From IMG/VR virus record IMGVR_UViG_3300042539_001740: DNA of 64,000 nt; one strand, given 5' to 3'. Below are positions 1-64,000 of this stretch, in pieces. Position 1 is the stretch's first letter, and the number at the start of each line of letters is the position of its first letter. This stretch comes from a virus (lineage: Duplodnaviria; Caudoviricetes). Position numbers and translations under genes: made by a program. The notes beneath the pieces were generated by a model, which did not search any database, was not told the DNA's origin, and saw only the letters and a list, made by a program, of their open reading frames with translations.

Positions 1-120
1 ATGAGCGCATCTCAGAAACAAGCAGCTTGTGCTCAGAAACGTAGGGCTGAAAAGAAAGACCCAAAGTTAGGTACTGGTAACAAACCTACGATGACATCAT
101 ACAAACCAAAGAAAAAATAA
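1..120 (+). CDS. Probable 3' end of a basic phage protein (MSASQKQAACAQKRRAEKKDPKLGTGNKPTMTSYKPKKK*); may begin upstream of the window
   Basis: Open frame from base 1 to TAA at 118-120, followed by a terminator-like hairpin. Confidence 0.55.
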   Translation: MSASQKQAACAQKRRAEKKDPKLGTGNKPTMTSYKPKKK

Positions 121-555
121 TTATTTAGAAGGGGTTAAATCAGATAGTGATTTAACCTTTTTTATTATGTTTTCTAATGAGTGTTCTATTTGTGACATTA
201 TTTGGTCTTCGTACTCTTGTCTAATTGTTTCCACTTTTCCATCATACATTTTTGATAATCTTTCCCAATTTCTATCACCAACAACAACATCATAGTGGTA
301 CACGTGATTTGTGATACTGATTGTTCCGTGGTCTAAGATGCAAAACAAATCTAATTCTGCATTTTTGATATAACGTTTTCCACTTAAAGGTGCTAACAAG
401 AATTTTGATTCGGGATGTGTAATAAGTGAACGAGCAATTGACATACACATTTTTTGGGTTTCTGAGATTTTTTCTTTTTTGGCTACACTTTTACTATTCC
501 AAGTTAACCATTTGACATAGATTCTTTTTGTGATTCGTTTGATGAACTTTTCCAT
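121..555 (-). CDS. Hypothetical protein (144 aa), probably expressed early
   Basis: Clean ORF preceded by a Bacteroidota-type promoter. Confidence 0.75.
   Translation of the reverse strand: MEKFIKRITKRIYVKWLTWNSKSVAKKEKISETQKMCMSIARSLITHPESKFLLAPLSGKRYIKNAELDLFCILDHGTISITNHVYHYDVVVGDRNWERLSKMYDGKVETIRQEYEDQIMSQIEHSLENIIKKVKSLSDLTPSK
133..163 (+). terminator. Intrinsic terminator overlapping the 3' end of the convergent gene
   Basis: GGTTAAATC / GATTTAACC 9-bp stem, 7-nt loop, then T6. Confidence 0.55.
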
Positions 556-581
556 ATGATTGTTTATTTTTTGATTGAGTA

Positions 582-612
582 CAAATATATGGATAGGTTT
601 TGATAAAACAAA
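582..612 (-). promoter_or_regulatory. Bacteroidota primary-sigma promoter (-33 TTTG / -7 TAnnTTTG)
   Basis: Minus strand reads TTTG-N19-TATATTTG, ~27 nt upstream of the ATG at 555. Confidence 0.65.
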
Positions 613-642
613 AAAAAAGGTAGAAAATAATTCTACCTTTTT
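610..642 (-). terminator. Intrinsic terminator, possibly bidirectional
   Basis: AGGTAGAA / TTCTACCT stem flanked by A9 and T5, downstream of ORF 656-1120. Confidence 0.7.
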
Positions 643-655
643 AATAATTTATAAT

Positions 656-1120
656 TTAACAATAAGGTGGGGAACAACGTTTCTTTCCATCTAATCCTTT
701 CATTTTACCTTTACAAACTTGAACGGCAAAACCGTTCGCATAAGCGGAGGGGTACACTTTGAATTTGGATTTAGCTGCAGCTTTTCCTCGACTACATAGT
801 TTTGTACCAGTTTTCTTTTTCCCTTCCATCATAACCATTTCTTCGTCTTCTTCATAGTCATCATATTGAGTTTCATTCATCATAAAATCAAATACCTGAC
901 TTAGATTTTCTTTTGCTACTGTTATATGGTCATCAGCCCAATCGTGACCACCTTTTAGGATAGCTTCAACTTCCATAGGGTCTAACTCTAATAATAATTG
1001 AGCTTGTCTTATCATTTGTTCTAAGTTTGAAAAGAACATATAGTTTTGGATTTGTCCATAATCCTTTTCATTAACTATTTTTTTAACTAAGTTGTTAAGT
1101 TGTGATTCTGTAATTCTCAT
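656..1120 (-). CDS. Hypothetical protein with a 'RITESQL..LVKKIVNE' leader and a basic Cys-containing C-terminal domain (YPSAYANG motif)
   Basis: ORF translation. Confidence 0.75.
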   Translation of the reverse strand: MRITESQLNNLVKKIVNEKDYGQIQNYMFFSNLEQMIRQAQLLLELDPMEVEAILKGGHDWADDHITVAKENLSQVFDFMMNETQYDDYEEDEEMVMMEGKKKTGTKLCSRGKAAAKSKFKVYPSAYANGFAVQVCKGKMKGLDGKKRCSPPYC

Positions 1121-1126
1121 ATTTTT

Positions 1127-1312
1127 TTAATTATTTAATCCATTAGGTCCTCCCAAAACAACTGCGTTCATTTGGATGACAGGTTTATTTTGGGCATCAG
1201 ACCAAACTGGATGAGGTGTTTGGACTGTACGAGTAGTACCAGAACACTCAACACAAAGTAAATATTCTGTGTTTGCACTTGTGGCACTTAATGGGTAAGT
1301 ATATGTAGGCAT
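1127..1312 (-). CDS. Small hypothetical protein, paralogous to the C-terminus of 1338-1979
   Basis: Shared CxxC...PHPxW...VIQxNAVxLGGxNGLNN motif; TATTTAT motif upstream. Confidence 0.75.
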   Translation of the reverse strand: MPTYTYPLSATSANTEYLLCVECSGTTRTVQTPHPVWSDAQNKPVIQMNAVVLGGPNGLNN

Positions 1313-1337
1313 ATTTTTTATTTATAAATATCGTTGT

Positions 1338-1979
1338 TTAATTATTAAGACCATTATGTCCTCCTAATGTTACTGCATTTAGTTGTATTACTGCTTGTCC
1401 TTGACCATTTGTCCAAGTTGGGTGTGGTGCTGTAACGGTCGTAGTTGTATATCCACTTCCATCGTAACACACATTACAAATAGCCGATTCCGTACCTGCT
1501 GAAAAACCATATAAACAAGTGTCACAATCAGGAAAAGACGCTGTACTAAGAAACTCTAATGTATAGAAAGTAGTAAGAAGATAATCCTCAAGTGAAATTT
1601 GACCAAAGGTTCTGACTTTGAAACAACCAACAAAACTATCATATCTACCTGTTGCTCTAATAAAATAAGCACTCTCAATAGTTGGAATTTCCCCAAATTC
1701 TGATATGTCAACAGACAAAATGGTTGCACTATCACAAGATTCTAATTGAACAATCGTATAATTATTAACTAAACATTCATAACAAGAATTATATATTGTA
1801 TTTGCAGTAATTGATGCCATAGGGTCATCAACATCTGTTATTGTTAAACAAACCCTCGTTGCTAAATTTGGGTCTGGGTCATTCCACGCTGATACTATAT
1901 CACCATTTACCAATGCTAATCCATTGAAAAAAACTGAATCTGTACTTAATATATCCTGACACTGAATACTATTTGCCAT
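1338..1979 (-). CDS. Cys-containing putative virion protein
   Basis: ORF with several CxxC pairs, in a structural-gene context. Confidence 0.7.
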   Translation of the reverse strand: MANSIQCQDILSTDSVFFNGLALVNGDIVSAWNDPDPNLATRVCLTITDVDDPMASITANTIYNSCYECLVNNYTIVQLESCDSATILSVDISEFGEIPTIESAYFIRATGRYDSFVGCFKVRTFGQISLEDYLLTTFYTLEFLSTASFPDCDTCLYGFSAGTESAICNVCYDGSGYTTTTVTAPHPTWTNGQGQAVIQLNAVTLGGHNGLNN

Positions 1980-1997
1980 ATTTTTTAGTTATAATAA

Positions 1998-3464
1998 TTA
2001 TTTATAGTTCACAATTTGGAACTTGATTTGTCTTTTATAAGTATTAACCTCCCTACTACTTTCAACTTTAATATCAATAAAGTATTCATTTGGTATTTTA
2101 TCTCTGGTATCAAATATAAAGTAGTATTCATTTGGAGTTCTGTTAATTGCTGTCCAATCTTGAACTTGGACTTCTGTTTGTCCCTCTCTGACATATACAC
2201 GATAGTAAGCACTTACTTTTGGTAATAATCTGTTTGTGGTATATGCTTGTTTGATAATAACCCCAACCTTTCTAATGTCTGTATTAAATATTTTTTCATC
2301 TTGTTTGATACCATAATAATCAAAACCATATATTTTGGGGTCAACTGAGTTTGTTCCAATTGTAAATGTGTTTTTGAATGGTTGGAGTGTAAAGTCATTA
2401 AGTACGTTAGGTAGTGGGAATCCATTATAAAATAGATTTGTCCATCTATCAGAGAATGTACAAGGAGTTTTGTAACCAATAAGTGGCGGTATAACAACTT
2501 CGTAAACACCTTGTGTTCTTTGACAACCAGTGATAGCTGATAAACTTGGAATAACATTACCTGAATTGTCTAAGATTGAAACTATAGGATTTGAATCTAA
2601 ATTAATTGGATTACCATCTTCATATAGATACAAATATAACTTGTTAACTTTACCCAAAGTGAAACTATTTCTATCATCTTGAATAATATCATTGTAATTC
2701 GTTTCTAAAAATGGTTCGTAGAAAGTTTGAGTATGTCTTGTGAAAAATTGAACTTCATAAGTATCTGTTAATCCTGATAGTAATTCAACTTGAGGTAAAT
2801 AGGCAATCCCCCAACCTGTCACACCAGTAATTGCTCCATTAAGAATATTGTTGATTTCGTTTGTCATATCAAAAGATATGTTTTCATCTCCAAATTCAAA
2901 ATGTTGGGTTGCTACAATTGTGAGACCACTATAAGGTGTTGCTCCTGAATTTCTATTATTATATAAACCTGGTGTTTCCCAATCATTTATAGTGGTTCTT
3001 TGAATCCAATTTGATGGTCTTTCTGAAAAGTTTCTATCTAAATCACTGAATTCATATAACAAGTCAGCAAAATCATAACCAACACCCTCATCCCAATATT
3101 GTGGTTGAGCTGGGTCATTATCTATATAAGGTATTCTAAATAAGAACAAATCAAAAGATGTTGCTCTCATTCTAGTCTGTGACGTTGTGGTGTTGAGTAA
3201 TTCTTTATTGAAATTTGATGTATTGGTCATTCTAAGGGTATGTACCATACTATTAGTACATCCAGTAGTAATTGTACCATTCGATATTTTTTGTCTCAAT
3301 AAAGTCAAATCTAAATCAAAAATGAATCTACTATAACCACTTGGAAATTGTGATATAGCTGTAGCTCCGAAAAATAGTTCTGTAACAGGATTTCTTCCAG
3401 TGTTTGTGTAACTATTGGAAATTATTGTATTATTTCTACTGAAATAAGAATTATGAATTGACAT
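1998..3464 (-). CDS. Putative virion structural protein (488 aa)
   Basis: Long beta-rich ORF directly downstream of the spike gene; TATTTAT motif at 3478-3484. Confidence 0.65.
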   Translation of the reverse strand: MSIHNSYFSRNNTIISNSYTNTGRNPVTELFFGATAISQFPSGYSRFIFDLDLTLLRQKISNGTITTGCTNSMVHTLRMTNTSNFNKELLNTTTSQTRMRATSFDLFLFRIPYIDNDPAQPQYWDEGVGYDFADLLYEFSDLDRNFSERPSNWIQRTTINDWETPGLYNNRNSGATPYSGLTIVATQHFEFGDENISFDMTNEINNILNGAITGVTGWGIAYLPQVELLSGLTDTYEVQFFTRHTQTFYEPFLETNYNDIIQDDRNSFTLGKVNKLYLYLYEDGNPINLDSNPIVSILDNSGNVIPSLSAITGCQRTQGVYEVVIPPLIGYKTPCTFSDRWTNLFYNGFPLPNVLNDFTLQPFKNTFTIGTNSVDPKIYGFDYYGIKQDEKIFNTDIRKVGVIIKQAYTTNRLLPKVSAYYRVYVREGQTEVQVQDWTAINRTPNEYYFIFDTRDKIPNEYFIDIKVESSREVNTYKRQIKFQIVNYK

Positions 3465-3484
3465 TTATCTTTTATTAATAAATA

Positions 3485-5059
3485 TCAATTAATTCGGATA
3501 TTTCCATTTAGAATTGTATTTGATGCGTCAGCTAATAATTGACCTATTTCTGTAATTGATTGCCCACTTCTTGTTGAGATTGGTACAGGTTTCATACCAG
3601 GGAATGGGTGAACATGACCTTCAAGAAATGCGTATATTTTGGTTAATAATTTTATTAATTCTTCACCTCTCACAACAGAGAAGGTTAAATTCTCAATTGA
3701 GTTTTCATTACTTCCAATAAATCTATCCTGAGGAATACCATAGATTGTATCTTTTAGTGATAATTTTCTACTTTTTGGACTTGGTGAATCTTGTGATAAT
3801 AAATAAATCCTTTGAGCTCCCATAACGCCATAACTTATTGGTCTATCTGTATAGATTGATGGTTGTGTTGTTTCTTGAACTGGTGTTGCTTGAGGACCTA
3901 TCACAGGACTACCTGCTTTATTACCTGAAACCAAAAAGAATCCACTCTTTAAATTACCTTGAACAAGTTTTATTCCTTGTTTGAATCTCAAATAATTAAT
4001 TCCTTCTTTGAAGTCACTAGCTAAAGTATCAGGTGATATTTTAATACCTGTTTCATATGTAATTTTTGATGGAGTAACTATAAAAGGAAATTGGTCTTTA
4101 AAGTTTTGTTGATTAAAACTATATCCTGTTATAACAATATCACTTTTGAATGTACCCTCAATAAATTTATTAATTAAATATACAGCATCATCATAACTCT
4201 TGTTTGAAAATGTTAATGTATCTAAAGCGGCACCATAGTCAGTACCCATACTCAAAGTTTTAATTGAATCTATTTTAAAGTTTCTTGTATTTGTTTTGAT
4301 AGATGGAATCACATTATGAATTGAAACTGACCCATTGAATGTATCAAATAGGTTTTCAAGATTTTCAATATCCCAAATAATTATTTTTTTGACAAGTTGT
4401 ACATCCTCTTTAAGTGTTGTTGATGTATCAGGTTCACCTAAAACCTTTTCTTGTGTAAAGTTTGTTAATTGAATGAATGCTCTATTTTGATTTTCTTGAG
4501 GTAAGGACTGAGCTGTAATGTTTAATGATTTTCCAGCTCTAATCAAAACTTCATTTTCCTTAAGAATTAAATCAGCTGAACCCCTACCTAAAAATCCGTT
4601 ATCACCAGGTTCAGGAAATATACCTTTAACATTTTCTTTATAACTTCCATCTTGTGGATTTCTTAATGGAAAACTTTCCTTGTTTTGAACACCTGCAGCC
4701 AAATAAGTTTTCGCCCCTTGGAAATATTCGTACTTAGTTGTAAGTGGGGTTGAGAATGGCCCTTGTATATAAAATCTATTTTCTTTATCAAATTTTTTGT
4801 TTTGATAAAAAATATGAACATACTCTTGTATTTTGGGAGTTTGACTTACAAAGAAGGGTAATAATGGTAAAAAAACTAAAGGGTCTTTTCTTGTCCATTT
4901 GTCTTTTTCCTCATTCCAATCGGGAACTGAATTGATTAATGATTGATAATTTTCAGTTTCGGGGATAACCCTTAACCTACCCAACATCATTGGGTCTTTA
5001 TTGTCCAAAACAATACCAGGAAAAATTATCTGGTGAATATTTTCATTACTTATGTTCAT
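3485..5059 (-). CDS. Baseplate hub/spike protein (T4 gp5 / VgrG-like OB-fold N-terminus)
   Basis: N-terminal GIVLDNKDPMMLGRLRV resembles the gp5 OB motif; C-terminal GHVHP is the HxH metal-binding tip motif of spikes. Confidence 0.7.
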   Translation of the reverse strand: MNISNENIHQIIFPGIVLDNKDPMMLGRLRVIPETENYQSLINSVPDWNEEKDKWTRKDPLVFLPLLPFFVSQTPKIQEYVHIFYQNKKFDKENRFYIQGPFSTPLTTKYEYFQGAKTYLAAGVQNKESFPLRNPQDGSYKENVKGIFPEPGDNGFLGRGSADLILKENEVLIRAGKSLNITAQSLPQENQNRAFIQLTNFTQEKVLGEPDTSTTLKEDVQLVKKIIIWDIENLENLFDTFNGSVSIHNVIPSIKTNTRNFKIDSIKTLSMGTDYGAALDTLTFSNKSYDDAVYLINKFIEGTFKSDIVITGYSFNQQNFKDQFPFIVTPSKITYETGIKISPDTLASDFKEGINYLRFKQGIKLVQGNLKSGFFLVSGNKAGSPVIGPQATPVQETTQPSIYTDRPISYGVMGAQRIYLLSQDSPSPKSRKLSLKDTIYGIPQDRFIGSNENSIENLTFSVVRGEELIKLLTKIYAFLEGHVHPFPGMKPVPISTRSGQSITEIGQLLADASNTILNGNIRIN

Positions 5060-5286
5060 TTTTTGACTCTACTTTCGTACTCTTTCAAAATTGTGTTATA
5101 GGTTAGTTCAACCTTATCTAAATGATGAGTTAATTTTATTAAAGTTTCTTTCGTTTGTTCAAAATCTTCTTTCATAAAATCCATAGCAAAAACCAAATCT
5201 TTGTTTGATTGTGATTTGTAATCTTTAACTATATTTAAAACTTTTTCAGCATCTTGTTTTTTTCCCATATTAATATGATTTTCCAA
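5056..5286 (-). CDS. Hypothetical coiled-coil protein
   Basis: ORF overlapping both neighbours in an operon-like arrangement. Confidence 0.7.
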   Translation of the reverse strand: MENHINMGKKQDAEKVLNIVKDYKSQSNKDLVFAMDFMKEDFEQTKETLIKLTHHLDKVELTYNTILKEYESRVKK

Positions 5287-7186
5287 ATCCTGTTGCTGGT
5301 GTTGTAACTCCAGCTGGTGTAATTGCTAATGGTGGAATAAATATTTGTGTTTTTCCATTTTCTGAATTTTCATTAGCCATAGCTTTCATTTGAGCTAATA
5401 TACTCAATATACCCAAATTTGGACTCCCATCTGGTAAATCACCTGTTGGAATTCCTAATCTTTGTAATTCTTCAATTGCACCAATGAATGCTCTTGTTTC
5501 AGAGTACCCATCCAACAATTGAGAAACCGCTAATAAAGGTAATGGAATTTCACCACCCCATCCTGATAACGCTATTTTCAATAGCCAAAGAATTTCATCA
5601 ATAACACTTTTACACTTCCTGAAATCCCTTATAAATTGTGCTATTACTAAAAGTAATTGTACAAGTTTAATAATCATTATTAATCTTTTATCTACTTTTT
5701 CTTTAGCTAAATCTTTTATAACAGTTTGTAATAAATTGAGAATATCTTTTTTGATTAAATTGAAAAGTTCCTCAACAAATATAGCCCCAACTTTGGATAT
5801 GAAATTTATTATAAATTTTCTGAATTGAGTTATAAAATCCCTCCAACTATTAATTTGGTCAATGATAGTTCTTCCTAAAGCTTTTAAGATAATGAATATT
5901 GGTAATAATACTTTCGGAGTTAATATTGAAAATATTAAACCTTGAACAATAAGTTTTACAAAGTTGAAGTCCACTGTAGCTTTGATATCACCTGTTAATA
6001 CTAAACCTTGCCATTGGGGATTGTCAGTTAAGGTTTGTGTTATTTTATCTGCGGCATCGACCAAATCACTATCAGGTATAAATCTTAAATTTTCTAAAGC
6101 ATTTAATATAGAATCAGCATCTACTGGTAAATCAACATTATTACACTCAACAAATGTAACAACACCTTTTTGTATGTTTGCTATTTTTTGCTCTATTTTC
6201 CTTAAATCCAATTCTGTAAGTTCAAAAAATGAATCATCTATACCATCTAGTTCTGCTAATTTTGCAGTACCTTGTACATCAATTTCTGAAACATTATCAA
6301 AACAAAGACCTAAAATTCTTTGTATGAATAATTCAAATCTTGATGCGTTTTCTGCTTGAGCGAAACCAATGTTTGCTGAAATTGATATAGCCCCACACAA
6401 TGATTCTAATATTGCGGGTAAAACTGTTTCAAAATCAAACATTTTTATAGTACCAAAATAATCTAATAAAAAGTCCCCAACTTTATTAACACCATTAACT
6501 CGATTGGCTAACGTGATAGCATAAAAACCACCAGTTTGTCCATAAATTGTTTGGTCAACAAATTGGATATCAAAAAGGGGTTGTCCTGATTTACCTAAAT
6601 AATATGAACCATTGTCTGAATTATATGGTGAACCACTTTGAATCCTTTGATATAGTTCTCTATTCATAGAGAATGGTGCCTTTTGAATGTCTATTTGTAA
6701 TTTTTCATATAGTACTTTACCAGCACCTTCAGTAGGATTCTTTTTTAATAATCCACCTAAGTCAATTGAACTTACTTTAATATAAAGTGGTGCACCACCT
6801 TGGTTTGATGAAAAAGTTTGTTGTTGGTCACAACCTATTGCCGTAATCGCTTCTTCATTTATTATTTCAGCAATTCTTGGTTCAATATTTTTAAGCGTTT
6901 GGATTAAGAGACGTTTGATATAAGAAATTGTATTAGAACCTTTACCACCAGTCACGTTATTCAAATCTAAAAGTTGCTCAAATTGATTTTTTATATCTTT
7001 TTGATATCTTTTAGTTTGTTCTTTTACTTGGTCTAATTTACTTTGGATTGCGTCCAAAGCTTTCTCTTGTGAATCACCAGATTTTTCTTGTGCTTTATCA
7101 AATTTTTCTTTTAAATCTTTATAAGCACTCGTAGCCGCAATTTTTTTCTTGGCTGATTCATAATCAAAACTGAGGTCTAATGACAT
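5270..7186 (-). CDS. Hypothetical protein (638 aa), probably virion-associated
   Basis: Long ORF next to the spike gene; helical, hydrophobic C-terminal half. Confidence 0.7.
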   Translation of the reverse strand: MSLDLSFDYESAKKKIAATSAYKDLKEKFDKAQEKSGDSQEKALDAIQSKLDQVKEQTKRYQKDIKNQFEQLLDLNNVTGGKGSNTISYIKRLLIQTLKNIEPRIAEIINEEAITAIGCDQQQTFSSNQGGAPLYIKVSSIDLGGLLKKNPTEGAGKVLYEKLQIDIQKAPFSMNRELYQRIQSGSPYNSDNGSYYLGKSGQPLFDIQFVDQTIYGQTGGFYAITLANRVNGVNKVGDFLLDYFGTIKMFDFETVLPAILESLCGAISISANIGFAQAENASRFELFIQRILGLCFDNVSEIDVQGTAKLAELDGIDDSFFELTELDLRKIEQKIANIQKGVVTFVECNNVDLPVDADSILNALENLRFIPDSDLVDAADKITQTLTDNPQWQGLVLTGDIKATVDFNFVKLIVQGLIFSILTPKVLLPIFIILKALGRTIIDQINSWRDFITQFRKFIINFISKVGAIFVEELFNLIKKDILNLLQTVIKDLAKEKVDKRLIMIIKLVQLLLVIAQFIRDFRKCKSVIDEILWLLKIALSGWGGEIPLPLLAVSQLLDGYSETRAFIGAIEELQRLGIPTGDLPDGSPNLGILSILAQMKAMANENSENGKTQIFIPPLAITPAGVTTPATGFGKSY

Positions 7187-7560
7187 TATTTTTTCATTTT
7201 GTAAACATTATCAGTTTTTGAAACATCTCTTTCTAATAAATCTTTTATAATATCATCATCAACATCTATATCAGAAATTGAGAATGATTCTTTTGTGTTG
7301 TTACTTTTTTCCCACATTGAGGATTGTAACTTTGAAAGTGTCAACTTTTTCTCAACACAATCATTTATTATCTTTTGTTGTTTTTCTATAACAGGACCTA
7401 TGAGAGTCATATCTTCAGGTTCTTTCATCATAGTCAACATTTTATTTTGTATACGAATAGCTGTGTTTCTCTGTTCTACAAGTTCGTTATATATCTCTTG
7501 CATCAAAGAAAGCATTGATTCTTTCGTTAAATTAATTTCTTTTTTGTGAGGTCTGGCCAT
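7186..7560 (-). CDS. Hypothetical protein
   Basis: ORF translationally coupled to the next gene. Confidence 0.75.
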   Translation of the reverse strand: MARPHKKEINLTKESMLSLMQEIYNELVEQRNTAIRIQNKMLTMMKEPEDMTLIGPVIEKQQKIINDCVEKKLTLSKLQSSMWEKSNNTKESFSISDIDVDDDIIKDLLERDVSKTDNVYKMKK

Positions 7561-7571
7561 AGGTTTTTGTT

Positions 7572-8324
7572 TTATTCTTGCATCATTTTGTCAAGCATAC
7601 TAATATAAATATTTTTATATCGTTTTATACAAACCCTAATTTCTTTAGTTGATAAATTAGTCATTTCTCGAAGGGAAAGAAGAATCACATTTTTATTAAA
7701 TTTATTGTTTGAGTTACCAATAAAAATTGAGTCATAGTTTTCAAACAATTCCATAAGTGCTTGACCTAACTTAAATTCATTTTCTGATAAGTTTTTTTCT
7801 TTCAAAACTTTTTCTAGTTCAATTAAAAAACTCTGAATAATATTTTGAGAATCTAATGTGTCATTATCAATTGAGTATGATAAATTTTCATCATTTTCTA
7901 AATCTGAGGAGATATCCTCGTATGATATTTTTCTATTGGTTTCCTTAGCATCTTTAATTATTTGACCCATCAAATAATTTTTACAGATTGTACCAAAATA
8001 AGAATAAGCCTTCTTTTCCTTCGAGGGCTTAAACTTGTCTATTTTAGTCATTAGAAATGAATGTGTATCTATATGTAGTTCTTCGAAATCCATATCCTTT
8101 CGATATAATTTGTACCTACGAATAATTGATGAAATCATTTTATCAAGTGGAATTCGGAGGAATTCATTATAAATCTTGTTTTTTTCCTCCGATGTCTCCG
8201 CATTAAGATAATCGACTACAGCAACTTCTTCTTGTATATCGAAATAGTTTTTTTGTTTTGGTTTTCTTCCCTTTTTTTTAGAATCTAAAATAGTATCACC
8301 TGAAATGATATTTGTTTCGGTCAT
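7572..8324 (-). CDS. Phage RNA polymerase sigma-like factor (gp55-like)
   Basis: Region-2-like segment FLMTKIDKFKPSKEKKAYSYFGTICKNYL resembles sigma/gp55 'KF.P....AFxYF..I..N'. Confidence 0.6.
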   Translation of the reverse strand: MTETNIISGDTILDSKKKGRKPKQKNYFDIQEEVAVVDYLNAETSEEKNKIYNEFLRIPLDKMISSIIRRYKLYRKDMDFEELHIDTHSFLMTKIDKFKPSKEKKAYSYFGTICKNYLMGQIIKDAKETNRKISYEDISSDLENDENLSYSIDNDTLDSQNIIQSFLIELEKVLKEKNLSENEFKLGQALMELFENYDSIFIGNSNNKFNKNVILLSLREMTNLSTKEIRVCIKRYKNIYISMLDKMMQE

Positions 8325-9127
8325 TAAATTGTTTGTCCTTCATACTTTATTTTTCTATCACTAGTGAAGAAATATTCTTTTTTTGCACTCTCAATCCAAA
8401 ATTTAACTTCATCAGGTTGAAGTTGACTATCTCCATTTTTGTAGTTCCAAAATATAGAACCTGGTCTGAAATTAGTATGTTTGTAACCAATTTTGGGTAG
8501 TGACATAATTTTTAAACCATAATGTGAAGCCCTTAGTAAAAATTCATAACCAAATGTAAGTTTGATAGTTCCTTTGAATAAACCAGTACTTTCTAAAGCT
8601 GATTTTTTAATAACCATACCCGAAATTTGAAAGTTCTGATATTGTTGTAGAACTTCATTTGTCAATAAACCAATTTCACTTGAAATATTCAAAGCAAAGG
8701 TTGCCTCATTAGTAAATCCAACAAATTTTCCTTTTTCATCAGTATCAACAACGATTGGTAGGAATACGTCAACATCATTATAAACTGATGAATATTTTTC
8801 TACGTTGTCAAACCAAATTTTAGAATATTCATCATCAAATTCAAAAATAGAAATCCATTCAGAACTTGATTCTTGGATACCAAGGTTAACTTGTTCACAA
8901 AAGTTAGGTTCATAGTCCCACTTTACTTTTTTAATATTTAAATCACCAAAATCATAAGTATCAAGTACTTCTAATAATTTTGTTTCATCAGTGTGAACAA
9001 TAACTAATTCATTGATTTGAGTTTTTTGTTCTTTAAGTGATGTGATTGCTTTTACAAAGTATTCGTCAAAGTCAAAAGCCGAACCCGATTTTATTGGTAA
9101 TATTACTGATACATTAAATTTTTCCAT
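8324..9127 (-). CDS. Glycosyltransferase, GT-A fold (GT2-like)
   Basis: VSVILP N-terminus, NLGIQ, IFEFDD DxD-like motif. Confidence 0.7.
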   Translation of the reverse strand: MEKFNVSVILPIKSGSAFDFDEYFVKAITSLKEQKTQINELVIVHTDETKLLEVLDTYDFGDLNIKKVKWDYEPNFCEQVNLGIQESSSEWISIFEFDDEYSKIWFDNVEKYSSVYNDVDVFLPIVVDTDEKGKFVGFTNEATFALNISSEIGLLTNEVLQQYQNFQISGMVIKKSALESTGLFKGTIKLTFGYEFLLRASHYGLKIMSLPKIGYKHTNFRPGSIFWNYKNGDSQLQPDEVKFWIESAKKEYFFTSDRKIKYEGQTI

Positions 9128-9128
9128 A

Positions 9129-10187
9129 TTATTCTACTTCTTGTAATTTGTTTAGTTGTTCTTCAAAGGTTATGGCTCTTTTTTCCACGTATTCGTTAAA
9201 TAATTCTTTAACTTTTTTAGTAAAGTTTTCTTTGGTTGGTAAACTTTCAACTGTTTTTTCCATTTCAGAAATAATTTTTGGGTTGGTATTGTCTTCCAAC
9301 CAATTTTGGATGTAATCAGCCAAGAAATCAACAACTTGGGTTTTGTTATTTATCCACAAACCGTTGTCTTCACTCATCCATTCAGGTACTATATTAGGTA
9401 CTAAACCAATGACAGGAATATTAGTTTTCATACTTTCCAAAGGAAAAGTTCCATAAGAACTGGTTTCATCAACCCACACAGAAATGAAACAATTTTTTAG
9501 TTCTTCGGCAAATTGTTCAGTAGTCAAACCTCTCATGTCTTTGAAGGTCACCCATCTATATTGAGGGAATTTTAGATAAAAACTTTTGATTAGGTTTAAA
9601 GTGTCTCTTTGGTCTCTAGTGTGTACTGCAACAATCGGTTTGTTTGGTAATTTTTGTTTTGTAAAACTTTCTGAGATAAATGGTTCTAACACATCAAAAG
9701 AAACCCCTCTCATTGTGTTTTCCAAATATTCCTTAATCATATTTGATGTTGTAATACATTTGTAAAATCCTAATTGAGTCCAAGATTGACCTGGTTGTAA
9801 GGTTTCTAAAATGTGGTCATAAGCTTGGGTTAAAACAATTTTTCCACAAGGTAACTTAGTTATCTGTTCCATAACAAAACCATAAATTTCAGGTACAACT
9901 ATGAAGTCCTCAGGAGCTACAGATAGGTTTTGTCCTTCAATGAATGTGTGTGGAATTTTCATATATTCCTCACCTAACCAAGAACCAACACCATAGTAAT
10001 CATTTTTTTCATGTAACATAATAACATTAAATCCATCTTCCATCAATGTTAACCCCATATTATAAATGTAAGCTACTGATGCTTTTGCATTACCTTTAGT
10101 ATCTTGTACTAAAAGATAAATTTTCGACTTCTTGTCTTTTAAATTTTTAATTGATTGTTCTACTTTTTGTATTTGTTCAGAATTCAT
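9129..10187 (-). CDS. Putative glycosyltransferase, GT-B fold
   Basis: C-terminal 'SSYGTFPLESMKTNIPVIG' resembles the GT4 E-x7-E region. Confidence 0.55.
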   Translation of the reverse strand: MNSEQIQKVEQSIKNLKDKKSKIYLLVQDTKGNAKASVAYIYNMGLTLMEDGFNVIMLHEKNDYYGVGSWLGEEYMKIPHTFIEGQNLSVAPEDFIVVPEIYGFVMEQITKLPCGKIVLTQAYDHILETLQPGQSWTQLGFYKCITTSNMIKEYLENTMRGVSFDVLEPFISESFTKQKLPNKPIVAVHTRDQRDTLNLIKSFYLKFPQYRWVTFKDMRGLTTEQFAEELKNCFISVWVDETSSYGTFPLESMKTNIPVIGLVPNIVPEWMSEDNGLWINNKTQVVDFLADYIQNWLEDNTNPKIISEMEKTVESLPTKENFTKKVKELFNEYVEKRAITFEEQLNKLQEVE

Positions 10188-10188
10188 A

Positions 10189-10458
10189 TTAAATTTTATT
10201 TATTAATTTTTTATATAGTAATGAATTAAATGCTAATCTAAAAGGAATTGAAAGTTCTGTACTTTTCATTCCTAATGTTTCATCTGCTTCTTCGTTTTCT
10301 ACAATAAGTGTTTCAGTCATCATTTTGACCATTTCGTATTTTACTACACTTATATGATTTTGTGGTACACCACTATAATCTTTAGGGGGGTCAACGTTTA
10401 TGTAATTTTCTATCGCATCTATATCGAAATAATAATTTTCGCCTAATATTTTTAACAT
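10189..10458 (-). CDS. Hypothetical protein
   Basis: ORF in the operon. Confidence 0.7.
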   Translation of the reverse strand: MLKILGENYYFDIDAIENYINVDPPKDYSGVPQNHISVVKYEMVKMMTETLIVENEEADETLGMKSTELSIPFRLAFNSLLYKKLINKI

Positions 10459-11105
10459 TATATTATTTGTTTGAGTATTGGTTCTAACTCTTTCAAACTT
10501 GTGATTGAGTCATATTTATTTATATCCTTATTATAATCAGTACTAAATTTGATTACCTTTTTGTCTTTTGGATGATTCAATAATAGGTTAGGATTTGCTG
10601 TAAGTAAAACATCAAATTCATCCCACAAAGAATTTATTGTGATATTAGAATAGAAGACAATCTTTTCCAATTCACACCCAAACTTAGATAAAAAGAAAAG
10701 AGTCGCTGGTTTAGATTTTCCAATTTCATCTGAAACCAAAAGAAAATCAACATTTTGTCTCAGATTATGATAAACATCATTTAAATCATAGAAAGTTGAC
10801 ATTTCTATTGAGGGAGCATGACCAAATAGTTCCATACAATATTCTTCATACATAAATGTATAATATTCCTCTTCATTTTGAAACGCAAAATGGTTCTTCA
10901 AATCCAAACTACTGACATCCGATAAAATTTTGTACTCAAATGGTTCTGAAACATTTTGGATTTCTGTATTACCTGATAAATCAATTGTATACGTTGGATT
11001 TAGGTACTCACTTTGTGGGGAATCAATTAAATGTTTTTCGTATAGTTGTTTAAATTTACCAATAGTATCTCTTAAAACCCCATTAATATCTATAGCTATC
11101 CTCAT
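10458..11105 (-). CDS. HAD-family 5'(3')-deoxyribonucleotidase-like protein
   Basis: MRIAIDINGVLRD HAD motif I; the second Asp is replaced by Asn. Confidence 0.6.
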   Translation of the reverse strand: MRIAIDINGVLRDTIGKFKQLYEKHLIDSPQSEYLNPTYTIDLSGNTEIQNVSEPFEYKILSDVSSLDLKNHFAFQNEEEYYTFMYEEYCMELFGHAPSIEMSTFYDLNDVYHNLRQNVDFLLVSDEIGKSKPATLFFLSKFGCELEKIVFYSNITINSLWDEFDVLLTANPNLLLNHPKDKKVIKFSTDYNKDINKYDSITSLKELEPILKQII

Positions 11106-11827
11106 TTATCTTCGTATCTTCTTAAGATTTTACCAATTAATGGATTTCTTACAACGTCTTGATTAGAGAATTCAAAAATACCCACATCATCAAGTTCTTT
11201 AAACTTTTTAATGGCATCATAAAGTCCTGTATGTGTTTTATCTTTGTACCTATCCGTTTGTTCAAGGTCACCACTTATGAAAAATTTACTATTGAAACCT
11301 ATCCTTGTCAAGAGTAATTTCATTTGATTTGGAGTCGAATTTTGAGCTTCTTCAAATATCAAGATTGAGTTGTCAATATTCATACCTCTCATATACGCCA
11401 AGGCAAAAACTTCGATGATATCGTTTTCTTTAAGTTTTTCTCTTGCTTCCTTCCCAATAATTTTGTTCATCAAATAATATGAAGGAAAAATATATGGGTC
11501 TAATTTTTCTTCTACGTTTCCAGGTAATGCACCTAATTTTTCTTCCGCTTCTACAGCTGGTCTTACGATAATTATTTTCTCATATGGTGACTGAGGGTCA
11601 GCTAATAAGTCAATTGCTGCCTTCATTGCTATATATGATTTACCAACACCTGCTGGTCCTGAACAAATTGTTATTTGATTTTTTTTAAGTAAATCATAAT
11701 AAAACTTTTGATTCTCAGTCAGGAATTTTTCTTTCGACTTTTTTTTAATAATCTCAGAAATTATTTCTTTCTTAGTTTTTTTTGTTTCAGTTTCCTGAGG
11801 TTGTGTTGGTTTTTTTCTTTGTGTCAT
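11102..11827 (-). CDS. phoH: PhoH-like ATPase
   Basis: GPAGVGKS Walker A, RPAVE, GALPG, YMRG, EEAQN, GDLEQ, VVRNPLI. Confidence 0.93.
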   Translation of the reverse strand: MTQRKKPTQPQETETKKTKKEIISEIIKKKSKEKFLTENQKFYYDLLKKNQITICSGPAGVGKSYIAMKAAIDLLADPQSPYEKIIIVRPAVEAEEKLGALPGNVEEKLDPYIFPSYYLMNKIIGKEAREKLKENDIIEVFALAYMRGMNIDNSILIFEEAQNSTPNQMKLLLTRIGFNSKFFISGDLEQTDRYKDKTHTGLYDAIKKFKELDDVGIFEFSNQDVVRNPLIGKILRRYEDK

Positions 11828-11842
11828 TTAACTTTTTTTTTA

Positions 11843-12607
11843 CTATAGGTAAGTAAAATTTTTACATTTTATTTCATTTGGATACCAACCTTTTTCGGGT
11901 TGATTATAGTTTAACCAAAATTTAGGTGCTATTGTTAATTCTTTTTTATTCAACCATGCCGCCCACCATGAAAATGTTGATGCTGATATTATACAATATT
12001 TTGAAAAAAATAGAACTTTAAAATCAGTTATGACATCATTAGATATTATCTCAATATTATCAAAATACGATTTGGATAATTCGACATCATCAGTCACAAT
12101 AACAAAAGATAAATTTTTATTGTGTTGTTTTATTTCGTTAATTGCTTTTTCATAATATTTTTTAGGAATTAACCAATTGTTCGTTCCTATTTTATTATCA
12201 CCTCCTCTGATGTGAATATAACAAAATTTGTCAATAGGATATTTAGATAATATTTCATTAGTTTTTTCACAACTTTCAATTTTGAACCATTCAGTTATTA
12301 AATTTTTATACTTAGAGTAATATTTTTCTGTTTGGAAATAACCATTTAAATTTGTAAAATCTTTTACCCTGAAAATATTTTCATCATAATTTTGTTCAAA
12401 ACTTTCATAATAGTTGTATTTGACAAAACCATCAGATTCTCCTAAATCAATATTGGGAAAACATTTTTTTAAATGTCCACTATATGGTATATAAAATTTG
12501 TAATTATTTTCCATTGCAACTATACGACAAATTGAATATTGGAACATATGGTTACCAAGAGCAATGTTTTCCTCAACAAAAACTTTATTTAAACCAACTG
12601 TAATCAT
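11843..12607 (-). CDS. Alpha-1,2-fucosyltransferase-like (GT11)
   Basis: LGNHMFQY, GYFQTEKY, HIRGGD, STFSWWAAWL. Confidence 0.85.
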   Translation of the reverse strand: MITVGLNKVFVEENIALGNHMFQYSICRIVAMENNYKFYIPYSGHLKKCFPNIDLGESDGFVKYNYYESFEQNYDENIFRVKDFTNLNGYFQTEKYYSKYKNLITEWFKIESCEKTNEILSKYPIDKFCYIHIRGGDNKIGTNNWLIPKKYYEKAINEIKQHNKNLSFVIVTDDVELSKSYFDNIEIISNDVITDFKVLFFSKYCIISASTFSWWAAWLNKKELTIAPKFWLNYNQPEKGWYPNEIKCKNFTYL

Positions 12608-12609
12608 TT

Positions 12610-13335
12610 TTAAAATTCTTTTAACATTTCTTTTATACTTGGGTACATAGTGAAATTTTGGGAATCCTCATTTATTTCTTCCTTAGCATCCATCAAAATT
12701 ATTCCCCTTGCTGCATCTTCAGGAGTCATATACATATGATAACCAAACATTTTTATATGTTCACTATTTGTGTAAGGTGTGGTCAAATCTCTACCATCAT
12801 AAGAGGAAAGTTTTAACCATTTGTAGGCTTGCTCGTCATTTGTTAGTATCATTCCACCTTTACCAATCGGAATTATCTTTTTAATTTGAAAAGATAAAAC
12901 TTGTAGTGCATCTCCACCAACAAACATATTTTTAGTGAATCTACCTGCCCCATCCCAAATTCTAGTATTTTTTAGTTGATAAATCCCTTTCCATTCTACA
13001 TCTTCAATTTCAAAATCTAAACCAGAATGTTTTATTTGCATAGGGACTGAAATATATGTCCTATCAGGTATTATTATTTTGTTTTTACCATCGAGTTCCC
13101 CAATGTGTTGTAGATACTTGAGACTTAAGAAAATACCATTGGAGCAACAATCTACACTCACAGCATATTTACAAGCAGAAAAGTCAGCTACTTTTTTCTC
13201 AAAAATATCGATTACTTCTCTTGGGTCACTCCATTCATAACCTAATTTTTTAATTAAATCCAATTCAGGTCTTTGTAGTTCTTTAGGTATCTTCCCCAAA
13301 GGCCAAACATTATACTTATATTTGTTTTCACTCAT
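12610..13335 (-). CDS. Short DegT/DnrJ/EryC1 PLP-dependent sugar aminotransferase
   Basis: AVSVDCCSNGIFL, SFQIKK..IGKGGMILTND. Confidence 0.8.
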   Translation of the reverse strand: MSENKYKYNVWPLGKIPKELQRPELDLIKKLGYEWSDPREVIDIFEKKVADFSACKYAVSVDCCSNGIFLSLKYLQHIGELDGKNKIIIPDRTYISVPMQIKHSGLDFEIEDVEWKGIYQLKNTRIWDGAGRFTKNMFVGGDALQVLSFQIKKIIPIGKGGMILTNDEQAYKWLKLSSYDGRDLTTPYTNSEHIKMFGYHMYMTPEDAARGIILMDAKEEINEDSQNFTMYPSIKEMLKEF

Positions 13336-13855
13336 TATTATATCCCATTTTTTTTGCGTTTTCTATTATTTTTGTAGGATTTATTTTTTTTACTAATTTA
13401 GCTGGATTACCCTTATAAACACCCCATTCTTCAGTATCTCCCATCAATAAACTACCGGCAGTTAACAAAACACCTTTTCTTAATATTGTTCCAGGTAAAA
13501 CAATTGCGTTAGTACCTATGTTTGAAAATTCCTCCATAATTACAGGTTTTGTTATTTGGTTACCTTTCAATTCTTTCGGGATTAGTACACCAAATAGTCC
13601 ACTTTCATCAAATCTGTCTGATGAACAAATTATCCTTACACCAGCCATAATATTATTAAATCCTTTTACAATGAACTCACTATTTATACCACCTATACAA
13701 GTGACATAGGGTGATATATGAATATAATTACCTAAGGTCAATGAAGTTGTACAATAGAATCCTTTATCAATTGCAATATGATTACCCATTTTCACAAGGT
13801 GAGGACGTTTTATTACAACCCCATCTTCTATTATAACATCTTGCCCTATTATCAT
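13328..13855 (-). CDS. Hexapeptide-repeat (LbH) acyltransferase; start revised to 13855
   Basis: IGQDV-type hexapeptide repeats, IGTNAIVLPG, GNPAK; ATGA overlap with the upstream stop. Confidence 0.8.
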   Translation of the reverse strand: MIIGQDVIIEDGVVIKRPHLVKMGNHIAIDKGFYCTTSLTLGNYIHISPYVTCIGGINSEFIVKGFNNIMAGVRIICSSDRFDESGLFGVLIPKELKGNQITKPVIMEEFSNIGTNAIVLPGTILRKGVLLTAGSLLMGDTEEWGVYKGNPAKLVKKINPTKIIENAKKMGYNNE

Positions 13856-14364
13856 TTCCAACCTGTTAATTGTAATGTATATCGCATATCTTGTCCAATA
13901 TTTGCCGCCATATGTTTTGTATTTCCATACCATGCCACAAAAGTACCTGCTTTATAGTTAAAAAAAGGTTGACCATCAACTTCAAAATAGTGTCCACTTT
14001 TCCAATCCTCCAAAAAGATTAAAACTCTATGGATTTGATTTAATTCCAAATTGAATTTTTTTCTATACACATTATAGTGGTCACTATGTGTGGGTAATAT
14101 AACCCCTGTTTCCATACGATAATAACAAACACCAATGTCTTTTAGACCAAGATTTTCTTCTACATATTTTACAAACTTATCTGTCCAAATTGGATGGTTC
14201 TCGCCAAATGGACACATCATGCCTGAAAATAACTCAACATCTTGTTTATATCCTAAATTACGCCAATTTTCGATATCACTTTGGTTGTTAAAAATTTCTC
14301 GTTTATAATTTAAATTTTTAAATTCGTCATCCCAAAATTTTTCTATTTTACCTTGACTCCACAT
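13852..14364 (-). CDS. 2OG-Fe(II) oxygenase-like protein
   Basis: HxD (THSD), distal His (TKH) and Arg (DMR) on a jelly-roll pattern. Confidence 0.7.
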   Translation of the reverse strand: MWSQGKIEKFWDDEFKNLNYKREIFNNQSDIENWRNLGYKQDVELFSGMMCPFGENHPIWTDKFVKYVEENLGLKDIGVCYYRMETGVILPTHSDHYNVYRKKFNLELNQIHRVLIFLEDWKSGHYFEVDGQPFFNYKAGTFVAWYGNTKHMAANIGQDMRYTLQLTGWK

Positions 14365-14378
14365 ATTTTTATAATTTT

Positions 14379-15620
14379 TTAAGAAATTCCGATTTTTATT
14401 ATTTCGACTTCATTTTGTTCTTTCATAAATCTCCATGGGTCAATAACTATTGAACCTGATGGAAACTGATAATCCAAAAAAGCATCGTGATTCGTTCCTA
14501 TGAAAAATATTGATTTTTTATTGATTGGTGGTTCTTCTGAATCAATCCAAGGGTCAAACATTTCAACGATTATATTTTTTTCATCTAAAATATTCTTCAA
14601 AAGAATTGCTGTACTACCAACAATCAAGTTTGTTTCCTTTTTGAAAGTTTTTCCCAATATTACTATTGGTAAATTATGTTGATTTCTTTTTTCAATAAGT
14701 AAATCAGCTAACCATTCTGTTTGTTTTTCTCTACATTCCATCAAATTACTATACCAGTCAAAACTCAGATTTTCTTTTTGTGCTAACCAAGAAAGAGCTA
14801 TGTTGTCTCTTGGATGGCAACCACCACCATCCCCCATACCACCTAAAAGGTATTTTGTACTTATTAATCTTTGGTTGGCCATAAATAGACCTTTCATTAC
14901 ATTGTCACAATTTATGTTGTTTAATTTGTGTGATAACTCCATAATTGTGTTAGCCAAACAAATTTTCATAGTGATGTACGTATTATAACTTACTTTTATC
15001 ATTTCAGCTTCCTCTATAGTACATTTATAAATTGGTTTATTATGTAATGTTGAATAAAAGTTTGTTACTACATTGTAAGCATTTTCATCATCAACACCAA
15101 ACAAAACAAATTCAGGGTTCATAAAATCATTTATAGTTGTTCCCATAGCAATAAAAAATGGGTTGTAACATAATTTAAGTTTATCACATAATAATGGTTT
15201 TATTTGATTTCTAATCGTTCCTGGTAAAACTGTTGAAATAATTACAACTATTTTTTCGTTTGGTTGATTGTCTATTTCCTTGGAAAGGTTTTTCATACCC
15301 TCAATCAAAAAAGAATAGTCAAAATCCACTCTTTCTTCAGGAATTCTGGTAACTCCCTCATATTTTTCATTATGTGGGGTTTGAATTGGTACAAATATAA
15401 TATCTGAATTATTTACTACTTGAGAGATATCAGACCATATAATACTATGAGTATCCAAAAGTTCTTGGGCGCCCTCCTCTCTATAAGGTAATTTTTTTTC
15501 ATCAAGAATTTTTTTAACTTTTTTATCTATATCAAAACCATAAATTTTATGTCCTTTTTTTTCGATAGCTAAAGCACAAGGTAATCCTAACTTACCCAAA
15601 CCTAAAAAACCTATATTCAT
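14379..15620 (-). CDS. ugd: UDP-glucose/GDP-mannose dehydrogenase family protein
   Basis: GLGKLGL Rossmann motif, YNPFF, EMIKVSYN, GGGCHPRD catalytic Cys. Confidence 0.9.
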   Translation of the reverse strand: MNIGFLGLGKLGLPCALAIEKKGHKIYGFDIDKKVKKILDEKKLPYREEGAQELLDTHSIIWSDISQVVNNSDIIFVPIQTPHNEKYEGVTRIPEERVDFDYSFLIEGMKNLSKEIDNQPNEKIVVIISTVLPGTIRNQIKPLLCDKLKLCYNPFFIAMGTTINDFMNPEFVLFGVDDENAYNVVTNFYSTLHNKPIYKCTIEEAEMIKVSYNTYITMKICLANTIMELSHKLNNINCDNVMKGLFMANQRLISTKYLLGGMGDGGGCHPRDNIALSWLAQKENLSFDWYSNLMECREKQTEWLADLLIEKRNQHNLPIVILGKTFKKETNLIVGSTAILLKNILDEKNIIVEMFDPWIDSEEPPINKKSIFFIGTNHDAFLDYQFPSGSIVIDPWRFMKEQNEVEIIKIGIS

Positions 15621-17356
15621 TAATCAATTATTTTTTTTTGATACATTGGTATTGGTATCATTTTATGTTTATTTTTTTTGTTCAAATCTCTAAATATTTC
15701 TAAAGTATTTTTTTCATCAAATGACAAGTTTGTTTCATCGCCATGAAAATTCATTGCCCATTCTAATTTAGAATATGTTGTACCAATTTGTTCCTCATCA
15801 GTTCTGTTATCTTCCCACAAACCATCGGTGGGACTTGTATAGATAATATTTTTATTAATTTCAAGTTTTTTTGCAATTTCAATCACTTCAGTTTTGGTTA
15901 AGTCAGCTATTGGTGAAATATCAACACCACCATCACCATATTTTGTGAAAAAACCAATACCAAAATCTTCGATTTTATTACCAGTTCCAACAACTATACT
16001 ATTCAAATTACTAGCTATGTGATATAAAGTAACCATCCTTAATCGTGATTTTGTGTTAGCTAAAGATAAACTTTTAGTAAAGTTATTATTTATATTTACG
16101 TCATCTAAAAAAGTTTTATAAACAGATGTTAAGTCGATTTCCAAACTTTCAACATTTTTATAATTTTCTTTTAACCAAGAAATATGTTTTCGAGCTAATG
16201 AAAGTTGTTCTTCATTTCTATTAATTGGTAACGAAACTACGTAGGTTTTAAGTCCCGTAAGAGCACACAATGTAGATGTAACAGCAGAATCCACACCACC
16301 AGAAATGCCAATAACTAAAGACATATTAATATTTGTAGCGTAGTTTTTAATCCACTCAATGATTTCTAAATATTCAAACTCACTCAAAATTTTGTTGTAA
16401 ATTTTTTTTATATCTAATTTATTTAAATCAAAATTATTAATTTTCTCAAAAATGTGAATATTTGATTCTAAAAATTCTTTTGTAATTGTATTATAACTAT
16501 CAACTAATAATACTGGTATATTTTGAAATAGCTCCTCGAAATTTTTATTTTTAATAAGTACTGGTACGCGTTTCATATAAATTGTTTCCCAAACTCTATA
16601 ACAATCACAATTTTTAGCATTACCATCAACAGAAAGTACATAAAAGGATTTTTTAATTTCTTCTAAATAATTTTTATAATCGTCATCACCAATTGATTTT
16701 GGTGTTTGGATGTCACACCAATCAAATTGTTTGAAATAATTATTAACTTGGTTTCTAAAAATATTAGACCCAATACTATGGTTGATGTATAACAAGTTTT
16801 GTGGAGACTCAACTTTATTAATATATTCCTCTATTATATTTAATCTGTTGTCATTTTGTGATACTTTTCTTGGTAGCCCAAATGGGAATGGTCTTACAAT
16901 TTCATTTATATGAATATTCGCTGATGAAACATAAATTTTTAAAACATTCTTAGGTATTCTTTCAAATATTTCTTCATCTATATTTGTATCATCTAAACCA
17001 GTAAAAATTATAAAGTTTAAATAATCAAGTTCTTGACATAATTTTAACAAGTCTTGATTAAAAAAGTTATTGTATAATTCTAATTTTTTCGATTTGTGTT
17101 CTTCAAAATTGTTGTTTGGAAATTCTTCCATATTTGTAAAAATAGAAGATATATTTTTTTGTCTTTTATATAACCTTAAATTATCGATAAATAAAGTTAT
17201 ATTCTTTCTACCCTCTTTTTTCCAATCTTCACATTTTTGTAAAAATTCCAAATTATGTTCGTTAGCTATTTTAAGTTCCCATATATCTATACTTGTATGT
17301 GAACCAAAACAATAGTCACAAATTTCCATCAATTTAGTTGGAGAAAATAAATTCAT
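15620..17356 (-). CDS. nadE: Fusion: exostosin/GT47-like N-terminal domain plus NH3-dependent NAD+ synthetase (about 15623-16387)
   Basis: C-half has SGGVDS, NTKSRLRMVTLY, GTGNKIE, FFTKYGDGGVDISPIADLTK, PTDGLW; N-half is paralogous to 17334-18272. Confidence 0.85.
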   Translation of the reverse strand: MNLFSPTKLMEICDYCFGSHTSIDIWELKIANEHNLEFLQKCEDWKKEGRKNITLFIDNLRLYKRQKNISSIFTNMEEFPNNNFEEHKSKKLELYNNFFNQDLLKLCQELDYLNFIIFTGLDDTNIDEEIFERIPKNVLKIYVSSANIHINEIVRPFPFGLPRKVSQNDNRLNIIEEYINKVESPQNLLYINHSIGSNIFRNQVNNYFKQFDWCDIQTPKSIGDDDYKNYLEEIKKSFYVLSVDGNAKNCDCYRVWETIYMKRVPVLIKNKNFEELFQNIPVLLVDSYNTITKEFLESNIHIFEKINNFDLNKLDIKKIYNKILSEFEYLEIIEWIKNYATNINMSLVIGISGGVDSAVTSTLCALTGLKTYVVSLPINRNEEQLSLARKHISWLKENYKNVESLEIDLTSVYKTFLDDVNINNNFTKSLSLANTKSRLRMVTLYHIASNLNSIVVGTGNKIEDFGIGFFTKYGDGGVDISPIADLTKTEVIEIAKKLEINKNIIYTSPTDGLWEDNRTDEEQIGTTYSKLEWAMNFHGDETNLSFDEKNTLEIFRDLNKKNKHKMIPIPMYQKKIID

Positions 17357-18272
17357 ATTTTAAATTGTTTAAATCAAAATTGGACATCTCATCAAATAGA
17401 TGTGAATTATCTAAAAGTAGTTTTTCAGTCACTTCAGAAAAATCTTTCACAAAAAGTACTGGAATATCTTTGTAAATTTCTCTTAAATAACTTGTATCAA
17501 GAACTATTGGTACCCTTTTCATATATATTGTTTCCCAATCTCTGTGACAATCACAACCTATTGCGTTACCATCAGGACAAAATACAAATTTGTGTTTTTT
17601 TAAATTAATTAAATAATTAGAATAATTTAATTTGTTAATTTCTATCGTTACCCAACTTTCATTTCGAAAAGAATCAATTATTTTTTTTCTATTTGGGTTA
17701 GTTATTGAAAAATTTAAATAAGCTAATTTCGTTGGGGTGATTTCAACATTGATTGTTTGTTTAAGAATTTCATGATTATTGTCAAATTGATTTAATTTCC
17801 TTTTTATACCATAAGGTATGGGTACTACTTTTCCACCAAAGGATATTGCATTAGAAGCATAAATTTTTAACACATTTTCTGGAATTTTATCAAAAATTTC
17901 ATCATCTATTGGTGTGTCCTCAAACCCTGTGTAAATTATAAAATTCATATTTTTTATTTGTCCACAAAGGAACAACAAATCATTTTTTAAAAAAAAATCT
18001 GCAACAACTTTATCTTTATAGATGCGTAATTGTTCATTGTTCAATTCACCAGCTGTGTATTTTATACCATCTCTCTTGTACAATCGTATGTTGTCTATAA
18101 ATAAAGTCATATGTTTTTTTCCTTGTTTGATACACTCATCGACTTTATTTAAAAACTCAAAATTTGACAAATTTGCATCTTTTATTGACACTAAACCATT
18201 TTGATATCCTGATTGGTCACCGAATGAATAATCACAATTAATATGAAAAAAAGTGGGTTCTAGTAACTTCAT
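17334..18272 (-). CDS. Exostosin/GT47-like protein
   Basis: HKFVFCPDGNAIGCDCHRDWETIYMKRVPIV resembles the exostosin 'F.LCP.G....HR.WE.L.....P' motif. Confidence 0.7.
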   Translation of the reverse strand: MKLLEPTFFHINCDYSFGDQSGYQNGLVSIKDANLSNFEFLNKVDECIKQGKKHMTLFIDNIRLYKRDGIKYTAGELNNEQLRIYKDKVVADFFLKNDLLFLCGQIKNMNFIIYTGFEDTPIDDEIFDKIPENVLKIYASNAISFGGKVVPIPYGIKRKLNQFDNNHEILKQTINVEITPTKLAYLNFSITNPNRKKIIDSFRNESWVTIEINKLNYSNYLINLKKHKFVFCPDGNAIGCDCHRDWETIYMKRVPIVLDTSYLREIYKDIPVLFVKDFSEVTEKLLLDNSHLFDEMSNFDLNNLKYEFIFSN

Positions 18273-20833
18273 TTAAACAATTCTTTTTTATGTAAATCCA
18301 TTATGGAAATAAATTTAACCCCCATTTCCACTAAATCTTGGTTATTTTTTAATATTTCATCAAAAAAATTCCAAGCCATAACAACCACTAAATCAGGTTT
18401 ATCTGTCTTAAGTTCATTGATACTTTTTATTGGAACTCGAATTCCAGGTATAATTTTGTTAACTTTAAGTTTGTTATCTTCGACAATATAATCTAAGTAA
18501 GTTGAATCAATTCCAAAATAGTTTAAACTTGTGGTAGCTTTAGCTGGTGAACCATAACCAACAATTTTATTATATTTGTTTCTCAACTTATTAAAATTTT
18601 CTCTGACATTTGTTCTTATTTCAGAAACCTTGACCTCAAAATTTTTATAAATTGTTTTATTTTGGATTCCAAAGTCTTGTTCCAACTTTATAAATTTTTC
18701 TACAGAAAAATCTTTGTTGTTGTTTTTACCTACATACACCCTAATAGAACCACCATGTGTATTAATTTCCTCTACCCTGTTAAGAAATAAACCAAACCTA
18801 TCAAAGAATTTAATTAGAGAAGTAATAGTCCAATAGTTTACATGTTCATGATATATATTGTCAAATGTTAGGTCTTCCATTGTTTTAATGAAGTATTGTA
18901 CTTCAACTATAAAGGTACCATCACTCTTTAATATTTTTTTGACACCATTTACAATGTCATCCAATTCATCACTATGTGCAAAAACATTTGATGCTGTAAC
19001 GAGAGACACTTTTCCAAAATTTTCTAAAATTGTATTTACAACATTTGAATTAAAAAAATCATTTATTGTATATATACCATTATCGTTACATAGTTTAGCC
19101 AAGTTTGTTGCAGGTTCAATACCAATAACTTTTATACCCATTTCTTTCAAAGGACTTAAGAAGACACCATCATTTGAACCAATATCAACAACAATAGAAT
19201 CTGAATTTAATTTAAAGTCTTGGACATATTGTTTTGCTGCATTTTGAAAATGTTTTTTGAAGGTTTGTGTTGTTGACGAAGTATACAAGTAGTTACTAAA
19301 CATTTCTGTTGGAGGGGCAACAATAGATAATTGTACATTTTCACACTTGTTACAATGTTTTATTTCAAGAGGATATAGTTTTTCAATGTCTGATTCTGAA
19401 CTTAATAAGTTATTTGCCAAAGGAGAAAGTCCTAAAGACAAAACATCATTTAGTTTTTGATTATTACAGACTCTACATTGATACTTGTAGTTAGATACGA
19501 TTATTTCTTTTAACTTTTCATCCACTAAAATATAAGGTATAGTATGAGTGATACCATAATTTTCATGCTCTCTTTCACCTCGAACTAAATTTAAAAAAAC
19601 AGAATCCTCTAAAAAAACCATTGTATGTGCAACATTTGGTCGAATTACTGATAAGTCACCAGCATTAACGATTCTAGTTTCGATTACTGAATTTGAATCA
19701 GCTAAGTCTTTGGTTACACTTACATATTTACCTGAGATTAATAAACATTTTTGTTCTTGAATTGGATGGTAATGATTTGCACGAATTGTATTAGCTTTGG
19801 ATTCTATATAACCAATTAAATTAATTGGTTCAGTCAATTCATAGTTTAAAATTCTTCCTCTACTATCAACAAATTCTTTGTTTCCTTCGATGAAATATTC
19901 TAACTCTTGAACTGGTTTCTTTTCACTCCAGTTGGTTACCATTTCATCTATTGAGTTTTCAATATTGTAAAGAAAATTAAATCCCTTTGATAAAAGTTTT
20001 TTATTGGAAAGTGTATATCCCAAATTAGGGATTTCATCGTTTGTTTCTAAAATATTAACTTTAGGGTTTATTTTTTTACAAATTTCGGCGACCTCCTTTA
20101 TAGTTAAGTTTTCGTTAGTTATATGAAAAATTTCTTTGTTCATTTCCGATTCTGCTAAAAATTTCATACTTCTCACAACATCTAATATGTTAACTAAACT
20201 TTTGTATTGAACTCCACCAGAAAACAATTTAATTGTCCCATTAGATGAGGTAATTTTAGAAAAAAGATTTGGCATAATGTTTATCCTCATCGTATCGGTA
20301 GAATAACCATAAACAGTACCTAATCTTAAAATAAGATAGTTTAAATCAGAATTAATAATATCTTGTTCAGACTCATATTTACCTTTGGCATATGATAACA
20401 TAGGACAAGGTGGGAATTCTTCAGAAATCTCAAATTTTGTTTCAGTTAAGCCCTCATATACAACATGTGTAGAAGGGAACACCAACTTTGTACTATTGGA
20501 CAAGTTTTTGAGTAGAACTTTTGTTGCATCAACACCATTTCTTTTAATTGTTAAATCTTTTTCGTCATTAGATTCAGTTTTAGTGTAGGCAACATCGGTT
20601 GTACCTGCCAAATGAAAAACAATATCACAATTTTCTAACAACCTTTTCATTGTATCAGTATCCGTAACATCACAATTAATGTAATTTATACCCCAATCTC
20701 GTAGTTGTTTAACTCTTTCGGAAATAAATCTGTTGTCAATAACAATAATTTCTTTGTATCTTGCTTCACCTGAGTATAATTTACAAAGTTCAGTTCCTAT
20801 GTAACCCAATCCACCTGTTATAATAATTTTCAT
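18269..20833 (-). CDS. Three-domain NDP-sugar enzyme: SDR epimerase/dehydratase + cupin + NDP-hexose 3-C-methyltransferase
   Basis: GGLGYIG and YxxxK; RANHYH cupin; CRVC, DIGSNDG, IYHEHVNY, HGGSIR, GYGSPAK. Confidence 0.85.
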   Translation of the reverse strand: MKIIITGGLGYIGTELCKLYSGEARYKEIIVIDNRFISERVKQLRDWGINYINCDVTDTDTMKRLLENCDIVFHLAGTTDVAYTKTESNDEKDLTIKRNGVDATKVLLKNLSNSTKLVFPSTHVVYEGLTETKFEISEEFPPCPMLSYAKGKYESEQDIINSDLNYLILRLGTVYGYSTDTMRINIMPNLFSKITSSNGTIKLFSGGVQYKSLVNILDVVRSMKFLAESEMNKEIFHITNENLTIKEVAEICKKINPKVNILETNDEIPNLGYTLSNKKLLSKGFNFLYNIENSIDEMVTNWSEKKPVQELEYFIEGNKEFVDSRGRILNYELTEPINLIGYIESKANTIRANHYHPIQEQKCLLISGKYVSVTKDLADSNSVIETRIVNAGDLSVIRPNVAHTMVFLEDSVFLNLVRGEREHENYGITHTIPYILVDEKLKEIIVSNYKYQCRVCNNQKLNDVLSLGLSPLANNLLSSESDIEKLYPLEIKHCNKCENVQLSIVAPPTEMFSNYLYTSSTTQTFKKHFQNAAKQYVQDFKLNSDSIVVDIGSNDGVFLSPLKEMGIKVIGIEPATNLAKLCNDNGIYTINDFFNSNVVNTILENFGKVSLVTASNVFAHSDELDDIVNGVKKILKSDGTFIVEVQYFIKTMEDLTFDNIYHEHVNYWTITSLIKFFDRFGLFLNRVEEINTHGGSIRVYVGKNNNKDFSVEKFIKLEQDFGIQNKTIYKNFEVKVSEIRTNVRENFNKLRNKYNKIVGYGSPAKATTSLNYFGIDSTYLDYIVEDNKLKVNKIIPGIRVPIKSINELKTDKPDLVVVMAWNFFDEILKNNQDLVEMGVKFISIMDLHKKELFK

Positions 20834-20844
20834 TAGTTTTTTTT

Positions 20845-21741
20845 TTATTGTTTTATTAAATAATTATATTTTTCTTTGATTAAATCTAACATTTCTGTAG
20901 GATATTGTGTCAAACTAGTTTCTTTCATTTTAGAAAAAAAGAACTCCTGAAATGGTTCAGAATACCCAAACCTATTGTAAACATCAACACCATTTTTGAT
21001 TTTTGTAGCAACATTGTTGAGGTAAAAATCATTATTAAATTCTTGATGTGCGTAGTTCTGAATTTTTGTTTTTACCCTTTCCACTCCACCCATAAAACTC
21101 AAGTGCCAACCACCATCGAATATCTTTTCAAAATTGACTCTTTTGTTCTTAAGATGGGTTAATGATACTTCTTTAGTGTCAGAAAATTTTACTATATAGT
21201 TTCCATACCAATTAGTATGAGCTAAAAGATTTATATAATAATAAAAACAATCTTGCATTAAACAATGATTGTATAAGTTATTTTCTCGTATTTTTTTAAC
21301 AATTTCAGGTTTTGGTATCTCATCTAAGTCTGAAATCATAATTAAGTCGTCATCCTCACAATCCATAAGACCAAACTTAATAAATTCTTTTTGGAGATAA
21401 TCTCGACAGAATGTTGGGTGTTTCTTCAATTCTCCTTCATTTTCTTCGATATCGTATCTTTCGGAAATTTTATTATACGTAAGTGTATATTTATCATTTC
21501 CTATCTTTGTTCCCATATTTAAAATGTCTTCAGGAAAATTATGTTTAATATGTATGATTTTGTCAGAAAATTTGTCAAACATACTTTTGTTTTCTTCAAA
21601 AAATAGTTTTTTGGGATTGTTAGCATGAGATTTAGTTGTTTCACTAATCACAAAATAATCAACAACATCGTACAAAAGTGTCAATCTAATTTCTAATAAA
21701 TCTAATTCATTGTAAAACTGAAAGCAATCGTATAATTTCAT
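20845..21741 (-). CDS. GT17-like glycosyltransferase (beta-1,4-GlcNAc-transferase III-like)
   Basis: YDCFQFYNELDLLEIRL, ISDLDEIP, GGWHLSFMGG...KIQNYAHQE. Confidence 0.8.
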   Translation of the reverse strand: MKLYDCFQFYNELDLLEIRLTLLYDVVDYFVISETTKSHANNPKKLFFEENKSMFDKFSDKIIHIKHNFPEDILNMGTKIGNDKYTLTYNKISERYDIEENEGELKKHPTFCRDYLQKEFIKFGLMDCEDDDLIMISDLDEIPKPEIVKKIRENNLYNHCLMQDCFYYYINLLAHTNWYGNYIVKFSDTKEVSLTHLKNKRVNFEKIFDGGWHLSFMGGVERVKTKIQNYAHQEFNNDFYLNNVATKIKNGVDVYNRFGYSEPFQEFFFSKMKETSLTQYPTEMLDLIKEKYNYLIKQ

Positions 21742-22670
21742 TATAATAAGTTGTTTTCTTTATAAAAGTTTATTGCGTTATTTTTACATTCCTCATAATT
21801 GACCAAATCACCTTCCCTATTCATATAAGAAAAAAACTTAGAATACGAATCACCTAAAGACCAGTAACCATTACTTACATTATGTTTTGCCCAATAAATT
21901 GGTGCTATAGTTAACTTGGACTTAGTATTTAACCAAGCCGCCCACCAACTAAAACTAGAATTAGCGATTATCAAATATTTACTATTGTTTACCAAATAAA
22001 AGTCAAAACCAATATCAAAATGGTAACAAGGAAAATTACCTACGAACCCTTTTGCATAATTGGGGTCATCACTTACAATTATGAATTTCATATTTGGGTT
22101 TATTGTCAACATTTGATTAATTGAATCAGTCCAGTATTTTTTATTTGGTATTAAATTCATCACATTTTTATATTCCCCACCTCTAAAATTAATCACACAT
22201 AAATTATCATCAAGTACAATACCTAATTCTTTAAGTTTTTCGGTGTATGAATTTTCGTATTCATTTTTAAATTTGAACCAACTAATTACATCATTTCTTC
22301 TTTCTAAAAGATAATCTTCGGATTGACTAATAAGATGAACCATAGTATTATCACTAACATTCCATACATTTTCATCGTACATATTAATTAAACAACTATC
22401 ACCATTATAGATATGTTCTTTGTGAAAGTCATAATACTCATTCGGAATTCCTTGATACTTGTTTAGACCTCTTTCGTTTTTTCCATCAACAAAAACTTCT
22501 TTACCAAAATTAACATCTAAAAAGTAAAATTGATTCATACCATTGTAATAGTCGTGTGTTGGTTTCGGATTGACTCCCCATTCGTAGTTATTTTTTTCGG
22601 CAACTAAACGACATATGGTATAATACCACATATGATTTCCAAAATTTCCAGTCAAGTTTGTTGTTATCAT
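21741..22670 (-). CDS. GT11-like glycosyltransferase (divergent)
   Basis: GNFGNHMW, NFRGGE (variant of HxRxGD), NSSFSWWAAWL. Confidence 0.75.
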   Translation of the reverse strand: MITTNLTGNFGNHMWYYTICRLVAEKNNYEWGVNPKPTHDYYNGMNQFYFLDVNFGKEVFVDGKNERGLNKYQGIPNEYYDFHKEHIYNGDSCLINMYDENVWNVSDNTMVHLISQSEDYLLERRNDVISWFKFKNEYENSYTEKLKELGIVLDDNLCVINFRGGEYKNVMNLIPNKKYWTDSINQMLTINPNMKFIIVSDDPNYAKGFVGNFPCYHFDIGFDFYLVNNSKYLIIANSSFSWWAAWLNTKSKLTIAPIYWAKHNVSNGYWSLGDSYSKFFSYMNREGDLVNYEECKNNAINFYKENNLL

Positions 22671-22708
22671 TAACCTATTTTATATATTTTTTTATTTTTG
22701 TTATTTTA

Positions 22709-23380
22709 TTAAAGTATGGTTTCGAAATTTTTGTTGAAGATATAACACTCTAACCTTTCAATTATCCAAGGACTATTTTCATTTTCTAAAAGAAACTCAA
22801 CAATTTTTTTATAGAATTCTTTACTCCTAACCCAAGCTTGTTCTTTTGTTATTACAAAATGTCCTCCTGGTATAAATTCGTATTGGTTTGGGGGTGTGTG
22901 TACATCTGAAAATAAAATTGACCAGTATTGGTTTACATTAATATTTGAACTTAAATCTTGGGGAAAACCATTAGATTGACAAGATAAAACAAATCCACCA
23001 CCAAATTGATTTGATGGATTCATTTTCCATGCCGTGCCGATATTGTTATTATGAAATCCAAAATACCCATCAATAATTAATGAAGCATTGTTATCTATTT
23101 CACTAATATCGGAATTCAAAACCTCTAATAAGTTACCCCAATGGTCAAATGGAAAATCTTGGACAAAAAAAGTATAATCCGACAAGTTTTCATAGTTCAA
23201 GTAAATGTGGTTAAAAAAAGTATGTACACATCTTCCTCTGTTTGGATTCAAACTGATTTCGTTTTTTTGAATCGGAACAACATTTCCTTTTCTATAAATC
23301 GTAATTTTTATTTCAGGACTAATTTCTTTAATCCAATCCAATGGTTTATCATATGCTGAAATAACTATCTCTTTTACCAT
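22709..23380 (-). CDS. DUF3431-like protein
   Basis: IVISAY, N.GR..H...HI..NY..L....F.Q..PFDH, GHFVIT, ERL. Confidence 0.6.
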   Translation of the reverse strand: MVKEIVISAYDKPLDWIKEISPEIKITIYRKGNVVPIQKNEISLNPNRGRCVHTFFNHIYLNYENLSDYTFFVQDFPFDHWGNLLEVLNSDISEIDNNASLIIDGYFGFHNNNIGTAWKMNPSNQFGGGFVLSCQSNGFPQDLSSNINVNQYWSILFSDVHTPPNQYEFIPGGHFVITKEQAWVRSKEFYKKIVEFLLENENSPWIIERLECYIFNKNFETIL

Positions 23381-23382
23381 TT

Positions 23383-24042
23383 TTAAAACTTGATATATTT
23401 GCTATTAGTACCTGAATAGTTATGAAAAACAAAAGGATTAATACTCACATTTTCGGGTAAATCTGTTTCTCTAGAAAAATATTTAGCAACATCAATATCA
23501 GCAAACCTACAACCTTCTTCCAAATATTTGTGTCGATAGTTTACACAAATAAAACCATCCTCATTTGTAAAACCATAAAAAGGTTTCCATTCTAAATTAA
23601 GTTTTATGGGTATATCTAATAGTTTTTTACTTCTTAAAGAGACACTATTTCCTTGTCTAATGATGTTTCCATTTATATCTCTGTATGAAAAATTATCTTT
23701 AGGTAATGGCCAAGGGGCACCAATATAATCATAATCCAAAAATTCATTCCTCCAAGATTCTGGATGTACAACAAAACCATTGTCGTGTATGAGTAGTGCA
23801 AATTCAGTATCAATGTGTTTAGTCAAATTATAAATAATATTGTAGTTCCATTCATCAATATTGGAACTTTTTTCTGTGTATTCGTGAATTATAAAGTCAG
23901 GTAAGTTATCAGGTTTTATATCTGAAGCTATTTTAACTTTACCAAAATTAATACCTTTACAACTATACTCTAAAGCTTTTATTGTTTGTGGTAAACGGAC
24001 ACTAGTTAGTGCAATTAAAGTAATGTTAGGTAAATCAATCAT
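23383..24042 (-). CDS. DUF5672-like putative glycosyltransferase
   Basis: ALLIHDNGF, YDYIGAPW, GNSVSLRSKKL, NED. Confidence 0.65.
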   Translation of the reverse strand: MIDLPNITLIALTSVRLPQTIKALEYSCKGINFGKVKIASDIKPDNLPDFIIHEYTEKSSNIDEWNYNIIYNLTKHIDTEFALLIHDNGFVVHPESWRNEFLDYDYIGAPWPLPKDNFSYRDINGNIIRQGNSVSLRSKKLLDIPIKLNLEWKPFYGFTNEDGFICVNYRHKYLEEGCRFADIDVAKYFSRETDLPENVSINPFVFHNYSGTNSKYIKF

Positions 24043-25405
24043 ATCTTTCTTTTAACATTTTAAATTCATTATCTTTTAAACTTTGAGGTGTAGTATCTGT
24101 TAATCTATTACCCCATGTTCTATTGACAACTGTGATTTCGTTCAAAATTTTAGGAACACCATATTTTAAAAACATTTTTTGATAATAATCACAATCCATT
24201 AACCAATTTAATCCCTCATCAAAAAAAATCAAGTTTTCATTTTTTAACGTTAATCCACTAGGACAACCCATAGTATTATTACCTGTCCATATCCTATCGT
24301 TCCAAATTGGATGGTATAATCTATAAAATGCTACGCCATCATTACTGTGGTAGAATTTTGTCATTAACCATTTTAAATCATCACCTGAGGTCGTAATAAA
24401 ATTATGTTGAATTTTTAGTGATTTTTCATCATACAAAAAATCATCTTGGAATAAGATTTTAATCCATTTACCTTCACACAAAGTCATTGCATTATTGATA
24501 TTTGGTGATATTATACCTCTACCATTTTCATTTTTTTGATATTTCAAAGTTAATTTATTTTTCCACTTGTTTACAACGTTTAGTATAGTATCGTCAGTAC
24601 TATGGTCGGATATAATAACCTCGAAGTCCTTGAATGTTTGATTATGGATAATTTTTAAACTAAATTCTAAAAATTCAGAACCTCTACCATTATATCCATA
24701 GGTGGGAATTGCAATTGAAAAAAAGGGTTTGTTTTCAAGTTTCATTATGTTCATCGTTGTATTTTTAGGTACATAATCAGGAGAACTGATAGGAATTACA
24801 TTTTTAGTTTGTTGTGCTAAATCAAACATAGATTTAGTTTCAGTTCCAACATTATAAACTCCATTTTTTCTTTCGTATATTAATTGTATAATAATTTGAC
24901 CAATTTTATCAACATAATCGAAATTACCAACTTGGTCAATCCAAGCTTTTTCATATGGAAATGGTTTTGGTTTATGTGTGCATCTTATTAACAAATAATC
25001 GTTTGATATTAATTGGACCAAACCATCACCTAATAATTTTGTATAACCATACCAGTTCCTACAATGAACAGGAACATCTTCTTCACTTGCGTTTTCAATT
25101 GAAAATGTATAAACATAATCAGAAGAAATATGAATTAGTTTTATTTGATTAGTATTACAAAACTCTATTAAATTTTTCAAAAAAACACAATTAGTTTCCC
25201 AATGTGGTTCTCGGTTGTCTAAATAAGTGTTCGTGTTGGCAACACAATTAATAATTGTGTTATATTTTTTTGGTGGGATTGTATGGGTAAAGGTATTAAT
25301 AGAAAAATTTTTTCTTTTTCTTGATATACAATCCCAATTAGTTTGTTTTTCTAATTCAGACCCCAACAATCCATCTCCTAATATTAAAACTTTTAGTTCG
25401 TCCAC
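24035..25405 (-). CDS. Fusion: RmlD-like NDP-4-keto-sugar reductase plus GT2 glycosyltransferase
   Basis: GDGLLGSEL, ISSDYV, YGYTK; then FSIAIPTY, IISDHS, ILFQDD. Confidence 0.8.
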   Translation of the reverse strand: MDELKVLILGDGLLGSELEKQTNWDCISRKRKNFSINTFTHTIPPKKYNTIINCVANTNTYLDNREPHWETNCVFLKNLIEFCNTNQIKLIHISSDYVYTFSIENASEEDVPVHCRNWYGYTKLLGDGLVQLISNDYLLIRCTHKPKPFPYEKAWIDQVGNFDYVDKIGQIIIQLIYERKNGVYNVGTETKSMFDLAQQTKNVIPISSPDYVPKNTTMNIMKLENKPFFSIAIPTYGYNGRGSEFLEFSLKIIHNQTFKDFEVIISDHSTDDTILNVVNKWKNKLTLKYQKNENGRGIISPNINNAMTLCEGKWIKILFQDDFLYDEKSLKIQHNFITTSGDDLKWLMTKFYHSNDGVAFYRLYHPIWNDRIWTGNNTMGCPSGLTLKNENLIFFDEGLNWLMDCDYYQKMFLKYGVPKILNEITVVNRTWGNRLTDTTPQSLKDNEFKMLKERYD

Positions 25406-26691
25406 TTTTCCGCAAATACTTTTTTAACATAATCAAACACTTTATCATCATAGTGTGGTGCAGCACCCAAGAAAAAAACTTTATCTAATACTGTATTAGC
25501 TAAAGGATATTTGTCTAAAGAATCTAAGTGTGAATATCCTGGATGTAATAGAATGTTTCCCGCAAAGTAATTTCTAGTTTGTATTTTATTTTCCTCCAAG
25601 AATGAAACTAATTTATCTTTAATAATTTTTGAGTTGCAAACTAGTGGTGTTCCAAACCAACATGTATCAGCTTTATCTAATTGGATAACCCCTTTTACAC
25701 CATCAACATATTTTGTAATGATGTCTTCCATTTTTTTCTTATTTGATTTTCTTCTACTATCTATCTCGTCAAATTTTTCTAATTGTACTATTCCTATTGC
25801 ACCTTGTAAGTCCATAGGTTTCAAGTTATATCCCATTGTTGTAAAAACATATTTATGGTCAATAATACCATCATAGGATTCTAACCAATTATCAAATCTT
25901 TTACCACAAGTACCACAAGAGAGTAAATTAGCCGAACCAACACAATAACAATCTCGTCCCCACCACGAAAAAGAAACAAATAGTTTTTTTATATCAGGGT
26001 TATTTGTACAAACCATTCCACCCTCACCAGTAGAAATATGATGTGCAGGATAAAATGAAGTTGACCAAGCAACATAATAATCACTTAAATCTTTTCCATC
26101 CCATTTAGACCCCAAACTATCACAACTATCACCAATTAATTGTATATTATGTTTTTTACATAGTTCAGATAAAAAATCCATATTCGGAGGATTACCTAGA
26201 ACTGGTGAAACAAAAATACCTTTAGTTTTCTCAGTAATTTTACTTTCAATTTGAGTCAAGTCAAAATTTAGGGTATCATATTCAATATCAACAAATACTG
26301 GAACTAAATTATTTTGAACAATTGTTGAAATGGTTGTTGGAAACCCAACAGGAGAAACGATTATTTCATCTCCATCATTCCAGCCAAAATATTTTTTAAG
26401 TGCGGCAATTAAAACTAAATTAGCAGAACTACCAGAGTTGACCATATGAGCAAACTTAACTCCAAATTTTCTACTAAAATAGTATTCGAATTTACTAACG
26501 TTTTCGCCTGTCACAACCCACTTACCAAAAATTAAAGATTTTATTGCTGCCATAATTTCTTTTTCGTCCCAATATGGTCCAGAATATAATACTTGGTCTC
26601 TACCTGCTTCAAATTTCTGATTATATAAGTATTTTGGTTTATTATCCTTCAAGTACTCTGATAAATTGTCTACTAAATTTTGAATTTCCAT
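25393..26691 (-). CDS. rfbH: CDP-4-keto-6-deoxyglucose 3-dehydrase (E1, RfbH/DdhC)
   Basis: VNSGSSANL, SFYPAHHISTGEGG (His in place of the PLP Lys), WGRDCYC...CGTCGKRF, RNYFAGN. Confidence 0.88.
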   Translation of the reverse strand: MEIQNLVDNLSEYLKDNKPKYLYNQKFEAGRDQVLYSGPYWDEKEIMAAIKSLIFGKWVVTGENVSKFEYYFSRKFGVKFAHMVNSGSSANLVLIAALKKYFGWNDGDEIIVSPVGFPTTISTIVQNNLVPVFVDIEYDTLNFDLTQIESKITEKTKGIFVSPVLGNPPNMDFLSELCKKHNIQLIGDSCDSLGSKWDGKDLSDYYVAWSTSFYPAHHISTGEGGMVCTNNPDIKKLFVSFSWWGRDCYCVGSANLLSCGTCGKRFDNWLESYDGIIDHKYVFTTMGYNLKPMDLQGAIGIVQLEKFDEIDSRRKSNKKKMEDIITKYVDGVKGVIQLDKADTCWFGTPLVCNSKIIKDKLVSFLEENKIQTRNYFAGNILLHPGYSHLDSLDKYPLANTVLDKVFFLGAAPHYDDKVFDYVKKVFAEKWTN

Positions 26692-26710
26692 TTTTTTTTA
26701 TTTTTAATTT

Positions 26711-27487
26711 TTAAATTTTGAACCATGTTGTTGGGATTAAATTTTCGGTTTCTTTTGGTCCTTTTATCCCGAACCATTTTTTTGGTGTTATTATTTTTTT
26801 ATTTGGATTTTTATTTAGGTATGCCCCCCACCAACTAAAACTACTATTCGAAATTATTATGTTATCTACAAGAGTCATTAGGGTCAAGTCCACAATTTCA
26901 TTACTACCACTATAATAAAAAAAGTTTTCACCTATGAACTCATTTTTTACCCAATTGATGTCATCGGATATAAAAATATAACAACATTTACCTAAAATAT
27001 CAATCCCCTCATAATAATATTCGTTTGAACAAGGTGGGTGAAATTCAGAATTCAAAAGATAATCCCCACGTCTGACATGTATAACACTTGTAGGTAAATT
27101 ATTGGAGTTTATTTCATTTATGAAGTTTGTAAGTTCATTTATAATATCTTCATTAAAATCAAATAAATTTATAATTTCATTTTTAAAATCCTCAAAATAT
27201 TTCTCACTCTGAAAATATCCATTTAGAAGAATATTATTATGATATTCGATTTCAGTATAACTGAATTTTGGTTCATAATAAATTTTGGAGGGGGTAAAAT
27301 TATTTATATTGGTAACTTTTTTGAATAAAGTGTTTTGATACTTCGTAGATTTGAACCCTTGTAAAGGTGTGAAACATTTATCAAAATCAAAAACTGCTTT
27401 ATCATTATTTCTTAAAGCTAACGCATATGCTGCAGCTATTTGAAACATTTGATTTCCTAACCCACCTTGTAAAAAACTTGAAACCAT
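26711..27487 (-). CDS. Alpha-1,2-fucosyltransferase-like (GT11)
   Basis: GGLGNQMFQ, GYFQSEKYF, HVRRGDY, NSSFSWWGAYL. Confidence 0.9.
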   Translation of the reverse strand: MVSSFLQGGLGNQMFQIAAAYALALRNNDKAVFDFDKCFTPLQGFKSTKYQNTLFKKVTNINNFTPSKIYYEPKFSYTEIEYHNNILLNGYFQSEKYFEDFKNEIINLFDFNEDIINELTNFINEINSNNLPTSVIHVRRGDYLLNSEFHPPCSNEYYYEGIDILGKCCYIFISDDINWVKNEFIGENFFYYSGSNEIVDLTLMTLVDNIIISNSSFSWWGAYLNKNPNKKIITPKKWFGIKGPKETENLIPTTWFKI

Positions 27488-27488
27488 A

Positions 27489-28148
27489 TTAATTAGTTTT
27501 ACTTACTTGTTTATCATGAATTCTATAAAATAGCAAAGGTTCTTTTATAATATGTAATTTAGCACCATTTCTGTAACTTCTAATCCAAAGATTTTTATCT
27601 TCTCTTGGTATTTCTTGAGGTATATAAGGACCGAATTCTAACCAAAACTTTTTGGTATATGCAACACAAGGGTGAGCTAATGGTGTGATATCCATATTAA
27701 ATAAAGTTTCTAAATCGTGATTTCCTAAACCAACTGGGGCACTAAAACTATAAATCCCATTTGTTTCTTTTGTAAAAACATATTCTGAGGAAACTATATC
27801 AATATCTCCATTTAAAATGTCAATTTGTTGTTGAAATCTATTTAGAGTATAAAAATCATCTAAATTTATATTAAAACAAATATCATAGTTTTCTTCTTTG
27901 AACACTAAGTCAAGAAGAAAATTCATTGCTTCGGCATGATTGTTCATCTTAACTTTGAAAAAAAAATGTTTTTTATTGATAGTAAATATTTCTTTCAAAT
28001 TTGAACTATCGTCACCATAATTCAATTCAAAAATATCAAAATTAGTATAAGTTTGGTTTAAAATTGTATCTAAACACTTTTGAATCCACTCTTTTTTGTA
28101 GATTGAAAATATATTTGAGTGATATAAAATACAACAAGTTTTCATCAT
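27489..28148 (-). CDS. GT2-like glycosyltransferase
   Basis: CLDTILNQT, NLDD, RFQQQ, HPCV, ED..LW, YRIH. Confidence 0.7.
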   Translation of the reverse strand: MMKTCCILYHSNIFSIYKKEWIQKCLDTILNQTYTNFDIFELNYGDDSSNLKEIFTINKKHFFFKVKMNNHAEAMNFLLDLVFKEENYDICFNINLDDFYTLNRFQQQIDILNGDIDIVSSEYVFTKETNGIYSFSAPVGLGNHDLETLFNMDITPLAHPCVAYTKKFWLEFGPYIPQEIPREDKNLWIRSYRNGAKLHIIKEPLLFYRIHDKQVSKTN

Positions 28149-30046
28149 TTTGATAGAGGTTTATTCATAATATAATCGTATAATTTTCTTTCGTCATTTT
28201 TGATGTTTTGAATCATACTTGGTCTAATGTGTCTATAGTTAAATAATGGTAGAGGTATTCTAACTCCCTTATACCCATTATTTCCTATTCTCCACCAAAA
28301 ATCATAATCCTCCCACCCTTTCATAGATTCATCATAACCTAACACATCGTCCCAAGCTTTTTTTCTGAACAAAGAACAACTTACAATAAAAGGCCCTCTT
28401 TTTAATCTACTCAATGACCATTCAGGTCTTTTTTCCATACCTTGTATAAAACCAATATGATTTGTATCACAATATATTGGACTCAAATTCTCATTCTTCT
28501 CAGCTTCATAAATTGCAAATAACAAATAGTTTTTATCAAATGTATCATCAACATCGTGTGGTAATATATAATATCCTTGTGAGGATTTAATAGCTGTATT
28601 TCTTGCTGCAGAAAGTCCTTTATTTCTTTCGTGATGTAAAACTTTAATATCACTATCTAAATTATTTAATATTTCCAAAGTTTTTGTATCACTCGACCCA
28701 TCATTAATAACGATAATTTCTTTATTTGAGTATGTTAAATCTTTAGCCGATTTTATTGCCTCAGGTAAATATTGACCATCGTTAAAACAAGGGATAATGA
28801 TACTAACTAGAGGACCTAAATTTTTAACGTATTTTTCTGTTAAAAATTTCAAACTCTTTTGATAGTTCTCTTGTTTAAATTGTTCAGAAACTTGTTGGGT
28901 TATATTGTTTTTATATTTTTCAATTATGTTATCTATGTTATTCAAATTACGAAACCAGTTCAAGTCAAATAAAAAACTATCATTACCAATCGACTCAAAA
29001 TTTTCAATTGGTGTTGTTGGGTAACACTTTTGAATAAAATCAGTTAATTCATCATCGAAAAGTTGAATTACATCAAAATCAATTTCTTTTATTTTATACA
29101 ACTGATTTATTTGTGTTGGTTGAAGACCATTTGGTGTGTTAATTTGCCATTTACCATCACCTAATTTATAACCGAAAGGTTCATTTATGGAACTTAAATT
29201 TATTCCTTCTCTTTTAGCTAAACTTGTTATTCTATTTCCCAAATTTGAACATATGTACAAATGATGACCTTTGTTTTTAAGTGACTTCACAAATTCGAAA
29301 ATGAATTTTTCTTTATTTGATTCCCCATTAAAATTAGTGGTTGAAATTAATATTTTTAATTTCTCGTTGGGGTGTATTTTTCTATTTAAGAATACAGGTA
29401 AATTATCTTCATATTTTGATGTGAATTTAATTCTGTTTTCCTCCCATTTAGAATTAGTCATCCCAATCGACTTATGATTAATTCTAATCTCTGTTGTTAC
29501 ACCTATTTTAACACCCGACAAGTAGTTATCAAAACAAAAAGATACATCATAAAAATGAAATCCTTGAAACTCTTCATTGAATGTTTTTTTTATTCTATTT
29601 TTGTCAATAGCAAAAAACAATCCATCAACAACAACAACTTCCTCTAAATTACTCCCCAAATCTTGTGAATATGATGATAACCAAGTTTTACCATTATGTG
29701 TATGTGCTACTTTTCCATACATTTTTTTCATATCTTCCCACCATCTACCCGATGTGGACAAAAACTTTGTACCCGCAACACCAACTACTCCATAATCTAA
29801 ATTTCTATCAAAAATTTTGAGTAGTTTGTTACCCCATTGATTAGTTTCAATAGTCAAATCATCATGACAGAAAACAACTATACTATTTGAGGCTTGTGAT
29901 AAACCTCTATTATATGCCGAGGTTAGAGATTCACCATTATTAACGATTTCAATAACTTCCAACTTGTTATGTAAACCAGAAGTTTTAATTAAATGTTTTT
30001 TATGTTCTTCATTTGAAGTTCTTGTACAATATATTATAGTAATCAT
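28145..30046 (-). CDS. Multi-domain glycosyltransferase (GT-A N-terminal domain plus C-terminal GT2)
   Basis: VFCHDD, VVDGLF, HFYD; LVSIIIPCFN, INDGSSD, GLSAARN, GWEDYDFW. Confidence 0.8.
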   Translation of the reverse strand: MITIIYCTRTSNEEHKKHLIKTSGLHNKLEVIEIVNNGESLTSAYNRGLSQASNSIVVFCHDDLTIETNQWGNKLLKIFDRNLDYGVVGVAGTKFLSTSGRWWEDMKKMYGKVAHTHNGKTWLSSYSQDLGSNLEEVVVVDGLFFAIDKNRIKKTFNEEFQGFHFYDVSFCFDNYLSGVKIGVTTEIRINHKSIGMTNSKWEENRIKFTSKYEDNLPVFLNRKIHPNEKLKILISTTNFNGESNKEKFIFEFVKSLKNKGHHLYICSNLGNRITSLAKREGINLSSINEPFGYKLGDGKWQINTPNGLQPTQINQLYKIKEIDFDVIQLFDDELTDFIQKCYPTTPIENFESIGNDSFLFDLNWFRNLNNIDNIIEKYKNNITQQVSEQFKQENYQKSLKFLTEKYVKNLGPLVSIIIPCFNDGQYLPEAIKSAKDLTYSNKEIIVINDGSSDTKTLEILNNLDSDIKVLHHERNKGLSAARNTAIKSSQGYYILPHDVDDTFDKNYLLFAIYEAEKNENLSPIYCDTNHIGFIQGMEKRPEWSLSRLKRGPFIVSCSLFRKKAWDDVLGYDESMKGWEDYDFWWRIGNNGYKGVRIPLPLFNYRHIRPSMIQNIKNDERKLYDYIMNKPLSK

Positions 30047-30345
30047 ATTCCTGTTGAGCCAAATCCGTTATCACCTCTGTCTTTTTGACCTAAATCTTTC
30101 TTTAGTTCCAAATCAACATATTTTCCGTTTATTACTGGACATAAAACTGCTTGTGCAATTTTCATTCCTTTTTTTATTGTTACTTGGTCTGAATTCGTAT
30201 TAAAAATTATAACTTTTACTTCACCCAAATAACCGCAATTATGTATCAAATGACTATTACAAAAGAAGTTATGATTATTACTTACTGTTATATCATAAGT
30301 TTGTTTTTTTTCTGATGTTATTTTTTTAATCTTCGTTGTTTTCAT
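30043..30345 (-). CDS. dut: Split dUTPase, C-terminal part: IntC (36 aa, ends HN) plus C-extein starting at Cys
   Basis: TYDITVSNNHNFFCNSHLIHN/CGYLGEV...IAQ...RGDNGFGSTG (dUTPase motifs 3-5). Confidence 0.9.
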   Translation of the reverse strand: MKTTKIKKITSEKKQTYDITVSNNHNFFCNSHLIHNCGYLGEVKVIIFNTNSDQVTIKKGMKIAQAVLCPVINGKYVDLELKKDLGQKDRGDNGFGSTGI

Positions 30346-31531
30346 ATATAAAATTTTTTAGTTCTTCAACTGAGTAAAACAATTTATAGTTTGGGTATTC
30401 TTTTAATGCAAATTGTTGTTTTACTAATACTTCCTCAGTTTCCCACCCCTTTAGTTCAATTAAAAAGATTTTACCATTGGCTAATTCAATGTAAAAATCA
30501 GGAACATAGTTTCTGTGTAGTCCATTATAAAAATATCTTATTCGAATACCATGTTTGTTCGTCCATCTTTTTATAAAATTAACTGAGTCAAAAAAAATCA
30601 TAGTTTCCAATTCATATGAGGATGAATATAAAAAGGTTTCATTTTCCTTTGATTCATATTTTCCTGTTTTATATTTGTTACTTGTATTACTTAATTTACC
30701 TGTACTATATAATTCAGAAATAATTTTTGACATATTTTCCCTAAACTCTTTTCCTTTTTCACATCTACCATCACCCAACACTTTTACGATTGATTTGATT
30801 GTTTTTTGTCTATACTCCTCATTTTCCCATCTTTCTTTTGATGTTTTTGATATTTTTTTTATTCTATCTTCAGATTTGACCCACTCTTTAAATTTTTCAC
30901 TTTTATGCCAATTGGTAAAACCTGAATAGATTTCGGGTGTTTCTTTATGTCTCTTTTTTATAATATTAGACATTTTATTTTTGAATTCAGATTTATTATG
31001 GGATACTTGTCTAGATTTTGTCATTTTTTGTTTATATTCAGTATCACTCCATTTAGTTTTTTGTTTCTCTGAAAATATTGTTGCATATTCTTTTGATTTA
31101 ACTAAATTACCTGGATATAACTCTTTGTATTCTTTTGAGGTTAATTTATGTTCAAATTTTAAATGTTCAACAATTGAATATTGTTTTTCAATCCCACAAA
31201 TTTTACATTTTACTGACATACTTATTATCTTTATTGATAAATAGTATCTTGGTTAAAAAAATACAATTATCTCATCATTTTCTTGTAAATCTTTGGCCAA
31301 AACAATCCCTTTATTTGTATAAATTTCTGAATTGGGGGTTACCTCAAGTACACCTTCTTCAGTCTCAATTTTCAATATATCTTGTACATTAGTGTCAAAA
31401 ATTTTAAGAACAATATCTTTTTCAATTTCTAAACTTTTTTCATTGAATGAAAATACTATATCATTTATTTTTAAATCCTTAATATGTTTTTCACCATTTA
31501 TAGTTAAAATTTTCATATCTTCAGAAAAACA
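30238..31531 (-). mobile_element. Split intein plus free-standing endonuclease ('fractured gene' element)
   Basis: IntN 31256-31531, endonuclease 30326-31219, IntC 30238-30345; removal restores PGTVD-CGYLGE. Confidence 0.85.
30326..31219 (-). CDS. Free-standing putative homing endonuclease (zinc finger, basic repeats, TnsA-like PD-(D/E)XK domain)
   Basis: CKIC...H...H; YSSSYE...YVPDF...IELKG; lies between the two dUTPase halves. Confidence 0.75.
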   Translation of the reverse strand: MSVKCKICGIEKQYSIVEHLKFEHKLTSKEYKELYPGNLVKSKEYATIFSEKQKTKWSDTEYKQKMTKSRQVSHNKSEFKNKMSNIIKKRHKETPEIYSGFTNWHKSEKFKEWVKSEDRIKKISKTSKERWENEEYRQKTIKSIVKVLGDGRCEKGKEFRENMSKIISELYSTGKLSNTSNKYKTGKYESKENETFLYSSSYELETMIFFDSVNFIKRWTNKHGIRIRYFYNGLHRNYVPDFYIELANGKIFLIELKGWETEEVLVKQQFALKEYPNYKLFYSVEELKNFIYENNED

Positions 31532-31930
31532 ATCCACAGTTCCTGGTGAATTTAATACAAATAAACCCTGATTTATTGCTAAACCACTTTTTGACCTTAC
31601 TTGTATTTCATAACCATCTTTGATGTCAAAGGCCAATCCTGTTGGTATTAAAGCTCTACCTAATGGGTTTACAACAATTTCTTCTGTTGAGTACAAGTCA
31701 AAGCCTGAGTCACTTATATAATTGTAACTAGGGTCAATAGCATCGGGATTAAGTTTAGTGTAACCAAGTATTTGTTTGGGGACATAATTCAACATTTCTT
31801 GTTCTAGTTGTTTAATGTCAACTCCATAAGTTTCATAGATAATATTGTAATCTATTTCATCTTCCTTTCCTTTTAAATAATTTTGTAAATCATCGACTTG
31901 TTTAAACAAATCTTTCATATTTCCTTGCAT
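31253..31930 (-). CDS. dut: Split dUTPase, N-terminal part: N-extein (133 aa) plus IntN (92 aa)
   Basis: DSGFDL, RSKSGLA, NSPGTVD/CFSEDMKILT...; ends in intein block B-like sequence followed by a stop codon. Confidence 0.9.
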   Translation of the reverse strand: MQGNMKDLFKQVDDLQNYLKGKEDEIDYNIIYETYGVDIKQLEQEMLNYVPKQILGYTKLNPDAIDPSYNYISDSGFDLYSTEEIVVNPLGRALIPTGLAFDIKDGYEIQVRSKSGLAINQGLFVLNSPGTVDCFSEDMKILTINGEKHIKDLKINDIVFSFNEKSLEIEKDIVLKIFDTNVQDILKIETEEGVLEVTPNSEIYTNKGIVLAKDLQENDEIIVFF

Positions 31931-32643
31931 TATCTGAGTTCTTTTAACTTTTTAATTATTTGAATTAAGACATCAACATCTTTTTCACAATATTCACTAA
32001 TACCCTTGATGTTTTGTTTTTCCCAATATTCTGAGTGAACTTTATCACCTTTTACCTCACCATCCTTTGGAGTTGGTATATCCATAGTAGAACATAATAA
32101 ATCGAGTGACCCAATTGAAGAATATGCCCCATATTGCCAAATTTCTTTGGTATCAATTGCTTTGATTTCCCAAGGTTTTGTATCATATGATGGAAGAAGT
32201 GCCGGAGGCATCAATCCATTAATAATCATACGTTTTGCCAACATTGGGATATCAAAGTTTTTCAAATTATGTCCACACAACCAAAAATCTAACTTTGCAC
32301 ATTTGTTTAATAAACCTTGAACATCTTTCAACAATTGATGTTCATTATCATTTGAAAATGTTTGTTTTCTAACAGACCCATCATCTAAAACAAATGCAAA
32401 ACTAACACAAATAATTTTTGCAAATTCAGGAACTAAACCAGCTCTACTTGAAAATACAATATTTTTTTGGTCTTCTTTAATTTCGTTATCTTCAGGAAAC
32501 CTTTTCAAGAACCAATCAAAATATTTGTCAAATTGGTCAGCCACAGATGGGTTTAAATTAGAACACACATCATAGTTGGGACAACCCCCAACTGTTTCAA
32601 TGTCCATAAATAAAATCTTAGTAATTGGTTGTTTGATTAACAT
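31930..32643 (-). CDS. DnaQ/PolB-type 3'-5' exonuclease
   Basis: MDIET, GHNLKNFDIP, YCEKDV (DEDD motifs). Confidence 0.85.
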   Translation of the reverse strand: MLIKQPITKILFMDIETVGGCPNYDVCSNLNPSVADQFDKYFDWFLKRFPEDNEIKEDQKNIVFSSRAGLVPEFAKIICVSFAFVLDDGSVRKQTFSNDNEHQLLKDVQGLLNKCAKLDFWLCGHNLKNFDIPMLAKRMIINGLMPPALLPSYDTKPWEIKAIDTKEIWQYGAYSSIGSLDLLCSTMDIPTPKDGEVKGDKVHSEYWEKQNIKGISEYCEKDVDVLIQIIKKLKELR

Positions 32644-32649
32644 ATATTT

Positions 32650-33864
32650 TTATTTAATTAGTGATTTGTACCATTGAGCTCTATCTCTTGTAACATTTCT
32701 TAAATCATATTTGTCTTTGACTGACTCATATAATCTCTCACCCAAATCTACGATTAAATTCGGATTATTTACAAGAAATTTAATATTTTTTGCCCAATCA
32801 CTATGATTTCTTTCTTCCTTAACTAACAAAGCATTTCCATCAGTAAAATTACCAAAACTTAAAGCGTGTTTGAGGTCAATTGTATAAGGTCCTACTTCAG
32901 ATGCAATTAATGCTTTTTTATAAAAACCAGCCTCAATAACTTTCAGTTGAGATTTTACTCTATTGAATATATGGTTTTTGATTGGTGCCATTGATATATC
33001 AAACTTTGAATAGTTAGTTGCATAAGTATTGATTGGTTTAGTCCAAACTCGTCTATATGGTAAATCACTTATATTTGGGTATTCTTCTTCTTTAAACTGA
33101 AGTAAAAATTGTTTGTAGTTATCATCAATTGTACCATATTTATTCGTGAAAATTTCTTCATATCTCGCCCAAACTGTTTCGTCAGGGTTGATTGGTCTTT
33201 GTTTCTTTTCACCTGTTTGTTGGTTTATTTCAGTAATTGTACCTCTTGTATCAAAACCACACAACACATATTGTACCTTATCCTTCAAAGATATATTCTT
33301 TGAGACAAATCCCTCTAACAATTTCAAGTCATGTAAGTGAGATGAACCACCTAACCAACCAATTCTTATTCTATCTGATTTCTCAGTAGGTTGTTTAAAT
33401 TGACTTTCAGTTGGGTCGATTGCATTTGGGAAAATGACAACATTTCTATTTAATTTTTTGATTTCATCAGCAAAGATATTTGTAGTTGTAGTAACATAAC
33501 TTGCAACTTTTAAATTTGCCATAATTTTCTCATGGATTTTGTCTTGTACAATCAATGTATGAATTGGGTGCTCCTTTCCTGGTAACCAATAATCATCCAA
33601 ATCTACAATAACAACAATACCTATTGATTTCAAAAAATTAATAATACTTGGTGTATGTTCGTAACTATTACCAATATTCCTATGTATATGAACAATTTGA
33701 TATTGTTTCCAATAATTTACATCATTAATTCTAGGTTGATAATCAATATCCACGTGGAAGTCATCTGGATACATATTTTGTAACATTACATGGGGGTCTA
33801 CACTTCTGAATTTTCCAACTCCGGTCGTGTCTGAGGGGGTTACTAGAACTCTAATTTTTGACAT
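32650..33864 (-). CDS. GT-B (GT4-like) glycosyltransferase
   Basis: VDLDDYW, RIGWLGGSSHLHDL, FNRVKSQLKVIEAG. Confidence 0.75.
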   Translation of the reverse strand: MSKIRVLVTPSDTTGVGKFRSVDPHVMLQNMYPDDFHVDIDYQPRINDVNYWKQYQIVHIHRNIGNSYEHTPSIINFLKSIGIVVIVDLDDYWLPGKEHPIHTLIVQDKIHEKIMANLKVASYVTTTTNIFADEIKKLNRNVVIFPNAIDPTESQFKQPTEKSDRIRIGWLGGSSHLHDLKLLEGFVSKNISLKDKVQYVLCGFDTRGTITEINQQTGEKKQRPINPDETVWARYEEIFTNKYGTIDDNYKQFLLQFKEEEYPNISDLPYRRVWTKPINTYATNYSKFDISMAPIKNHIFNRVKSQLKVIEAGFYKKALIASEVGPYTIDLKHALSFGNFTDGNALLVKEERNHSDWAKNIKFLVNNPNLIVDLGERLYESVKDKYDLRNVTRDRAQWYKSLIK

Positions 33865-34615
33865 ATTTTTTAATAATTTTGTTTAATTTTTTATCATCTG
33901 AGAATTCACGTTCCCAGATAACTTCTAAATTATAACCCATTTTTTTCAAATAATCAATTCTTAGTTTATCCTCGTCCCATATTTCTTTTGCTGTCTTTTT
34001 TTTGTGCGGGTGAAAATAATCAGATTTATATTTTTTGGGATTACAATGCCAATAATCACCATAAAATTCAATAATTAAATTGTATTTTTCAATAAAAATA
34101 TCACATATAAATCTATCAATAGACACAGTTCCTTTAGCATCTATTCCCCTATTTTTAATTTCACTCAACAATTTTTTTTCCAATTTAGACACACAACTTT
34201 GTTTTGGTGGATTTTCAGATATTTTTTTGGAAATTAAATCGAGTGTTTGTTTACTATGTTTTTTCCCATAAAAAGGATTTCCTTTACCTCTCTGTAATAA
34301 TAAACTACAAGATTTACAATTACTACTTTTTTTTATTGAGTTGTAATAATTACGACACAATACGGATTTATTTTTCGAGGTTTTTTGGAATTCGTTTTTA
34401 CACATCTTACACGTCCATGATAATGTAAATTTGTCACCAACTTCTTTTATTTTTAAACATTTACATCTATCTTTATACCTCGTTAGTTTGTGTTTTTTTA
34501 TTACAGCTAATATCGTAGGTTTAGATAACCCCACTTTACGTGAAATCATTACAGAACCCAACCCTTTTTTATATTCCTCTATTATAAATTTTTCAGTTTC
34601 AATGTCCATAATCAA
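33851..34615 (-). CDS. Vsr/DUF559-like putative homing endonuclease with a NUMOD3-like DNA-binding motif
   Basis: GKGNPFYGKKHS; SKLE...CDIFI...IIEFYGDYWHCNP. Confidence 0.8.
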   Translation of the reverse strand: MIMDIETEKFIIEEYKKGLGSVMISRKVGLSKPTILAVIKKHKLTRYKDRCKCLKIKEVGDKFTLSWTCKMCKNEFQKTSKNKSVLCRNYYNSIKKSSNCKSCSLLLQRGKGNPFYGKKHSKQTLDLISKKISENPPKQSCVSKLEKKLLSEIKNRGIDAKGTVSIDRFICDIFIEKYNLIIEFYGDYWHCNPKKYKSDYFHPHKKKTAKEIWDEDKLRIDYLKKMGYNLEVIWEREFSDDKKLNKIIKKYVKN

Positions 34616-34671
34616 TATATTTTATATTATATAAATATAAACGTTATGTCAAAAGGAAAGTATTACCCTCT

Positions 34672-34717
34672 AAAAAAACGAAACCCCACAACTTGAATTT
34701 CTTCAGGGGATGTGGGG
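34672..34717 (-). terminator. Intrinsic terminator downstream of 34742-35347
   Basis: CCCCACA / TGTGGGG outer stem, followed by a T-run on the minus strand. Confidence 0.55.
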
Positions 34718-34741
34718 AATAAGAATTATGAAAAAAATAAA

Positions 34742-35347
34742 TTATTTAACTTTTTTAATACGTGTTACTTTTCCTTCGAAAATGTGACTTCCAACTTTAA
34801 ATTGGAACATATCATTTGTTTTATTTGTACTTTCAACTAACAGACCATTTTCACCTAACACTTCTTCGATAGTTTCTCTAATTAAATCTTTTAGAACATT
34901 TTTATCCAAGTTGGATGTTACATTCTGTGATTTCGTTTCTTGTACAACTTTTTTTGGTTGGTATGGATTAACATTATTAGCAATGTCATTGTTCATTAAT
35001 CTTGCTGCTTTTTCAACCAATTCATTACTTAAAACTGAACCCCCACCACCCATATTGTTTGGTTGATTGATTGGATGTTCAATCATTAATCTTTTAATTT
35101 CATCAGGTAATTTAGATGATAGAATTCTATCCTTTGTATTTGTGTGTTGTGGTATTTGTTGTTTAGATTCATTAACACCCATAAATTCCTGAGGTATGTT
35201 GAATTTAGCTTGTGGTACGTCAAATTCTCTTACATTAGTATCAAAATTCATATTACCCCCACCATTTGTATTTCTAGGGGTCTGATTATGACGTTCCATA
35301 ATCTTTTTAGATATAGCTAATTTGTTCATTAAATCATTTTCGTTCAT
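34742..35347 (-). CDS. Hypothetical protein
   Basis: Clean ORF. Confidence 0.75.
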   Translation of the reverse strand: MNENDLMNKLAISKKIMERHNQTPRNTNGGGNMNFDTNVREFDVPQAKFNIPQEFMGVNESKQQIPQHTNTKDRILSSKLPDEIKRLMIEHPINQPNNMGGGGSVLSNELVEKAARLMNNDIANNVNPYQPKKVVQETKSQNVTSNLDKNVLKDLIRETIEEVLGENGLLVESTNKTNDMFQFKVGSHIFEGKVTRIKKVK

Positions 35348-35356
35348 ATAATATTT

Positions 35357-35740
35357 TTAATCAAATTTGGCATTTATTATAACTCTATTCATAGATTTGT
35401 CTCCACTTGGATTATAGTTGGGTCTAGGAGTTTCAAAATTATTTCCTGTTGGTGTTAATGACATAATCCTATCCAATCTAAAAAGTCGCCAACTTGGTAG
35501 TGGTTTTTCTCCTTTGAATCCTCTATGGGAAGCTCCCTCCAAATCCCAAGCTCTAAGAACTGGATTACCTTTTTTTGAATAACCAAAACATACGGGTTCG
35601 ATTTCTCTTAAACCACGTCCACCTGGTTCTTCTCCATCATAATAAATAATAACTCTATTTTTATTTCTAATTGAGTTAATTACGGATTCGATAGAAGCTA
35701 CTTCTAAAATAAGATTTTTGGTTATGTTGTAAAGTTTCAT
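35357..35740 (-). CDS. Stand-alone WYL-domain protein
   Basis: IYYDG...REIEPVCFG...LRAW...WRLFRLDRI. Confidence 0.8.
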   Translation of the reverse strand: MKLYNITKNLILEVASIESVINSIRNKNRVIIYYDGEEPGGRGLREIEPVCFGYSKKGNPVLRAWDLEGASHRGFKGEKPLPSWRLFRLDRIMSLTPTGNNFETPRPNYNPSGDKSMNRVIINAKFD

Positions 35741-36033
35741 TACGCTGGTGGAGTTGTATAAGGTTTGTTTACTTGATACTCGTTCACTTTGATTTCATTT
35801 TTTCTTTCAACAATGTCAGTACGAGTTCCAATGTTTTGATTATAAACATCTAAGAAATTACCAGTACCTCTACCTTTTTCGTCACCATCAGATAAAGCAT
35901 TTGGATTAACTGAAGAATATTGATTATTCGTTGCATAATCATTTTTGGGAAAAAGTTTTTTTCTTTCAGCTTCAGCGATTCTTGACAACTCATTATCAGG
36001 TTGTGCAAAACTTAAAGGTTCTACTTGAGCCAT
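35740..36033 (-). CDS. Hypothetical protein
   Basis: ORF coupled to its neighbours. Confidence 0.7.
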   Translation of the reverse strand: MAQVEPLSFAQPDNELSRIAEAERKKLFPKNDYATNNQYSSVNPNALSDGDEKGRGTGNFLDVYNQNIGTRTDIVERKNEIKVNEYQVNKPYTTPPA

Positions 36034-36034
36034 A

Positions 36035-36505
36035 TTAAATTAATTTTTTTATTAAATCATTTATCCTTTTAAGGTCTTCAGTTACTTGTAAATTATATTT
36101 TTCCAAGGTATTTGAATGACTTTTACTTGGTCTATTAGTTGTTGTGAGATTATTTTTTTGATGTGGTTGTATGTATTGATTTGGTAAAACAACTGATTTT
36201 ATTTCTTTTCCTAATGAAATATCATCTCTCATCGATTTCAACATATTATTTACCCAACCTTTAACATAGTGACCACCATTTAAAATAAAAGGTAAATCAT
36301 TCTGATGTCCGTTAAAATTATCAAAGAAGTTCTTCATTCTTTTGAGTTGTTGATATGTTACAAATCCGGTATCTCTGAGTTCTCTATTTCTTCTAAATCC
36401 TTCTGTACTTTCATCGGCACCAATAGCATTATCATTACATTGTTTAAGATAAACAATAACGTCTTCAGGTAATTCTATTTTTTTGCCGTATAAATCTTTA
36501 TTCAC
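36035..36505 (-). CDS. Hypothetical protein
   Basis: ORF coupled to its neighbours. Confidence 0.7.
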   Translation of the reverse strand: MNKDLYGKKIELPEDVIVYLKQCNDNAIGADESTEGFRRNRELRDTGFVTYQQLKRMKNFFDNFNGHQNDLPFILNGGHYVKGWVNNMLKSMRDDISLGKEIKSVVLPNQYIQPHQKNNLTTTNRPSKSHSNTLEKYNLQVTEDLKRINDLIKKLI

Positions 36506-37298
36506 TTTTTTTCAAAACATTAATTAGTTTATTCAAACTTATACCTTCTTTTTTTGCTAATTTTTTGATACTTTCTAAGTTCTTAATTAAAATTTTAGAT
36601 AAACTATCAACTTTCTCAATAACTTCACCATCACTACCCCCCAACTTATTAGTTATAATATCTTCGACCATTTTAACCATTTTGTTTTTCTTTTCTTCTT
36701 CAATTTCTTTTTCGGTCAATCTTTGTTTTAATTTTCCTTTTCTTTTTTTTACATTTGGAATTTTACCTAGTTGTTTTGTTCTTTGAATTCTTTCTTCAGG
36801 GTCTTCCACACCCATCTTCTTAAAAGTTTTAAGTGTTTCTTTGAAATCCTTATTTTTAGTTTCTTCATATCCAAAAGCATCGGACATATTTTCTTCGTCA
36901 ATAACTTCACCATCTTTATTTTCACTTTCACCATAATAAACACGATATCCTCTTGTAACTGGGTCGTTTGATATTCTTGCAGCAACCACTGTTTGGTCCA
37001 TAGTTTTTTTAGGTGTAAGATACTGATTCAAAAAAGGAATCTTAGAACTTAAAAAAGTACCATCAGTGTCAATCAACTCATCTATTTCTTTTTTGGAATA
37101 TTTTTTTCTTGATTTGGTTATTTTTTCAACTTTACTGACAACATTTTTTAAGTTTTCTTTTTTAAATTTTTTCTTAGTTGGTTTTTTGTCTTCAGTTAAT
37201 AAATTGTAGGTTGTATAGGTCAACGAAAAGTTTTCCCCATCACCTTCGATAATGAAGTGATAATGGTCATTGAAATATTCTTTTCTGAATTTGTTCAT
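36498..37298 (-). CDS. Hypothetical Lys/Glu-rich protein
   Basis: ORF preceded by a TATTTAT motif. Confidence 0.7.
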   Translation of the reverse strand: MNKFRKEYFNDHYHFIIEGDGENFSLTYTTYNLLTEDKKPTKKKFKKENLKNVVSKVEKITKSRKKYSKKEIDELIDTDGTFLSSKIPFLNQYLTPKKTMDQTVVAARISNDPVTRGYRVYYGESENKDGEVIDEENMSDAFGYEETKNKDFKETLKTFKKMGVEDPEERIQRTKQLGKIPNVKKRKGKLKQRLTEKEIEEEKKNKMVKMVEDIITNKLGGSDGEVIEKVDSLSKILIKNLESIKKLAKKEGISLNKLINVLKKSE

Positions 37299-37312
37299 TA
37301 GTAATTTTTCTT

Positions 37313-37341
37313 AATAAATACTTCGTATCAAAGTATTTATT
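37313..37341. promoter_or_regulatory. Back-to-back putative late-promoter motifs at a divergence point
   Basis: Perfect 11-bp inverted repeat AATAAATACTT-N7-AAGTATTTATT between divergent genes. Confidence 0.55.
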
Positions 37342-37351
37342 CTAAAAAAGA

Positions 37352-39502
37352 ATGTCATATCAAAACATAAATCAGTTTAACCCATCAAATTGGTTTTTGA
37401 AGCTATCATTGGAGACACAAGATATGTCTCTTACTTCTGATGAAGTAAATTTTAACCAAGAGGTTGTTTTTTCACCATATTTGATTGCTCAAACATATGG
37501 TAACAGATTACCTTTTTATTTTGATATTAATAGTACGGCATCCACTCAAAATTTAATTTTGACGTACAAAAATTATAATTTCAATAATGTTTTTATTTCT
37601 GAAAACTACTATAACCCAAAAAATGAAGTTTTAAGTTGTCAATTGTCAGGTTCATCTTGTGACATTGGTTTGACAGGAATTGACAATGGTTTGGTTACTG
37701 GTATGTCAGCACAAACTATTGTTTTCACAGATGGTCTATTGCCAAGTAATTTAGAATTCAACAGATTGTATTTTGATAGAAGATTGAAGTTACACCAAGT
37801 TACAGGATTTACATCTACCAACTTGAGATTTTCAGGTTTCGATAAAAATATTTTGTATGAAGTTGTAAGTAAGGAAAGTCCATATGTCGGAAGATACCAC
37901 GAATTATATGGTGGGTTTTATCAAGGTTTTTATAAGTTATTTGGTTACGACTACAATATTTTCCCTGAACGAATGAACAAGGGATGGGCTGTTGAATTAC
38001 TTTTGAAACCAAGATTAACAAATGAGTTTTCAGGTACAACTGGTGAAACAACCCTAAATGAAATATATCCAAACAATAAAAATATATTCTTTTACATAGG
38101 AACAAGAGCCGAAAACAAATTCTATCACCACGCAGATGGAAGTCCTATTTGTGATTCAGGTTATACAAGAGTAACATCAGGTTTAACTAAACTTCAAACT
38201 TGTGCTTGTTGTAATTACAACATTACAAATAGTAGATGTATATATGTTTATCCCCCTCGTTCAGTAAATGGTGTACACGACCCTCATGTCAATTACGGAT
38301 GTGATAAGTGTGGTGGTCACCCTGAAACAAAGATTAGTTGTGGTTGTGGATGTAATGAGTTGGCTTGTCAAACTTGTGGATGGGAATGTCAAACACATAC
38401 TTGTGATGTTACTATACCAGTAACTCCGACACCTACACCAACACCAAGTCCAACACCATCTTGTAATCCTTTCCCACCACAAACAACTTGTACACCTACT
38501 TGTACAAATTGTAATGATTGTTCGTCTTGTAATGATTGTACGACATCAGGGTTTACATCTATTGAGGACACTTGCGAGAAGAATCCATTGTTGGATACAA
38601 TGTCGAATGCTTTGGCCATAAAATTATGTGGTGACCCTAAGAATCCTGGTATTGGGATTAGATTTTTAAGATTTACAGGTGGATGTGAAACTACGGGTAC
38701 TTGTACAACTGGTATTACATATACAACTGGTTATACAATAACAGAAATATGTACACCACCGATATATCCAACTTGTTTACAAGTAAATCCTGCTTGGTTG
38801 GATTTGGAACATTGGTTTCAGGTTGATGTTGTTTGGGAAAGATATAATTTCTTGGATGAGTGTGATTTATATTGGAGAGGTGGATTGGGTGACATAACTA
38901 AAAAGTTATTTTTGGAGGGATTGGTAAATAATTCTGTATCGTTGATTGCTCCACCATACACAAGAAATGAAACTGCTTTACAAGTTGAGTTGATTAACTT
39001 GAATGAGAAGTGGTTACAAGAGGGTAAATATAGAAAAGGTAGGTTGAAGATTTATGTTAATGGTAAGATATTTTATACAATAGAGGACTTTGAGGAGATT
39101 ATACCTAGAGCTTTGAACACTGATAAAGAAAAACAAGTTGGTGTTCCATTTAATATATCTTGGGGTGGTGGTACACAAGGATTGAGGGAGAACTTAACAT
39201 TTACATCATTAAGTAATCCTGATGGTCCTTATCAACAAGACCCTGAATGTTTTCCAATTAATGATTTAAGTGGAACAACATTGAGTGGGTTAAATACAAA
39301 TATATTAATTGAACAAAACTTTGCTGGTACATTTGAGGGGGCAATATCTCAATTGAGAATGTATGTTACTCCATTATCAGCACCAGAAGTGAAACATAAC
39401 TTCAATTTGTTAAAAACTCAGTTTCAAATGTTTAATCCTGATTGTCCTGATTGTTCAACAATAGTTTGTGAACCTGATGATTTCACATTCACAATAAATT
39501 AA
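37352..39502 (+). CDS. Virion structural protein with a Cys-rich insert, a Pro-Thr tract and a possible ConA/LamG-like fold
   Basis: [35 protein letters not shown] resemble LamG-type strands. Confidence 0.65.
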
Positions 39503-39519
39503 AAATATGTAATTATAGT

Positions 39520-40485
39520 ATGAGTCAATCAATAACAATTAGTAGTATAAATTATAGTGGGGAACAAACAAGTATTGTGTTTACACCACAAGGGACTACT
39601 AATGTGTTTAACTTGGGGGTTCAAACTCTACCTTACACATTTTCATCAAATACATTGACACCTCCACAAGAGATTTATGGGACTTATAGTATTTTATCAT
39701 TGAGTGGTGATTGTTTGAGTATTTTGAATGTACCAAGGCCAACACCAACCCCAACACCTACTATTACACCTACAAGGACTCAAACTCCAACTCCGACATC
39801 TACTGTCACACCAACACCGAGTTATGACCCTTGTAAAGTACCAACTCCGACACCAACAACGACACAAACACTTACACCGACACCAACGATATCTGTTACA
39901 CCAACAGTTACACCAAGTAGAAATCCTTGTGTAACTCCAAGTAAGACACCAACTGCGACACCTACACCTACTAAAACACCACCAACAACGGCAACACCAA
40001 CAGTTACACCTACTATAACACCGACTAATACACCAACGAATACGGTGACACCAACGACTACACCTACTACAACACCAACGGTGACACCTACGATTACACC
40101 AACATCAACTGTGACACCAACACCTTCAGTGAGTCCTTTAGGACCTGAATCACCAAAAATATATTATGGTAAGTTCAGTGGTTCGTCAATTACTTCAGGT
40201 GAAACGAGTGGATTAACTAGTGGTTATACAAGTAATCCTGTTAATAGTGCTGTTGTACTGCCAAGTGGTTCAAGTGGTGATTATGGATATATTTTAATAC
40301 CAACTGGTTTAACACAACCAAGTGAGTTTAGAGATAGTAGTGCGGGATGTTTAGGTAGTTTAATACCATTTAATAACATAGGTACGATAATTATAGTAGA
40401 CGCTAATGGGTTTAGCATAACATACAATGTATATAGGACATTCTTCCCATTTGTTGCAAGTGTGAGTGTGTGGTTATGTCCTTAA
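39520..40485 (+). CDS. Virion protein with a long mucin-like Thr-Pro domain
   Basis: About 135 aa of (T/S/V/I)-T-P repeats. Confidence 0.75.
39733..40137 (+). repeat. Coding Thr-Pro low-complexity repeat
   Basis: ACACCAAC-rich degenerate tandem repeat. Confidence 0.9.
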
Positions 40486-40498
40486 AAATTAAATAATA

Positions 40499-41629
40499 AT
40501 GGGTTCATTTAGTTTATCAGGGGGTGTTGAGGTTTTTGGTTTTATTTCTCCGAGTGATACAACGGATACATATCCGGTGATAGACCCCTTATATGGTATT
40601 GATGGATTAAGAAATGTTGATTTATTAAGTGATTTAAATAACATACCAACTTTGAGAAGAAGAGCTGGTATGGTTGTGGGTATAGGTGGAGGTACGACCT
40701 ATTATAAATTAAACTTACCACCTTGGACAAATACATTATCTGATTGGTCTATTTTTAATTCAGGTGGTGGTAGTGGAACATTTACTGGTGGTACTGTGTC
40801 AGGTGCGACTATTTTTTTGGATGGACTAACAGCAAATACAATAAGTGGAGGAACTTTTTTTGGGGATGGAAGTGGTTTAAGTGGATTGACTGATACATAT
40901 GTGACTGGTGCAACATTTAGTGGAACATCGTTAATCATTTCCCAAAATGAGAATCAACCCAACATAACAGCAACTTTATCATCAATATCATTATCTGGTG
41001 CATTATCTTCAATAACATTCAATATTGTTTCAACAGCAGGAATTTCGGCTTCAACAATATCTGCAACAACATATCAAAATTTACCACGAGATGTTTTTGT
41101 AACTGGCGGTACATTTAGTGGTGGAAGTATTGTTTTTACAAATAATACTGGGGGAACATTCAATGTTTCAGGTATTTCTTCTTTTGATACATTTGTTACT
41201 GGATTTACATATTCTAATAATACATTCACAATATCAAGGAATAGTGGTTCAACTCTAACCGCAAGTATTAATAGTGTCACAGGTTGGACAGTAAATGGTA
41301 ATACAAGTATTACTGGGAATTTAATTGTAACGGGAACATCCGCTTTGAATGGTACTATTTCTTCATCAGGATTGGCTGGTTCAACAGATAGAATGGTTCA
41401 AGTTAATTCAGGTGGTACTATTTCAGCAAGTGCCGATATTATACCAGCATATATAACTTCAGGTGGAACTATTGCCAATTTATTAGATGACACAAATAAT
41501 TGGGATATAAATGGAAATTACATTGGGTCAATTATAACGGGAACATTTCAAGGACAAAAACATTACAATAACAATTATTTTTTTGAAGCAGTTGCTGATA
41601 ATCTCTTTATTAGATTTATTAGAGGATAA
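40499..41629 (+). CDS. Tail-fibre-like Gly/Thr-rich protein
   Basis: RRRAGMVV N-terminal motif shared with 49899-52997; VTGGTF repeats. Confidence 0.65.
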   Translation: MGSFSLSGGVEVFGFISPSDTTDTYPVIDPLYGIDGLRNVDLLSDLNNIPTLRRRAGMVVGIGGGTTYYKLNLPPWTNTLSDWSIFNSGGGSGTFTGGTVSGATIFLDGLTANTISGGTFFGDGSGLSGLTDTYVTGATFSGTSLIISQNENQPNITATLSSISLSGALSSITFNIVSTAGISASTISATTYQNLPRDVFVTGGTFSGGSIVFTNNTGGTFNVSGISSFDTFVTGFTYSNNTFTISRNSGSTLTASINSVTGWTVNGNTSITGNLIVTGTSALNGTISSSGLAGSTDRMVQVNSGGTISASADIIPAYITSGGTIANLLDDTNNWDINGNYIGSIITGTFQGQKHYNNNYFFEAVADNLFIRFIRG

Positions 41630-42465
41630 TGATTGTAAAATATGGAAATAATGTTACAAGTTTTAATAATAGGTTTCTTAATTTTCAAAGTGTAATTACC
41701 CAACCCTATTTGCAATTAAATACAATTGCCACTTATCTTCGTAATTATATGTCGGATTTTAGAAATCCAAGTTTTTATACATATAGATTGGATGGTACTG
41801 GATTTTACATATTAGATGGAGGTGGTGATATGTTTGACCAAGGAAATATTACAACACCTTGGTTATCAACCGGACTTTCTTATACAGGAAGTGCTGCTTA
41901 TTCACTTGCTGCTTATCCATCTGCAATTACTTATACAAATTCAGCAACAACAATAATTGACACTGATTTTTACTATATTTCATTAGGTTACACACAATAT
42001 ACCACAACTCAAGACCCAACCTATCTCCCTTTAACTATTATAGGTACTAGAAGTAATTCAGGAAAACCTATTGGGTGGCAAATCGGTGGAAATTCAGGTG
42101 CTGATGGTGGTGGTACATTAGCATCAGGATTAATTTATAACGGAACAATTTTAAGTGGATTCACAACATACGCATTTTTTAGGGAAACATATAACACCAC
42201 AGACCCTTCACATTGTAATTTATACATTTTATTGGGACATAGTAATTGGGGTTCCGTATTTGGTAATGCAATTAATTATGCGGCACAACCAGTTAATTTG
42301 GGTGGTTGTGGTGGATTTCTATATACATCAGGTGCAACGACATCAAACATATTATCAATACAAACTTTATTAAGTAAAAATAATGGGGTATTAGTTACAT
42401 CAGGAGAATGTCAAACTGTGGTTCAAAACTTTGTGATAAGAATAAAAGAAGCATTAAACTATTAA
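41629..42465 (+). CDS. Putative virion/fibre-associated protein
   Basis: ORF in the fibre operon. Confidence 0.65.
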   Translation: MIVKYGNNVTSFNNRFLNFQSVITQPYLQLNTIATYLRNYMSDFRNPSFYTYRLDGTGFYILDGGGDMFDQGNITTPWLSTGLSYTGSAAYSLAAYPSAITYTNSATTIIDTDFYYISLGYTQYTTTQDPTYLPLTIIGTRSNSGKPIGWQIGGNSGADGGGTLASGLIYNGTILSGFTTYAFFRETYNTTDPSHCNLYILLGHSNWGSVFGNAINYAAQPVNLGGCGGFLYTSGATTSNILSIQTLLSKNNGVLVTSGECQTVVQNFVIRIKEALNY

Positions 42466-42466
42466 T

Positions 42467-43249
42467 ATGATTATTACACACGAAGGTAAAATTGTTGATT
42501 TGGGTGGAGTACCAGTCGTGTTAGGTGTTGATGTACCACCAACACCTTCGATTACTCCAACTATAACACCAACATTAACTATTACACCTACACCAACACC
42601 AACTAGTGGTGCAACATCAGCATTAAGGTTATTGATTTTAGGTGATGCTCAAGTATCAACAGTGTCAGGACAAGTTTCAAATGAAATTGTTTCCCTTGGT
42701 TATCCAACACCAACAATTTCAGCTGTAACAATTTCAACAACCTATAGTGGTACTGGTTTAAGTTCAAGTAGTTGGGATGTTGTGTTGTACTACACCAACT
42801 CTTCACAAACTGGTGCCGTTACCTTGAACACTTCTTTGAGGAACTATGTTGATAGTGGTGGTAATTTAGTTGTTGGAACATTTATTTGGAATCTTAGGCC
42901 AATAGGTTTTGATTTTACCTTAACACCTTATGTTGGTACTGTGAATCAAAGTAGTGACTCAACTGGTAATATGACAGTAACAATAGTACATCCAATAACA
43001 ACAGGTGTGGGGACTGGTTTAACAACTAATAGTACAGTACAAAATAATTTGGTAACAACTTTACAAAGTGGTGCAAATACAATTGCTACATATACAACAT
43101 CAGGATATCCAATAATTGGTATTAATACAGTTGGAACAGCAAGATTAGTTGGTATTAACCTTTATTTCCCATCATATATTGCAACTCGTGCTAATTTAAG
43201 AAGATTAGTTACAAATGCTGTACTATGGGCGGGTAAAGTTTTGAATTAA
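42467..43249 (+). CDS. Putative virion protein with a Thr-Pro linker and an alpha/beta C-terminal domain
   Basis: PPTPSITPTITPT linker; LRNYVDSGGNLVV and LVTNAVLWA resemble a class I GATase/ThuA-like fold. Confidence 0.6.
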   Translation: MIITHEGKIVDLGGVPVVLGVDVPPTPSITPTITPTLTITPTPTPTSGATSALRLLILGDAQVSTVSGQVSNEIVSLGYPTPTISAVTISTTYSGTGLSSSSWDVVLYYTNSSQTGAVTLNTSLRNYVDSGGNLVVGTFIWNLRPIGFDFTLTPYVGTVNQSSDSTGNMTVTIVHPITTGVGTGLTTNSTVQNNLVTTLQSGANTIATYTTSGYPIIGINTVGTARLVGINLYFPSYIATRANLRRLVTNAVLWAGKVLN

Positions 43250-43264
43250 CAATATTTATAAAGT

Positions 43265-45289
43265 ATGAGTGCAACACCTAATGTAAGAGGAGAAAAAATT
43301 TTTGGTTCAATAACTGGTATTACCTTATTTTCGGCAACGACAATAAGTGGTGGAACTTTATATGGTGATGGTAGTAACTTAACTGGAATTGTTGGTGGTT
43401 CAGGTACTTCAATAACTGGAGGTACATTTTCAAATGGAAATTTAACACTAAATAATAGTACTGGTGGTACAATTGTTATTTCAGGTTCTGCCCCATATAA
43501 TGCAGGTTTGATAACAAATGCAACAGGATGGACTGATAATAATAATGGAACTCTAACTTTACCTCAAGTTACCGTTGCATTATACAATAATTCAAATTTC
43601 ATTGAACCATTAAAAGTTTATATAGTTCCAAGTGGGACAACTGGAAGTGGTGGAATACCAAGTTTATTTGATGAAGACACAAGTTATGTGGTTATTGAAT
43701 ATAATGGAGGTAGTCCAAGATATTATGTTTATGATAATGATTCTGTAATCACCGATAGTGATGTTGTGTTATTTATGATAACCTACAGAAGTGGTAATTT
43801 TGTGCATGTTTTAGAATTTGATAACTATGGAGCAGGATTACCAAATAAGATAAATGATAGAATTTTATCAACTGATAGATTTGCAAGAGAATCAGGATTT
43901 TCATTGGGCTTGAGTGGTTCGACTGGTGTCGTTACATTATCTGCAGGTGTTGCATGGAATGGGGTCTATCGTCAAGCATTACCCCAACTTAATTCTCAAG
44001 ATGATATATTTTTTCAAAGTTTTCATAGTGGTGGAACTTGGGTTTATACAACAACTGCTAATACTCTGAATAACGAATATTATGACGATGGTACAGATAA
44101 GGTTTTGGCTACAGCTGGTAAGTATTTGGTGAATTGGTATTTCAGGGGGCAAGAAGTGAATGACCACTTATATGAAGTTTGGGGTAATGATGAATATGAT
44201 AGTGTTGCAGAAGCTCAATTATCAGTAGAACCAAGTTTACCCGAATTAGTTACATCTCATGCCTTCTTAACAGGAAGAATAATTGTACAAGTTAGTGCAA
44301 CAACTGGTTCAGTTGAGAGTGCTTTCGTTAGTGTATTTCAATCAACACAAGTTACCGCACATAACGATTTAAATGCAATTCAAGGAGGTAGTGCTGGAGA
44401 ATATTTTCACTTAACTTCAACACAATATTCAAACAATGCTTACACAAATGTTGATAATATTTTTTCAGTTGGTCAGACAATTAATGGTGGTGTAACCGCA
44501 ACAACCTACTATGGTAGTGGTGCAAACTTATCAGGTTTGACTGATGTATTTGTAACTGGGGGAACATATTCAAACGGAGATATTTTATTTAGAAATAATA
44601 CTGGTGGAACATTTAATGTAAGTGGACTTACTCAAGGTACTTTAACAGGTACTGGTGTTACGAATTATTTAGCTAAATGGAATGGTGTTAACGAATTAAT
44701 TGATAGTCAAATTATTGATGATGGTACTGATATAACTTTTGGTGGGAATAGTGTAACTTTTACGGCAGATGTTAATATCAGTGGTACTACAATTATTGAT
44801 GATGATGTTATCATTTACAACGGATTAACCGCAAGTACAATCTCTGCAACCACTTATCAGAATTTACCAACGGATGTTTTTGTTACAGGTGGAACTTATT
44901 CAAATGGTACAACAACATTCACAAATAACACAGGAGGTACATTCAATGTATCAGGATTTTTTACTGGTTATACTAATGTCGTTAATTCTTTAACAACTGG
45001 TGTAGGTCTGTCTGCAAATACAACATCAGGTAATGTAACAATTATTAATACAGCACCTGACCAAACTATAACATTAAGTGGTGGAACTGGTATTACAACA
45101 GGTGGGACTTATCCAAACTTTACCATTACCAATTCATTACCAGACCAAACTGTGACATTAAGTGGTGGTACAAATATATCTGTAACAGGTACTTATCCAA
45201 ATTTCGATATCAGTTTTACAGGTTCAACAACATCAACATTTGATTATGGAAAAACTTACGCAATATCAAATAGTTATCAATTAATATAA
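43265..45289 (+). CDS. Tail-fibre-like protein (674 aa)
   Basis: Gly/Thr-rich repeats shared with neighbouring fibres; TATTTAT motif at 43253-43259. Confidence 0.7.
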   Translation: MSATPNVRGEKIFGSITGITLFSATTISGGTLYGDGSNLTGIVGGSGTSITGGTFSNGNLTLNNSTGGTIVISGSAPYNAGLITNATGWTDNNNGTLTLPQVTVALYNNSNFIEPLKVYIVPSGTTGSGGIPSLFDEDTSYVVIEYNGGSPRYYVYDNDSVITDSDVVLFMITYRSGNFVHVLEFDNYGAGLPNKINDRILSTDRFARESGFSLGLSGSTGVVTLSAGVAWNGVYRQALPQLNSQDDIFFQSFHSGGTWVYTTTANTLNNEYYDDGTDKVLATAGKYLVNWYFRGQEVNDHLYEVWGNDEYDSVAEAQLSVEPSLPELVTSHAFLTGRIIVQVSATTGSVESAFVSVFQSTQVTAHNDLNAIQGGSAGEYFHLTSTQYSNNAYTNVDNIFSVGQTINGGVTATTYYGSGANLSGLTDVFVTGGTYSNGDILFRNNTGGTFNVSGLTQGTLTGTGVTNYLAKWNGVNELIDSQIIDDGTDITFGGNSVTFTADVNISGTTIIDDDVIIYNGLTASTISATTYQNLPTDVFVTGGTYSNGTTTFTNNTGGTFNVSGFFTGYTNVVNSLTTGVGLSANTTSGNVTIINTAPDQTITLSGGTGITTGGTYPNFTITNSLPDQTVTLSGGTNISVTGTYPNFDISFTGSTTSTFDYGKTYAISNSYQLI

Positions 45290-45301
45290 AAATATAAAAA
45301 T

Positions 45302-45721
45302 ATGCCAGCAAATACATCACCAATTTTTACACTAACACCAAAAATACAATGGGCTGATGCAATGACATCAGCTAATACCACAAAAGATTTAACATCAGGC
45401 ACAATTTATCCTGTATTTACGGGTGGAACTAACGGAAGTTATGTTCAGAGAATAAGATTTAGAACTTTGGGTCAAAATCTTGCCGCAACAGTAGGTAGGG
45501 TATGGATTAACAATGGTGGAACAACCGGTACTGCAACAAACAATAATCTATGGGATGAAATAACATTACCAACAACAGCAGCATCTGAGGTTGCAGCACA
45601 ATCGACTTATGAATTACCTTTGAATTTTGCCTTACCCGCAAATTATGTAATTTATGTAACTTTGGGTACGGCACCTAATGCTGCAGGTTGGGATGCAACC
45701 ATAATCGGTGGTGATTACTAA
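45302..45721 (+). CDS. Small beta-rich virion protein
   Basis: ORF directly after the fibre gene. Confidence 0.7.
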   Translation: MPANTSPIFTLTPKIQWADAMTSANTTKDLTSGTIYPVFTGGTNGSYVQRIRFRTLGQNLAATVGRVWINNGGTTGTATNNNLWDEITLPTTAASEVAAQSTYELPLNFALPANYVIYVTLGTAPNAAGWDATIIGGDY

Positions 45722-45732
45722 AAAAATTAATT

Positions 45733-45906
45733 ATGTACATATACGCACTATGTGAGTTTAACTATGGTTATGAAGGTCAATTTTATCAAAGAAATGATGA
45801 GTTTGGTAATACCGCTTTCTTTAGTTTGGTTGGTGACCCTTTGGATTTAGTTTCACCTTATGGATACTTTATAGTTGAAACAAATGTAATTCCACCTTGG
45901 GCTTAA
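45733..45906 (+). CDS. Small protein (57 aa, MYIYALCEFNYGY...PPWA), not in the ORF track
   Basis: Fills the gap between 45721 and 45917 with an AT-rich leader. Confidence 0.7.
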   Translation: MYIYALCEFNYGYEGQFYQRNDEFGNTAFFSLVGDPLDLVSPYGYFIVETNVIPPWA

Positions 45907-45916
45907 ATAATAATTT

Positions 45917-46816
45917 ATGATTGATTATAATAACCTCCCCAATTTAGACAATAGTGTTGCTATATTTTACGCTATTGGTTCGAGTACTTGGCAAACTTGG
46001 CAAAAACCAAGGGGTTGTAAGTTTGTATATATGCTCGTCATCGGTGGTGGGGCTGGAGGTGGTGGAGGTCAATCAGGTACTGGTGTCGGAAGAACTGGTG
46101 GTGGTGGAGGTGGGTCTTCGGGTATGAACAAAGGTATGTTTATGGCTAATACACTACCTGATATTGTATACATCAATGTTGGTTATGGTGGGGCTGGTGG
46201 AACACCAAATAGTAACGGAAGTGCTGGTAGTATTTCATATGTATCAGTTTTACCTGATACTACAAGTGTGAATGTTTTACTATATAGTAATTCCACCACA
46301 CCTGGTGGAGGTGCTGCTGCAGGTACTCTTGGAGGTACTGGTGGTGCACCTACAGCGGCAAATCAAATCTTGGGTTATTCAGGTGTCAATTTATTTGGTG
46401 CAGGTCAAAATGGTACAAGTGGTGGGTCTAATGCAGGAGGTAATGGTACGGCTTTAGCACCAACTTCTCCATTATGTGGTGGGTCTGGTGGAGGTGGGTC
46501 AAGTGCCGCAAACGCAAATGGAACTGGTGGTAATGTGAATACAGGTGGTGTTTTTCCTACATTATCAGGTGGAGCAGCGGGTGGCACAAATAGAGGAACT
46601 GATGGATTTACAGGTTCTTTTCCAAATAAATCAAATGTTTTAAGAAACGCCTTTATTTTTACTGGTGGTTCGGGTGGGGGAGCAAATGGTGCTGGTATAG
46701 GGGGTGATGGTGGTAATGGAGCTTTCGGTTGTGGAGGTGGTGGTGGAGGTGCTGGGACTACTGGTGGTTCAGGTGGAAGAGGTGGTGATGGTTTAGTAAT
46801 AATTATATCTTGGTAA
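45917..46816 (+). CDS. Glycine-rich protein, paralogue 1 (adhesin-like)
   Basis: WQTWQKPRGCKF..IGGGAGGGG ... GGRGGDGLVIIISW. Confidence 0.8.
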   Translation: MIDYNNLPNLDNSVAIFYAIGSSTWQTWQKPRGCKFVYMLVIGGGAGGGGGQSGTGVGRTGGGGGGSSGMNKGMFMANTLPDIVYINVGYGGAGGTPNSNGSAGSISYVSVLPDTTSVNVLLYSNSTTPGGGAAAGTLGGTGGAPTAANQILGYSGVNLFGAGQNGTSGGSNAGGNGTALAPTSPLCGGSGGGGSSAANANGTGGNVNTGGVFPTLSGGAAGGTNRGTDGFTGSFPNKSNVLRNAFIFTGGSGGGANGAGIGGDGGNGAFGCGGGGGGAGTTGGSGGRGGDGLVIIISW

Positions 46817-46817
46817 T

Positions 46818-47708
46818 ATGTTAGATTTATTTCATTTAGCCGATACAACTTATAATACTCAAGTATTTTATAGAACAGGCCCTTGGGAAACTTGGATTAA
46901 ACCTAAAGGTTGTAAATTCATACACTTCTTTGTATTAGGAGGTGGTGCTGGTGGTGCTGGTGGATTGACAGGTATTGCCGGAACTAATAGAAATGGTGGT
47001 GGTGGAGGTGGTAGTAGTGCCCTAACAACACTATTAATTCCCGCTTTTTTTGTCCCTGAAAGATTACATATTTTAATAGGTCCAGGTGGTGCTGGTGGGG
47101 CTGCGTCATCGAATGGTACTGCGGGAACTGTTACTTATGTTGGAATAAATAATGTTACAACATTTGTCCAAAATCATCTAATTATTAGTAGCTCGAGTAA
47201 TAATACCGGTGGGAATTCAAATGCTGCTGCAGGTACTGGTAATAATCCTAATACCGTAGCTAATAGTGTATTGATGGGTATGGGTATTTTTAATTCTATC
47301 GGTGGTGTTAATGGTTCTGTTGGGGGTTCTTTTGGAGCAGGAACAAATATTACAATATCAAGACCAACAACTGGTGGTGCAGGTGGTGGGGGTTTAACTA
47401 CAGCTAATGTTCAAGCCGTTGGTGGTAATATAACTGGAGCAGGGTTTATCCCCACGATAAGTGGTGGAGCTGTTGGTGGATTTAATGGTGGTGCGGGATT
47501 TAATCAATTTAATCCCTCATCGATACTATCAAGTTCTTCACCTTTATTTTTTACAGGTGGTGCTGGTGGTGGTTCGAATGCAAGTGGTACTGGTGGTAAT
47601 GGTGGAGATGGTGGATGGGGTTGTGGCGGAGGTGGTGGAGGGGGTGGACTCACTGGTGGAAGAGGGGGTAGAGGTGGCGATGGTTTAGTAATAATAACTT
47701 GTTGGTAA
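46818..47708 (+). CDS. Glycine-rich protein, paralogue 2
   Basis: WETWIKPKGCKF..LGGGAGG ... GGRGGDGLVIITCW. Confidence 0.8.
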   Translation: MLDLFHLADTTYNTQVFYRTGPWETWIKPKGCKFIHFFVLGGGAGGAGGLTGIAGTNRNGGGGGGSSALTTLLIPAFFVPERLHILIGPGGAGGAASSNGTAGTVTYVGINNVTTFVQNHLIISSSSNNTGGNSNAAAGTGNNPNTVANSVLMGMGIFNSIGGVNGSVGGSFGAGTNITISRPTTGGAGGGGLTTANVQAVGGNITGAGFIPTISGGAVGGFNGGAGFNQFNPSSILSSSSPLFFTGGAGGGSNASGTGGNGGDGGWGCGGGGGGGGLTGGRGGRGGDGLVIITCW

Positions 47709-47712
47709 TAAT

Positions 47713-48633
47713 ATGATAGATAATTTTAATTTACCTAATAATGATAAGAATGTTCAATCATTCTATGGGATAGGTTCGGCTGTTTGGCAAACTTGGCAAA
47801 AACCGAATGGTTGTAAGTTTATGCAAATGATTGTCATCGGTGGAGGTGGAGGAGGTGGTGCGGGTGCTACAAGTATTGCTGGTAGTGCTAGGTCAGGTGG
47901 TGCTGGTGGTGGTGCTTCGGCAATAAGTCGAGCTTTTGGTACACTTTCAACTATTCCTGATACACTTTATATTTTAGTTGGTATGGGGGGTACTGGTGGG
48001 TTACCTACGGCAGGAGCTGGAGGTAATGGTACTGTAGGTACTTTATCGTATGTTAGTGTACAACCAAATACAACAACATCAAATATAATTTTAGCAAGTG
48101 GAGCTGCCGCAGCAGGGGCAGGTAATGGTGGAGCTGTCGGTAGTTCTAATGCTACCGCAGGTAGTGCTGGTACAGTATTTCTTCAGACCGCAGGATTTCT
48201 TAGTTATAATTTTTTGGTATCTTTGATAGCTGGACAATTAGGGGGAAGTGGAGGTAACCAAAATCAATCAGGTACTGCAGTATCTTTGACTAATATCGTT
48301 TCAGGTGGTGCAGGTGGAGCTGGTGTATCAACAACTTCTCGTGTTGGTGCGAATGTAACAGGTTCAGGATTTGTCTCAACAATAAACGGAGGTAATCCAA
48401 CCAACCCATCTGAAGCTGATAGCGGATTCTCATCATATAATGAGCAATTAATCAATATGCCATATAATTTGTTTTTCACAGGTGGTGCTGGAGGATACGC
48501 TAATAATACTACCGCTGGAGGTATTGGAGGAAATGGTGCGTATGGTTCAGGTGGTGGAGGTGGTGGTGCTGGAACTACTGGAGGAAGAGGTGGAAATGGA
48601 GGGGATGGTTTAGTTATAATAACTTGTTGGTAA
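47713..48633 (+). CDS. Glycine-rich protein, paralogue 3
   Basis: WQTWQKPNGCKF..IGGGGGG ... GGNGGDGLVIITCW. Confidence 0.8.
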   Translation: MIDNFNLPNNDKNVQSFYGIGSAVWQTWQKPNGCKFMQMIVIGGGGGGGAGATSIAGSARSGGAGGGASAISRAFGTLSTIPDTLYILVGMGGTGGLPTAGAGGNGTVGTLSYVSVQPNTTTSNIILASGAAAAGAGNGGAVGSSNATAGSAGTVFLQTAGFLSYNFLVSLIAGQLGGSGGNQNQSGTAVSLTNIVSGGAGGAGVSTTSRVGANVTGSGFVSTINGGNPTNPSEADSGFSSYNEQLINMPYNLFFTGGAGGYANNTTAGGIGGNGAYGSGGGGGGAGTTGGRGGNGGDGLVIITCW

Positions 48634-48645
48634 TATTTATCCTAT

Positions 48646-49899
48646 ATGCCACATCAAATAAGTATATCAGCAACAACTGGGACACCCCCATATCAAGTCA
48701 TAGTTTGTGATGTAACATTAATCTATTGTTATACACTAACTGGCTCAACATCATTATCGGCAACAACAACTTTTGATATTCCATCACCTTTAGATGTTGC
48801 GGATAGTATAATTATTAAAGTTATTGATAGTAACGGATGTGAAACATTTTTACCATATAGTTGTCCTGTAACACCGACACCTACTCCAACAATTACACCT
48901 ACACCAAGTTCGACACCAACTGATTTATGTAGATGTATTCAAATAACGAATACTGGAACAACTGGTGGAACTTTTTATTATACACAATGTGATGGAACAA
49001 TTACAAGTGTATTACCAATCAACTCAGGTACAACATTATATTATTGTGGTAGTAATCCAATTGCTTTGACTGAATGTGATATTTTTATTGGTGATGTTTG
49101 TGTAAACAATAGTTGTGTTGCAATCACACCTACACCAACACCAACGATTTCATTAACCCCAAGTGTAACACCAAGTATAACACCAACAATAAGTGTAACA
49201 CCAACAATTTCAGTAACTCCGAGTATAACACCTACAATAAGTGTAACACCAACTATAACACCAACAATAACTCCAACAATAAGTGTAACACCAAGTATTA
49301 CACCATCTGTTACACCAACATCATCTCCATTACCTTCAACATTTGCTTATTTGTTTATTGAACCAATAAGTGCCGCAACAAGTATTGGTAACTATATGTT
49401 TGGTAATGGAGCTCCACAATTCTTTGGTTTCAGTAATACAAGTCAACCAAGTTCAAGTGCAACGACATTTAATACTGAGATGAACTTGTATGTTAATTAT
49501 AGTGGTTGGACAAATGGTGAATTACCAACGATTATAACATCCAATGTACCACAAACAACTGGTGGTGTAGATAGTTTCGGTAATACAAAAATAGCATACA
49601 ATTTTGAAACGACAGAAATACTTCAAAATACAATATTAGACCAAGCTTGGTACACTTGGATTATACCAATTGTTTTAACAAATAATCAATCTCAATTAGA
49701 TATTGATTTAAGTTTAGGTAATCCGAATGTATTTAGTAATGTGTTAACAGAATCAACAATTAGAACAAATACATTTACATATACTGGTTCAACAATACCA
49801 TCAGTAACTTATAGGGTATATACAACATATCCAGCTGGTGATTTCTTAATAGATAATCAAACGACAGATATATATTTTAAAGGAGGTAGTGTAGGCTAA
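48646..49899 (+). CDS. Virion protein with two Thr-Pro tracts and a Cys-containing module
   Basis: ORF translation; TATTTAT motif at 48634-48640. Confidence 0.75.
   Translation: MPHQISISATTGTPPYQVIVCDVTLIYCYTLTGSTSLSATTTFDIPSPLDVADSIIIKVIDSNGCETFLPYSCPVTPTPTPTITPTPSSTPTDLCRCIQITNTGTTGGTFYYTQCDGTITSVLPINSGTTLYYCGSNPIALTECDIFIGDVCVNNSCVAITPTPTPTISLTPSVTPSITPTISVTPTISVTPSITPTISVTPTITPTITPTISVTPSITPSVTPTSSPLPSTFAYLFIEPISAATSIGNYMFGNGAPQFFGFSNTSQPSSSATTFNTEMNLYVNYSGWTNGELPTIITSNVPQTTGGVDSFGNTKIAYNFETTEILQNTILDQAWYTWIIPIVLTNNQSQLDIDLSLGNPNVFSNVLTESTIRTNTFTYTGSTIPSVTYRVYTTYPAGDFLIDNQTTDIYFKGGSVG
49126..49329 (+). repeat. Coding (I/V)TP(T/S) tandem repeat
   Basis: ACACCAACAATAAGTGTA-type units. Confidence 0.9.
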
Positions 49900-52800
49900 T
49901 GAGTTTTCCATATAAAAATCCAATAAGTCCTAATCAATTATTGGGACAACAAAGTTTAGAAAGAACAAAAACATTTGGGACTAGTTACTCAACTTTGTCC
50001 ACTGGTGGTTATATGGAAGTATATTCTTTAGACCAACTATATTACACAATCCCGCCATCCACATTCGGACCAATTGAGTTTAGTGGAAATAGTATTCCAA
50101 TCACATTTTCAAAAGGTAGTGGTACAACATTTTCCTATGATACATTAACTTTACAACCTGACAATATTTCTTCGGGTAGAAGAAAACAAGGTATGTTGGT
50201 TTATGTAAAAGAAGTTGACCAAGTTTATCAATATTCAATTAATAACTACGAAACCCTTTGGAACAATGCAACTGGTTCTACTGGTACAACAATAATATCA
50301 GACTTTGGTACGACCATAAGGGCTAACTCACCTGAAAATATAACTTTCATTAATAGTTGGACAGCAAATACTATTGATGGGGTTGGTGGTGTAACACGAG
50401 CTAATGCTGTATGGAAAAAATATCACGGAACTAATTTAGCTATAACTGGTGGTTCTTATAATTCTATCACGAACACATTGACATTAACAAACATAACTGG
50501 GGGCACTCAAAATATCACTGGTTTTGGAGGTGGAGGTGGTGGGGGTGCTACAATCACTGGTGGTACTTTTGACAAGAACACTGAGACATTAACTTTAAGT
50601 TCTTCAGGTGGTAGTATATTCATTACAGGTTTTACTGATGTTTATACAACTGGTGGTACTTTTGATAATGGTGCAAAATCTTTAGAGTTATATGATAATA
50701 GTGGAAATACTATTACTATAACTGGATTTACATCTGTAACAGGTTTAACAGGTGCTGGAGCTTATGGAAGTTTTTCAGATACAACTAACCAACCAGTTAG
50801 TGGTGCTAATATAGAAACAGTTTGGACATATAACACAACCGAGATTTCCAATGGTATATATATATCAGGTGGTTCAAAAATTAGGGTATCACAATATGGA
50901 ATTTATAGTATAGGATATTCGGGTCAAATTGAAAAAACACAAGGTGGTACTGCAACCGATGTTACAATATGGGCAAAAATAAATGGAAATAATGTGGACA
51001 GAAGTTCATCAACAACTACATTAGTTTCTAACTCCGCATATATACTCCCATTTGTTTCGTACATATTTGAACTATATCCTAATGACTATTTGGAATTTTA
51101 TTTTTCAGCTCCAAGTCAATATGTACAACTAACAACATTATCAGGATTAACTTCACCAACAAGACCAGATTCTCCTTCAGTAATTATTGTTGCACAATCT
51201 GTGTTAGGAACTACCGCAACATTTACTGGTAATACTTCAGCAACTTGTATTACTGACTTGTATGTTGAAAATCTATATGGTTGTTCACCAATTAATGTTA
51301 ATGATTTATTAATTGGAAATTCAGGAATAACAACATCAAGTTTAACAGGTACAACTATTAGAAATAACTTTATTGTTGATAGTGGGAACACAATCACGAT
51401 AAAAAACTCAAATAGACAATTGATGGATACTTCAGGTGTCGTGTCTGTTGATTGGTCAAATAGAACTATTAACGATAGTGGAAACAACATATCAATAGAT
51501 TGGGAAAATAGAAAAGCAAAAGATACTTTAGGTAATAATTCTATCGATTGGGAGAGTAAAGGTTTAATCGATTCTACAAATACAAACTCAGTCGGCTGGG
51601 ATTCAAGAAGAGCATATGATAGTTTGGGTGGAACTAGTTTAGATTGGGAATCTAAGGATTTATATGATTCATCTTCAGTAATTTCGTTAAACTATAACTC
51701 AAGAACTTTAACTGACTCAGGGTCAAATATACTTTTGGATTGGCAAAATGGTATTGCTGATTTAAGTAGTTTATATTCAACAAATATTTCTGCAAATACA
51801 ATATCAGCAACAACTTATCAGAATCTACCAACAGAAGTTTTTGTAACTGGTGCAACTTATTCTAATAATACAATTACTTTCACCAATAATACTGGAGGTA
51901 CTTTCAATGTTTTATTTAACACCTTTACTGGTGCTACGATTAATGGTAATTTAAGTGTAACTGGTTCAACTTCTTCATCTTCATTTAGTGGAAGTAGTGA
52001 TACAATAACTGGCAGTAAAGGTAGTGTAATCACAAGTGGTAGTTCTACAACCGCGTTTATTAATGTTTCAGGTAGTAATACAGTTGGGGGTACTGGATAT
52101 ACTGACTTCATAAGAGTTACAAATACCGCAGCAGGAGCTACAAATATAAACAAAACAATTCGTGTTAACAATAATGGTCGTTTAGAGTTTTTGAATAGTG
52201 CATATACCTTCCAAACATTAAACTTGTCAGATAATGGAATTCTTAGTGTTGGTGGGGATAATTTTGCAGGGACATCATCAAGTGATGGCGTATCAAATTA
52301 CTTACAATTTGGTAATAATGCCTCCCAAATCTATGATGATGGTAATTTTCACATTCATAGTAGGTCTGCTGGGCAATCAATGTGGATTAACACTAATGGT
52401 GGACAATTAAATCTATTAACTCAAGCACCACTTGCTGGTGCCAGTATAGGTTCAGGTATTGCTATTGCAACTACATCATTGAATGGTTATGTAACTATCA
52501 ACACTGGTAGAACTGTTACTACGGCCGCAGCTTATGGATTTTTGACCACGGGTGGTGCTGGTACTTACCCAGGTGGTTCTCAGTCAGTATCCATTTCATT
52601 ATATGCAAACAATCGTATTTGGGGTCAAGAAATAGATGCGTTCTCAGATGAGAGAATGAAGGACATACAAGGTGAAATAACTTTAGAAGAAGGAGTTAAA
52701 TTGGTGAATAATTTAATACCAATTAAATACACTTGGAAAGAAGGTGATGATAAAGATATAAAAGCTGGTTACTCGGCACAACAAGTGTCAAAGGCGGGAT

Positions 52801-52997
52801 TTGACCACCTAATCAGTTTAATACCAAAAGAAGGTTTAGAAGAAACAATAGATGAGGATGGATTTTTAAGTCCAAAAGATACACAATTTTCGATGAATTA
52901 TGACCAAGTAACACCATATCACGGAATTGTTATTAAACATTTATTGGAAGAAATTGAAAACCTTAAAAAAGAGATTGAGAGTTTAAAGAATAAATAA
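49899..52997 (+). CDS. Long tail fibre/spike with a C-terminal peptidase S74 intramolecular chaperone
   Basis: FSDERMKDI...IPIKYTWK...GYSAQQV...MNYDQV followed by a coiled coil. Confidence 0.85.
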   Translation: MSFPYKNPISPNQLLGQQSLERTKTFGTSYSTLSTGGYMEVYSLDQLYYTIPPSTFGPIEFSGNSIPITFSKGSGTTFSYDTLTLQPDNISSGRRKQGMLVYVKEVDQVYQYSINNYETLWNNATGSTGTTIISDFGTTIRANSPENITFINSWTANTIDGVGGVTRANAVWKKYHGTNLAITGGSYNSITNTLTLTNITGGTQNITGFGGGGGGGATITGGTFDKNTETLTLSSSGGSIFITGFTDVYTTGGTFDNGAKSLELYDNSGNTITITGFTSVTGLTGAGAYGSFSDTTNQPVSGANIETVWTYNTTEISNGIYISGGSKIRVSQYGIYSIGYSGQIEKTQGGTATDVTIWAKINGNNVDRSSSTTTLVSNSAYILPFVSYIFELYPNDYLEFYFSAPSQYVQLTTLSGLTSPTRPDSPSVIIVAQSVLGTTATFTGNTSATCITDLYVENLYGCSPINVNDLLIGNSGITTSSLTGTTIRNNFIVDSGNTITIKNSNRQLMDTSGVVSVDWSNRTINDSGNNISIDWENRKAKDTLGNNSIDWESKGLIDSTNTNSVGWDSRRAYDSLGGTSLDWESKDLYDSSSVISLNYNSRTLTDSGSNILLDWQNGIADLSSLYSTNISANTISATTYQNLPTEVFVTGATYSNNTITFTNNTGGTFNVLFNTFTGATINGNLSVTGSTSSSSFSGSSDTITGSKGSVITSGSSTTAFINVSGSNTVGGTGYTDFIRVTNTAAGATNINKTIRVNNNGRLEFLNSAYTFQTLNLSDNGILSVGGDNFAGTSSSDGVSNYLQFGNNASQIYDDGNFHIHSRSAGQSMWINTNGGQLNLLTQAPLAGASIGSGIAIATTSLNGYVTINTGRTVTTAAAYGFLTTGGAGTYPGGSQSVSISLYANNRIWGQEIDAFSDERMKDIQGEITLEEGVKLVNNLIPIKYTWKEGDDKDIKAGYSAQQVSKAGFDHLISLIPKEGLEETIDEDGFLSPKDTQFSMNYDQVTPYHGIVIKHLLEEIENLKKEIESLKNK
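51393..51752 (+). repeat. About 7.5 copies of a 16-aa repeat (xSxDWxxRxLxDSxGx)
   Basis: VSVDWSNRTINDSGNN / ISIDWENRKAKDTLGN / NSIDWESKGLIDSTNT / NSVGWDSRRAYDSLGG ... Confidence 0.85.
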
Positions 52998-53052
52998 TTT
53001 AATTAAATCTATTCTTTCCATCCAATTTTTATATTTTTTGTATAAAAATTCA

Positions 53053-54303
53053 ATGTCAACTATATTCGTACAAATAGCGGCCTTTAGAGACCCCCAACTT
53101 AATCCCACCTTACAAGATATGATTTTCAAAGCCAAGTATCCTGAGAACTTGAGGGTTGGTATTTGTAATCAATATAATGAAGAAGATAATTTCAATTTAG
53201 ATGAATACAGAAATGATGATAGATTTAGAATCATTGATGTGTTAGATAAGGAATCATTGGGTGTATGTTGGGCAAGACATAGTGTGCAACAATTATATTC
53301 AGGTGAAACATATACATTACAGATTGATTCTCATATGAGATTTGAACAAGATTGGGATGTTACCTTAATTGATATGATTAATAGTTTACAGTTAAGTGGT
53401 TACAGTAAACCATTGTTAACTGGTTATGTATCTTCATTTGACCCAGATAATGACCCTGAAGGTAGAGTGAATGAACCTTGGAGAATGACCTTTGATAGAT
53501 TTATACCTGAAGGTGCTGTATTCTTTTTACCTGAAGTTATACCAGGATGGCAAGAACTAACAAGTCCAATTCCCGCAAGATTTTATTCAGCTCATTTCTG
53601 TTTTACATTAGGTGAGTTTAGTAATGAAGTTCAACATGACCCTGAATACTATTTCCACGGAGAAGAAATTAGTGTTGGTGTTAGAGCATTCACTCACGGA
53701 TATGATTTATTCCATCCACATAGAGTTGTTATTTGGCACGAGTATACCAGAAAAGGTAGAACGAAACAATGGGATGTTGATAAGGTTTGGTTTAAGAAGA
53801 ATGAAAAATCACACGCAAGAAATAGAAGATTGTTTGGTATGGATGGTGAAATATTTAACCCTGAAGAGTTTGGTAAATACGGATTTGGTACTGAAAGAAC
53901 TTTAGAAGATTATGAGAAATACGCAGGTATTAAGTTTAATAAAAGAGGAGTACAAAAATATACAACAGATAAATACTATCCACCAAATCCATATAATTTT
54001 GAGACAGAGGAAGATTATTTAAATAGTTTTGCGAGCGTGTTCAAACATTGTATTGATGTTGGATTTACATCTGTACCTGAAAAAGATTATGATTTTTGGG
54101 TTGTAGCATTCCACGACTCAAAAGATGAAACGATGTTTAGACAAGATGCTGACATTAATGAAATAAACAGAGTAATGCAAGACCCTGATGGATATTGTAA
54201 GATATGGAGAGAGTTTAATACGATTCAAAAACCAGCATATTGGGTTGTATGGCCACATTCAAAATCAAAAGGGTGGTGTGATAGATTAACTGGTAATTTG
54301 TAA
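53053..54303 (+). CDS. GT60-like polypeptide/hydroxyproline N-acetylglucosaminyltransferase; start revised to 53053
   Basis: IFVQIAAFRDP, GVCWAR, LQIDSHMRF..DWD, YFHGEEI, RAFTHGYD. Confidence 0.75.
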   Translation: MSTIFVQIAAFRDPQLNPTLQDMIFKAKYPENLRVGICNQYNEEDNFNLDEYRNDDRFRIIDVLDKESLGVCWARHSVQQLYSGETYTLQIDSHMRFEQDWDVTLIDMINSLQLSGYSKPLLTGYVSSFDPDNDPEGRVNEPWRMTFDRFIPEGAVFFLPEVIPGWQELTSPIPARFYSAHFCFTLGEFSNEVQHDPEYYFHGEEISVGVRAFTHGYDLFHPHRVVIWHEYTRKGRTKQWDVDKVWFKKNEKSHARNRRLFGMDGEIFNPEEFGKYGFGTERTLEDYEKYAGIKFNKRGVQKYTTDKYYPPNPYNFETEEDYLNSFASVFKHCIDVGFTSVPEKDYDFWVVAFHDSKDETMFRQDADINEINRVMQDPDGYCKIWREFNTIQKPAYWVVWPHSKSKGWCDRLTGNL

Positions 54304-54304
54304 A

Positions 54305-54997
54305 ATGTTTGATATTCGTAAGGTAAAAAAAATAGTAATAAACTTAGAAAGGAGACCCGATAGATTAAAGTTATTCAAAGACGAAATGGATTTTATTGGT
54401 TGGGAGTATGATATTTTTAAGGCGATTGATTATGGTAGTTATTTAGGTTGTGCTTACTCTCACTTAAAAATATTAGAGGACTTCTTAGCTACTGATGAGA
54501 AATACATTATGATATTTGAGGACGATTGTTATTTTATGCCTTATGTAAAAGAACAATTGGAAAAATCACTATTTGAGTTGAGTGAAGTAGATTGGGATTA
54601 TTTTCATTTAGGACCTAGTATAAATTGTCCTGTTAATAATTTCTCCAACCATTTACTAAATCTTAGTGAATTACCAAAACAAGAAGAACACCATAGGGGA
54701 ATCTATAATACTGTTTGTTATATTATTAATAGGAAGTTTGCTCAGATGGCTATAATATGGAATGAAAAAAATCAAAAAGCTATTGACCAATATTATTATG
54801 AAGACATTTTTAAAGAACTAAAGTGTTTCGCCCCATCTTTACCTTTAGTAACTCAAAGAGTGGGGTTCTCTGATATCAATAAAACCACCGATAACAATCA
54901 TTATTTAATAACTTACAACTGGAACTTGTATACTAAGAACAAATTAGATATACAATATTACGATATAAATTATTGTGAAAACCTGAAATACTCATAA
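54305..54997 (+). CDS. GT25 family glycosyltransferase
   Basis: VINLERRPDRL, GCAYSH, IFEDD. Confidence 0.85.
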   Translation: MFDIRKVKKIVINLERRPDRLKLFKDEMDFIGWEYDIFKAIDYGSYLGCAYSHLKILEDFLATDEKYIMIFEDDCYFMPYVKEQLEKSLFELSEVDWDYFHLGPSINCPVNNFSNHLLNLSELPKQEEHHRGIYNTVCYIINRKFAQMAIIWNEKNQKAIDQYYYEDIFKELKCFAPSLPLVTQRVGFSDINKTTDNNHYLITYNWNLYTKNKLDIQYYDINYCENLKYS

Positions 54998-54998
54998 T

Positions 54999-55877
54999 AT
55001 GAAAACATTATTCCTAACTTGTATATACAATAACTTATTTGGTACTGAGTTTGGTGGTAGACCTAGTAGAGAAGAACATTATAAATATAGCTTGTTATCA
55101 CTATTGAGAATGACAAGTGCCGATTTTATTTGTTATACAAATCCAAGTGATTTGTCAAATCTGGAACATTTTTTTCATAATCAAAATGGAATATCAAAAG
55201 ATAAATTAAAATTCATTCCTTTCAAACTAAAGGATACAAAACATCATCATATTTTTTCGAAGTACAAAGACATTGATACGATAAAGAATGGTGATAGATG
55301 TTTTGAAATTCAGTACAATAAGTTTTTTTGGTTTTTCAATGAAACGTTAAGTTACGACAACTATTATTGGATAGATGCAGGTCTAAGTCATTGTGGTATT
55401 ATTCCCGACAAGTATTTGGTGAACAATAACACTTATCAAAGATATTTTAATTCTTACTTTTTTGATGACACCTTTTTAGATAGGTTAATTGAAAAATCGA
55501 AGGACAAGATTTTAGTAATTGGTAAATCTAATACTGGCTCAAATTTTTGGTCGAATACTTTACCCAATGAATATTATATAGAATACGATAGTTCGTATCA
55601 TATAATTGGTGGTTTATTTGGTGGAACAAAAAAAGTTATGAAAAAATTTGTTGAGGAGTTTGAAAGGATTTTCTTGTGGGTTACTGAAAAAGAAAAAAAA
55701 CTATATTCTGAGGAACAAATTATGACCACAATCTTTATGAATAATAAAGAATGGTTTAATTTATTTTCATTCGATGTTTGGTGGCACGAAAACAATTTAA
55801 CACCTGATTGTCCATCAAATTATTTAACAATTAACAAAAGTTTTTATAAAAGTTTGGAGGATATAAAAGGTGAATAA
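54999..55877 (+). CDS. HtrL/YibB-like putative glycosyltransferase
   Basis: YYWIDAG, IIGGLFGG, SEEQIM; paralogous to the N-half of the next gene. Confidence 0.6.
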   Translation: MKTLFLTCIYNNLFGTEFGGRPSREEHYKYSLLSLLRMTSADFICYTNPSDLSNLEHFFHNQNGISKDKLKFIPFKLKDTKHHHIFSKYKDIDTIKNGDRCFEIQYNKFFWFFNETLSYDNYYWIDAGLSHCGIIPDKYLVNNNTYQRYFNSYFFDDTFLDRLIEKSKDKILVIGKSNTGSNFWSNTLPNEYYIEYDSSYHIIGGLFGGTKKVMKKFVEEFERIFLWVTEKEKKLYSEEQIMTTIFMNNKEWFNLFSFDVWWHENNLTPDCPSNYLTINKSFYKSLEDIKGE

Positions 55878-57543
55878 TTTAACATTAGTAACAGGATTAT
55901 GGGATATAGGTAGAGACCAATTAACTGAAGGTTGGTCAAGAACATACCAACACTATTTAGATAAGTTTGAAAGTTTACTCAAATTAGATGTAAACTTAAT
56001 AATATTTGGTGATACCGACTTACAAAGATTTGTAGAACAAAGAAGAGATTCACATAACACACAATTCATAATAAGACCAAAAGATTGGTTCATTAATAAT
56101 GAGTTCTATCCAAAGATACAAAAGATTAGGCAAGACCCAAGTTGGTACAATCAAGTTGGTTGGTTAAAAGATTCAACCCAAGCAAAACTTGAAATGTATA
56201 ATCCTTTGGTTATGTCCAAAATGTTCTTACTAAATGATGCAAGAATATTGGATAAGTTTAACTCAGATTATATGTTTTGGATTGATGCTGGTATTACAAA
56301 CACAATTCATCCTGGTTATTTTACCCACGATAAAGTATTAGACAAATTACCCAAATATGTAGATAGATTCCATTTCGTTTGTTTCCCTTATGAAACAAGT
56401 ACAGAGATTCACGGATTTGAAATAAATGCGATGAATAATTACACCAAAACAAAAACAAACAGAGTTGCAAGGGGTGGTTTCTTTGGTGGAAAAAAAGAAA
56501 GAATCAATGATATGAACTCATTGTATTATATGTTACTTAATGATTCATTATCAAAAGGATTTATGGGCACTGAAGAATCCATATTCACAATAATGACTTA
56601 TCTATATCCCCAACATATCAACTATTCAATGATAGAGGGTAATGGATTGATGGGTAAGTTTTTTGAGGATTTGAAGAACGACACATTGGAAGTATTAAAT
56701 GAAACACCTGAACCAATCAAATATCAAAGTAATGATATATCTAAGGTGGGTTTATATGTTATCACATTCAACTCACCAAAACAATTTGAGACCTTAATAA
56801 AATCAATGTTAGAATATGATAGGGATTTTATAACCAAACCAAGAAAGTTTTTGTTGGATAACTCAACAGATTTATCAACAACACCAAGATATAAAGAATT
56901 GTGTGAACAATATGGATTTGAACATATAAAGAAAGATAATATTGGCATAATGGGGGGTAGGATATTTGTTGCCGAACATTTTAATGATACCGATTTAGAT
57001 TTCTACTGGTTTTGGGAAGATGATATGTTTTTCTATCCAAAGAATGAAACTTGTAAAAATGGATTTAATAGATATGTAATCAACTTATATCAAAAAAGTT
57101 TAGAGATTATTCAAAAAGAAAAGTTCGATTTTCTTAAACTAAATTATACGGAGTTTTATGGTGACAATGGAACACAGTGGGCGTGGTACAATGTACCCCA
57201 AGATTTTAGACAAAAACATTGGCCAAACAATCCAAAACTTCCACAGATGGGATTAGACCCAAATGCACCTAAAACAAAGTTTGAATTCATCAGTACTCAT
57301 AAAGGTGTACCATATGTAGGTGGAGAAATCTACCTATCAAATTGGCCAATCGTTTTAAGTAAAGAAGGTAATTATAAATGTTATTTGGAAACAAAATGGG
57401 CTCACCCATTCGAACAGACCCTCATGTCGTATTGTTACCAAGAAACAATAAAAGGGAAAATTAAACCTGGTTTATTGTTGTTAACCCCCACCGAGCACAA
57501 TAGGTTCGACCATTACGATTCAAAATTGAGAAAAGAAAATTAA
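55870..57543 (+). CDS. HtrL/YibB-like domain fused to a GT-A domain
   Basis: LVTGLWDIGR, FWIDAG, GGFFGG, TEE; C-half LLDNS, FWEDD. Confidence 0.65.
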   Translation: MNNLTLVTGLWDIGRDQLTEGWSRTYQHYLDKFESLLKLDVNLIIFGDTDLQRFVEQRRDSHNTQFIIRPKDWFINNEFYPKIQKIRQDPSWYNQVGWLKDSTQAKLEMYNPLVMSKMFLLNDARILDKFNSDYMFWIDAGITNTIHPGYFTHDKVLDKLPKYVDRFHFVCFPYETSTEIHGFEINAMNNYTKTKTNRVARGGFFGGKKERINDMNSLYYMLLNDSLSKGFMGTEESIFTIMTYLYPQHINYSMIEGNGLMGKFFEDLKNDTLEVLNETPEPIKYQSNDISKVGLYVITFNSPKQFETLIKSMLEYDRDFITKPRKFLLDNSTDLSTTPRYKELCEQYGFEHIKKDNIGIMGGRIFVAEHFNDTDLDFYWFWEDDMFFYPKNETCKNGFNRYVINLYQKSLEIIQKEKFDFLKLNYTEFYGDNGTQWAWYNVPQDFRQKHWPNNPKLPQMGLDPNAPKTKFEFISTHKGVPYVGGEIYLSNWPIVLSKEGNYKCYLETKWAHPFEQTLMSYCYQETIKGKIKPGLLLLTPTEHNRFDHYDSKLRKEN

Positions 57544-57561
57544 AAAAAAATCAATAAAAGT

Positions 57562-57592
57562 TTTGGATATTTATAAAGAGATTGTATCTTTG
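57562..57592 (+). promoter_or_regulatory. Bacteroidota primary-sigma promoter
   Basis: TTTG-N19-TATCTTTG, with a TATTTAT motif inside the spacer. Confidence 0.7.
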
Positions 57593-57597
57593 TAAAA

Positions 57598-57804
57598 CAA
57601 TAAAGGGTTAGAATAATGGTCTTGGTTGATGACTTTCCTTAAAGTTAGGGTGTGTGGGCAACTCCTGATAGTCGAAAATGATAGACAGCTTGATTACATC
57701 GAAAGATGGTGACTATTGGCTCTCTGGTATATAGCCAAACCAGCGTGTCTCCAAAGTACGAAAATTGGAAACTTGAAAAGGGTGAGAATTATTCTCACCT
57801 TTTT
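57598..57804 (+). ncRNA. Candidate structured non-coding RNA, family not recognised
   Basis: Promoter-to-terminator unit with no credible ORF; about 40% GC by hand count; GNRA-capped stems and long-range complementarity. Confidence 0.5.
57776..57804. terminator. Bidirectional intrinsic terminator
   Basis: GGTGAGAA / TTCTCACC stem with A4 upstream and T5 downstream. Confidence 0.75.
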
Positions 57805-58381
57805 ATATTGTATATTTACCGCAATACTCATAATTTTTATCACGCATTTCAACCCCTTTAATTTGAGTTTTCAATGTTATCCTATATCTTTTACTTTCAA
57901 AGATATTCTTATGGACAACGAATGCGACTGTATATGGTACTATTTTCCCATTCTTGGTTATAGAATCTGTTTTGATAGTAAAACAAAGTTCTTTCTTGTT
58001 ATCCCAATTATTATTAACAATCGTATCATAAATTGAGGGTATTGATTTAAAAACTAAATCGACACCTTCGGTGGTAAAAGGATTGTATATATCAGGGTTA
58101 TTTTTGTTTTCTGGTTCGTCCTTTCTTCTATATCTACTACAATAATGGTCAGTTTGTTCAACAGTAAATCTACTTCTTTTATATTTGTAACTTTTTAATT
58201 CATCGTAATAACTCTCTATTATTTTTTTAGCATAATTAAATAGACCATCATTACATTTTAGTGTTGTTGACCCTTCATTTAATAAAATGAGATGATTTAA
58301 TTCATTTATGGAAATTTCTTTCACATAGATTTTTTTAGGGTAAAATTCCTCAAATAATATTTTTCTTATCAATTTTTCCAT
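57803..58381 (-). CDS. Hypothetical protein; start revised to MEKLIRKILFEE at 58381
   Basis: ORF; the upstream in-frame ATG falls inside the promoter-like inverted repeat. Confidence 0.65.
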   Translation of the reverse strand: MEKLIRKILFEEFYPKKIYVKEISINELNHLILLNEGSTTLKCNDGLFNYAKKIIESYYDELKSYKYKRSRFTVEQTDHYCSRYRRKDEPENKNNPDIYNPFTTEGVDLVFKSIPSIYDTIVNNNWDNKKELCFTIKTDSITKNGKIVPYTVAFVVHKNIFESKRYRITLKTQIKGVEMRDKNYEYCGKYTI

Positions 58382-58386
58382 ACAAA

Positions 58387-58415
58387 TATAAATACCATAC
58401 AAAAGAGTATTTATA
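58387..58415. promoter_or_regulatory. Second back-to-back TATTTAT pair at a divergence point
   Basis: TATAAATAC-N11-GTATTTATA. Confidence 0.5.
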
Positions 58416-58427
58416 TATAAAAACTAA

Positions 58428-59180
58428 ATGGAATTCTTTATTAAAAAGAACGCAACCCTACCCCTCCTTAAGCTTCAGGTGGTGAAGAATGGCAGATTGG
58501 ATTATGATAATTTTATGTCGTTAATCGAAGAATCGGCATTATTCTTTTCAATGATGGATGTGGAGACTGGTGTTCCAAAGATTACATCGAGACCTGCGGG
58601 ATTTGTTGAAAAAACAAATGTTGACCCTAATGCTGACCCTGAATATTATTTATACTATCAATTTCAAAATAGAGACACAAATAGAGTAGGAAGATTCGAG
58701 GGTCAATTTATGTTAAGAAGTTCTGATGGTGTATTAATTTTACCTATTAGAGAAAAGTTATATATTAATGTACAAGAATCTTATATTGCTGATGATTTGG
58801 AATATGATAGTTGTTATGTATCAGAGTTTCCTTGTTGTATAAATGGCCCTGCAACTGGACTAACAATTAATCTTAATTTAACAAGTATTGTAACATCAGG
58901 TTCAGTAAATGTTGATTATGTTATAACTTCATCACAACAATTAAACAATCAATTAGATTTAACTTTCACAAATACATTAGGTCAAATAACTGGTACAGGT
59001 ATTACAATTACATCAGCAATAACAATTAATTCAGGTACAACAATAGGATATGCTCAAGTTATAACTGGTGATGATTATACGGATTTAGATGGTACATCAG
59101 TATTCACTAATTTAGCTGTAACTTATCCTATTTCCTACACTTTCGACATAACCACTAATAGTATTTTTCCTGATTTGTAA
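58428..59180 (+). CDS. Putative virion protein with a BppU-N-like domain
   Basis: FFIKKNATLPLL...YYQFQNRDT...GRFEGQF pattern. Confidence 0.5.
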   Translation: MEFFIKKNATLPLLKLQVVKNGRLDYDNFMSLIEESALFFSMMDVETGVPKITSRPAGFVEKTNVDPNADPEYYLYYQFQNRDTNRVGRFEGQFMLRSSDGVLILPIREKLYINVQESYIADDLEYDSCYVSEFPCCINGPATGLTINLNLTSIVTSGSVNVDYVITSSQQLNNQLDLTFTNTLGQITGTGITITSAITINSGTTIGYAQVITGDDYTDLDGTSVFTNLAVTYPISYTFDITTNSIFPDL

Positions 59181-59227
59181 TTTGACTTAATTAGTTCTTC
59201 ATTTTATATTTATAAGGACAAGGTAAA

Positions 59228-59256
59228 TGTCATCCAGTATGACAGCTAATATACTG
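59228..59256 (+). promoter_or_regulatory. Putative H-type pseudoknot in the polB leader
   Basis: TGTC/GACA and CAGTAT/ATACTG interlocked stems ending 19 nt before the ATG. Confidence 0.4.
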
Positions 59257-59275
59257 AACTTATAAAAATATAATA

Positions 59276-61993
59276 ATGATTACACCTGAAGAAATCGAAA
59301 GTTTCTTAAACGGAAACGACCCCGAAGAGCACATCGTTGCCATAGAATATGATTGGGCAACAGAAAACATTTTCAAAATCAAAGAAATCCCTGGAAAAGG
59401 GAAAGAAATTAGAAAAGATACATTCACCCCATTTGCTTGGGTTGGTGACCTCCACGGACTTAACTTTTACAAATCATCCAAAGGACTTCAAAAAGAAGCA
59501 ATGACCAAACACGGAATCCTAATTGAGAAATTGGATACTGGTGGAAATGAACGATTAGAAAAAGGTCTAAAGTTTTTGGTTAAATCTTTAAAAGGATATA
59601 GAAGTTTAATGCAATTCTTCAAAGAAGGAGGAATTGACCCATATGGAGATAATACTAAAGAATACTTCCTTATACCATCACCAGTAGAACAATACCTTAT
59701 CCAAAAGGAAAAAAGATTGTTTAAGGGTTATGAAGAATACAATGACATTACAAGATTAGGATTCGACTTAGAAACGACCTCTTTAGAACCTAAAGATGGT
59801 CGAATCTTTATGATTGGAATCAAAACAAATAAAGGACTACAAAAAGTAATCGAATGTGCCAATGAAGACCAAGAACGAGCTGGTATTGTTGAGTTCTTTA
59901 GAACAATAGATGAAGTTAAACCATCAATCATTGGTGGATACAATTCATTCAACTTCGACTGGTATTGGATTATGGAAAGATGTAAAGCTCTACATTTGGA
60001 TATCAAAAAGATATGCAAAACTTTACATCCAGAATATAATATGAAACAAACCAAGGGTATGTTAAAACTTGCTAATGAAGTTGAGGAATATACACAGATT
60101 GGAATGTGGGGATATAATGTTATTGATATTCTACACTCCGTTAGAAGAGCACAAGCAATCAACTCAAACATCAAATCCGCTGGTCTTAAATATATTACCC
60201 AATACATCAATGCTGAAGCTGAAGACCGAGTTTATATTGGACATACTGATATCGGTTCAATGTACGCCAAGAAAGAAGAGTATTGGTTAAATGTTAAGAA
60301 TGGTAAATACAAAAAGGCCGACAAACCTGAATACAACGACTTGGATAAAAAATATCCTGGTATCTATATCAAAACAACTGGTGATAATATTGTTGAACGA
60401 TACTTGGATGATGACTTGGAAGAAACCTTGAAGGTGGATGATGAGTTTAATCAAGGAACATTTATGTTGGCATCGATGATTCCAACAACATATGAAAGAG
60501 TTTCCACCATGGGGACAGCCACTTTGTGGAAGATGCTTATGATGGCTTGGTCTTATAAGTATAAATTGGCCATCCCCCAAAAAGAACAAAAGAAAGATTT
60601 TGTTGGTGGATTATCAAGATTGTTAAGAGTGGGTTATTCGAAGGATGTATTAAAACTTGACTACTCATCTCTTTATCCATCTATTCAATTAGTACACGAT
60701 GTTTTCCCTGATTGTGATATTATGGGGGCTATGAAAGGTATGTTGTCTTATTTTAGAAGTGCTCGTATCAAATACAAGAACTTAGCAGCTGAATGGTATG
60801 ACAAGGATAAGAAAAAATCATTGTCCTACGATAGAAAACAATTACCCATTAAGATTTTTATCAACTCAATGTTTGGTGCTTTATCAGCTCCACAAGTGTT
60901 TGCTTGGGGTGATATGTATATGGGTGAACAGATTACTTGTACAGGAAGACAATATCTTCGTCAAATGTTAAAGTTCTTTATGAAGAGGGGTTATACTGCG
61001 TTGGTATGTGATACGGATGGTATGAACTTCTCATTACCTGAAGGTGGTGTTGATGATAGAGTTTATATTGGTAAAGGTCTTAATTGGAAAGTTAAGAAAG
61101 GAAAAGAATATAAAGGTTATGATGCTGATGTTGCTGAGTTCAACGACACCTTTATGAAGGGTGAAATGGCATTAGATTGTGATGGAACTTGGAAATCTTG
61201 TATTAATCTTGCTCGTAAGAATTATGCAACGATGGAACATAATGGTAAAATCAAATTGACTGGTAACTCAATCAAATCCAAAAAACTTCCATTATACATT
61301 GAGGAATATTTGGATAAAGCAATTAGATTATTATTGGAAGGTGAGGGACAGAAGTTTGTTGAATGGTATTATGAATACTTAACTAAAATCTATAACAAAG
61401 AAATCCCCCTTCTTAAAATTGCACAAAGAGCAAAAGTTAAGTTGAGTATTAAGGATTATATTGAGAGGTCAAAACAAACAACCAAATCAGGTGGTGCCAT
61501 GTCTAGAATGGCGCATATGGAACTGGCTATTAAACACAATCTAAAGGTGAATCTTGGTGAGGTGATTTATTATGTTAATAATGGTGTCAAAGCAAGTCAC
61601 GGAGATGTTCAAAAGAAGAAAGATGAAGTGGTATTAAATTGTTATATGTTAAATCCAAATGACATTGAGAATAATCCTGATATGTTGGGTGATTATAATG
61701 TAGCAAGAGCAATAACAACTTTCAATAATCGTATTGAACCTTTATTAGTTGTATTCAAACAAGAAGTTAGAGATACTTTAATTATTGATAACCCTGAGAA
61801 AAGACAATTCTATACACAACAACAATGTGAACTAATTAATGGAGTACCATTTGAAGAAAAAGACCAAGATAGAATCAAAGAGGATTTGTTAGATTTAGAA
61901 CCAAAAGAAATAGAGTATTGGAACAAAAGAGGAATTGACCCCAACTATATTTACGATTTGGCTGAAGAAGGATGGGAACAATATATTGATTAA
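59276..61993 (+). CDS. polB: Family B DNA polymerase
   Basis: FDLET, GYNSFNFD, DYSSLYPS, KIFINSMFG, CDTDG. Confidence 0.95.
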   Translation: MITPEEIESFLNGNDPEEHIVAIEYDWATENIFKIKEIPGKGKEIRKDTFTPFAWVGDLHGLNFYKSSKGLQKEAMTKHGILIEKLDTGGNERLEKGLKFLVKSLKGYRSLMQFFKEGGIDPYGDNTKEYFLIPSPVEQYLIQKEKRLFKGYEEYNDITRLGFDLETTSLEPKDGRIFMIGIKTNKGLQKVIECANEDQERAGIVEFFRTIDEVKPSIIGGYNSFNFDWYWIMERCKALHLDIKKICKTLHPEYNMKQTKGMLKLANEVEEYTQIGMWGYNVIDILHSVRRAQAINSNIKSAGLKYITQYINAEAEDRVYIGHTDIGSMYAKKEEYWLNVKNGKYKKADKPEYNDLDKKYPGIYIKTTGDNIVERYLDDDLEETLKVDDEFNQGTFMLASMIPTTYERVSTMGTATLWKMLMMAWSYKYKLAIPQKEQKKDFVGGLSRLLRVGYSKDVLKLDYSSLYPSIQLVHDVFPDCDIMGAMKGMLSYFRSARIKYKNLAAEWYDKDKKKSLSYDRKQLPIKIFINSMFGALSAPQVFAWGDMYMGEQITCTGRQYLRQMLKFFMKRGYTALVCDTDGMNFSLPEGGVDDRVYIGKGLNWKVKKGKEYKGYDADVAEFNDTFMKGEMALDCDGTWKSCINLARKNYATMEHNGKIKLTGNSIKSKKLPLYIEEYLDKAIRLLLEGEGQKFVEWYYEYLTKIYNKEIPLLKIAQRAKVKLSIKDYIERSKQTTKSGGAMSRMAHMELAIKHNLKVNLGEVIYYVNNGVKASHGDVQKKKDEVVLNCYMLNPNDIENNPDMLGDYNVARAITTFNNRIEPLLVVFKQEVRDTLIIDNPEKRQFYTQQQCELINGVPFEEKDQDRIKEDLLDLEPKEIEYWNKRGIDPNYIYDLAEEGWEQYID

Positions 61994-62013
61994 ACTATTT
62001 ATAAAAAAAACTT

Positions 62014-62184
62014 ATGAAAAAACTTATCTTTTTAATTTTAGTAATTTTAACGATTGGGTTAACATCTTGTGGTAATCCAGTTTACAAAAAAAGAAAAAAA
62101 TGTACAGGAAATGGTAGTTGGTATGGAAATAGAAACTTGGGTGAAAAGACACCAACACAACAAAACACTTATGTAATGAAGTAA
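62014..62184 (+). CDS. Small lipoprotein (56 aa), not in the ORF track
   Basis: MKKLIFLILVILTIGLTS-C signal peptide II/lipobox; TATTTAT motif at 61996-62002. Confidence 0.75.
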   Translation: MKKLIFLILVILTIGLTSCGNPVYKKRKKCTGNGSWYGNRNLGEKTPTQQNTYVMK

Positions 62185-62185
62185 C

Positions 62186-62220
62186 AAAAAACCCCACTCT
62201 TAATAGGTGGGGATTTTTTT
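62186..62220. terminator. Bidirectional terminator between convergent genes
   Basis: CCCCAC / GTGGGG stem flanked by an A-run and T7. Confidence 0.75.
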
Positions 62221-62222
62221 TA

Positions 62223-62501
62223 TTAAAACTTTGTCTCTAAGTACGATAATGCTCGGGATACTTTAACCCAATCTTTTTTTCTGATACCTTGTTCAAGCAA
62301 ATCTATAACGATATCAACCTTTTTTGTTATTTTACCTGACAACTCACCCGATGAATCATCCAATTGTACATCTTCATCATCACCAAGTCTTGAGTACAAT
62401 TTGTCTATTTCTGAATGACCATAAACTCGTTCAAGTTCAGTAACAACTTTCTTAGTTAGTTTTGATAAATCTTTTTCTGTTATTTTTACTACTTTTTTCA
62501 T
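62223..62501 (-). CDS. Small protein with a 'KITEKDL..LTKKVVTE' leader
   Basis: ORF; TATTTAT motif at 62516-62522. Confidence 0.7.
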   Translation of the reverse strand: MKKVVKITEKDLSKLTKKVVTELERVYGHSEIDKLYSRLGDDEDVQLDDSSGELSGKITKKVDIVIDLLEQGIRKKDWVKVSRALSYLETKF

Positions 62502-62532
62502 AATCTTTTTATTTGATAAATATGTTAATAAT

Positions 62533-62561
62533 AAAAACCCCCATCCTTAAAGGTGGGGTTT
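62533..62561 (-). terminator. Intrinsic terminator
   Basis: CCCCA / TGGGG stem, followed by T5 on the minus strand. Confidence 0.6.
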
Positions 62562-62566
62562 AGTTT

Positions 62567-62926
62567 TTATTCTAACTTCATACCATCGGAGGATATTATG
62601 TACCAATTACCCTCAACATATTCTAATTCTACACAAGCCCCATTATCAATTTCGATTTCCTCATATTGGTCATCAATTAAAGAATATTTGGGTACAATAT
62701 TTGTTTTTGTAAGAACTTTTATTTTAATGGATTCTGTTGTATAACCATCTAAAGTAATTGTACAATTATCGACATCTTTTACAACTAAAAGATATTCCCC
62801 ATTTGTTGTATAGGTTGGGGTATTAACTACCTTTTTGATTTTGGTCGAAACTGATTGACCATAACGAATTGTTTTTGACACTTCCCCGAATTGTTTTCTG
62901 ACTAGTTCTGAATTTATTGTTGTCAT
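62567..62926 (-). CDS. Hypothetical, putative structural protein
   Basis: ORF downstream of the neck-protein gene. Confidence 0.7.
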   Translation of the reverse strand: MTTINSELVRKQFGEVSKTIRYGQSVSTKIKKVVNTPTYTTNGEYLLVVKDVDNCTITLDGYTTESIKIKVLTKTNIVPKYSLIDDQYEEIEIDNGACVELEYVEGNWYIISSDGMKLE

Positions 62927-62934
62927 AATTATAA

Positions 62935-64000
62935 TTAAATTACATAAATTTGTCTTGGTAAAGCAGTAAGTTTTTTTACTTTATTTAAGTTTTCAGCTAT
63001 TAATGCTTCTCTTTCCATAACCTTTTCAGGTTTTAATCTTGTTAATTTACCTTCAGCACCAATTAATTCCTCTCTCAATTTGTCTTTTTCGTCCTTAGCT
63101 TCAGTTTGTAAAGTTTGATATTCTAATGTAAGTTCGGCATCAGGTGTTTTGAGTGCACCACTAAACTTACCTCTAACTCTAGACAAGGCCTCTTTAGCAT
63201 AAGCAAAAAACCATTTACGAACCCATATTTGGGCAGGATTATTTAAATCAATCCAACTAATCTTTTCTAGTGGAACATCAGATGGTAATCTAATTATATC
63301 AGGATTTTTCTTTAAACAATCATCTCTGTCTGCACCATCAACTTCATAATACCAATACCAAACTTTACCTCTCATTAAAGTTGCATTACCGAAGTCAAAT
63401 TTACCACCTGGTGTTTGCATTAAATGGATTGCTTTTTTACCTTCAGGTAAAGCCGTTACTCTGTATGTTAAGTCACCTGCAATAATTCTTCTTTGAATAT
63501 TAATTTCTTGCATTCTTAATAACATATCGAATGCTGGCATCATAAAGTATGAACCTGAGTAACCCATTTGAGAATAACCCGCGGGGCCACCTAAACCAAC
63601 ACCACCCAAAGCACCAAATGTCCAAGGGTCAAATAGTAAGTTATTAAGTTCTGATGGTGTAAACCATAATAGCTCATTTAATTCACGACCTGCTGGTATC
63701 TCATAAATTTGTTGACCAGGTACAAGTTGTATATAGTCCTTTTTCATTACAGAATCTCCACCTGCTTGTAAACCAACAATTTTAGAATAAGCATAAGTAT
63801 ATCTTTCCTCGAACTTTAAATCTTTAGTTATGAATGCTTTGGTTAAAGATTCAGTATCTAAGTTTAAGTTATATAGTGAAGTCCATTGTGATTCAATTAA
63901 CCAATCTTGTACGTATTGAGCATAATCCTCAATAGATAGTTCTAATAAAGAATCTAACATTTCATCTTCCAATTCCACAGCCCTTAGTGGTGCACCTAAA
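62935..64000 (-). CDS. Neck / head-tail adaptor protein (T4 gp13-like), 5'-truncated by the window
   Basis: The frame stays open to the edge (LGAPLRAVELEDEM...); C-terminal RVRGKF...LTLEYQTLQTEAKDE resembles gp13-type proteins. Confidence 0.65.
   Translation of the reverse strand, partial: LGAPLRAVELEDEMLDSLLELSIEDYAQYVQDWLIESQWTSLYNLNLDTESLTKAFITKDLKFEERYTYAYSKIVGLQAGGDSVMKKDYIQLVPGQQIYEIPAGRELNELLWFTPSELNNLLFDPWTFGALGGVGLGGPAGYSQMGYSGSYFMMPAFDMLLRMQEINIQRRIIAGDLTYRVTALPEGKKAIHLMQTPGGKFDFGNATLMRGKVWYWYYEVDGADRDDCLKKNPDIIRLPSDVPLEKISWIDLNNPAQIWVRKWFFAYAKEALSRVRGKFSGALKTPDAELTLEYQTLQTEAKDEKDKLREELIGAEGKLTRLKPEKVMEREALIAENLNKVKKLTALPRQIYVI

Follow-up and report, generated by a model that had tools for sequence, protein, structure and literature searches.

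A structured RNA family and a convergent protein gene form a conserved cassette in jumbo phages of Bacteroidota

Introduction

Type III toxin–antitoxin systems (ToxIN, CptIN and TenpIN) are two-gene RNA–protein modules found in bacterial defence islands. Their antitoxins are arrays of 34–45-nt direct repeats that are processed by the toxin, and the RNA is encoded upstream of the toxin gene on the same strand, with a terminator between the two. T4 RegB, a phage RNase in which His48 is a catalytic residue (PMC3014915), is expressed from an early promoter and has no linked RNA. GOLLD, the “species 1 and 2” RNAs of T4 (rnaC/rnaD) and the pRNA of phi29 are free-standing, stable-looking structured RNAs encoded by phages; the last of these contains a three-way junction and functions through its binding to a phage protein. 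In Bacteroidota phages, the UG27 ncRNA arrays consist of ~150-nt units with a pseudoknot (bioRxiv 10.64898/2026.09.22.753630).

Here we describe a family of structured RNAs that, together with a protein gene, makes up a conserved cassette in jumbo phages of Bacteroidota. The locus lies in a 64,000-nt stretch of DNA (the window), which belongs to an IMG/VR virus record of 194 kb with an estimated completeness of 66%. Like the type III systems, it is a two-gene module with a pseudoknotted RNA and, in this case, a candidate small endoribonuclease, and it shares with them a sporadic, mobile-element-like distribution and an RNA copy number that varies between loci. Instead of a repeat array, however, the RNA is a single unit of 150–205 nt with a three-way junction, within which TRF detects no repeats, and where RNAs are duplicated (L175–L177, L188) they are duplicated as whole units only. 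At all loci the RNA gene is convergent with the protein gene, with its own promoter and a common terminator. The partner protein matches no ToxN, AbiQ, CptN or TenpN model (Pfam at E < 5, PADLOC at E < 1), its weak fold signal is RelE/RegB-like and not Kid/MazF-like, and the cassette resides in lytic jumbo phages. Since the repeat array, the same-strand order and a ToxN-type toxin are all missing, we describe the cassette as working perhaps like a type III system and not as a member of that group.

The other described systems resemble the cassette in part. The partner protein finds its best structural match in T4 RegB, and a helix histidine that follows a beta-hairpin aligns with RegB His48, in a match that is weak (Z ~5); unlike RegB, to which it has no significant sequence or profile similarity, the partner has a phage-type promoter and an N-terminal leader. 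The RNA is free-standing and stable-looking like the orphan phage RNAs, has a three-way junction like pRNA, and in one locus (L189) lies ~2 kb from a GOLLD RNA, but in Rfam scans it has no sequence or model similarity to any of them. It is also much smaller than GOLLD, does not, unlike rnaC/rnaD, belong to a tRNA cluster, and is, unlike pRNA, sporadic and tied to a small non-structural protein. UG27 arrays share with it a unit length of ~150 nt, hairpins combined with a pseudoknot, a variable number of units and an occurrence in Bacteroidota phages. They differ in that the RNA-bearing genomes described here have no reverse transcriptase (RT), carry one or two copies against an array of about six units, and encode a three-way junction where UG27 has a long interrupted hairpin.

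Well-supported new classes of structured RNA are uncommon, and the RNA described here has a covarying three-way junction together with a pseudoknot. Its single obligate protein partner, of no known family, provides a handle for finding its function.

Results

A free-standing transcription unit with a host-type promoter

The RNA is located between a gene for a 557-aa HtrL_YibB-like glycosyltransferase (55870–57543, plus strand) and a minus-strand ORF (57803–58402), with a family-B DNA polymerase gene (59276–61993) farther along past that ORF. Its predicted promoter comprises a −33 element TTTG (57562–57565), a 19-nt spacer and a −7 element TATCTTTG (57585–57592), and fits the Bacteroidota −33/−7 consensus. 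The terminator at the other end is the sole terminator-like site within 57000–58600, and the stop codon of the minus-strand gene (57803–57805) falls at this terminator, an arrangement that is repeated at all loci. GC content is 41% at the RNA and ~29% in its flanks. The ORFs on the RNA strand are 11–34 codons long and show no conservation; a 28-aa frame at 57626–57712, for example, runs into a stop after four codons in L004. A first-pass annotation, made from the sequence of the window, had claimed an exact Bacteroidota promoter, a stretch of ~40% GC in AT-rich surroundings, a strong terminator and no credible ORF, and all four claims agree with what we found. Among homologues with readable upstream DNA, the pattern TTTG-N19-20-TAnnTTTG precedes nearly every RNA (L008–L010 are without a clean −7 box), and an intrinsic terminator lies downstream of every complete copy.

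No known family accounts for the RNA. Rfam 15, whose families include riboswitches, ribozymes, 6S, SRP, tmRNA, pRNA, GOLLD and YrlA, gave 0 matches in the whole window at the gathering score, and a sensitive local scan at E < 10 returned terminator look-alikes only, of at most 22 bits. The RNA copies in 17 homologous loci likewise matched no Rfam model, in a scan that found GOLLD and tmRNA elsewhere in L189, and ARAGORN predicted 0 tRNA or tmRNA genes in the window; the first-pass annotation, which could assign the RNA to no known family, was thus right on this point. BLAST searches of the RNA and of the surrounding 12 kb against GenBank phages found no match, and a literature search located no description of the RNA. 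We consider it to represent a previously undescribed family of structured phage non-coding RNAs.

Several candidate identities were rejected: a riboswitch, for which there is no downstream gene on the RNA strand; a small protein-coding ORF, given the unconserved frames; a tRNA-like RNA or tmRNA, on the ARAGORN result; a CRISPR-like or tandem-repeat antitoxin, on the TRF result; and an antisense RNA to the 5′ end of the partner gene, for which the complementarity to the translation start shows no excess.

Homologues and RNA types

Eighty related phage loci were recovered via the flanking glycosyltransferase, 11 of which carry the RNA as judged by nhmmer (72–77% identity). Full-length homology to the window RNA extends to L002–L008 and L052. 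A 17-nt pattern scan of IMG/VR revealed a second, shorter RNA type in other jumbo phages of ~300 kb, searches by the neighbouring protein added further, more divergent forms, and a metagenome scan by protein pattern gave at least eight loci. Altogether, the family comprises ~25–26 distinct core sequences from related and more distant jumbo-phage contigs. Its members are 150–205 nt long, with a long type of ~205 nt and a short type of ~150 nt whose 3′ domain differs and in which the 5′ hairpins are missing. Which RNA type a locus carries follows the clade of its protein.

Two local peculiarities were observed at the 5′ side. Relative to all close relatives, the window has ~19 extra bases near the RNA 5′ end (57604–57623), which resemble a partly duplicated copy of the GGTTGA... 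sequence that opens the conserved region. In L186, L188 and L189, a second small conserved element is present ~60–150 nt upstream of the RNA promoter, with a TAnnTTTG-like −7 box, a short AT-rich hairpin (ACGATATATTTATCGT) and TATAAT. In L189, a metagenomic phage contig, the immediate neighbours of the cassette are a GOLLD RNA (Rfam RF02032, 310 bits), a tmRNA (80 bits) and the gene for a phage SmpB, which together make a compact structured-RNA island with elements at 16–436 (+), 511–957 (+) and 1500–1884 (−).

Covariation supports a three-way junction and a pseudoknot

The single-sequence fold of the window RNA is unexceptional (z = −1.3), and support for the structure therefore rests on the comparison of homologues. 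We built a covariance model (R1) from seven long-type cores and scored the R1 alignment of 23 matches with the pseudoknot written in. Standard pairs fill 92.7% of the paired cells against 71.8% in shuffles, 21 of the 23 pairs show double (both-side) changes, and on any measure none of 500 shuffles reaches the observed value. In controls in which the pairing partners were slid by 1–3 columns, 24–51% of cells were paired. Compensatory changes occur in every helix, and pseudoknot stem S2 covaries although it is absent from the aligning model. Because MAFFT alone misaligned the short-type RNAs, R1 and a scripted stem finder were used for these. R1 aligned the short type over the three-way junction only, so that the covariation of its pseudoknot rests on the script listing, in which GTTAGG/CCTAAC, GTTGAG/CTCAAC and GTCA-GG/CCTGAC are found. 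The first-pass annotation had named homologue collection and covariation among the ways to check its candidate, and on this comparison of sequences we judge the RNA to be almost certainly real and structured.

The predicted core is a three-way junction (P1, P2 and a GNRA-capped P3, with conserved junction bases) followed by an H-type pseudoknot (Table 1). The junction bases are conserved in all RNA types. P3 is invariant in close relatives and is replaced by CACU/AGUG, CCUC/GAGG or CGGU/ACCG in distant ones. In the 5′ hairpins of the long type, Pa is nearly invariant, with one compensatory change in L052, and Pb has three pairs with double changes (e.g., AU, GC and UA for the pair of alignment columns 67 and 75). 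All hairpins listed in the first-pass annotation lie where it had placed them. It had also proposed a pseudoknot, which does exist in the form of the covarying S1 and S2, but from the wrong pairs and without S2: the supposedly crossing GATAGTC/GACTATT pairing (57667–57717) is the ordinary nested stem P1, and the AGACA/TGTCT pairing (57683–57750) is not kept in relatives.

Some further structural features were noted. Wobble-rich pairs between 57667–57668 and 57716–57719 can extend P1 by using the TTGG of the S1 5′ strand, and the P1 extension and S1 are possible alternative conformers. Reading the sequences also gave the impression that the tandem G.A pairs might form a k-turn or k-junction and that the 3′ hairpin might contain a sarcin-ricin-like motif.

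Table 1. Predicted features of the RNA–protein cassette and other ORFs of the window that are preceded by TATTTAT
Feature	Position	Strand	Basis or remark
Host-type (Bacteroidota sigma-A) promoter	57562–57592	+	Sequence and regex scan; predicted start ~57600
Predicted transcript of the structured RNA, ~205 nt, long type	57600–57805	+	Bounded by promoter and terminator
5′ hairpin Pa, GACTTT/AAAGTT, long type only	57631–57646	+	RNAalifold columns 41–46/55–60
5′ hairpin Pb, including GG-GCAA-CT, long type only	57649–57666	+	Columns 62–68/74–79
Three-way junction	57669–57715	+	Covariation
P1	57669–57673 with 57711–57715	+	5/5 pairs with double changes, 99% paired
J1/2 GAAAAUGA	57674–57681	+	
P2, variable hairpin, flanking tandem G.A (57680–57681 with 57692–57693)	57682–57691	+	3/3 pairs with double changes
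J2/3 UUA (usually AAUA elsewhere)	57694–57696	+	
P3 CAUC-GAAA-GAUG	57697–57708	+	3/4 pairs with double changes, 100% paired
J3/1 GU	57709–57710	+	
H-type pseudoknot, then conserved CG (57744–57745)	57716–57745	+	Covariation; stems listed per sequence
S1 TTGGCT/AGCCAA	57716–57721 with 57733–57738	+	5/6 pairs with double changes
S2 CTGGT/ACCAG	57724–57728 with 57739–57743	+	5/5 pairs with double changes, 93% paired
Variable 3′ hairpin TCCAA/TTGGA	57750–57769	+	Sequence and shape differ between types; loop often GNRA-like in relatives
Bidirectional intrinsic terminator, common to RNA and convergent protein gene	57776–57804	both	13 pairs and T tract
Partner protein gene, 192 aa from ATG 58381	57803–58381	−	Homologue convergent to every RNA copy
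Phage-type promoter-like motif TATTTATA	58387–58394	−	Starts 13 nt upstream of partner ATG
Other ORFs with TATTTAT	3464, 31219, 34615, 37298	−	
Other ORFs with TATTTAT	37352, 43265, 48646, 58428	+	

The RNA is linked to one protein gene

At every RNA-bearing locus examined, a homologous protein gene is convergent to the RNA and shares its terminator. The encoded proteins range from 122 to 225 aa (194–225 aa in long-type loci and 122–174 aa in short-type loci), and the linkage holds down to ~16–25% protein identity and in different genomic neighbourhoods. The reverse also applies: divergent protein homologues with readable downstream DNA all have the RNA immediately 3′ on the opposite strand, in a check that excluded P0052 (no DNA) and in which the contigs of L191 and L192 end inside the RNA. 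Four complete relatives of 294–322 kb have no RNA in any of them; three (G001, G003 and G004) have no partner protein either, and the fourth (G002) has weak matches to the partner N-terminal leader only. In most relatives, the glycosyltransferase gene directly abuts the homologue of window gene 58428–59180, which gives the RNA and the gene convergent with it the appearance of an inserted cassette.

Two tandem RNAs are found beside one protein gene in L175–L177 (two of ~200 nt) and in L188 (one short and one long), and such a variable RNA copy number is as expected for a titratable partner. That the two occur together, are absent together and keep one arrangement in different neighbourhoods speaks for a functional pair, and we regard functional coupling of RNA and protein as likely; the same linkage could also arise if both genes merely travel together in one mobile cassette. 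The first-pass annotation had inferred a trans-acting phage RNA. A free-standing structured non-coding RNA with its own host-type promoter and terminator is indeed what the sequences indicate, but the phrase is too vague and the partner gene had been missed.

HNH-type endonuclease genes (MEKKICSKCK...HIDH...) adjoin the cassette in L052 (5671–6255 and 8128–8838), L188 (3914–4588) and L082 (8479–9357), which is consistent with a recombination-prone, mobile region.

The partner protein

The partner begins with an N-terminal leader MEKLIRKILFEE, which is followed by a disordered linker and by an alpha/beta domain (residues 44–178). In its AlphaFold models (pLDDT 79 and, for AF2, 83.7), a 12-residue helix at the N terminus is joined by a poorly defined linker to the alpha/beta domain, which is modelled with confidence. 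The protein matches no family in Pfam (E < 5), PHROG or PADLOC (E < 1); its homologues fall into 64 clusters of unnamed proteins, and it is fast-evolving.

In an exhaustive structural comparison, T4 RegB was the best match of both models (Z 4.8 and 5.0, with 120–124 residues aligned). Members of the RegB/RelE–ParE superfamily share a fold in which an antiparallel sheet of four strands packs on helices. The match to RegB structure 2hx6 (Z 5.0, rmsd 4.5, 120 residues aligned) is in a range, Z < 8, that may reflect a common arrangement only. RelE (2kc8; Z 4.8, rmsd 3.7, 80 residues aligned) and the next ~20 matches, which are RelE/ParE/HigB/YoeB/YafQ/BrnT toxins with Z 3–4.5, are below the reliable level. 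Foldseek found nothing in the PDB at E < 0.05, and searches of the ESM Atlas by shape and of PDB sequences by profile gave nothing usable; by features, the best ESM Atlas match (0.84) was annotated RNaseH_like and is below the reliable range. The Pfam model REGB_T4 (PF10715) has no match in the partner and is absent from the genome. The alignment to T4 RegB by hhalign is not significant (probability 0.4%), and its only aligned segment, of 17 residues, places His79 of the partner on RegB His48. This histidine is invariant across the 49 sequences of the partner alignment; no counterpart of the second catalytic histidine of RegB, His68, is evident. On the basis of these models, we treat a RegB/RelE-like endoribonuclease as a tentative lead, to which we give a minority share of the weight.

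The leader, MxxLI(R/K)xILxEE, is the best-conserved part of the family, with I5, L9 and E11 invariant, and it also heads unrelated ORFs in related phages. As MKELI(K/R)(K/R)(I/L/V)LREE, it heads at least five unrelated ORFs of 115–307 aa in complete related phages, at L197, L198 and L199 (records G002 and G022), three of them within the 3.2-kb locus L197. In the 66%-complete source genome, a strict regex for the leader found the partner protein only. Recurrence on unrelated ORFs would fit a shared address or processing signal.

Promoter types differ between RNA and protein

The RNA has a host-type promoter, and the partner gene is preceded by a phage TATTTAT motif. Either ATATTTAT or TATTTAT precedes the ATG in 21 of 22 partner genes examined, and in the window TATTTAT is found 12–24 nt upstream of eight other ORFs of at least 150 aa (Table 1). 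The motif recurs at a fixed short distance before the start codons of operon-leading genes, and at 58387–58415 two copies face outward and serve divergent genes. From its positions, TATTTAT is probably the phage's own promoter, perhaps a late one, or a leader element. Given the differing promoter types, we infer that synthesis of the RNA would come early and that of the protein later.

Discussion

We propose that host RNA polymerase would transcribe the RNA from the Bacteroidota-type promoter up to the terminator common with the convergent gene, and that the RNA would fold into a fixed shape and bind the partner protein. The bound RNA could then hold the partner in check or direct it, with a logic like that of a type III toxin–antitoxin pair and a protein that is possibly a RegB/RelE-like endoribonuclease. 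Taken as a whole, a folded RNA that binds and controls the partner of an obligate two-gene cassette is our best explanation, and we hold it with about even confidence. As to its parts, direct binding with control of the protein as the form of the coupling stands roughly in the balance, and an RNase that is inhibited by the RNA is possible but rather doubtful; RNA–protein binding, nuclease activity and inhibition are all steps that we infer. The conserved bases lie in junctions and not in open loops, and the complementarity of the RNA to the partner translation start shows no excess (z −1.6 to +2.8), which together argue for shape recognition over base pairing. The conservation of the cassette with the convergent gene points in the same direction, to a protein partner and not to a base-pairing regulator.

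If the partner is an RNA-neutralised nuclease, RNA antitoxins would no longer be confined to the three type III families: they would also act on a different protein fold and occur in lytic jumbo phages, and there would be an answer to the long-standing question of an “anti-RegB” for RegB-like phage RNases. If the partner is not a nuclease, the cassette would still be a compact, fast-evolving natural pair for RNA–protein recognition, useful for studies of co-evolution.

The RNA could instead act independently in trans on a host component: it might mimic a host RNA, or serve as a decoy or sponge against a host protein or a defence nuclease, and the protein would then be a co-travelling or co-operating gene product that does not bind it. 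We think this unlikely but give it appreciable weight, since immediate early expression is implied by the host-type promoter, the RNA has a compact and conserved fold, and the L189 cassette has GOLLD and tmRNA around it in a region rich in RNAs. There is also a precedent in phage mimics of antitoxins such as the pseudo-ToxI of phage PhiTE (PMC3475682). However, an independent RNA leaves unexplained the occurrence of the protein at every RNA locus, its absence wherever the RNA is missing and the agreement between RNA type and protein clade, and the Rfam scans revealed no similarity to any host RNA family.

A rather improbable elaboration of the toxin–antidote scheme is that the partner is a virion-packaged, injected RegB/RelE-like ribonuclease for host shutoff, addressed to the head by its MxxLIRKILxEE leader, and that the RNA is its dedicated antidote. 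The RNA, made immediately from the host-type promoter, would switch off the ejected enzyme after host messages have been destroyed, and RNA still present late would protect the producing cell during synthesis and loading of the enzyme. If true, a RelE-fold enzyme would for the first time be seen with an RNA antitoxin, and the pair would be the first toxin–antidote timer to form part of a virion.

It is also conceivable, although quite improbable in our view, that the RNA does not inhibit the partner enzyme but serves it as a substrate or is processed by it, or that the RNA is itself catalytic, for instance self-cleaving. Small ribozymes and specific RNase substrates typically have conserved bases at junctions and a pseudoknot, and the junction strands of 8, 4–5 and 2 nt loosely recall a hammerhead-like three-way junction. 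On the other hand, the ribozyme models of Rfam give no match even at E < 10, the core sequences of a hammerhead are missing, and no cleavage-site signature is visible from the sequence alone.

The convergent layout with a common bidirectional terminator resembles the par locus of pAD1. Its retention at all loci could suggest a cis-antisense (type I-like) regulator, in which the overlapping 3′ ends of the convergent transcripts control the protein mRNA. We regard this as highly doubtful: the overlap is the terminator hairpin only (~30 nt), antisense pairing needs neither a covarying three-way junction nor a pseudoknot, the mRNA 5′ region shows no excess complementarity, and type I toxins are small hydrophobic peptides, unlike the partner. 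Finally, the RNA could serve a reverse transcriptase or another nucleic-acid enzyme as template or guide (UG27, retron msr/msd or DGR), as suggested by the ~150-nt pseudoknotted units of UG27 in Bacteroidota phages and by the tandem RNA copies in some loci. This reading is already largely refuted: RVT_1 is absent from five RNA-bearing phage records (two of them 91–100% complete; control genomes positive), the genome has no second copy or variable repeat, and there is no tandem array. The same holds for a small protein gene, given the unconserved ORFs.

A chimeric RNA gene was observed in one relative, L012 (7350–8111), with the same promoter and the same two 5′ hairpins but with another ~150-nt body, which has its own terminator, in the place of the three-way junction and pseudoknot. 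Downstream of it, in place of the convergent partner, is a co-directional ORF of 172 aa (MKLLDTLKQIICE...), and this arrangement may represent a second, exchangeable RNA–protein pair.
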